Assembly (NCBI GenBank): GCA_002748835.1
Contig: PDTL01000013.1
Location: 140,510-204,509, forward strand
DNA length: 64,000 nt
Direction: 5' to 3'
Origin: Deltaproteobacteria bacterium
GTDB taxonomy: Bacteria; Desulfobacterota; Desulfobacteria; Desulfobacterales; GCA-2748835
Made by a program: the position numbers and the translations under genes. Under the pieces are notes generated by a model. It saw nothing but the letters and a program-made list of their open reading frames with translations, was not told the origin of the DNA and searched no databases. Positions 1-64,000 of the stretch are shown here, piece after piece. The stretch's first letter is position 1. Every line of letters begins with the position of its first letter.

Positions 1-1089
<1,089 letters not shown>

Positions 1090-1185
1090 TGTTTGATGAG
1101 CGGGGCTTATCCGTTGGAAACAGGTGATGACCCCTTTTCTGCCAAACCCGGAGGGTTCGTATCAAGCCGCAGCCCATATGCATGC

Positions 1186-1256
1186 TGAAAAAACGAAAGG
1201 GTTGGAATCCGTTTTGGATGACAACCCTTTGCTGGTTGATGGTGCCGAAGGCCGGA
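1186..1256. repeat. attL-like repeat (tRNA-Leu 3'-end remnant plus terminator-like hairpin)
   Basis: tgaaaaaacgaaagggtt...acaacccttt...tgatggtgccgaaggccgga matches 14369-14437. The first 18 nt and the last ~17 nt are identical; the middle has diverged. Confidence 0.7.
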
Positions 1257-1457
1257 TCCGGTTGTTGGGTATAACTATTTGATTTTATTATATCTGATAG
1301 TGCGGTTTGACTCAGTTTTATGGGTTAAACCGCACTCTATATGCACCTAAAATGACTTTTTGCTATGTAGGTAAAAATCCCGTCAATTTTCAGTAATTAT
1401 TGGCGGGATTTCTTTATATGGAAAACTCTCTTCTCCGTCTTCATGACAATTATTTTT

Positions 1458-1487
1458 TTGACCTATATTGCCTAACGGGTGTATAAT
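1458..1487 (+). promoter_or_regulatory. Putative sigma-70 promoter for the NTase module
   Basis: TTGACC (1458-1463), 18-nt spacer, TATAAT (1482-1487), about 35 nt upstream of the ATG at 1522. Confidence 0.5.
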
Positions 1488-1521
1488 TTTTGTATATGTG
1501 TTAGACAATCCGGGGCAGTCT

Positions 1522-1836
1522 ATGAGCTACATCAAAGGTGTGATTCAGGAAGAGTATGATCGTTTGAATGCTTTAGTTGATAAGTATCAAGCGAAAATCG
1601 CCGAATATCCCAAGGGCGGCATTTCCATTAAAAAACGTAATCACAGGGAATACGTGTATCTGGCAGTTCGTAAAGCGGATAAAGTTAAATTTCAATACAT
1701 CGGCGCTGTGGATTCGGAAAAGGCGGGAGTTGTCAAAGACCAGATAAATACCAGAAAACAGTTCGAAGAAAAGCTGAAGCAGGTCAAAGCCGATCTGAAG
1801 GAAATAGAAAAGGTGTTGCATGGAAGAAAATTATAA
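1522..1836 (+). CDS. Small coiled-coil protein, putative partner/antitoxin of the downstream NTase-fold protein (DUF6788-like by recollection)
   Basis: ATG at 1522 inside the 1468-1836 ORF, whose upstream part overlaps the promoter. Contains the motif REYVYLAVRKADKVKFQYIG. 3' end overlaps the next ORF by 17 nt. Confidence 0.55.
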   Translation: MSYIKGVIQEEYDRLNALVDKYQAKIAEYPKGGISIKKRNHREYVYLAVRKADKVKFQYIGAVDSEKAGVVKDQINTRKQFEEKLKQVKADLKEIEKVLHGRKL

Positions 1837-2506
1837 CCTCCTTGAGGCCGTTCTGAAAGAGCTTCAGGTCAAGGGGGTATTAGACGGGCTTGTCATCATC
1901 GGCAGCTGGAGCCAATATTTTTACCGGATCCTATTTGAGAATGCGCCCGAAATACCCTTGATCAGAACGACGGATGTTGATTTTCTTGTGCCGAATCCAG
2001 CACGGTTTAACAGCAAGGTTGATATTACCGAGTTGCTGAATTCTCTTGGGTTTGACAGTGATTTCGATTACCGCACCGGACTTGTTAAATACGTCCATCC
2101 CGATTTGGAGATTCAGTTTTTAACCCCTGCACTTGGCAGGCCGAAGGACACCCCATATGAAATCAAGAAACTCAATGTCAACGCTGAAGGTCTTGCTTAT
2201 ATGAAAATGCTGCAGGACTACAAGTTCAGCATGCAGCACAGGGATATCTCCGTATGGCTTCCGGAGCCATCCGCATTCATCCTGCATAAGATTTTAATCA
2301 GTCAGAAACGGAAGGACACGGCCAAACAGGAAAAGGATCTGAGGTCAGCAATCAGTATTGGTGAATTCTGCTTGGATTGCAGCGAACACCGGGAGCGGAT
2401 GAAGTTTATATTTATGCAGCTTCCCAAAAAATGGCAGAGAGATATATTGGGTGTTGTGAAACAGCATTCTCCCGATTTGCGTGATTATTTATCTGAAAAC
2501 ATTTAG
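1820..2506 (+). CDS. Nucleotidyltransferase-fold protein (GSU2403-like / AbiEii-MenT-like architecture)
   Basis: 228 aa. Pol-beta NTase signature: IIGSWSQ (G-S) followed by TTDVDFLV (D-x-D). Translationally coupled to the upstream small ORF. Confidence 0.6.
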   Translation: MEENYNLLEAVLKELQVKGVLDGLVIIGSWSQYFYRILFENAPEIPLIRTTDVDFLVPNPARFNSKVDITELLNSLGFDSDFDYRTGLVKYVHPDLEIQFLTPALGRPKDTPYEIKKLNVNAEGLAYMKMLQDYKFSMQHRDISVWLPEPSAFILHKILISQKRKDTAKQEKDLRSAISIGEFCLDCSEHRERMKFIFMQLPKKWQRDILGVVKQHSPDLRDYLSENI

Positions 2507-2784
2507 ACCCGTCGATTTGAAGGGCCTATCGATTCGTTAGGACCTTCAAAATTCCATAATTAATTGTCTGTAAATGTATAAACTCATCGATCAGCAGGCA
2601 CCACAACGGTTACGAGGGTGATTCCGGAGCGGCTGAATGATGGGGCGGCGGAGCGTGATCGGGTGAGTGATCAACAGTTAAGACGAAGGGTGCAACGACA
2701 GGACGAGGATATTTGCCCGAAACGGGCAGATAACACATCATTTCAACTGGTCTTCAAAAAAACTAAACCTTCTGTCTCTATTTT

Positions 2785-2812
2785 TTGCGCTGAAAAACAT
2801 TGCGCTGAAAAA
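2785..2812. repeat. Two exact 13-nt direct repeats TTGCGCTGAAAAA with 15-bp period (possible operator)
   Basis: Copies at 2785-2797 and 2800-2812, immediately upstream of a TTGACA hexamer (2816-2821). Confidence 0.5.
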
Positions 2813-2906
2813 TACTTGACAAACCCATACGATTTATTGAACCATTAAGGCGTTGCAGCAAATTCTGTAACTCGGTTTGGCGACCGGAATTGACAGAAGG
2901 CGTGCG

Positions 2907-2940
2907 AGCGCCCTGATCCTTTTTTTGTGGCGCTTTTTTT
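2907..2940 (+). terminator. Possible intrinsic terminator
   Basis: AGCGCC (2907-2912) pairs with GGCGCT (2929-2934), followed by a T7 run. The loop is large (16 nt), so the call is weak. Confidence 0.3.
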
Positions 2941-2964
2941 GCGTCCAAATGGAGGTAATATATT

Positions 2965-3056
2965 GGGCGGGTCGTGTGCGGAGACCTTCGGGTCTGCCGG
3001 GTTCCTTTTGTCCCCGGTTCGCCAACCGCATGCGGTCCGCCCATTTGTTTGGCGAC
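2965..3056 (+). ncRNA. Structured RNA element or 5' leader upstream of the zinc-ribbon ORF
   Basis: Nested helices by hand folding. P1 GGGCGG 2965-2970 / CCGCCC 3037-3042. P2 GTGTGCGG 2974-2981 / CCGCATGC 3026-3033. P3 AGACC-TTCG-GGTCT 2982-2995. P4 GCCGGG 2996-3001 / CCCGGT 3013-3018. The junction strand TCGCCAA (3019-3025) is complementary to TTGGCGA (3049-3055). Confidence 0.4.
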
Positions 3057-3098
3057 AGATGGCGGATTTCCTTCACCTCATACAAAAGGAGACCCATC

Positions 3099-3512
3099 AT
3101 GCACAAATCCCACAAACCAATCCCGGACAATACCAATCCTAATGTTTTTCGCTGCCCCGTTTGCGGTGGTACAGAGTCTAAGCCAAACAATTTATATCCC
3201 AACAATCGCTATTGCGCTGAATGCGGCATTCGTATGAAGTCTTTCGACTTCTCCGCGATGAAAGATCTCTTTTCCGCCATGTCCACCCTTCGTCTATCCC
3301 GTGAATATTTGACGACCGGCTGGGATCTCCGAACCATTTATACCGAGAATATACAAATCAATGCCATGATTGAGGCTGAAAAGCACGGAATAGAAATCAG
3401 TCGATCATTGCCGTCACAAGAACCTATGGAGGCGGTCTTGCTTCGCATGATCTCAAACGCTCTGAATGCTTACGATCGCTTCCGGGGCGCCAACCACTTG
3501 GTTCGAAATTAA
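3099..3512 (+). CDS. Zinc-ribbon protein, unknown function
   Basis: ATG at 3099 follows the AAGGAG RBS. Has CPVCGG...CAECG (CxxC...CxxC). The upstream part of ORF 2877-3512 overlaps the structured non-coding region. Confidence 0.55.
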   Translation: MHKSHKPIPDNTNPNVFRCPVCGGTESKPNNLYPNNRYCAECGIRMKSFDFSAMKDLFSAMSTLRLSREYLTTGWDLRTIYTENIQINAMIEAEKHGIEISRSLPSQEPMEAVLLRMISNALNAYDRFRGANHLVRN

Positions 3513-3582
3513 AGAGCAGCTGTAGGTAAGTAGCAGCACGGGCCCTGCGGGGCAAGTTGTCGGGCTTTTTTTTATTTAATTG

Positions 3583-3610
3583 TTGACTTCCAGCATTTTT
3601 ATGTTAGACT
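3583..3610 (+). promoter_or_regulatory. Putative sigma-70 promoter
   Basis: TTGACT (3583-3588), 16-nt spacer, TAGACT (3605-3610), upstream of the ATG at 3665. Confidence 0.35.
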
Positions 3611-3664
3611 CTAAATCAAGAGTCGAACGTAAGGTTGTCAGACGTTAACCGAGGGGAAAATATA

Positions 3665-4408
3665 ATGACTAAGGTAAGGACCGGCGACATTGAAGAGTTC
3701 AACAGGCCTTGGCTTGCTGTTCGGGTTGTCGCCATGCTTGGTCCCGAGATGCCTGTTAAGGTTATTCAAACATGGACGGACCGTGAGTTGCTGGATTTTT
3801 TTAATCCAAAACCCGGAAAAAATATTCCCCGGCTTTATTCTCTGGGGAATGCGCTTCAGCTGCATGGAATGTATGCTGCGTATAGCAGAGGCTTCACGAT
3901 AAAAAGTTCCGTTGAAATTGGTCGGCATGTAAGGGAGCTCGGTTTTGATCTCGTTCAAGATTATGGTTGTGATTGGACAGGTTTGAATAATGTCATACCG
4001 GAACTATTCGAGGTCAAGCTGCTGTTTTGGATAAACGGCGATGAAATGTTTTCCAAATGGACAAGTGTGGGTCAATTGAAATCTTGCTTGGATAAACACG
4101 GTGATCTCACAGAGGTGATGGATAAGGGGAACAAAGTCCTTGTAAGCGTTCTTGATGTTGGGGGGTTGGTATATGCTGTCATGAACAACTACTTTGAAAT
4201 AGATGACAGGATTAATCAACTTGCATTGGAAGGTAAATTGAAGCCTTTCCCAGAAAGATCGAAATGGGAAGGACTATTGAAGGGGTTGGGTGGAGATGAA
4301 AACGGAATGCCACTTGATCCAAATCATCCCTGGAATAAATCTGAGGATTTAAACCACCCAATGAATAAGCGAGCTAAAACCCTAAAAAGGAGAAAAAAAG
4401 ACGAATAG
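3665..4408 (+). CDS. Hypothetical protein (ORFan, basic C-terminal tail)
   Basis: 247 aa from the ATG at 3665, with a GAGGGGA RBS. I recognise no family. Confidence 0.55.
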   Translation: MTKVRTGDIEEFNRPWLAVRVVAMLGPEMPVKVIQTWTDRELLDFFNPKPGKNIPRLYSLGNALQLHGMYAAYSRGFTIKSSVEIGRHVRELGFDLVQDYGCDWTGLNNVIPELFEVKLLFWINGDEMFSKWTSVGQLKSCLDKHGDLTEVMDKGNKVLVSVLDVGGLVYAVMNNYFEIDDRINQLALEGKLKPFPERSKWEGLLKGLGGDENGMPLDPNHPWNKSEDLNHPMNKRAKTLKRRKKDE

Positions 4409-4582
4409 CTGATAAACGGGACGGCCCGGCAGCGCGCCAACGCATACCGGGCCTACCGAAAATGACGACCACTTAACCCACTAAGTTTAAATTTGGGCTC
4501 CATTCTTCGGCACCACCTTTGTACCCCATCTGGTCAAAAGTGTCAATGTGGAGCCTATAACCACAAGAGGAAACATACATTT

Positions 4583-4843
4583 ATGACCAAGCGAAAAAGT
4601 CCAGACTCCAAAAAACTATCTTTTGAAGATCAATGGTTCCGTGTTCCTGAAGCTGCATCATACTGCGGAATGGGCGTCAGGACCGTCCGCAAGTGGTTGA
4701 ATGAGGGCCTGAGGCATGTACGCCTGCCATCCGGAACAATCCTCATCAAGCGCAGTGCCGTTGACGAGTTCCTGAATAGTTTCGAGATAAACGAAAATTT
4801 CGTTGATTCGGTTGTTGAAGACGTTTGCTCAGGTCTGATCTGA
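4583..4843 (+). CDS. Excisionase/AlpA-like helix-turn-helix DNA-binding protein
   Basis: 86 aa from the ATG at 4583. VPEAASYCGMGVRTVRKWLNEGLRHVRLPSGTILIKRSAVDEFL fits the excisionase-family HTH pattern. Its stop overlaps the next gene's start (TGATG). Confidence 0.7.
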   Translation: MTKRKSPDSKKLSFEDQWFRVPEAASYCGMGVRTVRKWLNEGLRHVRLPSGTILIKRSAVDEFLNSFEINENFVDSVVEDVCSGLI

Positions 4844-7270
4844 TGACACCTCACAAACCTGAATATCTCAAACCGGATCCGGACGGAATCCCGGAAGAGC
4901 TGAAGTGCATCCCCCAGTGGGTTGTCTGGTGTGCGGTCTGGCGGAAGGGCAAGTGGTCGAAAGAGCCACGGTGCCCGATGAACCCTGATAGGCATGCCAA
5001 AGTCAATGATTCATCAACCTGGGGATCCTTTCACCATGCGATTCAATGTTTCCAGAACAGTTCCGGAACGCTTGATGGTGTTGGCTTCGTTTTAACTGAT
5101 CAGGATCCATTTTGCGGGTGGGACTTGGATAAATGCCGGGATCTGAAAACCGGCGGGCTTGAGTCATGGGCTTCCAATCTACTTTTTGAGATGGGTACAT
5201 ACACCGAAATCTCGCCATCTGGAACAGGGTTGCGTCTCATATATAAAGGAACGCTGCCCCCTGGCGGAAGGCGTAAGGGTAAAATCGAGGTTTACGAAAG
5301 TGGTCGATACCTGACGATCACTGGGCATCAGTCTTCCCCCTCTCCTGTGGAAATAATGAGCAGGTCAAATGAGGCGGCGGCGATACATAAAAAAATATTC
5401 GCTCAAGCTGAGAAGGAACAGGAACGGTTCAAGCCATCTTACGGTGGCGGTACTCACGATGATGATGCCCTCTTGCAGCATGCATTTACCTGGAAGAATG
5501 GACCTGAAATCCGGCGGCTGTTTGAAGGAGATGCCGGAAACGATCATTCCGCAGCTGATCAGTCTCTTTGTAATCACCTTTCATTTCTTTTTGATCGTGA
5601 TCCCAACCGGATTGATGCGATGTTCCGCCGCTCAGGGTTGATGCGCGATAAGTGGGATGAAAAACATTTTTCAGATGGTCGGACCTACGGGGAAGCGACG
5701 GTCGAGAAGGCTATTGCCGGAACTCGTACAACCTACCAGCAAAGAAACAGCGACCGCCAGTTTCATGAAAAGCAAGGTAGCCATCAGAGGGATAACGGGA
5801 AGTCGCAGGCATTAAAGGTAAAAGGTTATACCGCTGCCGAACTGGTAATGATGGAGTTTCCTGAACCCAAGTGGGCGATACCTGGGATTCTACCGGAAGG
5901 CCTGAACATCCTTGGCGGCAAGCCGAAGCAGGGTAAAAGCATATGGGCACTGAATATCGCTCTTTCTGTGGGGTTTGGGGGTATTGCCTTGGGGAAAATT
6001 TCCGTTGAAGCCGGAACCGTTTTGTATCTTGCGCTTGAAGATGTTCCAAGGCGCTTGAAGTCACGCATTGAGCAAATGACCAATTATGAGGGACGGGCAC
6101 CAGAAAACATTCACCTTTATACCCAGTGGCCGAGAATGGGAGCTGGGGGGATTCGAGCGCTTGATGAAAGAGATTCAAAAGTATGGAAATGTCCGGCTTG
6201 TCATTATCGATACGCTGGCGAAATTTCGGCCGGTATCGAGCAGTAGCAAGAACGTCTATGAATCAGATTATCAAGCGGTCGATGGGATTAAGCAGATTGC
6301 GGATAAGTACGAGGTGTCTGTCCTGCTGATTCACCACCTGCGAAAATCGGAAGCAGAAGACATCATGGACACGTTTTCAGGTTCACTTGGACTGACCGGA
6401 GCTGCTGATGGTCTGCTTGTCCTGGAACGGAAAACCGGCCAAGCAGATGCATTATTGCACCTGAACGGGCGAGATGTTGAGCCAGCGGAACTGGCTTTGA
6501 AGTTTGATCCGTCAATGCTGTCATGGAATCTGTTGGGGGATGCTCAATCTGTTAAATCCACAGAGGAGAGGCAACGTTTATATGATGCACTGAAGGAGCA
6601 TGCAAGCGATGATGGTATATCTCCTAAAGAACTAACTGATATTACAGGGCTTAAATATCATTATATTAGAAAGACTCTTCCTATATTTATAAAGGAAGGG
6701 AGTATTAGAAAGCATGGAAGGGGTAAATATAAATATGTCGGGAACAATGGGAACAATGGGAACAATGGGAACAATGGGAACATTGGGAACAATGCTGAAG
6801 ATGTTGCAGAATCCGGGAACATTGAACCAATTGTTCCCGCAGGGGAGAAAGCCGGGAACAATCCAGAAGCTTTTAATAACAGTGAATTAGATGTGATTGT
6901 TCCCATTGTTCCCAATGTTCCCACCTATTCAGCAACCGGGAACAATGCCACCTCCTTCTGTGGAAGTTCTATTCATGGGGATAATGGGGGTATTGGGGAC
7001 AATGGGGATGTTGGGGGTAATGGGGGTATTTCAGAATGTCCCCAAGCTTCAGGAATGTCCCCGGCCGGGGATAATAGCCGGGGATATTATAATGTCTTTA
7101 AAAACAGTATGTTAGATGTATATGCCCCCGATGTCCCCATTACCCCCACCCAATCAATGAGTGGTGATGATACCCCCGATAGAATATCCCCGGATAAAAA
7201 TGGAAGGGGACAAAGGGACGGGTGGGTAAGTGATCAGGAACCCATCCCTGTAACTGAAGACTTTTTCTAA
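4843..7270 (+). pseudogene. Bifunctional primase/polymerase + RecA-like (AAA_25/RepA-type) replication protein, split by a frame change at a G6 run
   Basis: Frame 1 (4843-6246) has the Prim-Pol motifs (WDLD, EISPSGTGLRLIY), a helical primase C-terminal domain and the Walker A GKPKQGKS. Frame 2 (from ~6150 to 7270) continues the ATPase (VRLVIIDTLAKF, VLLIHHLRK). Removing one G at 6145-6150 gives one continuous ORF. Confidence 0.8.
6740..7191. repeat. Iteron array, candidate replication origin embedded in the 3' end of the pri-rep gene
   Basis: 13 copies of GGGAAC(A/T)(A/T)T (9 forward, including 6 in tandem at 6740-6793; 4 reverse) lie in 6740-6946. 15 copies of a GGGG(A/G)(T/C)N(A/T)T-like 9-mer lie in 6977-7191 (8 forward, 7 reverse). 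The latter flank an AT-rich spacer at 7089-7121. Confidence 0.6.
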
Positions 7271-7312
7271 TCGGGCGAAAGTGTCCGGTAACGATCAAAG
7301 GAGTGATGATCA

Positions 7313-7681
7313 TTGATAGAGTATGTCACCTGCACCAAATGCGGAAAGCTATTCAAACGGAATACGGATGAACCATGGAAACAGCTATGCCTTTCCTGTT
7401 ATCACCGGCAGCAACGGCAAACTGATCGGAGCAGTCAGGATGACGCGGCATACTGGAGATCCAGATACTACGACGAAAAACGAAAGATTGAACAGCTGAC
7501 CAGCTCACTGCATAGCCTTGGGGCTTTCGATTCACGACAGTCAACCGACCTGGGGGCGTTCATGAAGGATAACCTGAAAACGATTCTGTTGTTGGTGCAT
7601 CCAGACAAGCACCGGGGCCTGCCAGCGGCAACCAGAATAACCCAAGACCTTTTGGATTTCAGAAAACGGGGGATTCTCTAA
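7313..7681 (+). CDS. Zinc-ribbon protein with a C-terminal J-domain-like HPD motif
   Basis: TTG start at 7313 after an AAGGAG RBS. Has CTKCG...CLSCY, then LLLVHPDKH at the C-terminus. Confidence 0.5.
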   Translation: MIEYVTCTKCGKLFKRNTDEPWKQLCLSCYHRQQRQTDRSSQDDAAYWRSRYYDEKRKIEQLTSSLHSLGAFDSRQSTDLGAFMKDNLKTILLLVHPDKHRGLPAATRITQDLLDFRKRGIL

Positions 7682-8040
7682 TGGCAACCAAACCCAAGAA
7701 ATATTGTGCGGCGTATCCCTGTCCGAATCTGGTACCGGCTGGTGAAACATATTGTCACCTGCATAAACCAGAGCAGGCCAGCAAAGAGACGGTCCCGTTC
7801 TATTCAACATCACAATGGCAGAAGCTTAGGCGCTGGTATCGGAAGCGTCACCCGTTCTGCGAACTCTGCTTAATAGATGGGCTGACCGTCCCCGCTGAAC
7901 TGGTGGACCATATTGTCGAGATCAAGGACGGGGGCAGCAAAACAGATCCGGAGAACCTTCAGTCTCTATGCAGGCGTTGTCATGCCATCAAAACGAGTAA
8001 GGAAAGAAGAAAACGAGGGGTGAAAGTGTATACCTACTAA
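7681..8040 (+). CDS. HNH endonuclease
   Basis: CELC...DHIVEIKDGG...NLQSLCRRCHAIKT. Sits immediately upstream of the terminase genes, as in HK97-like cos phages. Confidence 0.85.
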   Translation: MATKPKKYCAAYPCPNLVPAGETYCHLHKPEQASKETVPFYSTSQWQKLRRWYRKRHPFCELCLIDGLTVPAELVDHIVEIKDGGSKTDPENLQSLCRRCHAIKTSKERRKRGVKVYTY

Positions 8041-8136
8041 AATCATCGGGTAGGGAAGCTGTCACACCAGTATGGCCCCCTCACGTGCATTACTGAGGGC
8101 TAAAAGCGATTTACCCAGTAAAAAGGAAAGCTAATC

Positions 8137-8511
8137 ATGGAACCTATTAAAAGACTATGGCAGAAACCGTCCAACCTGACCGGATACGGAGCCGAGTTTT
8201 ACAAGAGAGTCGGAAAACAGCTGCTCTCTGTGGGAGTCCTGACAGAACTGGACCGGGAAAGCTTCGCGGCGCTGGCTGGAGCCTTCCACCTGATGCAGGC
8301 ATCACTTGATGCGGTTAACGAGTCCGGCGTAAACGTCCGGGGCTCACAGGATGAAGTCAAAAAGAATCCGGCCCTGACCACCTATAAAAACGCATCGGAT
8401 ATTTACCACCGTCTGTCTCGGAAATTCTTTTTGACACCTGGGGACAGAGAAGGGGTCAAGATCGAGAAACCGAAACAGGCCGACAACGGTAAGGGGAAAT
8501 TTTTTGACTAA
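8137..8511 (+). CDS. Terminase small subunit (P27 family-like)
   Basis: 124 aa. Position and sequence pattern (GAEFYKRVGKQL...ELDRESFAALAGAF...KKNPAL) fit P27-type TerS. Confidence 0.75.
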   Translation: MEPIKRLWQKPSNLTGYGAEFYKRVGKQLLSVGVLTELDRESFAALAGAFHLMQASLDAVNESGVNVRGSQDEVKKNPALTTYKNASDIYHRLSRKFFLTPGDREGVKIEKPKQADNGKGKFFD

Positions 8512-16793: not shown

Positions 16794-17249
16794 TTAATTT
16801 TGTGCGTTCATATAAACCGTCATGATCAGGGCGTCCTCGTTAGTGTCGGCGTAGTATCCGGACCGTGTTCCCACGGTCTGGAACCCGGCGCGTTCATAGC
16901 ATCGGATGGCCGGAATGTTGGACGCTCGGACTTCAAGTGTCGATATCCGTGCTCCCTGCTTTAACCCGATACCCAGGACTTTGTCAAGAAGCTGGCCTGC
17001 AATGCCTTTCCGCTGATGGCCGGGTGCGGTGAGAATTTTTACGATATGCAGTTCATCGTACATGAGCCGGGCGCATAGATAACCGGTAATGGTGGTGTCT
17101 GAATCGAAAAAAGCGGGGGCGGCACATTCGGCGATCAGGCAGTAAGGGGCAGACAGTGTGAGTTCTTCACGAAAGGACGCGTCTTTCCAGGGGCGATGGA
17201 ATTCGGCGGTCTCCAGCTGAACCATGCGGGGGATGTCTGCGATGGACAT
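16794..17249 (-). CDS. rimI: GNAT acetyltransferase, RimI-like
   Basis: GNAT core HQRKGIAGQLL. Start placed at MSIADI. The longer ORF would overlap the upstream gene by 38 nt. Confidence 0.65.
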   Translation of the reverse strand: MSIADIPRMVQLETAEFHRPWKDASFREELTLSAPYCLIAECAAPAFFDSDTTITGYLCARLMYDELHIVKILTAPGHQRKGIAGQLLDKVLGIGLKQGARISTLEVRASNIPAIRCYERAGFQTVGTRSGYYADTNEDALIMTVYMNAQN

Positions 17250-17283
17250 CTTCCGGATCAGGCAGGACTCACCGGTCGCCGTC

Positions 17284-17703
17284 TCATTCGGCACGCCGGG
17301 TGTTTCCCTGGAGAATACCACTGGCCGTGGAGATGCTCCGTTTGCCGGTCACTTCAAGCAGCCTTGCCACCTGGGTCAGGTCTGTATCCTGCTGTTTGCT
17401 GATCGCTTTAAGCAGCACGGGGAGATTGACGCCGGAGATAACCTCCACCTTTCCTTCGTCCAGAAGCGAGTAGCTCAGGTTGGAGGGCGTGCCGCCGAAC
17501 ATGTCGGTCAGCAGCAGTACACCGTGACCCGTGTTGATGTGTTTGATTTCAGACGCCAGGCGGGCATGAAGATCATCCACACTGCTGGTCAGATCAATGC
17601 ATACCGGTTTTACGTTCTCCGGCATGGTGCCGAGTATGAGCTTGGCGGTTTCGATGAGACTTTTCCCAAGACCGCCGTGGGTAACCACTAAGATGCCTAT
17701 CAT
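17284..17703 (-). CDS. PTS EIIA component, mannose/fructose family
   Basis: MIGILVVTHGGLGKSL N-terminus is typical of EIIA-Man. Confidence 0.8.
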   Translation of the reverse strand: MIGILVVTHGGLGKSLIETAKLILGTMPENVKPVCIDLTSSVDDLHARLASEIKHINTGHGVLLLTDMFGGTPSNLSYSLLDEGKVEVISGVNLPVLLKAISKQQDTDLTQVARLLEVTGKRSISTASGILQGNTRRAE

Positions 17704-17731
17704 AAGTATCCTTGCAAATAAAAAGCGTCAC

Positions 17732-18637
17732 CTAATGCTGGGAAATATCCCGATGGGTGACGGTTACCGGTATGCCGTGTTTGCGCACGGCATCTCCAAT
17801 ATAACGGGACAGAACGACCGAACGGTGGCGACCGCCGGTGCATCCGATGCCGATGGTCAGATAGGATTTCCCTTCTTTTTGATAATAGGGGACGAGAAAA
17901 TCGAGCAGGTCGATGTATTTGGACAGAAATGTCTGGGTTGCTTCCTGGGAGAGTACAAAATCCCGAATCGGTTCTGTCTCTCCGTCGAGATGTCTGATAT
18001 CTGATATGAAATAGGGATTGGGCAGGAACCGGACATCCATGAGCAGGTCCAGATCTACAGGCACGCCGAACTTGAAGCCGAACGAGATAACCTGAATACG
18101 CATCCGCCGGGTGGGGATGTATTTTTGTGCCAGGGAGAAGATCACGGCTTTGAGTTTGTGGGCCGTATACTCGGATGAATCGATGCGGGTGTCGGCAGCT
18201 GCCTTGAGGGGCGCAAGGAGACGCTGTTCTTCACGTACGCCGTCGATAATGGATACGCTCTGCCCGATGGGGTGGGTGCGCCGGGTCTCTTTGTATCGCC
18301 GGATCAGCACCGATTCCTGGGCTTCGAGGAAGAGCAGGGTAAAGCGGTATCCCTTGCGCCGGATTTCCTGAAAAACATCCGGGTAATGCCCGATAAAGCT
18401 CCGCTCGCGCAGATCCATGACAAAAGCAAGACCGTTGATATCCGTGACATTTTCCGCAGGCAGCTCAAGAAATTTGGGGAGCAGGGCCACAGGCATGTTG
18501 TCGACACAGTAAAAACCAGCATCTTCAAATGCGTCGATTGCCGTACTTTTCCCGGATCCGGAGAGCCCGGTAATGACGATGATGGGCAGATTCTTCATCT
18601 GCTGCGGTATCGCGGATTCTGTGTTAGAAGTCTTCAT
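17732..18637 (-). CDS. rapZ: RNase adapter protein RapZ (YhbJ)
   Basis: ITGLSGSGKSTA P-loop and the C-terminal IGCTGGRHRSV motif. Confidence 0.9.
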   Translation of the reverse strand: MKTSNTESAIPQQMKNLPIIVITGLSGSGKSTAIDAFEDAGFYCVDNMPVALLPKFLELPAENVTDINGLAFVMDLRERSFIGHYPDVFQEIRRKGYRFTLLFLEAQESVLIRRYKETRRTHPIGQSVSIIDGVREEQRLLAPLKAAADTRIDSSEYTAHKLKAVIFSLAQKYIPTRRMRIQVISFGFKFGVPVDLDLLMDVRFLPNPYFISDIRHLDGETEPIRDFVLSQEATQTFLSKYIDLLDFLVPYYQKEGKSYLTIGIGCTGGRHRSVVLSRYIGDAVRKHGIPVTVTHRDISQH

Positions 18638-19082
18638 CTTTTGCTTCGATAACCGCCAGGATGTCTTCCGGGGTTTCTGCCTGGAGCAGCTGCTCCCTGA
18701 AATGCTCGTCCCGAAGATATTTGGAGAGCTGGGCCAAAATTTTCAGGTGAATCCCTGTCGAATCCTCAGGCGTAATCAGGAGGAAAAAAAGATGAACCGG
18801 ACGGCCGTCGAGTGAATCGAAACGCACACCGTTGCGACTGCGCCCGAATCCGATGTACAAGGTATCCAGTCCTTTGAGTTTGCCGTGGGGAATGCCCACG
18901 CCATTTCCGATGCCGGTGCTTCCCAGCTGTTCACGCTCCATGAGAATGCGGACAAGCTCGGACGGTTCTACGCCGGCCACGGGGGCAAGCGGAGCAGCCA
19001 GTTCTTCGAGTGTGCCCTTCTTGTCGGAAGTGCGCAAGTCGGGAAGAACGGCTTCCTTCGGGATTACATCAAGTAGTCGCAT
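18624..19082 (-). CDS. ptsN: PTS-Ntr EIIA
   Basis: GIGNGVGIPHGK phosphorylation-site motif. Position downstream of hpf/rpoN. Confidence 0.85.
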   Translation of the reverse strand: MRLLDVIPKEAVLPDLRTSDKKGTLEELAAPLAPVAGVEPSELVRILMEREQLGSTGIGNGVGIPHGKLKGLDTLYIGFGRSRNGVRFDSLDGRPVHLFFLLITPEDSTGIHLKILAQLSKYLRDEHFREQLLQAETPEDILAVIEAKDEDF

Positions 19083-19114
19083 GAAACATCACCCGTTCTA
19101 AAAACCAAAACCGT

Positions 19115-19660
19115 TTATACGCGCGGTTGAATCAGACCCATGTTACCGTCTGCACGGCGGTAGAGCACATTGACCTGTTCGGAGTCGGCATTTGTAAACA
19201 CAAAAAACGCAGTGTTACGCTGAAGGCGCATCTGGAGCATGGCCTCATCAATATCCATGGGCTTGTAGTCGATGGTCTCAACGACGATGGATGGCTCTGG
19301 TTCGTCATCTCCTTCAGGCCCAAGTGAGCTGGGTGCCAGACTGTCGTCTTTGATCCCCCTTTTCGAGACCGGACGTTTTTCACGAACTTTCTGTTTGCTT
19401 TTTTTGATCTGCTTTTTCAGCTTGTCCGTGACTTTGTCAATGGCGGAATACATGCTGTCGGTTTCTTCTGTTGCATGGATTTTTATCCACTTGGAGGTAA
19501 GGGAAACTTCCGCTATGTACCTGATTTTCTCTACAGAAAGCACCACATTTGCTTCCGCAGGTGCATCCAGAAGCTTTTCGATGCGGTCAAGTTTTTTTTG
19601 CACATACTCTTTCAACGCGTCGGAGGAATCGAGCTTCTTGAATGTAACCGATACTTGCAT
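19115..19660 (-). CDS. hpf: Ribosome hibernation promoting factor (long form)
   Basis: 181 aa with an S30AE N-terminal domain and a C-terminal dimerisation domain. Immediately downstream of rpoN. Confidence 0.9.
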   Translation of the reverse strand: MQVSVTFKKLDSSDALKEYVQKKLDRIEKLLDAPAEANVVLSVEKIRYIAEVSLTSKWIKIHATEETDSMYSAIDKVTDKLKKQIKKSKQKVREKRPVSKRGIKDDSLAPSSLGPEGDDEPEPSIVVETIDYKPMDIDEAMLQMRLQRNTAFFVFTNADSEQVNVLYRRADGNMGLIQPRV

Positions 19661-19669
19661 AGGACCTCC

Positions 19670-21121
19670 TTAGGGCTGTCTGCGTTTGCTGGATGGTAAA
19701 ATTTTTAGTATATCTCTATACTTAGCAACTGTACGACGTGCAATGTCGACATTCGAATCCTTCAGGATCGTGGCGATCTGTTCGTCGCTGAACGGTTTTT
19801 TGGGATCCTCTCGTTCAATGATTTTCTTGATTTTTTCCTGGACACTGGCAGATGCAATAGCCGCTCCGTGGACGCGGTTGATAGAACTGTTGAAGAAATA
19901 TTTGAGCTCAAATATACCTTGCGGGGTATAGGCGTATTTATTGGTCGTGACCCGGCTGATGGTCGATTCATGCATGTCTATATCCTGGGCCACATCCCGC
20001 AATACCATTGGCTTGAGATAAGCAATCCCCTTGTCGAAGAACTCACGCTGGAATTTCAGGATACTCTGCATCACGTTATAAATGGTTTTCTGCCGCTGAT
20101 GAATGCTTTTGATGAGCCATGTGGCGGACCGCATTTTTTCATCAAGATAGGCTTTTGCATTATCGGAAATTTTCTCACCCCGGTCAATGGCTTTTTTATA
20201 GTAGGGATTGATGCGGAGCTTGGGTAACCCATCATCATTGAGCATGACGACGTACTCATCCTCTATCTTGTAAACATAGATGTCAGGAGTAATGTAAATT
20301 GACTCGTCTTCAGCAAACCTGCGGCCGGGCCTGGGCTCTAAAGTCCGAATCAGGTTCACCACATCGACCACGTCTTCCAGGGTGACCTTGAGGGCACGGC
20401 AGATCGCCTTGTAGTTCTTGTTTTCAAGGTGCTTCATGTGGTCGGTGAGGATGCGGGTCATCAGCTCGGAGTCGATACCCAGCAGTTCCGCCTGATTCAG
20501 CAGACATTCGCCCAGGTCTCTGGAACAGACACCCGGGGGATCGAACCGCTGAATTTGGTACAGGACATCCTCCACATTATCCGGGGATACGGCCAGGGCT
20601 TGGCTGATGGCGTCCACGTCCATGGTGAGGTAGCCGTCACGGTTCAGGTTGCCGATGATCATACTGCCGATGCGTTCAGCTTCCGGATTCGGTTTTTTCA
20701 TAAGAAACTGCCAGAGCAGATGATCTTCAAGCGACTCTTTGCCGGCAATAAAGGTTTCGTACCTGGGTGCGTCTTTTGCCTCGTATTCGAATTGTGACTG
20801 GGTTTTGCCAAGAGAACTGTACTCTTCGATGTAATTGCTCCAGTCGATGTCTTCGGGAAGTTTCTCTTCTATTTTGATTTCTTCAGTGGCCGGCGTTTCG
20901 GCGTGCGCATATTCGGATTCTACGGAATCCGGTTCGATGCGGTCATCCGGAGCATCCTGGTATTCATCAAGCGTTGGATTTTCCACGAGCTCCTGATTGA
21001 TCATATCAATCATTTCAAGCCGTGAAAGCTGGAGCAGTTTGATCGCCTGTTGCAGCTGGGGGGTCATGATCAGCTGCTGCGACAGCTTTAATTTAAGATC
21101 CTGTTGTAAATGAATGGCCAT
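19670..21121 (-). CDS. rpoN: RNA polymerase sigma-54 factor
   Basis: N-terminus LKLKLSQQLIMTPQLQQAIKLLQLS and the C-terminal RpoN box ARRTVAKYR. Confidence 0.95.
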   Translation of the reverse strand: MAIHLQQDLKLKLSQQLIMTPQLQQAIKLLQLSRLEMIDMINQELVENPTLDEYQDAPDDRIEPDSVESEYAHAETPATEEIKIEEKLPEDIDWSNYIEEYSSLGKTQSQFEYEAKDAPRYETFIAGKESLEDHLLWQFLMKKPNPEAERIGSMIIGNLNRDGYLTMDVDAISQALAVSPDNVEDVLYQIQRFDPPGVCSRDLGECLLNQAELLGIDSELMTRILTDHMKHLENKNYKAICRALKVTLEDVVDVVNLIRTLEPRPGRRFAEDESIYITPDIYVYKIEDEYVVMLNDDGLPKLRINPYYKKAIDRGEKISDNAKAYLDEKMRSATWLIKSIHQRQKTIYNVMQSILKFQREFFDKGIAYLKPMVLRDVAQDIDMHESTISRVTTNKYAYTPQGIFELKYFFNSSINRVHGAAIASASVQEKIKKIIEREDPKKPFSDEQIATILKDSNVDIARRTVAKYRDILKILPSSKRRQP

Positions 21122-21123
21122 GG

Positions 21124-21846
21124 CTACAATCTGAATTCTTTACCCAGATATATTCTCCGGGCGATTTCACTGTTGGCAATATGATTCGGTGAACCGGACT
21201 CGATCACCGATCCCTGACTCAGAATATAGGCAGTGTCACAGACACTCAATGTTTCTCTGACATTGTGATCGGAAATCAGCACGCCGATGCCGCGATTTGT
21301 CAGGTGGCGGATGATATCCCGGATGTCAGCGACCGCAAGCGGGTCGACGCCGGCAAAGGGTTCATCGAGCAGCACAAATTTCGGATCGGTGGCCAGTACC
21401 CTTGATATTTCGAGCCGTCGCCGTTCACCTCCGGAGAGCAGGCCTGCTTTCTGGCCGGAGCGTTTCAGGATACCGAGCTCATCTAAAAGTCCCTTAATTC
21501 TGCTGCGCCGTTCAGCTGCGGTCAGGGGCATGAATTCCAGAATGGTTTCAATGTTGTCATACACGGTCAGTTTCCGGAAAATTGACGCCTCCTGAGGCAG
21601 GTAGCCGATTCCTTTTCTCGATCGGCGGTACATGGGGTCTGTTGTAATATCCTCGCCACTGAGCAGCACCGATCCCTTATCCGGGTGGATCATGCCCACT
21701 GTCATATAAAAGGTGGTGGTCTTTCCGGCACCGTTTGGTCCGAGAAGACCGGTCACCCGGCCGCTTTCCACGGTCATGGACACCTGGTTAACGACGGTCC
21801 GCCGGTTGTAGCGTTTGACCAGTTTCCTGACTTCAAGTGTCGTCAT
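21124..21846 (-). CDS. lptB: LPS export ABC transporter ATP-binding protein
   Basis: GPNGAGKTT, LSGGERRRLEI, LLDEPFAGVDP. Confidence 0.95.
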   Translation of the reverse strand: MTTLEVRKLVKRYNRRTVVNQVSMTVESGRVTGLLGPNGAGKTTTFYMTVGMIHPDKGSVLLSGEDITTDPMYRRSRKGIGYLPQEASIFRKLTVYDNIETILEFMPLTAAERRSRIKGLLDELGILKRSGQKAGLLSGGERRRLEISRVLATDPKFVLLDEPFAGVDPLAVADIRDIIRHLTNRGIGVLISDHNVRETLSVCDTAYILSQGSVIESGSPNHIANSEIARRIYLGKEFRL

Positions 21847-22475
21847 TGGCCCTGCTTTGTCTCTGCAGCCGAAGCAGGATCGGTTTCCGGCTGAAAAAAC
21901 GCTTCCACAGGTGCGTCTGCCGAGCCTTCCACGGCAACAGTGCCGGTGTGCTGGTTCAGCGTGATCCGCTGCCCGGAGATACTGCTTTCCGGCGTGGTCA
22001 GCGTGGTTTTTTCCCCTTGGAGTATGAGCAGACCGGAGGATCTGTCAAATACGGCCGTGTCTGTTCGGGCGACCGATGTCTGAAAATGGATCACCACATG
22101 ACCTTCAGCTGTGACCTGCCGGACATTCCGGGCGGCCTGGCCCAGCGTGTCACGCCCGGCTGTTTTGTCAGTCGTTTCTTTGGACCCGTTACCCGTATCG
22201 GTGCTGGTTTGTGTTTTTTCAGTGTTCCGGACATAGTCGATGGCCATCGTGTCTGAGAAGAGTTTCCAGTTGTCCTGCCAGGCAACGACAGTGCCGGTAA
22301 GGACAATCCGGTTATCCCGGGTAAAGGCTTCCAAACGGTCTGCCTGGAACTGCAGCGGCTTTTCCGGGTCGATTTCGGGCGCAGCAAGCGGCTGCGTTGA
22401 AGCCGGGCTGACACGCAACACAGACCACAACAGGATGACGCACAGACATCGATATCGCTTATTCATTGCCAGCAT
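21843..22475 (-). CDS. lptA: LptA/OstA-family LPS transport periplasmic protein
   Basis: Signal peptide, size, and position between lptC and lptB. Confidence 0.7.
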   Translation of the reverse strand: MLAMNKRYRCLCVILLWSVLRVSPASTQPLAAPEIDPEKPLQFQADRLEAFTRDNRIVLTGTVVAWQDNWKLFSDTMAIDYVRNTEKTQTSTDTGNGSKETTDKTAGRDTLGQAARNVRQVTAEGHVVIHFQTSVARTDTAVFDRSSGLLILQGEKTTLTTPESSISGQRITLNQHTGTVAVEGSADAPVEAFFQPETDPASAAETKQGQ

Positions 22476-23025
22476 AAGAGAAATGACCTCTTACCTTACC
22501 AGATAGCCTTGTTTCTGATCGGGTCAGATCAATGATCATGGATGCTGCCAGACATTCCATGCCCTGCCTGTAGATCCGGACCGGTGAATGGGTAAGTATC
22601 ATAGCGTTATTGTGCCTGTATTGCAATGATGCGGTTTCCAAAGCAAACAGGGGGTGGGTGACATGCACATCACCGAAAAGCTGAATCTCAGATGTCGCCG
22701 TATCCAGGGTGCCCTGTGTGGCGGTGGCAGTGATCCATTCGGTATCCATACGGATTTTCAGGACGATTCCCTTGAATGCAGCCTGATGTTCGTTTGTTGA
22801 ATAGTCTGCGGATGCTGCTGTGAGTTCCCACTGGAGTACACCGTCGGTGCTGGATTCATGATGAATTCGGGACAGGGAAATATCCGGTTGGGTGGCAGGG
22901 GGCACCGGAGGGGGGGGCGGTGTGTCTGCCTGTTGGCGGAAACGGACGACCCAAAGCAGCAGGAGGATGATTCCGGCAGCAGCGAGGCATAACCGGCGAG
23001 GGCACAGGTGAAGACGCGTTCGCAT
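22459..23025 (-). CDS. lptC: LptC-like LPS export protein
   Basis: N-terminal membrane anchor. Position between kdsC and lptA. Start taken at MRTRLHL, which overlaps the kdsC stop. Confidence 0.55.
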   Translation of the reverse strand: MRTRLHLCPRRLCLAAAGIILLLLWVVRFRQQADTPPPPPVPPATQPDISLSRIHHESSTDGVLQWELTAASADYSTNEHQAAFKGIVLKIRMDTEWITATATQGTLDTATSEIQLFGDVHVTHPLFALETASLQYRHNNAMILTHSPVRIYRQGMECLAASMIIDLTRSETRLSGKVRGHFSYAGNE

Positions 23026-23549
23026 CAGGCCGCGCCGCCTCCGTAGCGGCGGCAGATTTTCTCCCATTTTCCGCCAGCTTTGAGAAGCGCTTCAGCCAAC
23101 TCACGGACGGCGCCGTGTCCGCCGGGCAGCCGTGTCACCCAATTTGCCGTGCGTCTGACCCGGGGGTGGGCGTCTGCGACGGCAGCGGAAAAACCGACCT
23201 GTTTCATGATGGCCATATCAATGAGGTCATCACCGAGAAACGCCATGTCTGTGGCGGGGACCCCGGTAGCGTTTTCCAGCTCGGGGATCAGGGCGGCCTT
23301 GTCTTTGACACCCTGATAAACGCGGGTGATGCCGAGATCCTGGCACCGCGCGGCCACAGCAGCGGATTTCCGGCCGGTGATCACACCCACCGCGATGCCA
23401 GCCTCCTGAAGCATACGGATGCCCAGTCCGTCCCGGACATGGAAGCGCTTTATTGTTTCGCCGGCTTCGCTGAACAGGAGGCTTCCGTCCGTGAGGACGC
23501 CGTCCACATCCAGCAGGAGCAGGCGGATGGTTCCGGGGATGGGTGGCAT
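23025..23549 (-). CDS. kdsC: KDO 8-phosphate phosphatase (HAD family)
   Basis: LLLLDVDGVLTDG HAD motif I. Start ATG at 23549 overlaps the kdsA stop. Confidence 0.85.
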   Translation of the reverse strand: MPPIPGTIRLLLLDVDGVLTDGSLLFSEAGETIKRFHVRDGLGIRMLQEAGIAVGVITGRKSAAVAARCQDLGITRVYQGVKDKAALIPELENATGVPATDMAFLGDDLIDMAIMKQVGFSAAVADAHPRVRRTANWVTRLPGGHGAVRELAEALLKAGGKWEKICRRYGGGAA

Positions 23550-24376
23550 CAGTGGGTCTCCTTCTGGACAATGCTGCGGATGGCAAGCAGGTCTTTGATA
23601 AACGGGTGAACCGTATCCAGAGGCAGGGAATTGGGACCGTCGCACAGGGCCGTATCCGGGTCTGGGTGGATTTCCATGAAGATACCGTCAGCGCCTGCGG
23701 CCACGGCCGCCCGGCCGAGGACCGGGGCATATTCCCGCTGGCCCCCGGACGCAGTTCCCTGACCGCCGGGAAGCTGAACACTGTGGGTGGCGTCAAAAAC
23801 CACCGGATGGCCAAATGCCTGCATGATGGGGATACTGCGGAAGTCGACGACCAGATTGTTGTATCCAAAAGCGGCCCCGCGCTCGGTCAGAAAAATATCA
23901 TGGTTGCCTGTTGATTCGATTTTTTGGATGACCGGTGCCATGTCCCAGGGTGCGAGAAACTGCCCTTTTTTGATATTGACGGGTTTACCGGCGCGGGCGA
24001 CCGCCTGGATGAAGTCGGTCTGGCGGCAGAGGAAGGCCGGTATCTGCAGGATATCAAGGACCGCTGCTGCCGGTGTCACTTCATCGGTCGTATGAACATC
24101 TGAGAGAATCGGCAGACCGGTTTGCTGTCGGACGGTTGCGAGCAGCTCGAGCCCTGCGGTGATGCCAGGGCCGCGAAAGGAACGGATCGATGTCCGGTTG
24201 GCCTTGTCATAGGATGCCTTGAAAACAATCGGAACCTTTAGATCGTCACGGATACGGGCCAGGGTGTCTGCAATGGTCAGGGTTGTCTTTTCATCTTCCA
24301 GGACGCAGGGGCCTGCGATGATAAAAAAGTCGTGAGCCGCGTCAGGAAAGGTGTTCCGGATGGCAGTGGGTATCAT
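23549..24376 (-). CDS. kdsA: 2-dehydro-3-deoxyphosphooctonate aldolase
   Basis: [31 protein letters not shown]. Start set at MIPTAI, giving 275 aa. Confidence 0.9.
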
Positions 24377-24621
24377 GGTGGATCCGCCTTTTGTTTCATG
24401 TTTCCCCATCTTGGTATTGTATACGGTAACGACATCCATGGGGTGATGGCAGCGGGTGCAGGAAATGGAGGTCCGCATTGACTGCCGTTCTCAGTCCTAG
24501 ATATTTACGTTGAGACGTATGGAAATGTCAAACGGGTTTATGGAAATCAACCTTGCTAAGAATCGACTGAATTGCTATATCAACTTAACTACTGGCTGAT
24601 AATAAGTTTAAGGTGTTGAAA

Positions 24622-25989
24622 ATGAAAACAAAAACTAAGAAACGTCTAATCCTGTTGCTTTTGTTGTTCATACTAGGTGCTGTCACTGGCGTGGTGTTGA
24701 TCCAATTTGAAGGGAAAAAACCGGAACTGGTGCTCGATGATGTGGTGCGTTCTGTCGGGATCCAGCGGACCCTTTCCGGCCACGTGTCTGATCAAGGGAA
24801 GGGAATCCGGCGGATATGGATCGCCCTGATCAGGGATAAAACAGAAACCGTGTTATTTGAAGAAACCCTTCCGTCTGCTGGTTTTATCCGGGGGGGTATG
24901 GTGTTTGACAAGGAAGTATCCCTGGATGTGAACCCCACTGCGCTGGGGATTTCAGACGGGCCGGCAACCTTGAGAATCGCTGTCTGGGATTACTCCTGGC
25001 GGAACTGGCTCAAGGGAAATACCCTGTACAGTGAATTTCCCATCACCATCGACACCCGACCGCCGTCAATTTCCATTCTCTCCCGCCAGCACAATATCAA
25101 CCAGGGCGGTGCCGCTGTGGTGGTCTACCGGGTGACGGATGATACGGTGGACACCGGCGTGAAGGTCGGTGACAACCGATATGATGGGTATAGCGGATAT
25201 TTCAAGGATCCGTCGGTTTATTTGGCTTTTTTTGCACTTTCTCACACACAAGGGAAAAACACCCCGCTGTGGGTGGAGGCGGTGGATGCAGCCGGTAATA
25301 CCGCGAAAACCGGATTCCCGTGTTATATTCGGAACCGGAAATTCAAAACGGACCGTATCCCGTTGTCTGACCGGTTTCTGAAGATGAAGATGCTGGAGTT
25401 CCAGGGAGATCCGGATGTGGCGGGTCAGGCATCCGCGCTTGAACAGTTTCTCATGGTCAATCGGAAGCTGCGTAAAGCCAATAGCGAGACCCTTCGGGCG
25501 GCCTGCAGTTCACCGGTTCAGAAAAAACAGTGGGACGGGGCCTTTCTGCGCCTGCCCAGGTCTGCAACCCGGGCGAATTTTGCGGACCACCGATCCTACA
25601 TGTATAACAATAAGGTGGTTGACCAGCAGTATCATATGGGGATTGATCTTGCCTCGGTTGCCCAGTCCCCGATCCCCGCTGCCAATGCGGGTACGGTCTG
25701 TATGGTTGGCCCTGTGGGTATTTACGGGATTGTGGTGATGATCGACCATGGATTCGGGATATTCAGTCAGTACGCCCACATGAGCCGGGCGGATGTGGCA
25801 CCGGGAGATGTTGTGGAGAAGGGCACGATCATCGGCAGAACCGGCGCCACCGGCCTGGCCGGCGGCGATCATCTCCACTTCGGTATGATGGTCGGTGAGA
25901 CCTTTGTGAATCCCGTGGAATGGTGGGACAGCAGCTGGATAGAGAACAATATCGAACGCAAACTCCGAAAGGTCGAAGCGAGCCTTTAG
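24622..25989 (+). CDS. M23-family metallopeptidase with N-terminal membrane anchor
   Basis: HMGIDLA ... GDHLHFG, the LytM/M23 motifs. Confidence 0.85.
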   Translation: MKTKTKKRLILLLLLFILGAVTGVVLIQFEGKKPELVLDDVVRSVGIQRTLSGHVSDQGKGIRRIWIALIRDKTETVLFEETLPSAGFIRGGMVFDKEVSLDVNPTALGISDGPATLRIAVWDYSWRNWLKGNTLYSEFPITIDTRPPSISILSRQHNINQGGAAVVVYRVTDDTVDTGVKVGDNRYDGYSGYFKDPSVYLAFFALSHTQGKNTPLWVEAVDAAGNTAKTGFPCYIRNRKFKTDRIPLSDRFLKMKMLEFQGDPDVAGQASALEQFLMVNRKLRKANSETLRAACSSPVQKKQWDGAFLRLPRSATRANFADHRSYMYNNKVVDQQYHMGIDLASVAQSPIPAANAGTVCMVGPVGIYGIVVMIDHGFGIFSQYAHMSRADVAPGDVVEKGTIIGRTGATGLAGGDHLHFGMMVGETFVNPVEWWDSSWIENNIERKLRKVEASL

Positions 25990-26119
25990 CACACGATGCA
26001 GGTGCGCGGAACATTGCAGAAATACTGAACGCGTGGATGGTAGGCTGCCGGTTGTTTCCAGGGCTTTTAGTTCACAGTACAGGTAGTAAACCAACGATTA
26101 TGAGAGATGAGGAACTGAT

Positions 26120-26764
26120 TTGAAAGATTCGCACACGGAACGTATGGACGGCGTCAAGGTCAAAGGAAAGATCCGGGAAAATGTGGAGGCCATTCTGATT
26201 GCCATTGTACTGGCCCTGTTTATCCGGACCTTCATTGTGCAGGCGTTTAAAATCCCGTCCGGCTCCATGAAGGAAACCCTGCTGATCGGCGACCATATCC
26301 TGGTCAATAAATTTATCTATGGTATCAAGATCCCCTTTGCAGATAAAATCCTGGTTCCCCTTTCCAATCCCAAACGGGATGATATCATTGTCTTCAAATA
26401 CCCGGAGGATCCGAAAAAGGACTTTATCAAGCGGGTGATCGGGCTGCCCGGAGATGTGATCGAAATCCGGAACAAACAGCTGATTATCAACGGCAATGTT
26501 CAGGAAACACCAAGTTATGCGGTTTACAAGGATAATAAGGTGATTCCGGCGGTCTTCAGCACACGGGATAATTTTGGGCCGTTTACGGTTCCCGAAGCGA
26601 GCCTGTTTGTCATGGGAGACAACCGTGATAACAGCCATGACAGCCGCTTCTGGGGTGTGGTGCCCAGGCGTTCCGTGAAAGGAAAGGCGTTCATGATTTA
26701 CTGGTCCTGGAACTCGGAGGCAAAATGGGTCCGCTGGAAACGGATCGGTGATCTGCTGCGATAA
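26120..26764 (+). CDS. lepB: Signal peptidase I
   Basis: IPSGSM (catalytic Ser), [20 protein letters not shown]. The start codon is uncertain (TTG at 26120 or ATG at 26144). Confidence 0.9.
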
Positions 26765-26778
26765 AGAAATCTGGACTG

Positions 26779-27720
26779 ATGAAACCGTTTACACACAAAC
26801 ATATTCTGGATATTGCCGCCCTATCCAGGGACGATATCACGCAAATTCTGGATACTGCCGACCGGATGAAGGACATCTCGGAGCGGCCGATAAAAAAAGT
26901 ACCCACGCTGCGGGGAAAGACGATCATCTTGTTTTTCCACGAGCCGAGTACCCGGACCAAGGTCTCCTTTGATATTGCCGCCAAACGTCTTAGCGCCGAC
27001 GCCATCGCGGTTGCCGCCAGTTCCAGCAGTATGGTCAAGGGGGAGACCCTGTCAGATACCGTCCTTACCCTGGAAGCCATGAAACCGGACATTCTTGTTG
27101 TCCGGCATTCGGCATCTGGTGCCCCCCATCTGATCTCCCAGCGAATCAACGCTTCGGTCATTAATGCAGGTGACGGCACCCATGCCCATCCCACTCAGGC
27201 CCTGCTCGACATGATGAGCGTTCGGGTGGCCAAAGGGCGGCTGGATGGACTCAAGGTGGCTGTGATCGGGGATATCGCCCACAGCCGGGTGGCCCGATCC
27301 AACATGGTGGGATTTACCCGCATGGGCGCGGATGTCCATGTGTTCGGTCCGCCGACCATGATGCCGCCTGGGCTCTCGGCATATGGGGTGACGGCAGCCG
27401 GTTCCGTGGATGAGGCGGTGGCGGACGCGGATGTGGTGATGATGCTCCGGATTCAGAAAGAGCGCCAGGAAAGCCACCTGTTCCCCACGGAACGAGAATA
27501 TGCACAGACCTTCGGTCTGTCGGCATCGCGGCTGGCCCTTGCAAAACCCGATGCACTGGTTATGCACCCCGGCCCGATGAATCGGGGGGTGGAGATCAAT
27601 CCGGATGTGGCGGACGGAAATCAGTCGGTGATTCTGGACCAGGTGACCAACGGGGTCGCGGTCCGGATGGCCCTTTTTTATCTGTTGGCCGGGGAGATGA
27701 CGCATGTTGATCAGGATTAA
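26779..27720 (+). CDS. pyrB: Aspartate carbamoyltransferase catalytic subunit
   Basis: [25 protein letters not shown]. Confidence 0.95.
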
Positions 27721-28996
27721 AGGCGGACGTGTGCTGGATCCGGGCCGTTTGGATGCGGTGCAGGACATCATCATCAGCAATGGCACCATTCAAGCACTGG
27801 TCTCGCCGGGAGCCCCTTTTCCATTGGAAGGGGATGAAGCCGAGACCGTGATTGATGCAGCCGGCTGTATTGTTTCGCCGGGCTTAATTGATATCCATGT
27901 GCACTTCAGGGATCCGGGGTTTGAGTATAAGGAAACCATCGAGACCGGTTCCCGGGCAGCGGTGTCTGGCGGATTCACCCGGGTTTGTACCATGCCTAAT
28001 ACCCGGCCGGCTCAGGACACGCGTGCCGTCTGCGAGTATGTCACGGCTGCCGCCCGTGTCAACGGGCTGTGTCATGTGCATCCGGTGGGTGCTATCACCT
28101 ATGGGCTGAAAGGGGAGGCCCTGACCGAATTTGCCGATTTAAAGCGCGGGGGCGCGGTTGCGGTGACCGATGATGGCCTGCCGGTTCGGGACGCCCTGCT
28201 CATGCGGCGCGCCATGGAATATGCCAGAGGATTCGATCTGCCGGTGTTTTCCCATTCAGAGGACCTGTCTCTGGCCGGCAAGGGGGTCATGAACGAGGGC
28301 GTGGTGGCCACCCGACTGGGACTTGCCGGTATTCCCAATGCCGCTGAATCGGTTGCCGTGATGCGGGATATTGCCATCTCAGAGTTGACCGGTGCCCGCC
28401 TGCACCTGTGCCATATCAGTACCCGGGAATCGGTTGCCGCCATTCGTTTTGCCAAATCACGGGGAATCCCCGTCACCGCAGAAACCGCACCGCACTATTT
28501 TACGCTGACAGAATCTGCTGTAGAGGGGTACAATACCCACGCCAAGATGAATCCGCCTCTGAGAACCCAGGCGGATCTCGAGGCGGTCATTGAAGGGCTT
28601 TCAGACGGTACGCTCGATGCCATTGCAACGGACCACGCGCCCCATTCGGTACTCGAAAAGGACGTGACCTTCGCCAGTGCTGCCAACGGCATTGTTGGAC
28701 TTGAGACATCGCTTTCCTTAAGCCTTTCCCTGGTGCGCGATGGCCACCTCTCCATGGAACGCCTGATTGCGGCCATGTCGACCTGTCCGGGAGAGATTAT
28801 TGGATTTCCGGCGCACATTGAAGCCGGGGCTGCAGCAGATCTCACGATCATTGATCCAGACCGGACCTATACGGTGGATGCAGCCGCATTTTGCTCCAAA
28901 GGACGGAATACACCCTTTGACGGGTGGCGCCTCCGCGGCCGGGCCGTGATGACCCTTGTAGGGGGTCGCAGTGTGTTTAACTGCATGGATGCCTGA
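27704..28996 (+). CDS. pyrC: Dihydroorotase (type I)
   Basis: [10 protein letters not shown] and ATDHAPH metal-binding motifs. Confidence 0.9.
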
Positions 28997-29030
28997 AATT
29001 CCCTCATCTGAATCATTAAGGAGAGACGCC

Positions 29031-30452
29031 ATGGGAAAAGGCACGCCCCATATTCTGGTGGTGGACGATGATCTGAGTATGCGCGAGTTTTTGGAGCTGA
29101 TGCTTTCACGGGAAGGCTATCGGGTCACCTGTGCGGCAAGTGGTAAGGGGGCGATTGCCGAACTCGAAAAACGCACGTTTGACCTGCTTTTGTGCGACAT
29201 TCGCCTCGGCGATATGATCGGGCTGGATGTGTTGCGCAAGGCACGGCAGCTACATGAAAATATCGGCGTGATCATGATATCCGCTTATGCCACCACGGAA
29301 ACCGCCGTGGAAGCCATGAACGAAGGGGCCTATGATTATGTCCCCAAACCCTTTGAAAATCGTGAACTTAAGCAGACCGTCGCCACTGCCCTGGAACTCC
29401 GTCATGTGGAGGCGGAAAAAGAAATTCTGAACGAACGGCTCAATGAACATCTTCACTTCGGTATGATTGTCGGTGATTCTCCCCGGATGAAACAGATCTA
29501 TGACGTGATTCGGCAGGTGGCGGAAACCCGGGCCAATGTCTTGATTACCGGCGAGAGTGGTACGGGAAAAGAACTGATCGCCAAGGCGATTCACCTGATG
29601 AGTCCCAGGCGGGATAACCCCTTTGTGGTGATCAATTGCGGCGGCATTCCTGAAAACCTGATGGAGAGCGAGTTCTTCGGTCATAAAAAAGGGGCCTTTA
29701 CCGGTGCGACCCATGATAAGAAAGGGTTGTTTGAATTGGCCGACGGGGGCACTGTGTTTCTCGACGAAATCGGCGAGCTGTCCCTTGCCCTTCAGGTAAA
29801 ACTCCTCAGAGCGGTTCAGCAGCGTGTCTTCAAGCCGGTGGGCGGCACCCAGGATGTGCAGGTGGATATCCGCATCGTTTCCGCCACCAATAAAAACCTT
29901 GAACAGGAAGTGATCGAAGGCCGGTTCAGGGAAGACCTCTTTTACCGCCTGAACGTGGTTCCGGTGAAAGTTCCGCCCTTGCGGGAGCGCAAATCGGATA
30001 TCCAGGCCATTGCTCAGCATTTTCTGAACAAGTATTCCGATCAAATGGGCAAAGATATCGTTAAAATATCGTCTTATGCAGTGGAGATGCTGAAAAAGTA
30101 CGATTTTCCCGGCAATATCCGCGAGCTGGAGAATCTTATCGAACGGAGCGTCGCACTGTCGTCCACTAATATCATCCTGCCTGAGAGCCTCTCCCTGTCG
30201 ATTCATAAACGCCGCTGGATTGAAGGCGTCAAGGGTAGACGATACGATGTGGATGAAGTGAGCCAGGGCGTCAATCTTGACGATATTCTGTCGTCCATTG
30301 AAAAAGCCTATCTTGAACGCGCATTGCAATGCGCCGGTGGAAACAAGAAACGGGCCGCAGAGCTGGTCGGACTCAGCCATCGCTCCATCCGGTATCGGCT
30401 GGAAAAACTCGGAATTGATGATGCGGGTACGGGCTCAGGGGAAGACGCCTAA
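29031..30452 (+). CDS. Sigma-54-dependent response regulator (NtrC family)
   Basis: Receiver domain (ILVVDDD...DLLLCD), AAA+ domain ([21 protein letters not shown]) and a C-terminal Fis-type HTH. ATG at 29031 follows AAGGAG. Confidence 0.9.
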
Positions 30453-30506
30453 ACCCGTTCGGATGAAAATCCCCGACTGACTTGTCGGGAAGCCGGGTCG
30501 GGAGGA

Positions 30507-33365
30507 CTATTTCGGGGCCCCAGGTGCTGACAGCGGTATCAGCTTGTTCATGATGTCCGGCGGAATTGCCTTTTCGAATCGGAGGTGCAGGGAGTAATCA
30601 TTGAGCAGGTGATACCGCACGGCGATTACGGTGGCAGACAGGCCGATTTTAGGGCCGTTTCCGGAAATCCCCTTAACGCTGATTTTCAGTTTCATCAAAC
30701 GGCCCAGGAGCATGCGGGCTGCTTCCTGACGTCCCGTTTTGATAAGCAGGGAAATCCCGCTCGCAGAGATATCTGACAGTTCACCCTTGAACGGTCTGCC
30801 GATGGTTTCACCACCTTTGGTGATGATCTGGAGGCGAACCTCTCCGTTCATGGGGTAGCGCTTGTGCGCGCGACGGTTGACCCCTTTTTCCTCAATGTCT
30901 TCTTGTATTTTTTTCAGCTTGAAGCAGTAGTCCTGTATCTTGGGTGCCAGACCGGGAAGCGTGTCTTTCCACGTACCGAGTGTATCCCGCTCAAGGGTAT
31001 GCAGTTTGACGGTTTCCACTGCAATAATGGACGTGGTGCAGATGGAGATGGGGAAAAACGTATCTTCGCCGAAAACGTCTCCGGCACTCAGGGTACGGAT
31101 CAGGGTCTCCTTGTCGTGCTTCCGGAACACCACTTTGGCCTTGCCGTGATCGATGAAGAACAACCGGGAATTCATGTCGCCCTGGTTGAGAATGGTTTTG
31201 TTTGCCTCAAAAACCGCTTCATTCATGGCATAATACAGGGCATTGGTCTCTTCTGACGTGAGTGTCTGATAGAGACGGGGCCAGATATCCAGGTGGTCTT
31301 TACTGATAGATCCTTGCTTTTCCGTTTCAATAATCTCTGCTGCCCGCACGATTTCCGTGAGTGCCATGGGGTCGATGTCGAACATTTTTTCACGAAGCGC
31401 TTCGGCCTTTGCAAAATTCTTGTATCGAGCGTAATGGAGAATCAGCTCAAGGGTTTCCTTAATCGCGTCATCAATATTGCCGTCTTGTGAGAGTGCGTCG
31501 ATGCGTTCCTCGCGGGCAGTTAAGTCGGTCATGGTTAAGTCCTTTGCTTGAATGGGAGCGGTTGTGGCTTCAGGTGCGTCTGGTGCAAGTGGGGGGGGGT
31601 CGCCAGCAGGTGGTTGCGGGTGCTTTTGGCGGGTGTTTTTGCGAATCATGGCAATGGCGCCGGCAGCAATATCTCGTAATTCGTTCTGCTTATGTGTTCT
31701 GAAAAATCCTTTGGACTGAACCAGGGGACTGAGCGCGGGGATGGCTTCCTCAGCACCGATGCGGCCCAGTGCAATACAGACTTCCTTATCAATGGCGAGT
31801 TTGTTCTTCGCGCTGCCCTTTTCGCGGGATTGCAGAATGTCGATCAGCGGGTGAACCGCCTGGCTGCATTGCAGAACCCCCAGCATGGGAATGAGTTTTT
31901 TCTGTTGACGTTCGTCTGCATGGGGGAGGAGCGCGATCAGGGCCTGGCAACGGTTGCCTTTTCCGATGGCGTAGATGGTGTTCAGAATTTCCGCCTGAAC
32001 CTGAAAATTGACCTGATGATAGAGGCGTCTGAGCAGGCTGAGATGGGATGGATCACCGATCGTGCTCAGCAGCTTGACGAGATTTCGCATGTAATACCAG
32101 GAACCGCCCTCTTCGATGCGGCGGATGACTTCGGGCAGTACCCGCTCATCCATTTTGCTCAGGGTATTGAGGACCAGGGCTCGTTCTTTCATGTCTTCGC
32201 TTTTCCGAAGCCGGTCAAACAGCACATCCACACCGATGATCAGAAGCACGTTGGTACTGTACCGTGTGTTTTCCGCCTGGGCATTTTCAGATGCATGGAT
32301 ATTTTTCATCAGGACCGTTATGATATGTTCCGAGCGGCACTGCTGCACCACGGTCGACGCTGTTTGAAAGATGGGTTTGGGTTTGGCCAGCCGTCCGGAT
32401 CGGATGCGGCCAAACACATCAAGCAGCCGGTAGGCTTCGAACAGGTTGTTTTGTTCAAGCATGTGTCTGATCAGTTTTTGAAGCCGAAGACAGATCTGGT
32501 CATAGGCTGGTGTGTGTTCGGTTTCAAAGCGGATCCACCGGATGAGTCGGTGGGAGAGCTTCAGGAAGATGTCGGTCCGGCCCTTGCTCTGCAGCTGTTC
32601 ACAGATAATGGCCATGATCCGGACCACTGCCAGGCGGATCCCCGTGTCTTCAACGAGCAGTTCATCTCCCAGGCGCTCGAGCAGTTTTTCCGCCCGTTTG
32701 GTTTCATCCTCTTCAATCAGGGCGTTGATGATCTCTGGCAGGGATTTCATCACCCGTTTATCGGTCAGCCCTGCGGCATCTCCGTCTAGTATCCGGTTTA
32801 GATCGGTTTCAAACTGCTCAGTGGATGAATCCGCAGGCATTGAGAGGTCTGCCGGTTCACGAAGGCGCGAGAATGAATGCTGTACCCTGTGCCGATCAAC
32901 GACTTCAATGACAGTCTCATGGCCGGAGATGCTTTTGGGGACGATTTCGATATGGGGTATGGGGGACGCCGCCAGCAGGGTGGACAGTCCGTCTTCATCG
33001 GAAATGGCGTCTGGTGTTTGGGTGACCAGATTGAAAAAGGCTTTCAGCTCATCCAGGACAAGACCGTCTGAAAACGTGATGGACTTGATGTTATGGAAGC
33101 GCATCAGATCCAGAAACGATTTGATTTGGATATGTTCTTGATCCCGACGGCTGACAAGCTGGCCGCAGATAATCATGTCTTTCTGTGATTCGGAAAAGGT
33201 AAGTGTGTCTATTCTGGAAAATACCGTTTCAAATGCCTCGAACGCACGGCGCATGGATTGCTCAACGATACTACTTGATGCCGGATACAGTCGGATATTT
33301 TTAATCGCCAAGTTTATAGGGGTCAGCACAGAAAGGGCATCTTTAATAACAGCGGCATCAATCAT
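30507..33365 (-). CDS. Multidomain protein: HEAT-like repeats, Pro-rich linker, cyclic-nucleotide-binding domain, C-terminal PilZ domain
   Basis: HEAT-like repeats around residues 380-560. cNMP-like FFIDHGKAKVV...LSAGDVFGE. PilZ-like RRAHKRY...GELSDISASGISLL. Confidence 0.7.
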   Translation of the reverse strand: MIDAAVIKDALSVLTPINLAIKNIRLYPASSSIVEQSMRRAFEAFETVFSRIDTLTFSESQKDMIICGQLVSRRDQEHIQIKSFLDLMRFHNIKSITFSDGLVLDELKAFFNLVTQTPDAISDEDGLSTLLAASPIPHIEIVPKSISGHETVIEVVDRHRVQHSFSRLREPADLSMPADSSTEQFETDLNRILDGDAAGLTDKRVMKSLPEIINALIEEDETKRAEKLLERLGDELLVEDTGIRLAVVRIMAIICEQLQSKGRTDIFLKLSHRLIRWIRFETEHTPAYDQICLRLQKLIRHMLEQNNLFEAYRLLDVFGRIRSGRLAKPKPIFQTASTVVQQCRSEHIITVLMKNIHASENAQAENTRYSTNVLLIIGVDVLFDRLRKSEDMKERALVLNTLSKMDERVLPEVIRRIEEGGSWYYMRNLVKLLSTIGDPSHLSLLRRLYHQVNFQVQAEILNTIYAIGKGNRCQALIALLPHADERQQKKLIPMLGVLQCSQAVHPLIDILQSREKGSAKNKLAIDKEVCIALGRIGAEEAIPALSPLVQSKGFFRTHKQNELRDIAAGAIAMIRKNTRQKHPQPPAGDPPPLAPDAPEATTAPIQAKDLTMTDLTAREERIDALSQDGNIDDAIKETLELILHYARYKNFAKAEALREKMFDIDPMALTEIVRAAEIIETEKQGSISKDHLDIWPRLYQTLTSEETNALYYAMNEAVFEANKTILNQGDMNSRLFFIDHGKAKVVFRKHDKETLIRTLSAGDVFGEDTFFPISICTTSIIAVETVKLHTLERDTLGTWKDTLPGLAPKIQDYCFKLKKIQEDIEEKGVNRRAHKRYPMNGEVRLQIITKGGETIGRPFKGELSDISASGISLLIKTGRQEAARMLLGRLMKLKISVKGISGNGPKIGLSATVIAVRYHLLNDYSLHLRFEKAIPPDIMNKLIPLSAPGAPK

Positions 33366-33682
33366 TTGAAAAATTCCTATCTATAATGAAAACACCGTGC
33401 AGGCGTCAACTCAGGCGCTTCAAAGACTGCGATATACATTTGCTGCAGGCAGGTATCAGCCGGTCAGTTAACATACACTTCACTAAATATGCCGAAATTC
33501 CATAGGGATTGCAATGGTTTTGTTCTGCATATCATGAATGCATCCCACGTGTCATGCCGTGTTTTTTCTTCGGTGTCAGATGGATTTAAATCCGGATATC
33601 GTGCGGAAGTGTCCCTGTTTGTTCTAGTGCGTTTGTCTGTATTCCTTTCAATCAGGAGATGCGGTGATCACCGGCAGTTGTC

Positions 33683-33711
33683 TTGACTTGGCCCACAGGC
33701 TTCACTATAAT
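33683..33711 (+). promoter_or_regulatory. Putative sigma-70 promoter of purB
   Basis: TTGACT (33683-33688), 17-nt spacer, TATAAT (33706-33711). Confidence 0.55.
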
Positions 33712-33772
33712 CGGTGCGCTTTGATATGTTCTGAATTCAGCCTATTGACAGATATCTGTTAAGGAGAAAACT

Positions 33773-35146
33773 GTGGAAAAACTCAATGCGTTGACATCGC
33801 TAGACGGCCGGTATCGACGGCTGACCGAAGACCTTCGCCATTCCTTTTCGGAATTTGGCCTGATCCGTAATCGGCACCGGGTCGAGATGGCCTGGTTGGA
33901 ATTTATTTTGGCGGACCTGAAACTGGCAGCGGTGACAGAGAGCGAGCTGGACGCCATTGCTGCACTGAAAGCACCCCTGACCGAAGCGGGTGCTGCCAGA
34001 ATCAAGGAAATTGAACGGAAAACCAATCACGATGTTAAGGCCCTGGAGTACTATATTAAATCCCAGATGGACGCTGCCGGACTGGGCCATTTGTCCGAAT
34101 GGGTCCATTTTGCCTGCACCTCCGACGACATCAACAATACGGCCTATGCCTTGATGGTCGGGGAGGGAAAAGCCCTGTTGCTGGCAGAGCTGAACAGGGT
34201 GCTGGCCCAGTTGGAGACGCTGGCACGTGATTTCCGTTCGATCCCCATGATGTCACGCACCCACGGCCAGCCGGCCACCCCGACCACCCTGGGAAAAGAA
34301 CTGGTCAATTTTGCCTGGCGTCTGGACCGGGAGCGAAAAACCCTGGCCGCGTTGCCTATCATGGCCAAAATGAACGGCGCTACCGGCAATTATAATGCCC
34401 ATGCGGTTACGTTTCCGGACATCGACTGGATTGATGCGGGTGAGCGGTTTCTGACCACCGCTCTTGGAGTGGAGCCGATTCTCTTTTCCACCCAGATCAA
34501 TCCCAACCATTACCTGTCTGAAATCCTGCATGCCCTGATACGGATGGCTGCCACCTGCATTGATCTGGACCGTGACTTCTGGGGATATATTTCTCTGGGA
34601 TATTTTCGCCAGAAAACCGAAACCTGTGAAGTGGGCTCTTCGACCATGCCTCACAAGGTCAATCCCATTGATTTTGAGAATAGTGAAGGCAACATGGGCA
34701 TGGCCATCTCCATGATGGACCATTTGGCCGTCAAACTCCTCAACAGCCGGTTTCAGCGGGACCTGACCGACAGCACGGTGCTGCGGAACCTGGGGGCGGT
34801 TTTCGGTTATCTCGTGATCGGATTGAAAAACACCCTGAAAGGGCTGAAAAAAGTGGAAATCGACGGTCGTGTTCTGGCAGCGGATCTGGAACAGAATCCC
34901 GAGCTCCTGGCAGAGCCGATTCAGACCATGATGCGGGTTTATGGTGAACCCCAACCGTATGAAAAGCTGAAAGCACTCACCCGGGGCAAACGGATTTCCC
35001 TTGCGGAGATGGGCACCTTCATCGATTCACTGACTGCGGTGCCCGACCCGGTGAAAGCGCGGATGAAACAGCTGACGCCCGCGACATATATCGGGATGGC
35101 CGAAGCCCTGGTGGACCGTTACTTTTCAGATAAACCCACTTCATAA
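33773..35146 (+). CDS. purB: Adenylosuccinate lyase
   Basis: 457 aa, GTG start after AAGGAG. SSTMPHKVNP signature. Confidence 0.95.
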   Translation: MEKLNALTSLDGRYRRLTEDLRHSFSEFGLIRNRHRVEMAWLEFILADLKLAAVTESELDAIAALKAPLTEAGAARIKEIERKTNHDVKALEYYIKSQMDAAGLGHLSEWVHFACTSDDINNTAYALMVGEGKALLLAELNRVLAQLETLARDFRSIPMMSRTHGQPATPTTLGKELVNFAWRLDRERKTLAALPIMAKMNGATGNYNAHAVTFPDIDWIDAGERFLTTALGVEPILFSTQINPNHYLSEILHALIRMAATCIDLDRDFWGYISLGYFRQKTETCEVGSSTMPHKVNPIDFENSEGNMGMAISMMDHLAVKLLNSRFQRDLTDSTVLRNLGAVFGYLVIGLKNTLKGLKKVEIDGRVLAADLEQNPELLAEPIQTMMRVYGEPQPYEKLKALTRGKRISLAEMGTFIDSLTAVPDPVKARMKQLTPATYIGMAEALVDRYFSDKPTS

Positions 35147-35271
35147 CCATGATGCGCATCAGGCTTGACGTCAACCGTAAGACAGGATAATACCTTTTTA
35201 TTTGTAAAGTGCATGTCCGTTTTGTGTGAAGTTTTGCCCGTTGTTTGACGGGCTGGTTGCCAGAGGGCCTG

Positions 35272-36999
35272 ATGCTCAAGCGAATCGCCTTTTTTTTGAT
35301 GTTGCTGTTTCTATCGGTTGCCGGGGTGATCGGTTATGTGGTTGGTCCGGAACGCAGTGTTGAAGTTGAAGCGGATCCCACCGATTTTATACCGTCGGAT
35401 GCGGCGTGCATGCTCCGTGTCGGTGCGTTGGGCCGGCGGTTTCAGCATGCCTGCGGCATCGTTGATTCGGGCCTGCGGACGCGGATTGAATCGCCACAGT
35501 TTAAATCGGCCTTGCCCGATACGGCAAAGGTGTTTTTAGATTTCATCATCCCGGCAGAAGACCAGTTACGGGAGCTGATGCGCAGGCCCGTTCTCCGAAA
35601 ACTGCTGGGTCAGGATGTTACCGTTGCTGTGGTGAACCGGGACGGTTTTCCGGCAGACAGCGGCTGCCGCCTGTCAGACCTTCCCTGTCTGCAGAAATGG
35701 CTTCCTCACGTGGTGGTGGTTGCGTCGCCGGCTGATCCGGTGGATTTAACCTCGTATCTGCTCTCCGCCTCCTCTGACGCATCGGCTTACGCGCCTGATT
35801 CCTATCGCGGGCACACTGTTCAAAGTGTCTATCTGGGGAACGGGGAGGTTCTCTATTTCGCCTGGGTGTCCGGCAGATGGATCGGGACCTGGTCTTACCC
35901 CCTGCTTGCTGAAATGATCAATACGGCTGCTGATCGTCGACACGTACCCGGGTGGGCAGCTGCTTTGAAGAAAATTCGGAAACGACTTGGTGGCGATCTC
36001 AGAGGGGCTGTTTATGTCGATCTTGCCCAGTGGGCGCACGCATTCGGTGAGACGCGATCCGGTTCTTCGGGCATCTGGCAGGGGGGAAAACGGCTGGTGC
36101 ATGTGGCGGTGCGCCAGAACGACCGTATGGTCCGCTGCCAGACCGAGGTAACGCGTTCGGGAAATTTCGGAAAAATCGACACCCCGGTATCCGCCGGAGA
36201 TTGCCTGCCGTTCAGGGATCTGGTACCGAAACAAACAGCGGGTATCCTCAGGCTGCCGTCTGCTGAATTCATGGAACGCTGCCTGTCCGTAACCGGCGTC
36301 GACCGCTTCCAGAAACTGCTGAACGCCGTCGAGGATCGGACCGGCTTGAGCCGGGATATGCTCATACGGTGTTTTGGTCAAGACGTCGGCCTACTGGTGT
36401 CGGTCCCGCGGAAATACGCATCAACCACCTTGCCGGATGCAGCCCTGGTGGTGCCGGTGAATACTCCGGATATCATCGAAAACGTGATCTACACATTGTT
36501 TGCGTCCAAGGAGCCAATCCTTTCCAAGCCAGTGGAAATCCATACCCTGATACAGGGGAATATCCAGATTACTGTGCTTGACGTGCCGGAGGCGGAGCCG
36601 ATGAAACCGGCGTATGCGTTTGTAGACGGTCAGGGCCTGTTTGCCACCCACCCGAAATTGATTCAGCAGATGCTGGCCGCACGGGAAACCGGTCAAAACA
36701 TGGCCGAAGATCCGGATTTCAGGGCTATGGGATTCGGCCAGAATCAGGGCGGCTCCCATTTTTTGTTTCTGGCGCCCGATCTGCTGGCAAAAGGAATGAA
36801 CACGCTCGTTCGCTATCTATCCAAGGTGCCGGTGCTGACCCGTCTGAACGGGGCCACGGACGTGTTTCATACACTTCAGCACGGCGTGCACCCCTTGCTG
36901 CGGGGCTTTGGGTGTATCCGTACCGGTGCAGTGTGTCTAACAGACACAGAAGCGGGGCTTCACTGTGAACAGGTACTGATCCTGACTCCTGAACGGTAA
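35272..36999 (+). CDS. Membrane-anchored hypothetical protein (possibly DUF3352-like)
   Basis: N-terminal TM helix MLKRIAFFLMLLFLSVAGVIGYV. No recognised catalytic motif. Confidence 0.55.
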   Translation: MLKRIAFFLMLLFLSVAGVIGYVVGPERSVEVEADPTDFIPSDAACMLRVGALGRRFQHACGIVDSGLRTRIESPQFKSALPDTAKVFLDFIIPAEDQLRELMRRPVLRKLLGQDVTVAVVNRDGFPADSGCRLSDLPCLQKWLPHVVVVASPADPVDLTSYLLSASSDASAYAPDSYRGHTVQSVYLGNGEVLYFAWVSGRWIGTWSYPLLAEMINTAADRRHVPGWAAALKKIRKRLGGDLRGAVYVDLAQWAHAFGETRSGSSGIWQGGKRLVHVAVRQNDRMVRCQTEVTRSGNFGKIDTPVSAGDCLPFRDLVPKQTAGILRLPSAEFMERCLSVTGVDRFQKLLNAVEDRTGLSRDMLIRCFGQDVGLLVSVPRKYASTTLPDAALVVPVNTPDIIENVIYTLFASKEPILSKPVEIHTLIQGNIQITVLDVPEAEPMKPAYAFVDGQGLFATHPKLIQQMLAARETGQNMAEDPDFRAMGFGQNQGGSHFLFLAPDLLAKGMNTLVRYLSKVPVLTRLNGATDVFHTLQHGVHPLLRGFGCIRTGAVCLTDTEAGLHCEQVLILTPER

Positions 37000-37071
37000 G
37001 GGGCAAACATAAAAATCAGTGTCAGTGACGGTTCAATGATATGAATGGACGCGGACAGTGCATATGGGGTG

Positions 37072-38031
37072 TCAGTATGTCCATTGTACCGGATTGGAGT
37101 CCAGCTTTCCGGTCACTGGCACGGCCAGTTCTGCAAGGGCGATTCGTGTGGCTTCCGTCAGTTCAACGCGTCCTGCATCCGCGTTTTCCCTCACCTGATC
37201 AGGCGACCTGGCACCGGCAATGGCAGCGGTCCCGGGGCGTGATATCACCCATGCAAGGGCCAGCTGGGCGCAGGTCAGTCCGTGTGCATCCGCCACGGGT
37301 GAAAGGCGGCGGACCACGTCTGCGACCAAGGGGAAGAATGTCGGACTGACCAGTTTGTTGCGCTTGCGGTGATCTTTTTTTCCAAACCGGTGGCCGGGTA
37401 AAAATCTGCCGGACAAGAGCCCCTGAGCCATGGGCGAATAGGCAAGCACTGTGATGGCGTTGTCAGTGCAGACCGGCGCAATCGCATCCAGCGCATGGGG
37501 CCAGAGCAGAGAATAGGGGGGCTGGACCGCATCGATGCGGGTGATGGACACGGCTTCCTCCAGTTGGGCCCGTGAAAAGTTGGATACCCCGATGGCCCGG
37601 ATTTTCCCTTGTGTTTTGAGCTGATCCATGGCGGAGAGCGTTTCTTCCACCGGTATGGGCTCGTCGCGCCAGGAACCCGACGGCCAGTGGATCTGATACA
37701 GATCAATATAATCGGTTTTTAGCCGTCTCAGCGAGTCCTCACACGCTGCCATCACATCCAGCCGGCCCAGGTGGCCGGGGCTTACCTTGGTTGCAATCAC
37801 CATTTTCTGCCGGATGCCGGTCAGCAGATCCCCCACCCGCGTTTCCGACAGACCGCTGCCATAACTGGCTGCCGTGTCAAAAGTTGTGATCCCGGAATCC
37901 ACAGCCGCATGCAGGGCCTTTACAATCTGGTGGTCGTCGATGCCCGACCACATTTGCTTCCCGGCCTGCCAGCACCCCATGACAATGGCGGATATCTCGA
38001 TATCTGAGCGTCCCAGAGCGATTTTTTTCAC
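37072..38031 (-). CDS. Aldo/keto reductase
   Basis: FDTAASYG, IGVSNF, typical AKR layout. Confidence 0.9.
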   Translation of the reverse strand: MKKIALGRSDIEISAIVMGCWQAGKQMWSGIDDHQIVKALHAAVDSGITTFDTAASYGSGLSETRVGDLLTGIRQKMVIATKVSPGHLGRLDVMAACEDSLRRLKTDYIDLYQIHWPSGSWRDEPIPVEETLSAMDQLKTQGKIRAIGVSNFSRAQLEEAVSITRIDAVQPPYSLLWPHALDAIAPVCTDNAITVLAYSPMAQGLLSGRFLPGHRFGKKDHRKRNKLVSPTFFPLVADVVRRLSPVADAHGLTCAQLALAWVISRPGTAAIAGARSPDQVRENADAGRVELTEATRIALAELAVPVTGKLDSNPVQWTY

Positions 38032-38040
38032 GCCAGCCTC

Positions 38041-39219
38041 CTAACGTTTATCCGGCCAGTCTGCAGAGACCAGGGATGCCCGCTGAATGGCGCCCTTGCC
38101 AAAGCGGCTGATAATGGCATCGGCGGTTTGATCCACAGGCTGCCACCGTTGTTCCCGCTGGCGTTCCGGTTCGGGAAAGAGCACTCCCTGACAGCCGGCC
38201 GTGGTGAAGATAAGCCCGGAAATCCCCAGACCGATGAGACGGACCGGCTGCTGGGGGGAGAAGCGCGTCAGCAGCGCCACTGCGGCATGGTGAAGGGATT
38301 CGGTCGTGCAGACCGGTTCGGGCAAGGTGATCGAACGGGTGTGTATGGAAAAATCATCATATTTGACTTTTATCTGGACAGTCTTTCCCCTGGCACCGAG
38401 TTTTCTCAGGCGCCAACCCACGTCCTCGGCCTGGTGAAGCAGGATCCGTTTCAGGGTGTCAAGGTCTGAGATATCGCTTGACAGGGTATCTTCGCTGCTG
38501 ATGGATTGGGTCGCTGACCCAGGGGAGACCCTTCGGTCATCCTGACCGTTTGCCAGCATAAGCAGGCGCTTTCCGGGCTTGCCGAAGTGTTTTTCAACGA
38601 GATCCGGTGAAAGCGCCCGCATCTCGCCCAGGGTGCGAATACCCATGCGTCTGAAGCGAACCCTGGCCCGTTTACCTACTCCCGGAACCTTCTGAATGGG
38701 AAGATCCCGGATAAAGGCGTCAACATCAGACGGCCGGATCAGGGTCAGTCCATCCGGCTTCTGAAGGTCAGATGCGATTTTGGCAAGAAACTTCAGCGGC
38801 GCAATGCCGATGGATGCGGTCAGTCCGACCTGACTGAGGATGTCTCTCTTGATGGATCGGGCCAGCATTTCCGGTGGCCCGAACAGGTCCTTTGTGCCGG
38901 TGATGTCGACATAGGCTTCATCGATGGAGATCGGCTCGACGAGAGGGGAGTACCGGGCAAGACAGGCCATGACCTGCCGGGATATTCCGGCATAATGCGC
39001 CATGCGCGGGGTCACGTAGATCGCGTCAGGACAGCGCTTGCGCGCCTGGAAAATGGGCATGGCCGAGTGGATGCCGTATGCCCTGGCTTCGTAGCTGGCT
39101 GTGGAAACCACACCTCGCGGAGAATTACGGCCGATGACCACGGGCTTTCCGCGAAGCTCTGGCCGGTCCCGCTGCTCGACTGCCGCAAAAAAGGCGTCCA
39201 TGTCCAGGTGCAGGATCAT
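38041..39219 (-). CDS. dinB: DNA polymerase IV
   Basis: ILHLDMDAFFAAVEQRD..., SIDEAYVD, Y-family polymerase. Confidence 0.95.
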   Translation of the reverse strand: MILHLDMDAFFAAVEQRDRPELRGKPVVIGRNSPRGVVSTASYEARAYGIHSAMPIFQARKRCPDAIYVTPRMAHYAGISRQVMACLARYSPLVEPISIDEAYVDITGTKDLFGPPEMLARSIKRDILSQVGLTASIGIAPLKFLAKIASDLQKPDGLTLIRPSDVDAFIRDLPIQKVPGVGKRARVRFRRMGIRTLGEMRALSPDLVEKHFGKPGKRLLMLANGQDDRRVSPGSATQSISSEDTLSSDISDLDTLKRILLHQAEDVGWRLRKLGARGKTVQIKVKYDDFSIHTRSITLPEPVCTTESLHHAAVALLTRFSPQQPVRLIGLGISGLIFTTAGCQGVLFPEPERQREQRWQPVDQTADAIISRFGKGAIQRASLVSADWPDKR

Positions 39220-40253
39220 TGGAGACCGGCGTCCGTGTCAGACAGCGGGATCAGGGGAAATTCCGGGTGGGTTCCGCTCGGATGATACCTGCTTGTGTCC
39301 GGACACCATGTGATGCTGCCGATTGTTTCAAGGTGCATCAGTGTGAGCCGTATCCAGCCTTCACCCAGGTACCGGGAGAGGGCATCGCTTCGGCCGGCCT
39401 GTTTGCGTATGATGGTTTCCAGGCAGATGCCGTCTGGATGTGCGTTGACAATGGAGAGTATTTGACGGGTCCGATGCTCCCGGTGCCGGATCAGCTCCCG
39501 GATGCGTTTTTCCGGCTCCCATACCGGACTGCCGTGGGCGGTCAGAATGCAGGACAGTTTCGGAAGTTTCAGCAGACTGAAAAGGGATCTACTGTAGTCT
39601 GTGAGGCTGGAACGGGGCGGCCCCAGCCACGGTGTGATGGTGCGGAGGACGTGGTCTCCGGCAATCAGAATCCCGTCTGTTGCAGCATACAGTCCGATAT
39701 GGTCACTGCAGTGGCCGGGCAGGGCGATCACCTTCCATGAACGGCCACCAGCAGAGAGGGTGTCTCCCACAGCAATGATCTCATCTGCGGCCGGGACATA
39801 GGAAATACCAAACAGCTGCCCAAACACCGCATCCACGATCCGGTTCAGGGCTGAGTGCAAACGGCTGAAGGATGCCGACTTCCGGGTTCCCGGGTCCCGG
39901 TAAGCCGTGGCGTAGGCCGCTTTTGAGCGGAGCACCCGGGCCATCTCATCGGTGAGAAGAATCCGGGCGCCTGTTTTTTGCTTCAGGGGCGTGGCCCCGG
40001 AAAAATGGTCTGCATGGGAGTGGCTGGGCAATATCCGGCCTAACCGGAACGCACGGCCCCTGGATGCTTCGATGTGTTTTATGGCATCCAGTTCCCGGAC
40101 CGCATGAAGGACATCCCGCCTGCGGCCGTATCCGGCGTCAAAGAGAAGGGCGTTCTCGGAATCAGCGAGGACGTAAAGATTGACCGGGGGCTTGAAGGCA
40201 CCCCACCGGTTGTTTTGGGTAATCCGGTAAATGCCGGGAAGAATGAGGTCCAT
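39216..40253 (-). CDS. MBL-fold metallo-hydrolase
   Basis: SHSHADH (HxHxDH) motif. 4-nt overlap with dinB. Confidence 0.8.
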   Translation of the reverse strand: MDLILPGIYRITQNNRWGAFKPPVNLYVLADSENALLFDAGYGRRRDVLHAVRELDAIKHIEASRGRAFRLGRILPSHSHADHFSGATPLKQKTGARILLTDEMARVLRSKAAYATAYRDPGTRKSASFSRLHSALNRIVDAVFGQLFGISYVPAADEIIAVGDTLSAGGRSWKVIALPGHCSDHIGLYAATDGILIAGDHVLRTITPWLGPPRSSLTDYSRSLFSLLKLPKLSCILTAHGSPVWEPEKRIRELIRHREHRTRQILSIVNAHPDGICLETIIRKQAGRSDALSRYLGEGWIRLTLMHLETIGSITWCPDTSRYHPSGTHPEFPLIPLSDTDAGLQ

Positions 40254-40270
40254 GTGCGGTTCGGTCAGTT

Positions 40271-40960
40271 TCAGGTTTCAGAGATGCGTCCGCCTGCTTT
40301 CCAGTGGGCAGCCAGGTAGATGAAAGGCGTATCAAGCACGGCCACCACCCATTTGAAAACATAGGTGGTGATAACGATTTCTATGAGTACACGGGTGTCG
40401 AACACGCCGTAAAACGCGATCAGGGAAAAGAGGACCGAGTCGATGAGCTGGGAGACCAGGGTGCTCAGGTTGTTTCTCAGCCAGATATAACGGGTGCCGG
40501 GCTTTTTTGTTTTCCACAGGTGGTAGGCCCAGATGTCATGCATCTGGGAGATCAGATAGGCAATGAGACTGGCCGCAGCAATACGGGGCATGATGGTAAA
40601 CAGGGTCTCAAGGGACTCATGGGCAAAATCCGAGCTGTGGGGGGTAAAGGCAAGCGCCAGATTCATCAGTGCCACCATGGCGATCATGGAAAGAAATCCG
40701 ATGCCCACGCCCCGGGCCGCATCCCTTTTACCGTAATTCTCGGACAGAATATCCGTGACCAGAAAACTGCCCGCATAGACAATGTTACCAAGCGTGGCCA
40801 CCACACCGAACAACTCTACGGTTTTCAGCACCTGAATATTGGCGATAATCACCGATACGGGTATCCAGATAAACAGGCCTACACGGCCCCAAAACCGGTA
40901 GGCGGCAAGGATGCAGCCGAAATTGATGACTAAAAGCGTTGCCCATAACATTTCGTTCAT
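40271..40960 (-). CDS. yhhQ: Queuosine-precursor transporter (YhhQ/DUF165 family)
   Basis: Polytopic membrane protein. ATLGNIVYAGSFLVTDILSENYG resembles the YhhQ core. Start at MNEMLW. Confidence 0.75.
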   Translation of the reverse strand: MNEMLWATLLVINFGCILAAYRFWGRVGLFIWIPVSVIIANIQVLKTVELFGVVATLGNIVYAGSFLVTDILSENYGKRDAARGVGIGFLSMIAMVALMNLALAFTPHSSDFAHESLETLFTIMPRIAAASLIAYLISQMHDIWAYHLWKTKKPGTRYIWLRNNLSTLVSQLIDSVLFSLIAFYGVFDTRVLIEIVITTYVFKWVVAVLDTPFIYLAAHWKAGGRISET

Positions 40961-41166
40961 CTGTCTTCTTCTTTCCAGGCCGGTAGACGGTACCGCCACC
41001 AGCCGCTAATCCCTGAGAGCGACTTATTAAAATTTCTTTTTTTAATATATTGAATTACGGTATTCAAGTTTTAGGATGAACCGTAGAAAAATAAATTGTT
41101 GACGACCGTATATCGCAGAGACGTTCCCCGGTTGGGCGTTCTCAAATCTACAGAGGGAGGAAGCGC

Positions 41167-41940
41167 GTGTTCGACGCCCATTGCCATCTTCAGGATGAAC
41201 GGATCATGGACAACGCCGATGAACTGCTGGACAGGGCAGCCGCTGCCGGGATCCGTTACTTCATGTGCTGCGGCATCGCGCCGTCTGACTGGGCGGATGT
41301 GGCCTTTCTGACGGAGACATATGATGCGGTCTGGCCGGCGTACGGGGTGCATCCCTGGTATGTCCAGGCATGTGGGGATGACTGGTTTAACCGTCTTGTG
41401 GACAGGTTGACAGCAAACGGCGGGTCTGCCGGTGTCGGGGAAATCGGGCTAGATCATGCCCTTTCCCCCCGGAATGATGCGGTACAGGCGGAATTTTTTG
41501 TCAGACAGCTGCGCCTTGCCCGTGATCTGCGCCGGCCCGTATCCATTCACTGCCGGAAAGCCTGGGGCGCCATGGTCGATATCCTGACCCGGGAAGGAGG
41601 GCTGCCCCATGGTGGGGTGATCCATTCGTATTCCGGTGGTAAAGAGCTGGTGCCAGTGCTGGAAAAACTCGGATGTTACCTCTCTTTTTCCGGTTCCCTG
41701 ACCCGAACCAGAAATAAGCGGGGCCGGGCTGCCTGCCTGGCAGTTTCACTGGACCGGCTGCTCATCGAAACCGATGCACCGGCGATGCTGCCGGCCGGTG
41801 CAACCGGTCCGCACAATCTTCCGGAAAACCTGATCCCGGTGCTGGAAACCCTTTCCGCGCTTCGGAAAACAGCGCCGGCTGTACTGGCAGATTTGACCTG
41901 CCGCAACGCGTTGCGGCTGTTTAAAGGAGCATCCCCTTGA
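41167..41940 (+). CDS. tatD: TatD-family metal-dependent hydrolase
   Basis: FDAHCHL, GEIGLD, IHCR, ETDAP. Confidence 0.9.
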   Translation: MFDAHCHLQDERIMDNADELLDRAAAAGIRYFMCCGIAPSDWADVAFLTETYDAVWPAYGVHPWYVQACGDDWFNRLVDRLTANGGSAGVGEIGLDHALSPRNDAVQAEFFVRQLRLARDLRRPVSIHCRKAWGAMVDILTREGGLPHGGVIHSYSGGKELVPVLEKLGCYLSFSGSLTRTRNKRGRAACLAVSLDRLLIETDAPAMLPAGATGPHNLPENLIPVLETLSALRKTAPAVLADLTCRNALRLFKGASP

Positions 41941-42689
41941 ATCATCAGATACGGCTGGAACAACTGGTGGGTCCGGCTGCCTTAAAACGTCTGCAGGACA
42001 GTCATGTCACCGTGTGCGGACTGGGCGCCGTGGGCTCTTTTGCACTGGAAGCCCTGGTGCGAAGCGGGGTGGGGCATGTGCGGATCATCGATTTTGACCG
42101 GGTGGATGAAACCAATATCAACCGTCAGATTCTGGCCCTGCATTCCACGGTGGGTGAAAAAAAAACAGATCTGGCTGTTCGCCGGATCCGGGATATCAAT
42201 AAGGCGTGCACGGTGGATGTGCGGGATGTCTTTATTGATGAACAGCGTCTGCCGGAACTCCTCAAAGACCCGGTGGATGCCATCATCGATGCCATTGACG
42301 GGGTGTCTTCCAAGGTGCATCTCCTAGCCCAGGCCTACGAACGCGGGATCTATACCGTTTCCTGCATGGGCGCTGCCGGCAGAACGCGGACCGACGGGAT
42401 TCAGGTGGTGGATCTCAAAAAAACCCATACCTGTCCTCTGGCGCGGATGGTTCGCAGGCGACTGCATCGTGTGGGCATTGACTCGGGTATCCGGTGTGTC
42501 TTTTCCCCGCACCCGGCACAGATGACCGCACCGGACTGCGAAACCGTACCTGAGGCAGTGGGGGCGACAGACCGTGGCCGCCGACGATCTCCTCTGGGCA
42601 GCCTGGTTGCGGTCACGGGAATTTTCGGGCTTATGGCTGCCGGGGACGTGATTTCCTACCTGATGGAATCACCATCCGTCGGGTCATGA
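41937..42689 (+). CDS. tcdA: ThiF-family tRNA threonylcarbamoyladenosine dehydratase
   Basis: VCGLGAVGS...IDFDRVDETNINRQ resembles TcdA/CsdL. Confidence 0.75.
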   Translation: MNHQIRLEQLVGPAALKRLQDSHVTVCGLGAVGSFALEALVRSGVGHVRIIDFDRVDETNINRQILALHSTVGEKKTDLAVRRIRDINKACTVDVRDVFIDEQRLPELLKDPVDAIIDAIDGVSSKVHLLAQAYERGIYTVSCMGAAGRTRTDGIQVVDLKKTHTCPLARMVRRRLHRVGIDSGIRCVFSPHPAQMTAPDCETVPEAVGATDRGRRRSPLGSLVAVTGIFGLMAAGDVISYLMESPSVGS

Positions 42690-43715
42690 CTTCTTTTTTT
42701 TCTGGACGTATAGCTGCTGGTCAGCTGCTTTGAGGAGCTGGTCCGTGGTTTCTATCCCGGGTTGGGTGGACGAGGCAACACCAAAACTGATGGAAACGGG
42801 GATGCGCAGGCTGTCATTCTCGTAGGGATGCGCCGCCAGGTGCTCGGAGATGCGCCGGGCCAGGTTTTCAGCGGAATCGGTATCGATCCCGGGCAGGATG
42901 ACCACGAACTCGTCTCCTGCAAACCGGCACGCCACATCATTTTCCCGGGACATCTCGTCTAAGGTTGCGGCAATGTACGTGAGAACCTCGTCTCCGGCAT
43001 TATGGCCATGGGTGTCGTTGATCATCTTGAAATCATTCACATCTACAAACATGATCGACAAGGGTGTCAGATACCGCCGGCTTCGTTCCCATTCCCGGTC
43101 CAGAATGCTGCCCATAACCCGGCGGTTCAGGAGCCGGGTCAGTGGATCTCGGGACGCCATGTGCGAAAGTTTCTCATGGGCGGTCACATTGGACAGACAC
43201 AGGGATAACTTGACGCCGAGCTGGTCAAGGAGAGAGGTGTCGATTCCCGGTTCGTAGCGTGTGGCTGTTGGATCCGCGAGATTTAGACTCCCGACCCGCT
43301 TGCCGTCCAGAAAGAGGGGGACGATGGCTATGGATTTGATAATGAAGCGGTGCTCACCGGGAAACAGCTTGAACAAGGGGCGAAGTACCGAATTGAACAG
43401 TGCGGCGTTGGGGGACGGCCCCAGCAGGCCGATAAACTCGGATTCCTGAATAAAATTCAGCCGGTCTGAGAGGATATCCGATCCCTTGAGCGCTTCATAA
43501 ATCAGAGCGGAGGCTTCAGTCCCCCGGATAAGGGAGATCCAAACATAGGGGATTCCAAAGATCGTGTTCACTTCATCTAACAGAGTCTGAAAAAAATCCT
43601 TGAAATTTAAAATATTCAGTATGTTACTTTCCAGCAGGTCAAATTTGGTGGCAGTGATTTCATTCTGCCGGATGCGTTCGATCAGGGCTTCAAGGTCAAT
43701 TTTAGGGTTTGCCAT
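42684..43715 (-). CDS. GAF-like sensor / diguanylate cyclase (AGDEF variant)
   Basis: The C-terminal GGDEF domain reads RENDVACRFAGDEFVV, so an RxxD I-site is present. Confidence 0.85.
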   Translation of the reverse strand: MANPKIDLEALIERIRQNEITATKFDLLESNILNILNFKDFFQTLLDEVNTIFGIPYVWISLIRGTEASALIYEALKGSDILSDRLNFIQESEFIGLLGPSPNAALFNSVLRPLFKLFPGEHRFIIKSIAIVPLFLDGKRVGSLNLADPTATRYEPGIDTSLLDQLGVKLSLCLSNVTAHEKLSHMASRDPLTRLLNRRVMGSILDREWERSRRYLTPLSIMFVDVNDFKMINDTHGHNAGDEVLTYIAATLDEMSRENDVACRFAGDEFVVILPGIDTDSAENLARRISEHLAAHPYENDSLRIPVSISFGVASSTQPGIETTDQLLKAADQQLYVQKKKKS

Positions 43716-43757
43716 TAGACCTCCGGAACTCTAGACAGGGCGGTTTTCTGCCCATTG

Positions 43758-44519
43758 CTAAACGGTTTTTTGTGCAAGCGATGCCATAAAATTGGAAATA
43801 GCCGTATTCAGGGCCTCGGGTGTTTCAATCGGCGACAGATGACCGGCGCCGTTAACCATCTCCAGTATCGCCCCTGGGATATGATCCTTGAGGTACACCG
43901 CATAACGGGGCGGGGTGGTGGTATCATCTTCCGCACCCAGTACCAGAACCGGTGTCCGGATCGCCGACAGGTGATTTCTGACATCAAACCGGTTGCAGGC
44001 AGTAAAATCACGGCGTGCGGTTTCTGCCGTGCAGGAGACGACACTGCGGACAAGGGGCGCCAGTGTTTCCCGGTCTGCGGATGGAGACAGCGCCAATTCG
44101 CTCAGTCTGTCCGGAAACGCGGAAAAATCGTTCCGGATGATATCAAAGATCGCCTCCATGACCCGGAGTCGCGCGCCGGTGTTGATGAGGATGCCGCCGG
44201 CTGACGGAACCCCTCGGATCAGCAGGTCAAGCACAATGGCGCCGCCCATGCTGATCCCGCAGAATACAGGATTTTCGATATGTTTTTCCCGGACAAAGCC
44301 AAGGATGCTATCCGCATATGCCGAAATGGTATCGTATCCTTGACCGGGCGAGTTTCCATGGCCGGGAAGATCCGGCGCAATGACCTGGAAACGGTTGCCG
44401 AGTCCGCTGATCTGGTCCTGCCAGATTGCCGCAGAAAGGGTGGCACCGTGGATGCAGACCAAAGTGAGATCCGAATCTGAATTCGGTTGGCTTTTTTGAA
44501 ATGTCAATGGCTGGTACAT
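43758..44519 (-). CDS. Alpha/beta hydrolase
   Basis: GISMGG nucleophile elbow, ~250 aa. Confidence 0.8.
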   Translation of the reverse strand: MYQPLTFQKSQPNSDSDLTLVCIHGATLSAAIWQDQISGLGNRFQVIAPDLPGHGNSPGQGYDTISAYADSILGFVREKHIENPVFCGISMGGAIVLDLLIRGVPSAGGILINTGARLRVMEAIFDIIRNDFSAFPDRLSELALSPSADRETLAPLVRSVVSCTAETARRDFTACNRFDVRNHLSAIRTPVLVLGAEDDTTTPPRYAVYLKDHIPGAILEMVNGAGHLSPIETPEALNTAISNFMASLAQKTV

Positions 44520-44712
44520 GGCTGTTGTTCTCGCTGAAACGGGTCTCCTGCGGATTCCGGTCTGTTACCGGTAACCTTTTACCAAGTAAAAGAATTATAA
44601 AAAATTAAATCTATTTAAAAATATAAAAATTAAAAAGAAACGCATCAGTGACAGTACGTTAACGTTAAAAGCCATGAAACACAACCGGAAAACCCAAATT
44701 CATTCATTTTTA

Positions 44713-46425
44713 TTAACAGAATCCTGACGTTTTGCGGGAAAGCACTTCTGCGAGGGAATCCAGTTCTGAAGAACTTTTATTAACCAGGGCACACTCATGG
44801 GCGATGGTGGTACTGGCCTGGCTGACCCTTGAAATATCTTCAGCAATGGACGCCGACACGCGCGCACTCTGGGCGATATTATCATTCATCTCTGACATAC
44901 CCTGAGTGGCCTGCTGAACATTAATGCTGATTTCTTTTGTTGTTACGGACTGTTCTTCTACAGCGGCAGCAATGGTGTTTACGATATCGTTGACATTGGA
45001 AATGTCCGCTGTGACCGTGGCGATTTCATTGATTGTTTCGTTTGTCGCTTCCTGAATCCCGGAAATTTTTTTCTTGATTTCCTGGGTAGCAATGGCTGTC
45101 TGGCTGGCCAGCTCCTTGATTTCATTGGCAACAACGGCAAATCCTTTTCCCGACGCTCCCGCCCTTGACGCCTCAATGGCGGCATTGAGTGCCAACAGGT
45201 TGGTTTGTTCGGAAATCGCGGTGATGGCTTCTGTTACGTTGTTGATTTCATCGGCGGCATGCCCCAGATCCACTACTTTTCTCGAGGCGCAATCAGCGCT
45301 GGAAACAGCGTCATTGACAAGATTTCTGGCTTCTTCAGACTTGGCGGCGATTTCTTGCACGGTAAGTGTTAACTGCACTGCACCTGAAGTGATGACCTGC
45401 ATGTTGGTGGCATTTGCTTCACTTGTCTCGGCAATTGTGTCCATGTTGGCGCTCATCTCTTTAGATGCCGTGGCGACCGTAATTGATCGGTCCATGGTTT
45501 CTTCGGCGTTTTTTTTCATGCCCTCGGAAATGGCTGATAACTGGCCGGAGGATGTGTTTAATGTCTGTACGCCAGATATCATTGTGCCCACCATGTCAGC
45601 CAGATTTTTAGTCATGGCACGCAAGGCCTCTGTCAGCTGTCCGACTTCCCCGCCCTGATTGACATGGATATCTTTGCTCAGATGACCTGTGCCAATGACG
45701 GTCACATCCTCAGCCAGGAGGCCCACAGAACGGATGACTTGCTGATAGACGACGCCACTCACCAACAGTAGGCACATAAAAAGAAGGACAATGAGCGCAA
45801 TGGATATACGCATATAAAGGTTTGCGCTGATCATTAATTGATCGCAGGCTGCTTGGGTGCGGTTGTCTAACCGGGAAAAAAACTGATTCACCGGATTCAT
45901 AATTTCTTTGATATACTGATGATACGTCTGGTTAAACATAAGATTTCTTGCAAGGGACATGTCCGGCCCCGCCCCTTTGATGTAATGGCCACTACCATCA
46001 TCAAACAAGCCTTTAACAGCATTCATGGCTTTTACTTCCGTTGCCACCAGTGCATTGGATTTAGCCTGGGCTTCATTCAGCAGCTCAAATTCTTCTGCAG
46101 TAAATCCAAGATCTTTCATGATTTGTGTAAGGGATAGGATGCTTCCATCGGGTCTGGCTTTTTTCCCATTGCGTACGGCAATAACATCATTGTATTGATT
46201 TTCGTACATGGATTCTCCTGTGGATACATAGGTTCTTGCCAGACGTGTGAGATCCTGTGAGCTCTGACGGAATTCATCTGCAGCGAGGTACGAGAGGTAA
46301 CGGTTTTGCTGTTTATTTTCTAACAGATTTAAAGTTTTAAATAGCCGTACAGAAAGAACGCCCATTGAGATGAGTAAAATAGTAAAAACTGAGAAAATAC
46401 ACAAAAACAGTTTTCGTAGCGACAT
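44713..46425 (-). CDS. Methyl-accepting chemotaxis protein
   Basis: N-terminal TM helix, a periplasmic domain, HAMP, and the conserved signalling hairpin [18 protein letters not shown]. Confidence 0.9.
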
Positions 46426-46664
46426 ACGTCTCTCCCATAGTTACTTGCTAAAGACCTCATTACAAAGCGCTATACTTTGGCGTACACGCCGAAGCAATAA
46501 ATACTCTATAATTGAATGAGTTAAATCTGGTCAGTTTTTTTAACGCGCAACGTAAAATCGTAAGACGGGCAGGTATGCATAAACGGCTTAGGGGGGCTGG
46601 GCCCGGGGGATGTATGACTTTTCAGTTCAAGTCCCGGCCGCCGGATGAACGCTCATTTGCCGGA

Positions 46665-47582
46665 TCAGGATGCGGTGTTGCCCGCGCCTTTGTTTTTTGT
46701 TGCGCCGTCTGTATCTTCTTCGCTTTTCTCTGCAGGTGGCGGAGGCGTTCGCGCTGCGATGAAGTCATCTACGACCACGATCTTTGAGGTGACAATGAGG
46801 GCTTTGATATTCAGTTTGTCAATATTATTGTTCATATATGGGGTCAACAGCCCTTTGAGTTTCTCGACCACTTTCTGGGAATGATCAAAGGTTTTCACCT
46901 TGTCATAGGTCTGGTTGCTGAGAAAAAAGGTGGCCGCCTCCTGGATACGCGGGTGTATCCAGTAGCCGGTTTCCGGATCCAGGAGGATCCCTTCCTTGAG
47001 CAAAATTTCTAGATCCATACATAGAAATCTGTCTTTGGCATAAAATGCGTCTTTTTTCAGATTCACCACAATGGGATCCAGCCTGATGACGTGCATTTTT
47101 CCGGTTTCAACCGCTGCCGGCGCTGTTGCGGGTTTGCTCCGGGTTCGTTTCCAGGTGTGCGGGCGTCCTGCTTCATTGGTGAGGATCAGGTTGTCTTCGT
47201 TTTTTTCCGTGATGGTGAAGGCCTTTGGCTCACCCACCACCCAGTTTGACTTTTCAATTTCAACCTGATCGGGTGTCAGGGTCAGTTGGTTTTCATCGAG
47301 TGTAACAACCCCGGTGACGATCCCCTTGGATGTGACCACGTTGGACAGGTTGCCGACAATTTTTGTATCCAGAGTGAATCGGCCGTCCATATGGAACAAA
47401 AGAATCATGTGTTGGTTCTGGATGCTGAGATGCCAATCCCCGAGGAGGTCGTCCATGGGGGTGGACGTTTCCTTTTTGCATCCGGAACAAACAATGACAA
47501 GGAGTGCGGCAAGACACACAAACAGGGAGGTTGCGTATGGACGATACCGATGATTCGACAGCTTCCGGATGAATGCCCGCAT
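46665..47582 (-). CDS. Lipoprotein-like protein with a C-terminal FliL-like domain
   Basis: Lipobox-like N-terminus (LLVIVCSGC). The C-terminal IRLDPIVVNLKKD...DLEILL...IQEAATFFLS pattern resembles FliL. Confidence 0.4.
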   Translation of the reverse strand: MRAFIRKLSNHRYRPYATSLFVCLAALLVIVCSGCKKETSTPMDDLLGDWHLSIQNQHMILLFHMDGRFTLDTKIVGNLSNVVTSKGIVTGVVTLDENQLTLTPDQVEIEKSNWVVGEPKAFTITEKNEDNLILTNEAGRPHTWKRTRSKPATAPAAVETGKMHVIRLDPIVVNLKKDAFYAKDRFLCMDLEILLKEGILLDPETGYWIHPRIQEAATFFLSNQTYDKVKTFDHSQKVVEKLKGLLTPYMNNNIDKLNIKALIVTSKIVVVDDFIAARTPPPPAEKSEEDTDGATKNKGAGNTAS

Positions 47583-47668
47583 AAAAAATCCTGTCTCAGT
47601 CGCATGAAGTTAAAAATGACTCATGTTACGTTTCGGCAGGTGAACCGGTGAACTTTAAGAAAAATCGC

Positions 47669-47998
47669 TTAGCGACCGGATGGAAACGGAAGGACCGCCG
47701 TCTTGATCATGGGGGATGCTTCACTGCATATCAATTTTTTAACACCGGCGCATTTGCACCGGAGCCAGGTATCCCCGCATCGGGGGCATATCTCCAAGGT
47801 ACACCCGACGTGGTGGTAACCGTCTGGCTTCACATGGCAAACAGGACATCGCAGATGCTTTCGTTCTGGATTGAACCGGGTGACGTGTTTGGGTTGATAG
47901 GGAATGGGGGTATAGATTCGTCCGTTGATATCAAATAGATAATTCGAACAGGTATCGGCAGCCCGTACAAATTTATGGCAGAGGTTACAGGTGTTCAT
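47669..47998 (-). CDS. Cys-rich small protein (multiple CxxC), unknown function
   Basis: 109 aa from the ATG at 47998. Has CNLC, CPVC, CPRC, CKC. The upstream part of ORF 47669-48229 runs through a terminator and the neighbouring gene. Confidence 0.4.
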   Translation of the reverse strand: MNTCNLCHKFVRAADTCSNYLFDINGRIYTPIPYQPKHVTRFNPERKHLRCPVCHVKPDGYHHVGCTLEICPRCGDTWLRCKCAGVKKLICSEASPMIKTAVLPFPSGR

Positions 47999-48089
47999 GG
48001 TCCAAAAGCCCTTTTTGATTTCCGGCACTACAGGATGGTAGGGTACCGGAGCGGAGGGCAAAGCACAACGGTGAAAACGCCTCTGACAG

Positions 48090-48122
48090 AAAAAAAGGCA
48101 TGCCCGAAGCAGCGGGCATGCC
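48090..48122 (-). terminator. Intrinsic terminator after the HesB-like gene
   Basis: 10-bp stem GGCATGCCCG/CGGGCATGCC (48097-48106 / 48113-48122), followed by a T-run on the minus strand (plus-strand A7 at 48090-48096). Confidence 0.65.
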
Positions 48123-48173
48123 TTTTTGAAACGCTCTAGTTGGCGGCGGTCATGTTGTGCCGCGGGAACCGCA

Positions 48174-48494
48174 TCAGGAGCAGCAGCTGCTGGTAGTGCC
48201 GCAGCCGGAGCACCCCCCACCCGACTCAAATTTCATGCTGGAATCGATTTTAAAGCCCATGTGGTTAAAATCAATCTTGACAGGTTGCGCTTCCGCCATC
48301 AGTTTTTTTTCCATCACATAGCTGATGCCTGCAAATTCAAATACCGCATCATCTTCTTTGGTCTCATCCAGAGCCAATGCAAGGGACGGGCCAGCTCAGC
48401 CGCCGGAGTTCAGGAATACGCGGATGGGCATCAACGCCTTATCTTTAAAATATTCAGCAACTTGTTGTTGTGCTGCTTCAGTAACTTCAATCAT
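48174..48494 (-). CDS. IscA/HesB-like protein with in-frame UGA (probable selenocysteine at codon 33)
   Basis: ATG at 48494 after GAGGAG. Translation MIEVTEAAQQQVAEYFKDKALMPIRVFLNSGG[TGA]AGPSLALALDE...GGGCSGCGTTSSCCS. The TGA (48396-48398) aligns with the first conserved Cys of IscA (SGCSG). Confidence 0.75.
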
Positions 48495-48729
48495 TTACGA
48501 TCTCCTCAATCTGGGTTGTTTTGTTCACACTTAGATCTAATTTATGTACTCCTTCAGTTTTGTCAATATTAGAATGGTAAACCGATCCTCATTTTCTATG
48601 GTTGGCGGGTTTCATCCTGAATGAGCTGATCTGCTTGATGGCAGTGTTCAGATTGTGTATTGTTAACATAAAAAAAATTCCTGCTGATTTGACCCCGGTA
48701 ATCAGCAGCCGGTAAAAGGGAGTTGAACG

Positions 48730-49155
48730 ATGGAACGAACGCTTTCAATCATCAAGCCGGATGGGGTGGCGCAACAGGTGATCGGTGCAGTGATTTCACG
48801 CTTTGAAAACGAGAACATTCGTATTGTGGCCATGCGTATGGCCGAACTCAGCAGAAAAGAAGCCGAAGGGTTCTATGCCGTTCACAAAGGGCGTCCATTT
48901 TTTTCTGCGCTGATCGATTTCATGATTTCCGGACCGTTGGTGCTCATGGTGCTGGAAGGGGAAGATGTGATCGCCCGGAACCGTCAGCTGATGGGGGCAA
49001 CCCGTTTTGAGGAGGCCGCCCCCGGGACCATCCGGAAGGATTTTGGAACGGGCGAGTTCATGGAACAAAATGTGGTGCATGGTTCGGATGGGCCGAAGAC
49101 GGCGGCGTTTGAAATCAGCTATTTTTTTAGAAATACTGAGATTGTGAGTGGATGA
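48730..49155 (+). CDS. ndk: Nucleoside diphosphate kinase
   Basis: [10 protein letters not shown] ... NVVHGSD. Confidence 0.95.
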
Positions 49156-49919
49156 AACAGAAAGTCACCTTGCCCAATGTCGGGTTTATCCTCTACCGGC
49201 CACGGTATCCGGAGAATATCGGCGCGGCGGTACGGGCCATGCGGAATATGGGGTTGGGCCGCCTCCTCGTGGTGGCGCCGGAGAACTATGATTTAAAGAA
49301 AATCGAAAAGATGGCTACCCATGACTCGGAAGCCATGGTGCGGTCCATTGAGCTCTTTGATGAAATGGATCCGGCACTGGAGGCATTTGAATACCTGGTG
49401 GGGACGAGTGCGCGCACGGGAAAGGAACGCCAGGACATGGTCAGCCCCCGTGAACTGGTCCCCCGCCTGGTTCCCGTGTCTGAAGAAAACCGTATCGGTG
49501 TGATTTTCGGACCGGAAAACAAAGGCCTGCCCAACTGGATCCTCCATCGATGTCATGATATCATTCACATCCCGACCGCCGACTTTAAATCCATCAACCT
49601 TGCCCAGTCCGTGATGCTGGTGGCCTATGAGCTCTACGTCACCCACCATGTGGTGAAGCGGAAATCGGTCTCCCGGCTGGCAAAACAGGTGGAGATCGAA
49701 GGGATGTTTGGCCATTTGAAAACAACCTTTGAGACCATCGGATTTGTCCGGGATGGCAATCCGGATTACTGGCTGATTCGCATGCGGCGGTTTTTTGGAC
49801 GGAATCCGGTACGGGCAAGTGAAGTGCAGCTGGTGCGGGGAATCTGCAAGCAGGTGCTCTGGTATGCAAATAAACGCTATAAAGACGGTCTGACAGAAAC
49901 GGACCGCACGCGCGTTTAA
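49152..49919 (+). CDS. SpoU/TrmH-family RNA 2'-O-methyltransferase (TrmJ-like)
   Basis: [28 protein letters not shown]. Confidence 0.8.
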
Positions 49920-49965
49920 TCTTTTTTATCTCCCCAAAAGGAGCTGACAGCGGGATCGTTTACAT

Positions 49966-51789
49966 TTAATCCCCGTCTGTCTTGAGAACCGCCAGGAAGG
50001 CGGACTGGGGCAGCATGACCTGGCCCACCATTTTCATCCGCTTCTTTCCTTTTTTTTGTTTTTCCAATAGCTTGCGTTTACGGGATATATCTCCGCCATA
50101 GCATTTGGCGGTTACGTCTTTCCGAAAGGCGGAAATGGTTTCACGAGAGATGATCTTGCCGCCAATCGCGCCCTGAATGGCAATCTTGAACATCTGCCGG
50201 GGAATTTCCGCTTTGAGTTTTTCACAGGCAAAACGGCCACGGGAGGTGGCCCGGTCCCGGTGGACCAGTTGGGAGAGGGCATCCACACGTTCGCCGTTGA
50301 CCAGGATGTCGAGTTTCACCAGATCGGTCTCCCGGTAGGCGATGAGTTCATAGTCAAAGGAACCGTATCCCTGGGTATGGCTTTTGAGCTTGTCGTAAAA
50401 GTCGTAGATCACTTCAGACAGAGGTAGCTCGAAGATCATTTCCATCCGGTTGTTGGCATGGTACTGGTAGTTGACATTGATGCCGCGTCGCTCCAGACAG
50501 AGTTTCATGACGGCTCCCATGTACCGCTCCGGGATGATGATCTGGGCACGGATAAAGGGCTCCCGTGTCATGGCAATGGTCGCGGGATCCGGATAAAGAG
50601 CCGGATTATCAATGAAAAAGGTCTCATGGTCGGTAGTGGTGACTTCATACCGCACTGAGGGAGCGGTGATGATAAGCGACTGGTCATACTCCCGCTCCAG
50701 CCGCTCCTGAACGACCTCAAGGTGAAGCAGACCGAGAAAACCGCAGCGGAAACCGAATCCCAGAGCCGCAGAGGTGTCCTTTTCATACACCAGGGATGCA
50801 TCGTTGAGTTTCAGTTTTTCCATGGCCACGGCCAGTTCTTCGTAATCATCGGTGGAGACCGGGTAGATAGACGAAAAGACAACGGGTTTTGCTTCCTTGT
50901 AACCTTCCAGAGGAGCGTCGCACGGTTTTTTCTTATGGGTGATGGTGTCTCCGGTCCGGGTGTCACTCACCGTCTTGATGCCGGCGATGAGATAACCGAC
51001 CTCCCCGGCAGAAAGAGACTTTCGGGGTACCCGGACCACCTGGAACACACCGATTTCCTCGACACGGTATTCGGCGTCATTGGACATGAATTTAATGGTA
51101 TCACCGGGTCGGAGGGTGCCGTCGATGATCCGAAAGTGGACAATGGTTCCCCGGTATGGGTCGTAATGGGAGTCAAAAATCAGGGCCTTGAGGGGGGCAT
51201 CCGGCTCTCCTTCCGGCGGGGGCAGGTGTTTGACGATCCCTTCGAGCAGGTCATCAATGCCAATGCCGTTCTTTGCCGATATCTTGTACGCGAGCTCAGA
51301 CGCCAACCCCAAATCTTCGTCCACCTGGCCGATGACCCAGTCTATATCGGCAGACGGCAGGTCGATTTTGTTGATGACTGGAAGGATTTCCAGGTCGTTT
51401 TCAAGGGCCAGATACATATTGGCCAGGGTCTGGGCTTCAACGCCCTGGCTGGCATCGACCAGCAGGAGCGCTCCCTCGCAGGAGGCGAGCGCCCGGGAGA
51501 CTTCATAAGAGAAGTCAACATGGCCCGGTGTGTCGATGAGGTTCAGGGTATACGTCTGACCGTCGGATGCGGTGTAGGGCAGACAGACGGTCTGACTTTT
51601 GATGGTGATGCCCCGCTCACGCTCAATGTCCATGGAGTCCAGAATCTGATCCTTAAATTCCCGGTCCGACACCAGTTTAGAGGATTGGATCAGGCGGTCT
51701 GATAGGGTTGATTTCCCATGATCGATATGGGCGATGATGCTGAAATTCCGTATATGACTGAGCGATGTCGTCACTGATCTGTCCTTCAT
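49966..51789 (-). CDS. lepA: Elongation factor 4
   Basis: [25 protein letters not shown], and the LepA C-terminal domain. Confidence 0.95.
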
Positions 51790-51808
51790 AATGGTTTGGC
51801 ACATTATC

Positions 51809-52654
51809 TTAGGTATGAATGCGCATGCTCAGGTCAACCGCCTGGGCCTGGTGGATCAGCGCACCCACAGATATGATGTCAACCCCGGTTTCCGCAACCG
51901 GCTTCAGGTCTTCGATGGCAAACAATCCAGATACCTCCACCAGGGCATGGCCGTTGATGTAGCTCACTGCCTGAGCGATTTCGGGAATGTTCATCTTATC
52001 GAGCAGGATGATGTCCACCCCGCAGCTTACGGCTTCGACCACTTCATTCATGGTGGAGACTTCCACCTCGATTTTGGAAAGATGCGGCAACCGCTGGCGT
52101 GCTTTTTCAACCGCCGGGGTGATACCGCCGCAGAGGGCAATGTGATTGGTTTTGATCAGCATCCCGTCGTACAGCCCCATACGGTGATTGTGAGCACCGC
52201 CGATCCTGACTGCGTATTTTTCCAGCTGACGCCAGCCGGGCGTGGTTTTCCGGGTGTCGACCAGCCGGACCTGATAGCCATTGAGCGCTTCAACATAGGT
52301 GTTCACATGGGACGCGATACCGCAGAGACGCTGCAGAAAGTTGAGTGCGGTGCGCTCGGCTCTCAGCAGCCCGGCAACGGCGCCCTCCACCTCAAGGAGC
52401 AGCTCTCCGTCCAGCAAGATATCTCCATCCCGGGAGAGCGGATTGAAAAAGATGTTATTGTCCAGCGTTTCAAATACACGTTTGGCAACATCGATCCCTG
52501 CGACAACAATCGGCTCTTTGGCAACGACGGTTCCTTTGCCGTTCTGATCTGGATCGATCAGACTGTCGGTGGTGATGTCTCCGGGGCCGATATCCTCTGT
52601 CAGAGACAAGTCTATCAATCGTTGTACCGTATGATTCATGTGGCTCCATGTCAT
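51809..52654 (-). CDS. nadC: Nicotinate-nucleotide pyrophosphorylase (carboxylating)
   Basis: [22 protein letters not shown]. Confidence 0.9.
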
Positions 52655-52736
52655 GCACGAGCAGGCGGAAAATAGACACCTGCTGATAATAAACGATCCG
52701 GAATAGCCCAGTGCTGCGCCGGACAGATGGGGTTGA

Positions 52737-55397
<2,661 letters not shown>

Positions 55398-55548
55398 ACG
55401 CTTCCTCAACAAGTTTGAAACTAAAATTAGGAGTTGCGATTCCATCGTTAACAGTATGGAGACTGAAAACGCCCATTAAAAAATGGGGATTTACAATGAA
55501 ATCCCCATATATGCCAGCAACAACTGCTCATGCGGACCGGTCAGCGGA

Positions 55549-56310
55549 TCAGGTGTCTGCCTGTGCATCCTCGCCAGCCGCATTCAGCAACACATCCTTT
55601 AAACGGATGATTTCAGAAGAAACCGTTTGGTCGATCACGTCTATCAAGATTTCTTCAATTTTTTCACCATACATTTTTCGAATCACCCTTTCAAGGGCTT
55701 CATCGATCTGTTCAGGGGTGATCGTTACCCGCATCGCACCGGAGGGTTCGGAAAAATCATCCTCCTCGGTACGCAGGTTGTTCGGGAGATGATCATCGAT
55801 AATCATGCCCAGTGTCTCTGCAAGATCGCCTTCAAAGGCGTCAAGGTCACCTGACTCGCTGGCGCCGGTTTCATTATATTGACTGGCCGGCGGGACGTCT
55901 GCGTCCAGATTCAACCGAGTGATGTCGTTCAGCTCAACGACCTTGTCTCCTGGTGCGTCCTTATCAATAAATCTGTCAATGCCTGCAGGGATGCCTACTT
56001 CTTCATCCGTTTCCCGGTCAATCTCATCCGAAGGCGTTGGCCCGTCTAACGTAAAGATGATTTCATCTTCAACCGGGGTGGTCAGCTCCAGAATTTCCTC
56101 TTCAACCACCTCGGTCAAGTCCAGGATTTCCTCTTCAACCACCTCGGTGAGCTCCAGGATTTCCTCTTCAACCACCTCGGTCAACTCCAGGATCTCATCA
56201 TTTGATGGTGTGGCCCGTGAGGAGGATCCACCTCCGGTACCGGTATCCGTCATTCCCGTGAGCAGACGGGTGCTTTGGAAGAAAGCTGCATCAGCGCCAG
56301 AATTTTTCAA
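55549..56310 (-). CDS. Acidic repeat protein, unknown function
   Basis: 253 aa and highly acidic. Contains 3-4 tandem copies of ILELTEVVEEE. Confidence 0.55.
   Translation of the reverse strand: MKNSGADAAFFQSTRLLTGMTDTGTGGGSSSRATPSNDEILELTEVVEEEILELTEVVEEEILDLTEVVEEEILELTTPVEDEIIFTLDGPTPSDEIDRETDEEVGIPAGIDRFIDKDAPGDKVVELNDITRLNLDADVPPASQYNETGASESGDLDAFEGDLAETLGMIIDDHLPNNLRTEEDDFSEPSGAMRVTITPEQIDEALERVIRKMYGEKIEEILIDVIDQTVSSEIIRLKDVLLNAAGEDAQADT
56084..56199. repeat. 33-bp tandem repeat (about 3.5 copies) inside the acidic protein gene
   Basis: TCCAG recurs at 56087, 56120, 56153 and 56186, exactly 33 bp apart, with near-identical flanks. Confidence 0.8.
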
Positions 56311-56622
56311 TACCGTTGTCTCCTATGAGGTGTGAGCAAAACACCATGCGATAATGATTACGAACATAAAAACCAGAAAGTATGTCTGATTTTATATGGT
56401 TATTAGGAAATATCACAGGGGTAAGGGACTGTCAAGAGGTTTGCAGGTATGTAACCACTTGGAACTTTTGATGATTGTATGTATTTTAGAGGCGGTGGTT
56501 ATCGGGGCGTGTGAAGAATCCCTTTTTTATTGTGCTGAATATGATACTAAAACAGAACATACGTATTTGAAATTGTTCCTATCTGTTTAATTACGCATAC
56601 AGGCGACACTACAGGAGGACGG

Positions 56623-57375
56623 ATGGATTCTCGGGGAAAGCGGCGGTTTTATGTCGCTCCGGAGCAGGTGACAAACGGAGAAGCGTTCATCACCGGTGCG
56701 GATATGCGTCATATTACCCAGGTCATGCGGTATGCCAAAGGTGATGAAATTGTGCTGGTGGACGGAGCCGGGTTTGAGTTCTGCGGTTGCATTGAGCAGA
56801 CGACTGCATCGGAGATCCGGATCCGGATTATTGATAAACGTCCGGCCCTGACAGAGTCGCCGCTTCATTTGACCGTGGTCCAGGCTTTTTTGAAAGAAAG
56901 GAAAATGGATGATCTGCTACGTCCGCTTACAGAGCTCGGTATGACCGAGTGGGTTCCGCTCATGGCCGATCGGTCGGTGGCGCGGCCGGATGCCAGACGG
57001 CTGAAGCGTCGATATGAAAGATGGCGGACAATTCTCAAGGAAGGGATCAAACAGTGCGAGCGGGGACGGGTGCCGAAAATCGGCCAATTGACAGACTGGA
57101 AGGCGTTGGTGGCCGATGCAGCATCCCATGATGTGAATTTGTTGTTTTACGAACGGGGAGGCATACCGTTCGGGGATATTCAGAAAACGGTCGTAAAACC
57201 AGTGGCCCGCGTCCGGCTTGTTTTGGGTCCGGAAGGCGGTTTTACGCAAGGTGAGGTTGCGCAGGCTGAAACTGCCGGTTTCAGGATCGTTTCCCTGGGG
57301 CCTCGCATTCTCCGTAGTGAGACAGCAGCTATTGCCGGTGCCTCTCTGGCCCAGCTTTTTTTTGGAGACCTGTAA
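56623..57375 (+). CDS. rsmE: 16S rRNA (uracil1498-N3)-methyltransferase
   Basis: RRFYV N-terminus, 250 aa, C-terminal GPEGGFT...LGPRILRSETA. Confidence 0.9.
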   Translation: MDSRGKRRFYVAPEQVTNGEAFITGADMRHITQVMRYAKGDEIVLVDGAGFEFCGCIEQTTASEIRIRIIDKRPALTESPLHLTVVQAFLKERKMDDLLRPLTELGMTEWVPLMADRSVARPDARRLKRRYERWRTILKEGIKQCERGRVPKIGQLTDWKALVADAASHDVNLLFYERGGIPFGDIQKTVVKPVARVRLVLGPEGGFTQGEVAQAETAGFRIVSLGPRILRSETAAIAGASLAQLFFGDL

Positions 57376-57385
57376 AAAAAACCTG

Positions 57386-57414
57386 TTGACAAGGTTCAGG
57401 GGCTCACGTATAAA
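57386..57414 (+). promoter_or_regulatory. Putative sigma-70 promoter of tRNA-Phe
   Basis: TTGACA (57386-57391), 17-nt spacer, TATAAA (57409-57414), about 17 nt upstream of the tRNA. Confidence 0.55.
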
Positions 57415-57431
57415 TGCTCTCGTTCTTGAGC

Positions 57432-57507
<76 letters not shown>

Positions 57508-57590
57508 CGCAAGACATTGAGGAAAATAAGGGGTTATGCTGTGAATGCATCACCCCTTTTTTTCGTCACGATTGAAACAAAGAGAATAAG

Positions 57591-57630
57591 AAAAACGGGC
57601 TCCTGTGCGGATGCGGAGCCCGTTTTTTTT
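57591..57630. terminator. Bidirectional intrinsic terminator
   Basis: CGGGCTCC (57596-57603) pairs with GGAGCCCG (57615-57622), flanked by an A5 run upstream and a T8 run downstream. Lies between tRNA-Phe (+) and the convergent lipoprotein gene (-). Confidence 0.7.
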
Positions 57631-57638
57631 AATGCAGT

Positions 57639-58019
57639 CTATTGGTGTGAAACTTGTTTTTTAGGCGGAAGGTGCGTGGCGCTTGTGGCAGGGGCCGCAT
57701 GAACGGGCGCATGGACATCTGCTTTTGGTGTGTTTCTCGCAGTCGGCAGATTTGCTTCGGCTGCCAGGATCCACTTGTCGTCCTGCTTGACCAGCTGAAC
57801 GACTTTTTTATAGGGAATTTTCCCTTTCACGGTGACCATGGCCATGTCTTCACCTGCCTGTTCGGTGTCATAGTCCAGATTTTTCAGGTTCAGGTTCAGG
57901 CCTTCGAACTGTTTTTCAACTATGGCTTTGGTAAAGTCTTCCGGGGTCATTTCTTTGTCACCGCATCCGGCAAATGCAAGCAGGGAAAGGCAGCTGACGG
58001 CAATAAACATTTTTTTCAT
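57639..58019 (-). CDS. Lipoprotein, unknown function
   Basis: Lipobox LLAFAGC at the N-terminus. Confidence 0.65.
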   Translation of the reverse strand: MKKMFIAVSCLSLLAFAGCGDKEMTPEDFTKAIVEKQFEGLNLNLKNLDYDTEQAGEDMAMVTVKGKIPYKKVVQLVKQDDKWILAAEANLPTARNTPKADVHAPVHAAPATSATHLPPKKQVSHQ

Positions 58020-58272
58020 GTCTCGTCTCCTGAGAAATAAAGGGTTGAAGGTATGAATTATCCTGAACAGTAAGGGTACAGGCTAACAGTCGGAAGTCCG
58101 GGACGGACAACCGATCTGTTTCCGTATTTATATCGGCTTTAACCGTGTTTTGTCAATCTTTCGGCGCCGCATCCTCGGGAATTCATCCGGGATTGACATT
58201 TTGTTTGGTTCTGGCAGGATGCGGAGATCACCGGTGCAGGCTCAAGAACGTGATGGGCTGTAAAAAAAAGGT

Positions 58273-59322
58273 ATGCGCATGACGCATTTTTCAATAGACA
58301 GGGATGGTCTGGCCGAGACACTCTGCACACCGCTGGCCATTGCAGGAAAATCCCTCCGCACCCGTCTGGTGCTGGCGCCCATGGCCGGGTTGGGGCATAT
58401 CGCCTTCCGGGACGTGGTGGATGCATTCGGCGGATGCGGTCTGATGTTTACGGGCATGTGCAGTGCCAAAGCCGTGCCCACGGAAAACCCGAAGGTTTCA
58501 TCGGTGTTCTCCTGGCGAGAAGCCGAGCTGGACCGGCTGGTCTGTCAACTTGTCGGCGCCGATCCTGACGTGATGGCTGCAGCCGCGCGGCGGATCGAGA
58601 AAGAGGGATTCTGGGGGGTGGATCTTAATTTGGGGTGTTCGGTGTCTACCATTTGCAAGCAGGGGGCGGGCGCGGCGCTGCTTCGGGATCCGGAACGGGC
58701 TGTTGCCGTGGTTGAGGCGGTTCGGGACGCGGTTCAGATACCGGTTCTTGTCAAATACCGGACTGGCTGGACAGACGACCCGGGCTTTGCCTGTGATATG
58801 GGTGCCCGGTTCGAGGCAGCTGGCGCTGATGCTCTCACCTTTCACCCCAGGGTCTCTCCGGACCGGCGGACCCGGCCGCCCAAGTGGGACTATATCCGTC
58901 AGGTCAAGGCGTCTGTGAAGATTCCGGTATTTGGGAACGGCAATGTGTTCAGCCCGGAGGATGCGAGGCGGATGCTTTCAGAAACCGGCTGTGACGGGAT
59001 TTCCGTCGGTCGTATGGCCGTCGCGGCACCCTGGCTGTTTGCCCGGTGGACGGGAAAACGGATCGGGGAGGGAGATCACTTCCGGGAGACAGGTGAGAAA
59101 ATCATTGCTTCATTAAAAAAATACTATGACCCGCACCTGGGTTTCACCCTGTTTAAAAAGTACGCGATCTATTTTTGCGCCAATTTTGCTTTCGGCCATT
59201 CCCTCCTAAAACAGCTGTTGCGCTGCAAAAGCCTGGATGCCGCCGCTGACTGTCTGAACGAATTTCTGGGCCGGCAACCAGCCATTGTCCGGGTGCCGGA
59301 TATGAATCTCTTTATTCAATAA
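58273..59322 (+). CDS. tRNA-dihydrouridine synthase family protein
   Basis: LAPMAG..., DLNLGC, Dus-type TIM-barrel pattern. Confidence 0.85.
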   Translation: MRMTHFSIDRDGLAETLCTPLAIAGKSLRTRLVLAPMAGLGHIAFRDVVDAFGGCGLMFTGMCSAKAVPTENPKVSSVFSWREAELDRLVCQLVGADPDVMAAAARRIEKEGFWGVDLNLGCSVSTICKQGAGAALLRDPERAVAVVEAVRDAVQIPVLVKYRTGWTDDPGFACDMGARFEAAGADALTFHPRVSPDRRTRPPKWDYIRQVKASVKIPVFGNGNVFSPEDARRMLSETGCDGISVGRMAVAAPWLFARWTGKRIGEGDHFRETGEKIIASLKKYYDPHLGFTLFKKYAIYFCANFAFGHSLLKQLLRCKSLDAAADCLNEFLGRQPAIVRVPDMNLFIQ

Positions 59323-59470
59323 ACGGCGCGCTAACGTCAACCAGCGATACGCCGCTACCGTTTCCATTCGTGTTGCTTTGCCTGCACAAAGCCGCTTTTT
59401 TGCGCTGCTTGACAAACTGGCTTCCACGGCGGTAACCGCCTGGATGGAAGTCCATCCGGAATCACGGTCC

Positions 59471-60328
59471 CTACCGGGTCCTGACAAGGCGGAAACCGAT
59501 ATCATTGCGCCGATAGGTGGGGCTGTAATAGCTCCGATTCGCGGCCCGGGCCAGCCGGGCACTCAGATTCCAGCTGCCGCCGCGTAGGATGCGCTTTTCT
59601 CCATGGCGGGAAATAGGATTTACCTGATCGCCCGTATACGTATGGGTAAGAGCACCGGTCTCGCGGGAAAACAGGCGCCGCCAGTTGCAGGCGTCCAGAC
59701 ACCATTCCTGCACATTTCCGTGCATGTCATAGAGCCCCCAGGCATTGGGCGCCTTTTTACCCACGGGTTGCGGTTTGAGATCGTGTACCGGCTGGGCTTT
59801 TCCCGTATTTCCGCAATACCATGCCACCGTGTCGAGATGCGGATCATGACCGCAGTGGAGATCGGTGATGGGGCCGCTTGAAAATGCCGTGGTTGTACCG
59901 GCCCGGCAGGCATACTCCCATTCCGCTTCCGTGGGCAGGCGGTATTTTTTTGTTCGTTCTTTCGTGTTTAACTGCCGGATGAACGCCATGCAATCGTTCC
60001 AGGAGACATTTTCCACCGGACACCTTCCGCCGCAGTCTGAAAACGCCGCAGGCCGGGTTTTCATCACATCATACCATTGACGTTGAGTCACTTCGGTCTG
60101 GGACAGATAAAATCCGTGAGTGATCCGTACCGTATGAAGTGTCTCGTCGGTTTCCCTTCCGGGCTCTGTTTCCGGACTTCCCATCCGAAAGCTACCTGCA
60201 GGAACGAAAGAAAATTTCATACCAATACTGTTCACATACGCTGGTCGGGCAGCGGCGGTAGGAGAATTGACAATCAGTGTGAAGATGATAGAAAAAAAGA
60301 AGGGTCCTGGCAAAAAGAGTTTGTGCAT
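59471..60328 (-). CDS. Formylglycine-generating-enzyme (SUMF1) family protein, secreted
   Basis: Signal peptide. MGNVQEW-type region (HGNVQEWC), RGGSW, and the conserved WNDCMAF region. Confidence 0.85.
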   Translation of the reverse strand: MHKLFLPGPFFFSIIFTLIVNSPTAAARPAYVNSIGMKFSFVPAGSFRMGSPETEPGRETDETLHTVRITHGFYLSQTEVTQRQWYDVMKTRPAAFSDCGGRCPVENVSWNDCMAFIRQLNTKERTKKYRLPTEAEWEYACRAGTTTAFSSGPITDLHCGHDPHLDTVAWYCGNTGKAQPVHDLKPQPVGKKAPNAWGLYDMHGNVQEWCLDACNWRRLFSRETGALTHTYTGDQVNPISRHGEKRILRGGSWNLSARLARAANRSYYSPTYRRNDIGFRLVRTR

Positions 60329-61097
60329 GGGAGGTGCTCCTGGTGAAAAGTGTCAGTGAAGACCGTGTATGAAAACTATCATTCCCAGAAGGGTTCGTCA
60401 AATTTGGGTCTGCTAGAAAGGATGGCCGATATGGTGCAGTATCGAAAAAAGGGTCCCCCGGGGTCCATTTGGACAGCTAAAACGCCAGCTCTCCGTGATT
60501 GCCAGCCTTTTGTGATTTTTGTGATCTGAAAATTTGCTTCTGGTGCCAGCGGTGCTCCTGATGCTGATCGTGATCACATTGTTGTGGCCGGCGATTACCG
60601 GAGAAAAAAATTGAAAGGCAAACCGAACGTAACGGGCTTTCACAGAAAACCGGCGAGGCGATATTGAGCCGGCTGGCTGGCCTTGACGTACGCATGGCAC
60701 GTAGGCAGGGGCGGGGACAGCGGACCGACTGTGATAGGGGAGTAGGCTTTTTTTATGGTTTTTCCCGGGCCTGTAGGTGGATGCCCCAGTAAAATAATCG
60801 AATTACCCCATCGACAAAGTGCTCATATTTTGAAATTTTGATTACAGAAAAGACCATCGCCCACCTTATTTGTGAAATTATGCGTCATTTCTGATCGGGT
60901 TGTATCCTTATTTGTCAGATAAACGGTTGGAGATGACACGATTTTTTTACATGGCAACGCACGCTATATCCATCTAACCCACATTCGTTCAGCTGATCGA
61001 ATGTGAAGGCTTCCGGGACGGAACGAAAACTGAACGCACATCCATGTGGGATATGACAGGCTTATTTTAATACGTATAGATAAGGGGAAACCAGCTC

Positions 61098-62018
61098 ATG
61101 ACCAACCCAACGGATTCAGGAAATGAATATGCCTCATCTATAATGGATAACTGGATGCAGATGTCGACGTCCTTCTGGGATTCCATCAATAGCCTGTGTC
61201 CGGATGCAGAAAAGCGTGCGGACGCGCAGGCTGAATTCCAACGGACGGTTCATGATCGTGTGAAGAAATTTATTGATGAGACCCTGAAGTCGATGCAGCC
61301 CTTGATGGGAAACCTGACGCCCGAAATCACCCAGGCGTTTCTGAACGAACAGGAATCGGCTGACGGCTTTATCAGAATGATGAAAGCCGGATGGAACAGT
61401 TGTTCTGATTTTCAGAAGCAGATGCTTGCCAGCGCGGGAAGTATCGGGGATGTCTTTGGCGGCGGCAGTGGGGCGTTCGATGCCGAGGTCTTTCGGTCCC
61501 TGTCCAAGATTTATGAAAAGGAAATCCAGAAATTTTTAGTTGTTCCGCCGGTGGGACTGGCACGTATGTATCAGGAAAAAGTCAGTCAGACCTTTGACAA
61601 GTTCAATATGTTCCAGGTGACCTTTCTGGAATTTTTATACCTGCTGTACATGCCCATTGAAAAGACGTCCAAGATGATGCAGGACGGTCTGGTAAAGATG
61701 GCGGAAGATGGCGAACTCCCCGATCAGTACAAAGACTACTATCAGATGTGGGTAAAGAAACTGGAACAAAATTATATGAACCTGTTTCAGTCTGTTGAAT
61801 ATACACGGACGCTGGTAAAAACCCTGGAGTCGTTAGGGGATTATATGGCGGCACGCAAGGAAATCACACAGGATCTGATGAAAATGTCCGGTATTACGGT
61901 GGAACGGGATATGGACGAACTGAATCGGGACCTGTATGAACTGAAAAAAATGGTCAAATCTCAACAGAAGGAGATCAGGGAATTAAAAAAGATGATTCAC
62001 TCGGACCGTCCACAGTAA
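61098..62018 (+). CDS. phaE: Probable class III PHA synthase subunit PhaE
   Basis: 306 aa, immediately upstream of class III phaC, with a C-terminal coiled coil. Assigned mainly by context. Confidence 0.6.
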   Translation: MTNPTDSGNEYASSIMDNWMQMSTSFWDSINSLCPDAEKRADAQAEFQRTVHDRVKKFIDETLKSMQPLMGNLTPEITQAFLNEQESADGFIRMMKAGWNSCSDFQKQMLASAGSIGDVFGGGSGAFDAEVFRSLSKIYEKEIQKFLVVPPVGLARMYQEKVSQTFDKFNMFQVTFLEFLYLLYMPIEKTSKMMQDGLVKMAEDGELPDQYKDYYQMWVKKLEQNYMNLFQSVEYTRTLVKTLESLGDYMAARKEITQDLMKMSGITVERDMDELNRDLYELKKMVKSQQKEIRELKKMIHSDRPQ

Positions 62019-62128
62019 GCCTTGCTAAGGGTGTTTATAATACAACGTACTTCAATTGCTACACGGCTTGCCGATTAAACATGGGGACCGGTCGGTGATT
62101 ACCACCGAGAAAGGACAGGCAGACGACA

Positions 62129-63277
62129 ATGATTGATACGAACGTGAGCATGGAAAACCTGGTGTCAAGTTTTGCAGATAAAATCGACAACATGCACCAT
62201 TATTCCAGGGAAGCGGCGGATGTGCTGCTCAATCCCCTGGAGACGGATATTGCCAGCACAGCGTATGATGTCGTGTACGAAGAAGACCGGATCAAGCTGA
62301 AACATTATCGTCCGTTTGCGGATGTCAAAAAGCGGGCAACAATCCCGCTTTTGACCGTGTATGCCCTGATCAACAGGGAAACCATGCTGGATCTTCAGCC
62401 GGACCGGAGTGTTGTCCGCAGTCTTCTGGGAGACGGCATTGACCTGTACATGATCGACTGGGGCTATCCGTCACGCAAAGACAAGTTTTTGACCATCGGA
62501 GACCATGTGAACGGATACATGGATAATGTGGTCGATTATATTCGGGAAACCCACGGGATAGATAAGATCAACATCATGGGGATCTGCATGGGGGGGACCT
62601 TTTCCACTATTTACGCAGCCCTGCATCCGGAAAAGGTAAACGCACTGGTAACGACGGTCACGCCGACCAGCTTTGATACGAACAAGGGACTGCTTCATAT
62701 CTGGATGCGGGAAGTGGATGCGGACAAAATGGTTGAAACGTATGGAAACATTCCCGGAGATCTAATGAATTTCGGGTTTCTCCTGCTCAATCCGGCTCGG
62801 CTTATGATTGACAAATACCACAACTTCTTTCAGAATTTGGATGATAAAGGGTATGTGGAGAACTTTGTTCGCATGGAACGCTGGATTTTCGACAGTCCGG
62901 ATCTGCCGGGAGAGACCTTCCGCCAGTTCATCAAGGACTGTTATCAGAAAAATCTGCTTATCCAGAGCAAAATGGAGGTGGATGGCAAGCGGGTTGATCT
63001 GAAGAAGATCACCATGCCCGTGTTAAACTTTTACGCCAAATTTGATCATCTGGTGCCGCCGGATGCCAGCAATCAGCTGATTTCACAGATCGGCAGCACG
63101 GATAAGGAGGATGTCTGCCTGGATACCGGACACATTGGTATTTATGTGAGCGGCCGGTTTCAGAAACTGTTCGCACCGCGTGTGGCGCAATGGCTGAAGG
63201 AGAGGGATTCAAAGAAAAAAAAGAAGGCCCGAAAACCGGTCACTCAGAATCGACCCAAACCAGCGGTTGCTGTTTAG
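62129..63277 (+). CDS. phaC: Class III poly(R)-hydroxyalkanoate synthase subunit PhaC
   Basis: PLLTVYALINR...IDWGYP...INIMGICMGG (lipase-like box GxCxGG). Confidence 0.9.
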   Translation: MIDTNVSMENLVSSFADKIDNMHHYSREAADVLLNPLETDIASTAYDVVYEEDRIKLKHYRPFADVKKRATIPLLTVYALINRETMLDLQPDRSVVRSLLGDGIDLYMIDWGYPSRKDKFLTIGDHVNGYMDNVVDYIRETHGIDKINIMGICMGGTFSTIYAALHPEKVNALVTTVTPTSFDTNKGLLHIWMREVDADKMVETYGNIPGDLMNFGFLLLNPARLMIDKYHNFFQNLDDKGYVENFVRMERWIFDSPDLPGETFRQFIKDCYQKNLLIQSKMEVDGKRVDLKKITMPVLNFYAKFDHLVPPDASNQLISQIGSTDKEDVCLDTGHIGIYVSGRFQKLFAPRVAQWLKERDSKKKKKARKPVTQNRPKPAVAV

Positions 63278-63442
63278 TCAGTGACGGCTGGCGCCAATCG
63301 AACCGGTACGAGCTGTATTTTCATGACACGCCTTCGTAAACGGACAACCGTATCCAGAGGACAACCTGATCAGGAAGGTCGGCTGCCAAAGAAACTGGCT
63401 TTGACGGGTAACCCCTTTTGATGAAAAGGAGAAACAGACTGA

Positions 63443-63868
63443 ATGAAACGGGGAAAGACGATTGATGAGATTCATGTGGGAGATACGGCTGCCTTCTCCA
63501 AGACAATAACCGAAACGGATGTCTACATGTATGCGGGCATTACCGGCGATTTCAATCCGGCGCACATTGATGACGTCTATGCGGCTGGAACCTTTTTTAA
63601 AAAGCGGATTGCCCACGGTATGCTGACCGCCGGTTTTATTTCCGGCCTGTTAGGCACCCGCCTTCCGGGTCCGGGCACCATCTATATCAAACAGGATCTT
63701 CAATTTATGGCGCCGGTCTATTTTGGAGATACCATCACGGCCACCGTGACCGTGAAAGCGGTGCTCACAGAGAAAAACCGTGTGATAGTGACCACGACCT
63801 GCACCAATCAGGATGAAAAGGTGGTGCTCGACGGAGAGGCCATGGTGATGCCGCCCAAAGCTGGATAG
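63443..63868 (+). CDS. phaJ: MaoC-like (R)-specific enoyl-CoA hydratase
   Basis: GDFNPAHID hot-dog hydratase motif, 141 aa. Confidence 0.8.
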   Translation: MKRGKTIDEIHVGDTAAFSKTITETDVYMYAGITGDFNPAHIDDVYAAGTFFKKRIAHGMLTAGFISGLLGTRLPGPGTIYIKQDLQFMAPVYFGDTITATVTVKAVLTEKNRVIVTTTCTNQDEKVVLDGEAMVMPPKAG

Positions 63869-63898
63869 CATGGGTTTTTCATAAAGGCTATAAAACCA

Positions 63899-63941
63899 AA
63901 GCCGCCGGATACTTTCTTGTAAAGCGTCCGGCGGCTTTTTT
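63899..63941 (+). terminator. Intrinsic terminator after phaJ
   Basis: GCCGCCGGA (63901-63909) pairs with TCCGGCGGC (63927-63935), followed by a T6 run. Confidence 0.7.
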
Positions 63942-64000
63942 ATGGGTCAGGTGATGAAGTCAGATCCCTCAGACCGTCATGATTCGGCTTTCGCATCGTC

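What the first reader, a model, noticed from the sequence alone, without database searches (positions are those of the whole stretch)
6740..7191. Dense array of 28 nine-bp iterons in two families inside the 3' coding end of the replication gene: candidate satellite origin
Seen: family 1, GGGAAC(A/T)(A/T)T, has 13 copies in 6740-6946, with six in perfect tandem at 6740-6793 and four inverted, including three in tandem at 6896-6922. Family 2, GGGG(A/G)(T/C)N(A/T)T, has 15 copies in 6977-7191: six tandem forward at 6977-7030, two more forward at 7067 and 7080, then an AT-rich stretch at 7089-7121, then five inverted copies at 7121-7191. The region is still an open reading frame. It encodes low-complexity peptides (GNNGNNGNNGNNGNIGNN, IVPIVPNVP, GDNGGIGDNGDVGGNGGI), so the DNA repeats dictate the protein sequence rather than the reverse. 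Established: PICI/SaPI origins are iteron sets flanking an AT-rich region next to the rep gene. Inference: this is the island's ori, unusually embedded in the rep ORF. The two iteron families could reflect dual specificity or a hybrid origin.
Basis: partly seen in the sequence, partly recalled or inferred. Interest (0 to 1): 0.7.

Follow-up and report, generated by a model that had tools for sequence, protein, structure and literature searches.

The report
Duplicated iteron replication origin inside rep
The 28 nine-base repeats are almost certainly the binding sites that mark the replication origin of a 13-kb integrated phage satellite; this layout is common among relatives of its replication protein, and the unusual point is that the origin is duplicated, with the second copy's repeats changed together.

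Summary
GGGAACWWT occurs 13 times in the window, all within 6740-6946. GGGGRYNWT occurs 12 times exactly, plus 3 in-register one-mismatch copies, within 6977-7191. Some copies are inverted and some are out of codon phase, so these are DNA-level repeats.

The repeats start at the first codon after the winged-helix domain of a PrimPol / SF4-helicase / wHTH Rep. That Rep belongs to a 13.2-kb cf-PICI-like island in tRNA-Leu. The encoded tail is predicted to be disordered.

Among 205 related loci, a 9-bp tandem array right after the wHTH is the rule. Many loci carry an inverted array of the same 9-mer about 90 bp downstream. The 9-mer differs from locus to locus. The rep stop codon falls either before or after the arrays. 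The natural plasmid pBAL has the same 6 forward + 3 inverted layout.

This is therefore a PICI/SaPI-style iteron origin. Being embedded in rep is normal for this family, with precedents in lambda O and N15 repA.

The two "families" are a tandem duplication of one ~235-bp origin module with concerted iteron change (GGGAAC to GGGGRY). That is rare among relatives. No binding or replication was tested. The island's rep (frameshift) and terL (stop codon) look broken.

Verdict: new variant of a known kind, moderate interest.

The parts
4843..7270 (+). rep gene. Domains in order: PrimPol (NrS-1-like, with HBD), SF4 RepA/DnaB-like helicase (AAA_25), winged helix, and a disordered tail. The gene is split into ORFs 4825-6246 and 6086-7270 by one extra G in the G6 run at 6145-6150.
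   Evidence: Pfam: NrS1-1_pol-like_HBD 2e-25; AAA_25 split over the two ORFs. PDB profile hits: NrS-1 primase 5e-43, RSF1010 RepA 1e-11. Foldseek: DnaB and T7 gp4. Frames and junction.
6542..6739 (+). Winged helix-turn-helix domain of Rep, the presumed iteron reader. Its recognition helix contains YIRKTL. It ends at the codon before the first iteron.
   Evidence: AF2 model: H131-150, H158-165, H169-182, E185-187, E193-195, with pLDDT above 90 up to residue ~197. Weak profile hit to the CooA wHTH. Homologs carry HTH_5, HTH_24, IclR or MarR Pfam hits at this position.
6740..6793 (+). Module 1: six tandem forward iterons, GGGAACAAT (one is GGGAACATT).
   Evidence: TRF period 9, 6.1 copies, 95% match; exact matches.
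6815..6862 (.). Module 1: scattered iterons in the spacer, at 6815(+), 6830(-) and 6854(+).
6865..6895 (.). Module 1: AT-rich stretch (73% AT) containing TTTAATAACAGTGAATTAGATGT. Candidate unwinding element.
   Evidence: AT profile. The motif is conserved between the two modules (repeat family D3).
6896..6922 (-). Module 1: three tandem inverted iterons. One further forward copy lies at 6938-6946.
   Evidence: TRF period 9, 3.1 copies. Inverted-repeat pair I1 is 28 nt and 96% complementary to the forward array.
6977..7030 (+). Module 2: six tandem forward iterons, GGGG(A/G)(T/C)N(A/T)T, heterogeneous in sequence.
   Evidence: TRF periods 9 and 18.
7035..7088 (.). Module 2: scattered iterons at 7035(-), 7054(-), 7067(+) and 7080(+). 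Three of the four are out of codon phase.
7089..7120 (.). Module 2: AT-rich stretch (77% AT) containing TTTAAAAACAGTATGTTAGATGT.
7121..7191 (-). Module 2: three tandem inverted iterons (7121-7147; two carry one mismatch) plus inverted copies at 7169 and 7183.
7192..7270 (+). End of the Rep tail, with the acidic/aromatic C-terminal tip ...PVTEDFF followed by the stop codon.
   Evidence: pBAL Rep ends ...GSEDF and L101 Rep ends ...LDTAF.
1236..1256 (+). att repeat, left end of the island.
   Evidence: A 21-bp exact direct repeat of 14418-14438.
13239..14438 (+). Tyrosine integrase (13239-14390) and the right att repeat (14418-14438). The att repeat overlaps the 3' end of tRNA-Leu(gag), which lies at 14422-14506 on the minus strand.

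Best explanation
The region 6740-7191 is the replication origin of a 13.2-kb integrated, cf-PICI-like phage satellite.

Rep. The element's Rep is a single polypeptide with four parts in order: a PrimPol primase, an SF4 (RepA/DnaB-like) hexameric helicase, a winged-helix domain, and a disordered tail.

Origin layout. The origin starts at the first codon after the winged helix. It follows the layout known from SaPI/PICI origins. A tandem set of iterons in one orientation comes first (six copies at 9-bp spacing). A spacer of about 100 bp follows, ending in a short AT-rich stretch. Then comes a tandem set of three iterons in the opposite orientation.

Inferred mechanism:
1. The winged-helix domains of Rep subunits bind the 9-mers on both sides.
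2. The AT-rich stretch melts.
3. The helicase loads itself.
4. The PrimPol domain makes the first primer.

Why the origin can sit inside the gene. The repeat unit is 9 bp, which equals three codons, so the origin can lie in frame without breaking the gene. It is then translated as a flexible tail. In relatives, that stretch links the winged helix to a C-terminal Cys-rich domain or an acidic tip.

The two modules. In this window the whole origin module has been duplicated in tandem. Module 1 (GGGAACAAT, nearly perfect copies) is probably the cognate site set of the resident Rep. Module 2 is a paralogous copy whose iterons have all shifted to GGGG(A/G)(T/C). Sister elements use that iteron class as their only origin.

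What is shown: the repeat anatomy, the domain architecture, the disorder prediction, and the family-wide conservation of the layout with different 9-mers. What is inferred: binding, melting, loading, and which module fires.
For: 1. Anatomy and statistics. Family 1 is confined to 6740-6946. Family 2 has 15 copies in 215 bp against about 1.3 expected. The repeats occur in both orientations and in different codon phases.

2. Position. The AF2 model is confident through a canonical winged helix ending at 6739. Every residue encoded by the repeats has pLDDT below 50.

3. Family-wide conservation.
- The best tandem period in the 145 bp after the wHTH is 9 bp in 91 of 135 related loci. In control segments inside the helicase coding region it is 9 bp in 74 of 539.
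- Strong tandem arrays occur in 42% of loci against 0.6% of controls.
- Thirty-seven non-redundant loci have a forward array followed by an inverted array of the same 9-mer. The median gap is 90 bp. Forward copy numbers peak at 3 and 6, and inverted copy number peaks at 3.
- The 9-mer sequence differs between loci.

4. DNA-level rather than protein-level function. In 13 of 55 clear cases rep stops within 12 codons of the wHTH and the arrays are non-coding (examples L134 and L155). In 32 of 55 cases the ORF reads through the arrays.

5. A natural autonomous plasmid. The 8.3-kb plasmid pBAL/pATHE01 of Caldicellulosiruptor bescii carries this Rep family. It has six perfect forward ATTCACTCT copies and three inverted copies inside rep. 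It is described as a native plasmid in PMC3643907.

6. Match to the established PICI/SaPI origin. That origin lies immediately 3' of rep, has two iteron sets flanking an AT-rich region in opposite orientation, and is read by a C-terminal winged helix of a self-loading helicase (PMC6092414, PMC9371898).

7. Iteron distance correlates with wHTH distance after controlling for helicase distance (partial Mantel r = 0.19, p = 0.0005).

8. Duplication. The two modules align at 75% identity. They share the spacer motif TTTAAnAACAGTnnnTTAGATGT, whereas relatives L001 and L004 share a different motif at that place.

9. Which module is cognate. Reps with YIRKTL or YVRKTL in the recognition helix (the window, L004, L006, L003) have GGGAAC iterons. 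Reps with YITKTL or YIKKTL (L001, L084) have GGGG iterons.
Against: - No experiment or read-level data exist. No public sequencing run holding this stretch could be listed.
- The AT-rich stretches are short (about 30 bp) and only moderately AT-rich. The family-wide AT excess before the inverted array is small (+6%, p = 0.004).
- The covariation signal is weak and partly phylogenetic. Iteron distance also tracks helicase distance.
- The recognition-helix rule rests on six proteins.
- In the sequence as given, rep is frameshifted and terL carries an in-frame TAG. The origin may therefore no longer fire in this particular copy.
- Only 37 of 205 loci pass the strict forward-plus-inverted detector. 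Many relatives have weaker or differently organised repeats.
Confidence: 0.8

Rival explanations
1. The repeats are Rep-binding sites, but some or all of them are not the initiation site. Instead they would act in copy control, autoregulation, incompatibility or handcuffing. Under this view module 2 in particular would be a control locus or a cis-acting enhancer, comparable to the second iteron cluster (crr) of satellite phage P4 (from my own knowledge) or to the control iterons of iteron plasmids.
For: There are two separate clusters with different iteron quality (17.2 against 12.8 bits). Only one cluster is seen in nearly all relatives. L102 also carries extra modules. P4 replication depends on the alpha protein and a cognate cis site (PMC6092414, discussion).
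Against: Module 2 keeps the complete origin layout, not just binding sites: six forward copies, an AT-rich motif and three inverted copies. Relatives that have a single module, including the plasmid pBAL, must use that module as their origin.
Confidence: 0.1
2. The function lies in single-stranded DNA. The forward and inverted arrays would extrude as a long hairpin or cruciform. Rep/PrimPol would recognise that structure as a priming site, rather than binding double-stranded iterons that flank a melted AT-rich region.
For: Folded as single-stranded DNA, module 1 gives -45.9 kcal/mol (z = -7.9) and module 2 gives -38.2 kcal/mol (z = -3.8). For the PrimPol-helicase plasmid pRN1, the 166 bp downstream of the rep gene are essential for replication (PMC4234260, abstract). 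From my own knowledge, that stretch contains a stem-loop.
Against: The hairpin potential follows automatically from having inverted arrays, so it is not independent evidence. The six-against-three copy asymmetry and the scattered single copies in both orientations fit protein-binding sites better than a stem. SaPI origins with the same layout are bound as double-stranded DNA (PMC9371898).
Confidence: 0.05
3. The repeats are selected at the protein level, as a low-complexity linker or tail of Rep, and have no DNA-level role.
For: The frame is kept open for 176 codons (P about 3e-5). Many relatives have a Cys-rich domain or an acidic tip after the tail, so a translated linker is needed.
Against: Inverted copies encode unrelated peptides (GNN against IVP). 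Some copies are out of frame. In 13 of 55 relatives the same arrays lie after the stop codon. The peptide is not conserved between homologs, whereas the DNA layout is.
Confidence: 0.02
4. The repeats are a packaging signal (pac or cos region, or a TerS binding site) for the island's own HNH-TerS-TerL module.
For: The island encodes HNH, TerS and TerL starting about 400 bp downstream. Small-terminase binding sites are often repeat arrays (from my own knowledge).
Against: The arrays follow the Rep winged helix in relatives that have no packaging genes nearby. Examples are the plasmid pBAL and island L001. The position is fixed relative to rep, not relative to terS.
Confidence: 0.03

Closest known systems
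SaPI / PICI replication origins (SaPI1, SaPIbov1, EcCICFT073)
   Same: The origin begins immediately 3' of the Rep DNA-binding domain. Two iteron sets in opposite orientation flank an AT-rich stretch. Rep is a self-loading hexameric helicase with a C-terminal winged helix, fused to or partnered with a primase. The element is a phage satellite in a tRNA-type att site (PMC6092414, PMC9371898).
   Different: Here the helicase is RecA-fold SF4 (RSF1010 RepA / DnaB / T7 gp4-like), not SF3 or SF6. The primase is an NrS-1-type PrimPol. The iterons are 9-mers in strict 9-bp tandem, not 5-6-mers. The origin is translated as part of Rep. The whole module is duplicated.
Lambdoid phage ori inside gene O
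   Same: Iterons and an AT-rich tract lie inside the initiator's own coding sequence. Extra iterons add extra residues to the protein (PMC7466680).
   Different: Lambda O is not a helicase or a primase. From my own knowledge, it recruits host DnaB through protein P, its iterons are 19-bp and internally palindromic, and they sit in the middle of the gene between two folded domains.
N15 RepA and P4 alpha (primase-helicase-origin binder)
   Same: One multifunctional protein carries primase, helicase and origin recognition. In N15, bidirectional replication starts within the repA gene (PMC2847241).
   Different: From my own knowledge, those proteins use an SF3 helicase and a different primase fold. 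No 6+3 nine-base-pair layout is known for them. This comparison was not made here at the sequence level.
pBAL / pATHE01 of Caldicellulosiruptor bescii
   Same: The Rep belongs to the same family (32% identity over 97% of the helicase-wHTH query). It has six perfect forward 9-mers and three inverted 9-mers inside rep, directly after the wHTH.
   Different: It is a free 8.3-kb plasmid in a thermophilic Firmicute. It has a single module, a different 9-mer (ATTCACTCT), and a Cys-rich domain after the tail. None of the four pBAL-mentioning papers returned is a study of its replication; I opened only PMC3643907.
Capsid-forming PICIs (cf-PICIs)
   Same: The element is 13.2 kb and has an integrase, an AlpA-like HTH protein, a replication module, and HNH, TerS, TerL, protease-capsid and portal genes. 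No tail or lysis genes were found. Criteria are taken from bioRxiv 10.1101/2025.02.11.637232.
   Different: No head-tail adaptor or connector genes were found. The capsid is fused to its protease and precedes the portal gene. terL and rep are interrupted.

Membership tests
PICI/SaPI-type replication origin | Lies immediately 3' of the replication initiator (or of its DNA-binding domain). | tested here: met
   The first iteron starts at 6740, the codon after the last confidently folded wHTH residue. The difference is that the ORF continues through the origin.
PICI/SaPI-type replication origin | [quoted passage not shown] | tested here: met
   Each module has six forward copies, an AT-rich 30-mer (73% and 77% AT) and three inverted copies. 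The AT-rich part is short.
PICI/SaPI-type replication origin | Iterons on the two sides point in opposite directions. | tested here: met
   The same is seen in 37 non-redundant relatives.
PICI/SaPI-type replication origin | Rep is a helicase with a C-terminal winged helix that binds the iterons specifically. | not testable with these tools
   The helicase and winged-helix folds are predicted. Binding was not tested. Covariation of the wHTH with the iteron is weak.
PICI/SaPI-type replication origin | The rep-ori segment drives autonomous replication. | not testable with these tools
   There is only indirect support. The plasmid pBAL has this Rep with internal arrays, and it is the only replication-type gene among the three annotated features in the 5.7-kb stretch I examined of this 7-feature record.
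cf-PICI | Size about 10-18 kb, with an integrase and its own att site. | tested here: met
   21-bp att repeats at 1236 and 14418 give 13.2 kb. The integrase is at 13239-14390 next to tRNA-Leu.
cf-PICI | Packaging module: capsid, protease, portal, HNH, TerS and TerL. | tested here: met
   Pfam and PHROG hits. terL has an in-frame TAG at 8861-8863.
cf-PICI | Head-tail adaptor and connector genes. | tested here: not met
   No such hits were found among the island ORFs that were scanned. There is no room between terL, capsid, portal and int. Four ORFs at the left end have no hits and could hide divergent versions.
cf-PICI | No lysis genes and no complete tail module. | tested here: met
   None were detected in 1236-14438.
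Lambdoid ori-in-initiator arrangement | The initiator lacks helicase activity and recruits the host DnaB. | tested here: not met
   Rep here carries its own SF4 helicase and PrimPol. It resembles lambda only in having the origin inside the gene.

The most novel reading that the evidence does not exclude
The window may capture an intermediate in origin-specificity switching. The origin module would have been duplicated in tandem. One copy kept the old iteron, while the other changed all of its roughly 15 sites in concert to a different iteron class. That class (GGGG...) is the sole origin of sister elements. The element would then be replicable by two Rep specificities: its own, and that of a related co-resident satellite or helper.

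More broadly, there may be a large and so far undescribed clade of SF4 PrimPol/Toprim-helicase-wHTH replicons. These include satellites, integrative elements and plasmids from Desulfobacterota to Actinomycetota and Bacillota. They share a 9-bp, six-plus-three iteron origin that is facultatively translated as a disordered Rep tail. The six copies would match the six winged helices of one hexamer.
Probability: 0.2. Interest if true: 0.7.

Novelty: new variant of a known kind. Interest (0 to 1): 0.5.

Why it matters
The finding extends the PICI/SaPI origin layout, which was described as unique to PICIs (PMC6092414). It now appears with a different helicase superfamily and in a much wider set of mobile elements, including a natural thermophile plasmid.

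It also gives a simple sequence rule for locating origins in such elements: look for 9-bp tandem repeats directly after the Rep winged helix, then for their inverted copies about 90 bp downstream.

The facultative translation of the origin shows how a DNA element with a three-codon period can move in and out of a gene. The duplicated module with diverged iterons is a natural starting point for studying how Rep-iteron specificity, and hence incompatibility between satellites, evolves.

If confirmed, the pBAL origin could be useful for vectors in Caldicellulosiruptor.

Tried and rejected
- **Public sequencing runs for 5600-7400.** None could be listed. I could not decide whether the rep frameshift is real or a homopolymer error.
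The host is inferred only loosely, as Desulfobacterota-like, from the nearest Rep relatives.
- **Exact search for GGGAACAAT x 2.7 in viral contigs.** There were six hits and none encodes this Rep family. Four look like unrelated low-complexity coding sequence. L168 and L170 have inverted copies as well, and L168 seems to be a different Rep type with a Cys-rich end. Not pursued.
- **Module 2 acquired from a GGGG-type relative (hybrid origin).** Module 2 aligns about as well to module 1 (score 155) as to L001 (score 130). It shares the spacer motif only with module 1. I rejected acquisition in favour of in-situ duplication, though not decisively.
- **Promoter and terminator scan of 4300-8200.** Counts were at or below shuffle expectation.
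- **PADLOC and PHROG scans of the four left-end ORFs.** No hits.
- **Region near tRNA-Phe (57432).** Only housekeeping genes; there is no second island.
- **Literature searches for an origin described for cf-PICIs or for this Rep family.** Nothing specific was found. This is absence of evidence in an incomplete library.
Full report
**1. Observation**

Tandem Repeats Finder reports period-9 arrays at 6740-6794 (6.1 copies, 95% match), 6896-6923 (3.1 copies, the reverse complement of the first) and 6975-7030.

GGGAACWWT has 13 exact matches in the 64-kb window, all between 6740 and 6946. Nine are forward and four are inverted. Shuffles give 2.8 ± 1.7 for the whole window.

GGGGRYNWT is too degenerate to be enriched window-wide (30 found against 28.8 expected). 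However, 12 exact copies plus three in-register one-mismatch copies fall within 6977-7191. Matches with up to one mismatch occur at 5.85 per kb elsewhere, so about 1.3 would be expected there.

- The two "families" are two copies of one ~235-bp module. They align at 75% identity and have the same order of parts: six forward copies, a spacer with scattered copies, a conserved TTTAAnAACAGTnnnTTAGATGT motif in the local AT maximum (73% and 77% AT), three inverted copies, then CACC.
- Four family-2 copies are out of codon phase.

**2. Context**

The repeats lie in a 13.2-kb island bounded by a 21-bp direct repeat at 1236-1256 and 14418-14438. The right repeat overlaps the 3' end of tRNA-Leu(gag). 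The island sits between a leuB-like gene and the tRNA-Leu, and GC content drops inside it.

Genes in order:
- Four ORFs without informative hits, one of them matching NTP_transf_8.
- An AlpA/excisionase-like HTH_17 protein.
- rep.
- A small Zn-ribbon ORF.
- HNH endonuclease, TerS and TerL.
- A protease-capsid fusion and the portal protein.
- The integrase.

This is cf-PICI-like by the criteria in bioRxiv 10.1101/2025.02.11.637232, except that no adaptor or connector genes were found.

Two genes are interrupted:
- rep is interrupted by one extra G in a G6 run at 6145-6150. Reading G5 instead gives ...PRMGAGGFERLMKEI..., which matches the family consensus.
- terL is interrupted by an in-frame TAG at 8861-8863.

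**3. The Rep protein**

The repaired 808-residue protein has these parts:
- An NrS-1-type PrimPol with its helix-bundle domain (Pfam 2e-25; PDB profile hits to NrS-1 primase at 5e-43).
- A RecA-fold helicase of the RSF1010 RepA / DnaB / T7 gp4 kind (AAA_25; 1g8y at 1e-11; Foldseek top hits are DnaB and gp4).
- A C-terminal winged helix.

The AlphaFold model is confident (pLDDT above 90) through the winged helix. Confidence falls below 50 from residue 201 to the end. Residue 197 is the first iteron codon. Everything the repeats encode is therefore predicted to be disordered.

The frame nevertheless stays open for 176 codons (P about 3e-5), while the other five frames carry 4-17 stops.

**4. Relatives**

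The closest database proteins are at most 49% identical over the full length. In the helicase-wHTH part they reach at most 64%, and named hits are mostly Desulfobacterales and similar taxa.

The tails of these proteins carry different tripeptide repeats right after the conserved GKYxY end of the wHTH. Each has a second repeat that is the reverse-complement reading of the first. Examples are GNT and SVP, and TLD and IKG.

At the DNA level, L001, L003, L004 and L006 each have one module of the same design as the window's modules. Their iterons are GGGGGTWWA, GGGAACACY, GGGAACAAC and GGGAACAAT respectively.

Across 135 loci from genomes and metagenomes:
- The best tandem period in the 145 bp after the wHTH is 9 bp in 91 loci. 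In control segments of the helicase coding region it is 9 bp in 74 of 539.
- Strong arrays occur in 42% of loci against 0.6% of controls.
- 54 of the 57 strong arrays have period 9.

With 75 further viral contigs added to the 135 (about 205 after dropping near-duplicates), 37 non-redundant loci pass a strict test for a forward array followed by an inverted array of the same 9-mer. Forward copy numbers peak at 3 and 6. Inverted copy number peaks at 3. The median gap is 90 bp. There is a small AT excess just before the inverted array (+6%, p = 0.004).

The stop codon of rep is not fixed relative to the arrays. It lies within 12 codons of the wHTH in 13 of 55 clear cases, which makes the arrays non-coding. 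In L134 the TAG is part of the iteron itself. The ORF reads through by at least 40 codons in 32 of 55 cases.

The 9-bp period is therefore a property of the DNA element and not of codons. Being a multiple of three, it lets the origin sit inside or outside the ORF.

**5. A free plasmid with the same design**

tblastn against plasmids found the 8.3-kb native plasmid pBAL/pATHE01 of Caldicellulosiruptor bescii. The match is 32% identical over 97% of the helicase-wHTH query.

Its rep carries six perfect ATTCACTCT copies directly after the wHTH. These are followed by scattered copies, three inverted copies, a Cys-rich domain and an ...SEDF end. PMC3643907 confirms that pBAL is a native plasmid. None of the four pBAL-mentioning papers returned is a study of its replication; I opened only PMC3643907.

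**6. Interpretation**

The layout is that of the PICI/SaPI origin. That origin lies immediately 3' of rep, has two iteron sets in opposite orientation around an AT-rich region, and is read by the C-terminal winged helix of a self-loading helicase (PMC6092414, PMC9371898).

I conclude that the region is the island's origin (confidence 0.8). Binding, melting, helicase loading and priming are all inferred.

Origins inside initiator genes are classical: lambda ori in gene O (PMC7466680) and N15 ori within repA (PMC2847241). In this Rep family the arrangement is the commoner state.

Iteron distance correlates with wHTH distance after controlling for helicase distance (partial r = 0.19, p = 0.0005). 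The signal is weak and partly phylogenetic.

**7. The two modules**

Only one other locus among about 205 has repeated modules (L102), and there the iteron is the same in each. No other locus has two iteron classes.

The evidence favours an in-situ duplication with concerted change in one copy:
- Both classes are used alone by relatives. GGGAAC is used in L003, L004 and L006. GGGG is used in L001 and L084.
- The window's two modules share a spacer motif with each other.
- L001 and L004 have different iterons but share a different spacer motif, AGTAATGACAAkGGT.

Reps with YIRKTL or YVRKTL in the recognition helix go with GGGAAC iterons. Reps with YITKTL or YIKKTL go with GGGG iterons. The window has YIRKTL. 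Module 1 is therefore probably the cognate set. This rests on six proteins.

Module 1 is also far more homogeneous than module 2 (17.2 against 12.8 bits).

**8. Rivals**

- **Protein-level selection alone** is excluded by the inverted copies, the out-of-frame copies and the non-coding examples.
- **A packaging site** is unlikely, because the arrays follow rep in relatives without terminase genes.
- **A control or incompatibility role** for module 2 remains possible.
- **A single-strand hairpin origin** is possible, but its only support is the fold energy that any inverted repeat would give (z = -7.9 and -3.8).

**9. Verdict**

It is a new variant of a known kind: a PICI-style iteron origin served by an SF4 PrimPol-helicase-wHTH Rep, facultatively translated, and here duplicated with diverged iterons. 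Interest is moderate (0.5). The family-wide regularity and the duplicated module are the parts worth following up.

Noticed in passing
window 6145-6150: rep is split into two ORFs by one extra G in a G6 homopolymer. With G5, the protein reads through and matches the family consensus. This could be a real slippage mutation or a sequencing error. Relative L006 also shows frame breaks in its rep.
   Followed up: partly
window 8861-8863: There is an in-frame TAG inside the large terminase gene (…GDR*QARQM…), splitting it into ORFs 8504-8863 and 8876-10099. Together with the rep frameshift, this suggests that the island is decaying.
   Followed up: partly
window 1236-1256 and 14418-14438: A 21-bp exact direct repeat (TTGATGGTGCCGAAGGCCGGA) bounds the island. 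The right copy overlaps the 3' end of tRNA-Leu(gag). These are the att sites, and they give an island length of 13.2 kb.
   Followed up: yes
window 7250-7270; L164 2160-2174; L101 about 2280-2297: The disordered Rep tail ends in an acidic/aromatic tip (…TEDFF here, …SEDF in pBAL, …LDTAF in L101). This resembles the C-terminal interaction tips of SSB and T7 gp4 (from my own knowledge). The translated origin may act as a tether for a partner-binding tip.
   Followed up: no
window 7313-7681: A small ORF lies directly after rep and carries a CxxC…CxxC zinc-ribbon signature (weak DUF5342 hit). In many relatives a Cys-rich domain (a different Cys pattern, not compared further) is instead fused to Rep after the iteron-encoded tail (P0023, P0034, P0049, L004, pBAL).
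   Followed up: partly
window 10253-13176: The capsid gene encodes a protease-major capsid fusion (571 aa) and precedes the portal gene. No head-tail adaptor or connector genes were found, so the gene order and content differ from described cf-PICIs.
   Followed up: partly
window 1468-4408: Four ORFs at the left end of the island are possible cargo. One matches NTP_transf_8 and the others have no Pfam, PHROG or PADLOC hit.
   Followed up: partly
L102 (metagenome contig WNGQ01001333.1), 42-637 bp after the wHTH: This relative has two to three origin modules in tandem, all with the same iteron (CGTAATCAG). It is the only other multi-module case seen among about 205 loci.
   Followed up: partly
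L168 (IMGVR_UViG_3300010346_001953), about 8870-9210 after reverse-complementing the stored locus (as done): GGGAAC iterons occur here in both orientations, next to what looks like a different Rep type that ends in a Cys-rich domain. There is no tblastn match to this helicase family. The same iteron core may be used by unrelated initiators.
   Followed up: no
Actinomycete loci L009-L083: Dozens of Streptomyces, Nonomuraea and other actinomycete genomes carry this Rep family. The 9-bp repeats after the wHTH there are built on GTGTCCCC or CTGTCCGG, the reverse complement of a GGGGACAC-like core. This suggests a conserved GGGrAC-type core across phyla. The elements were not characterised.
   Followed up: no
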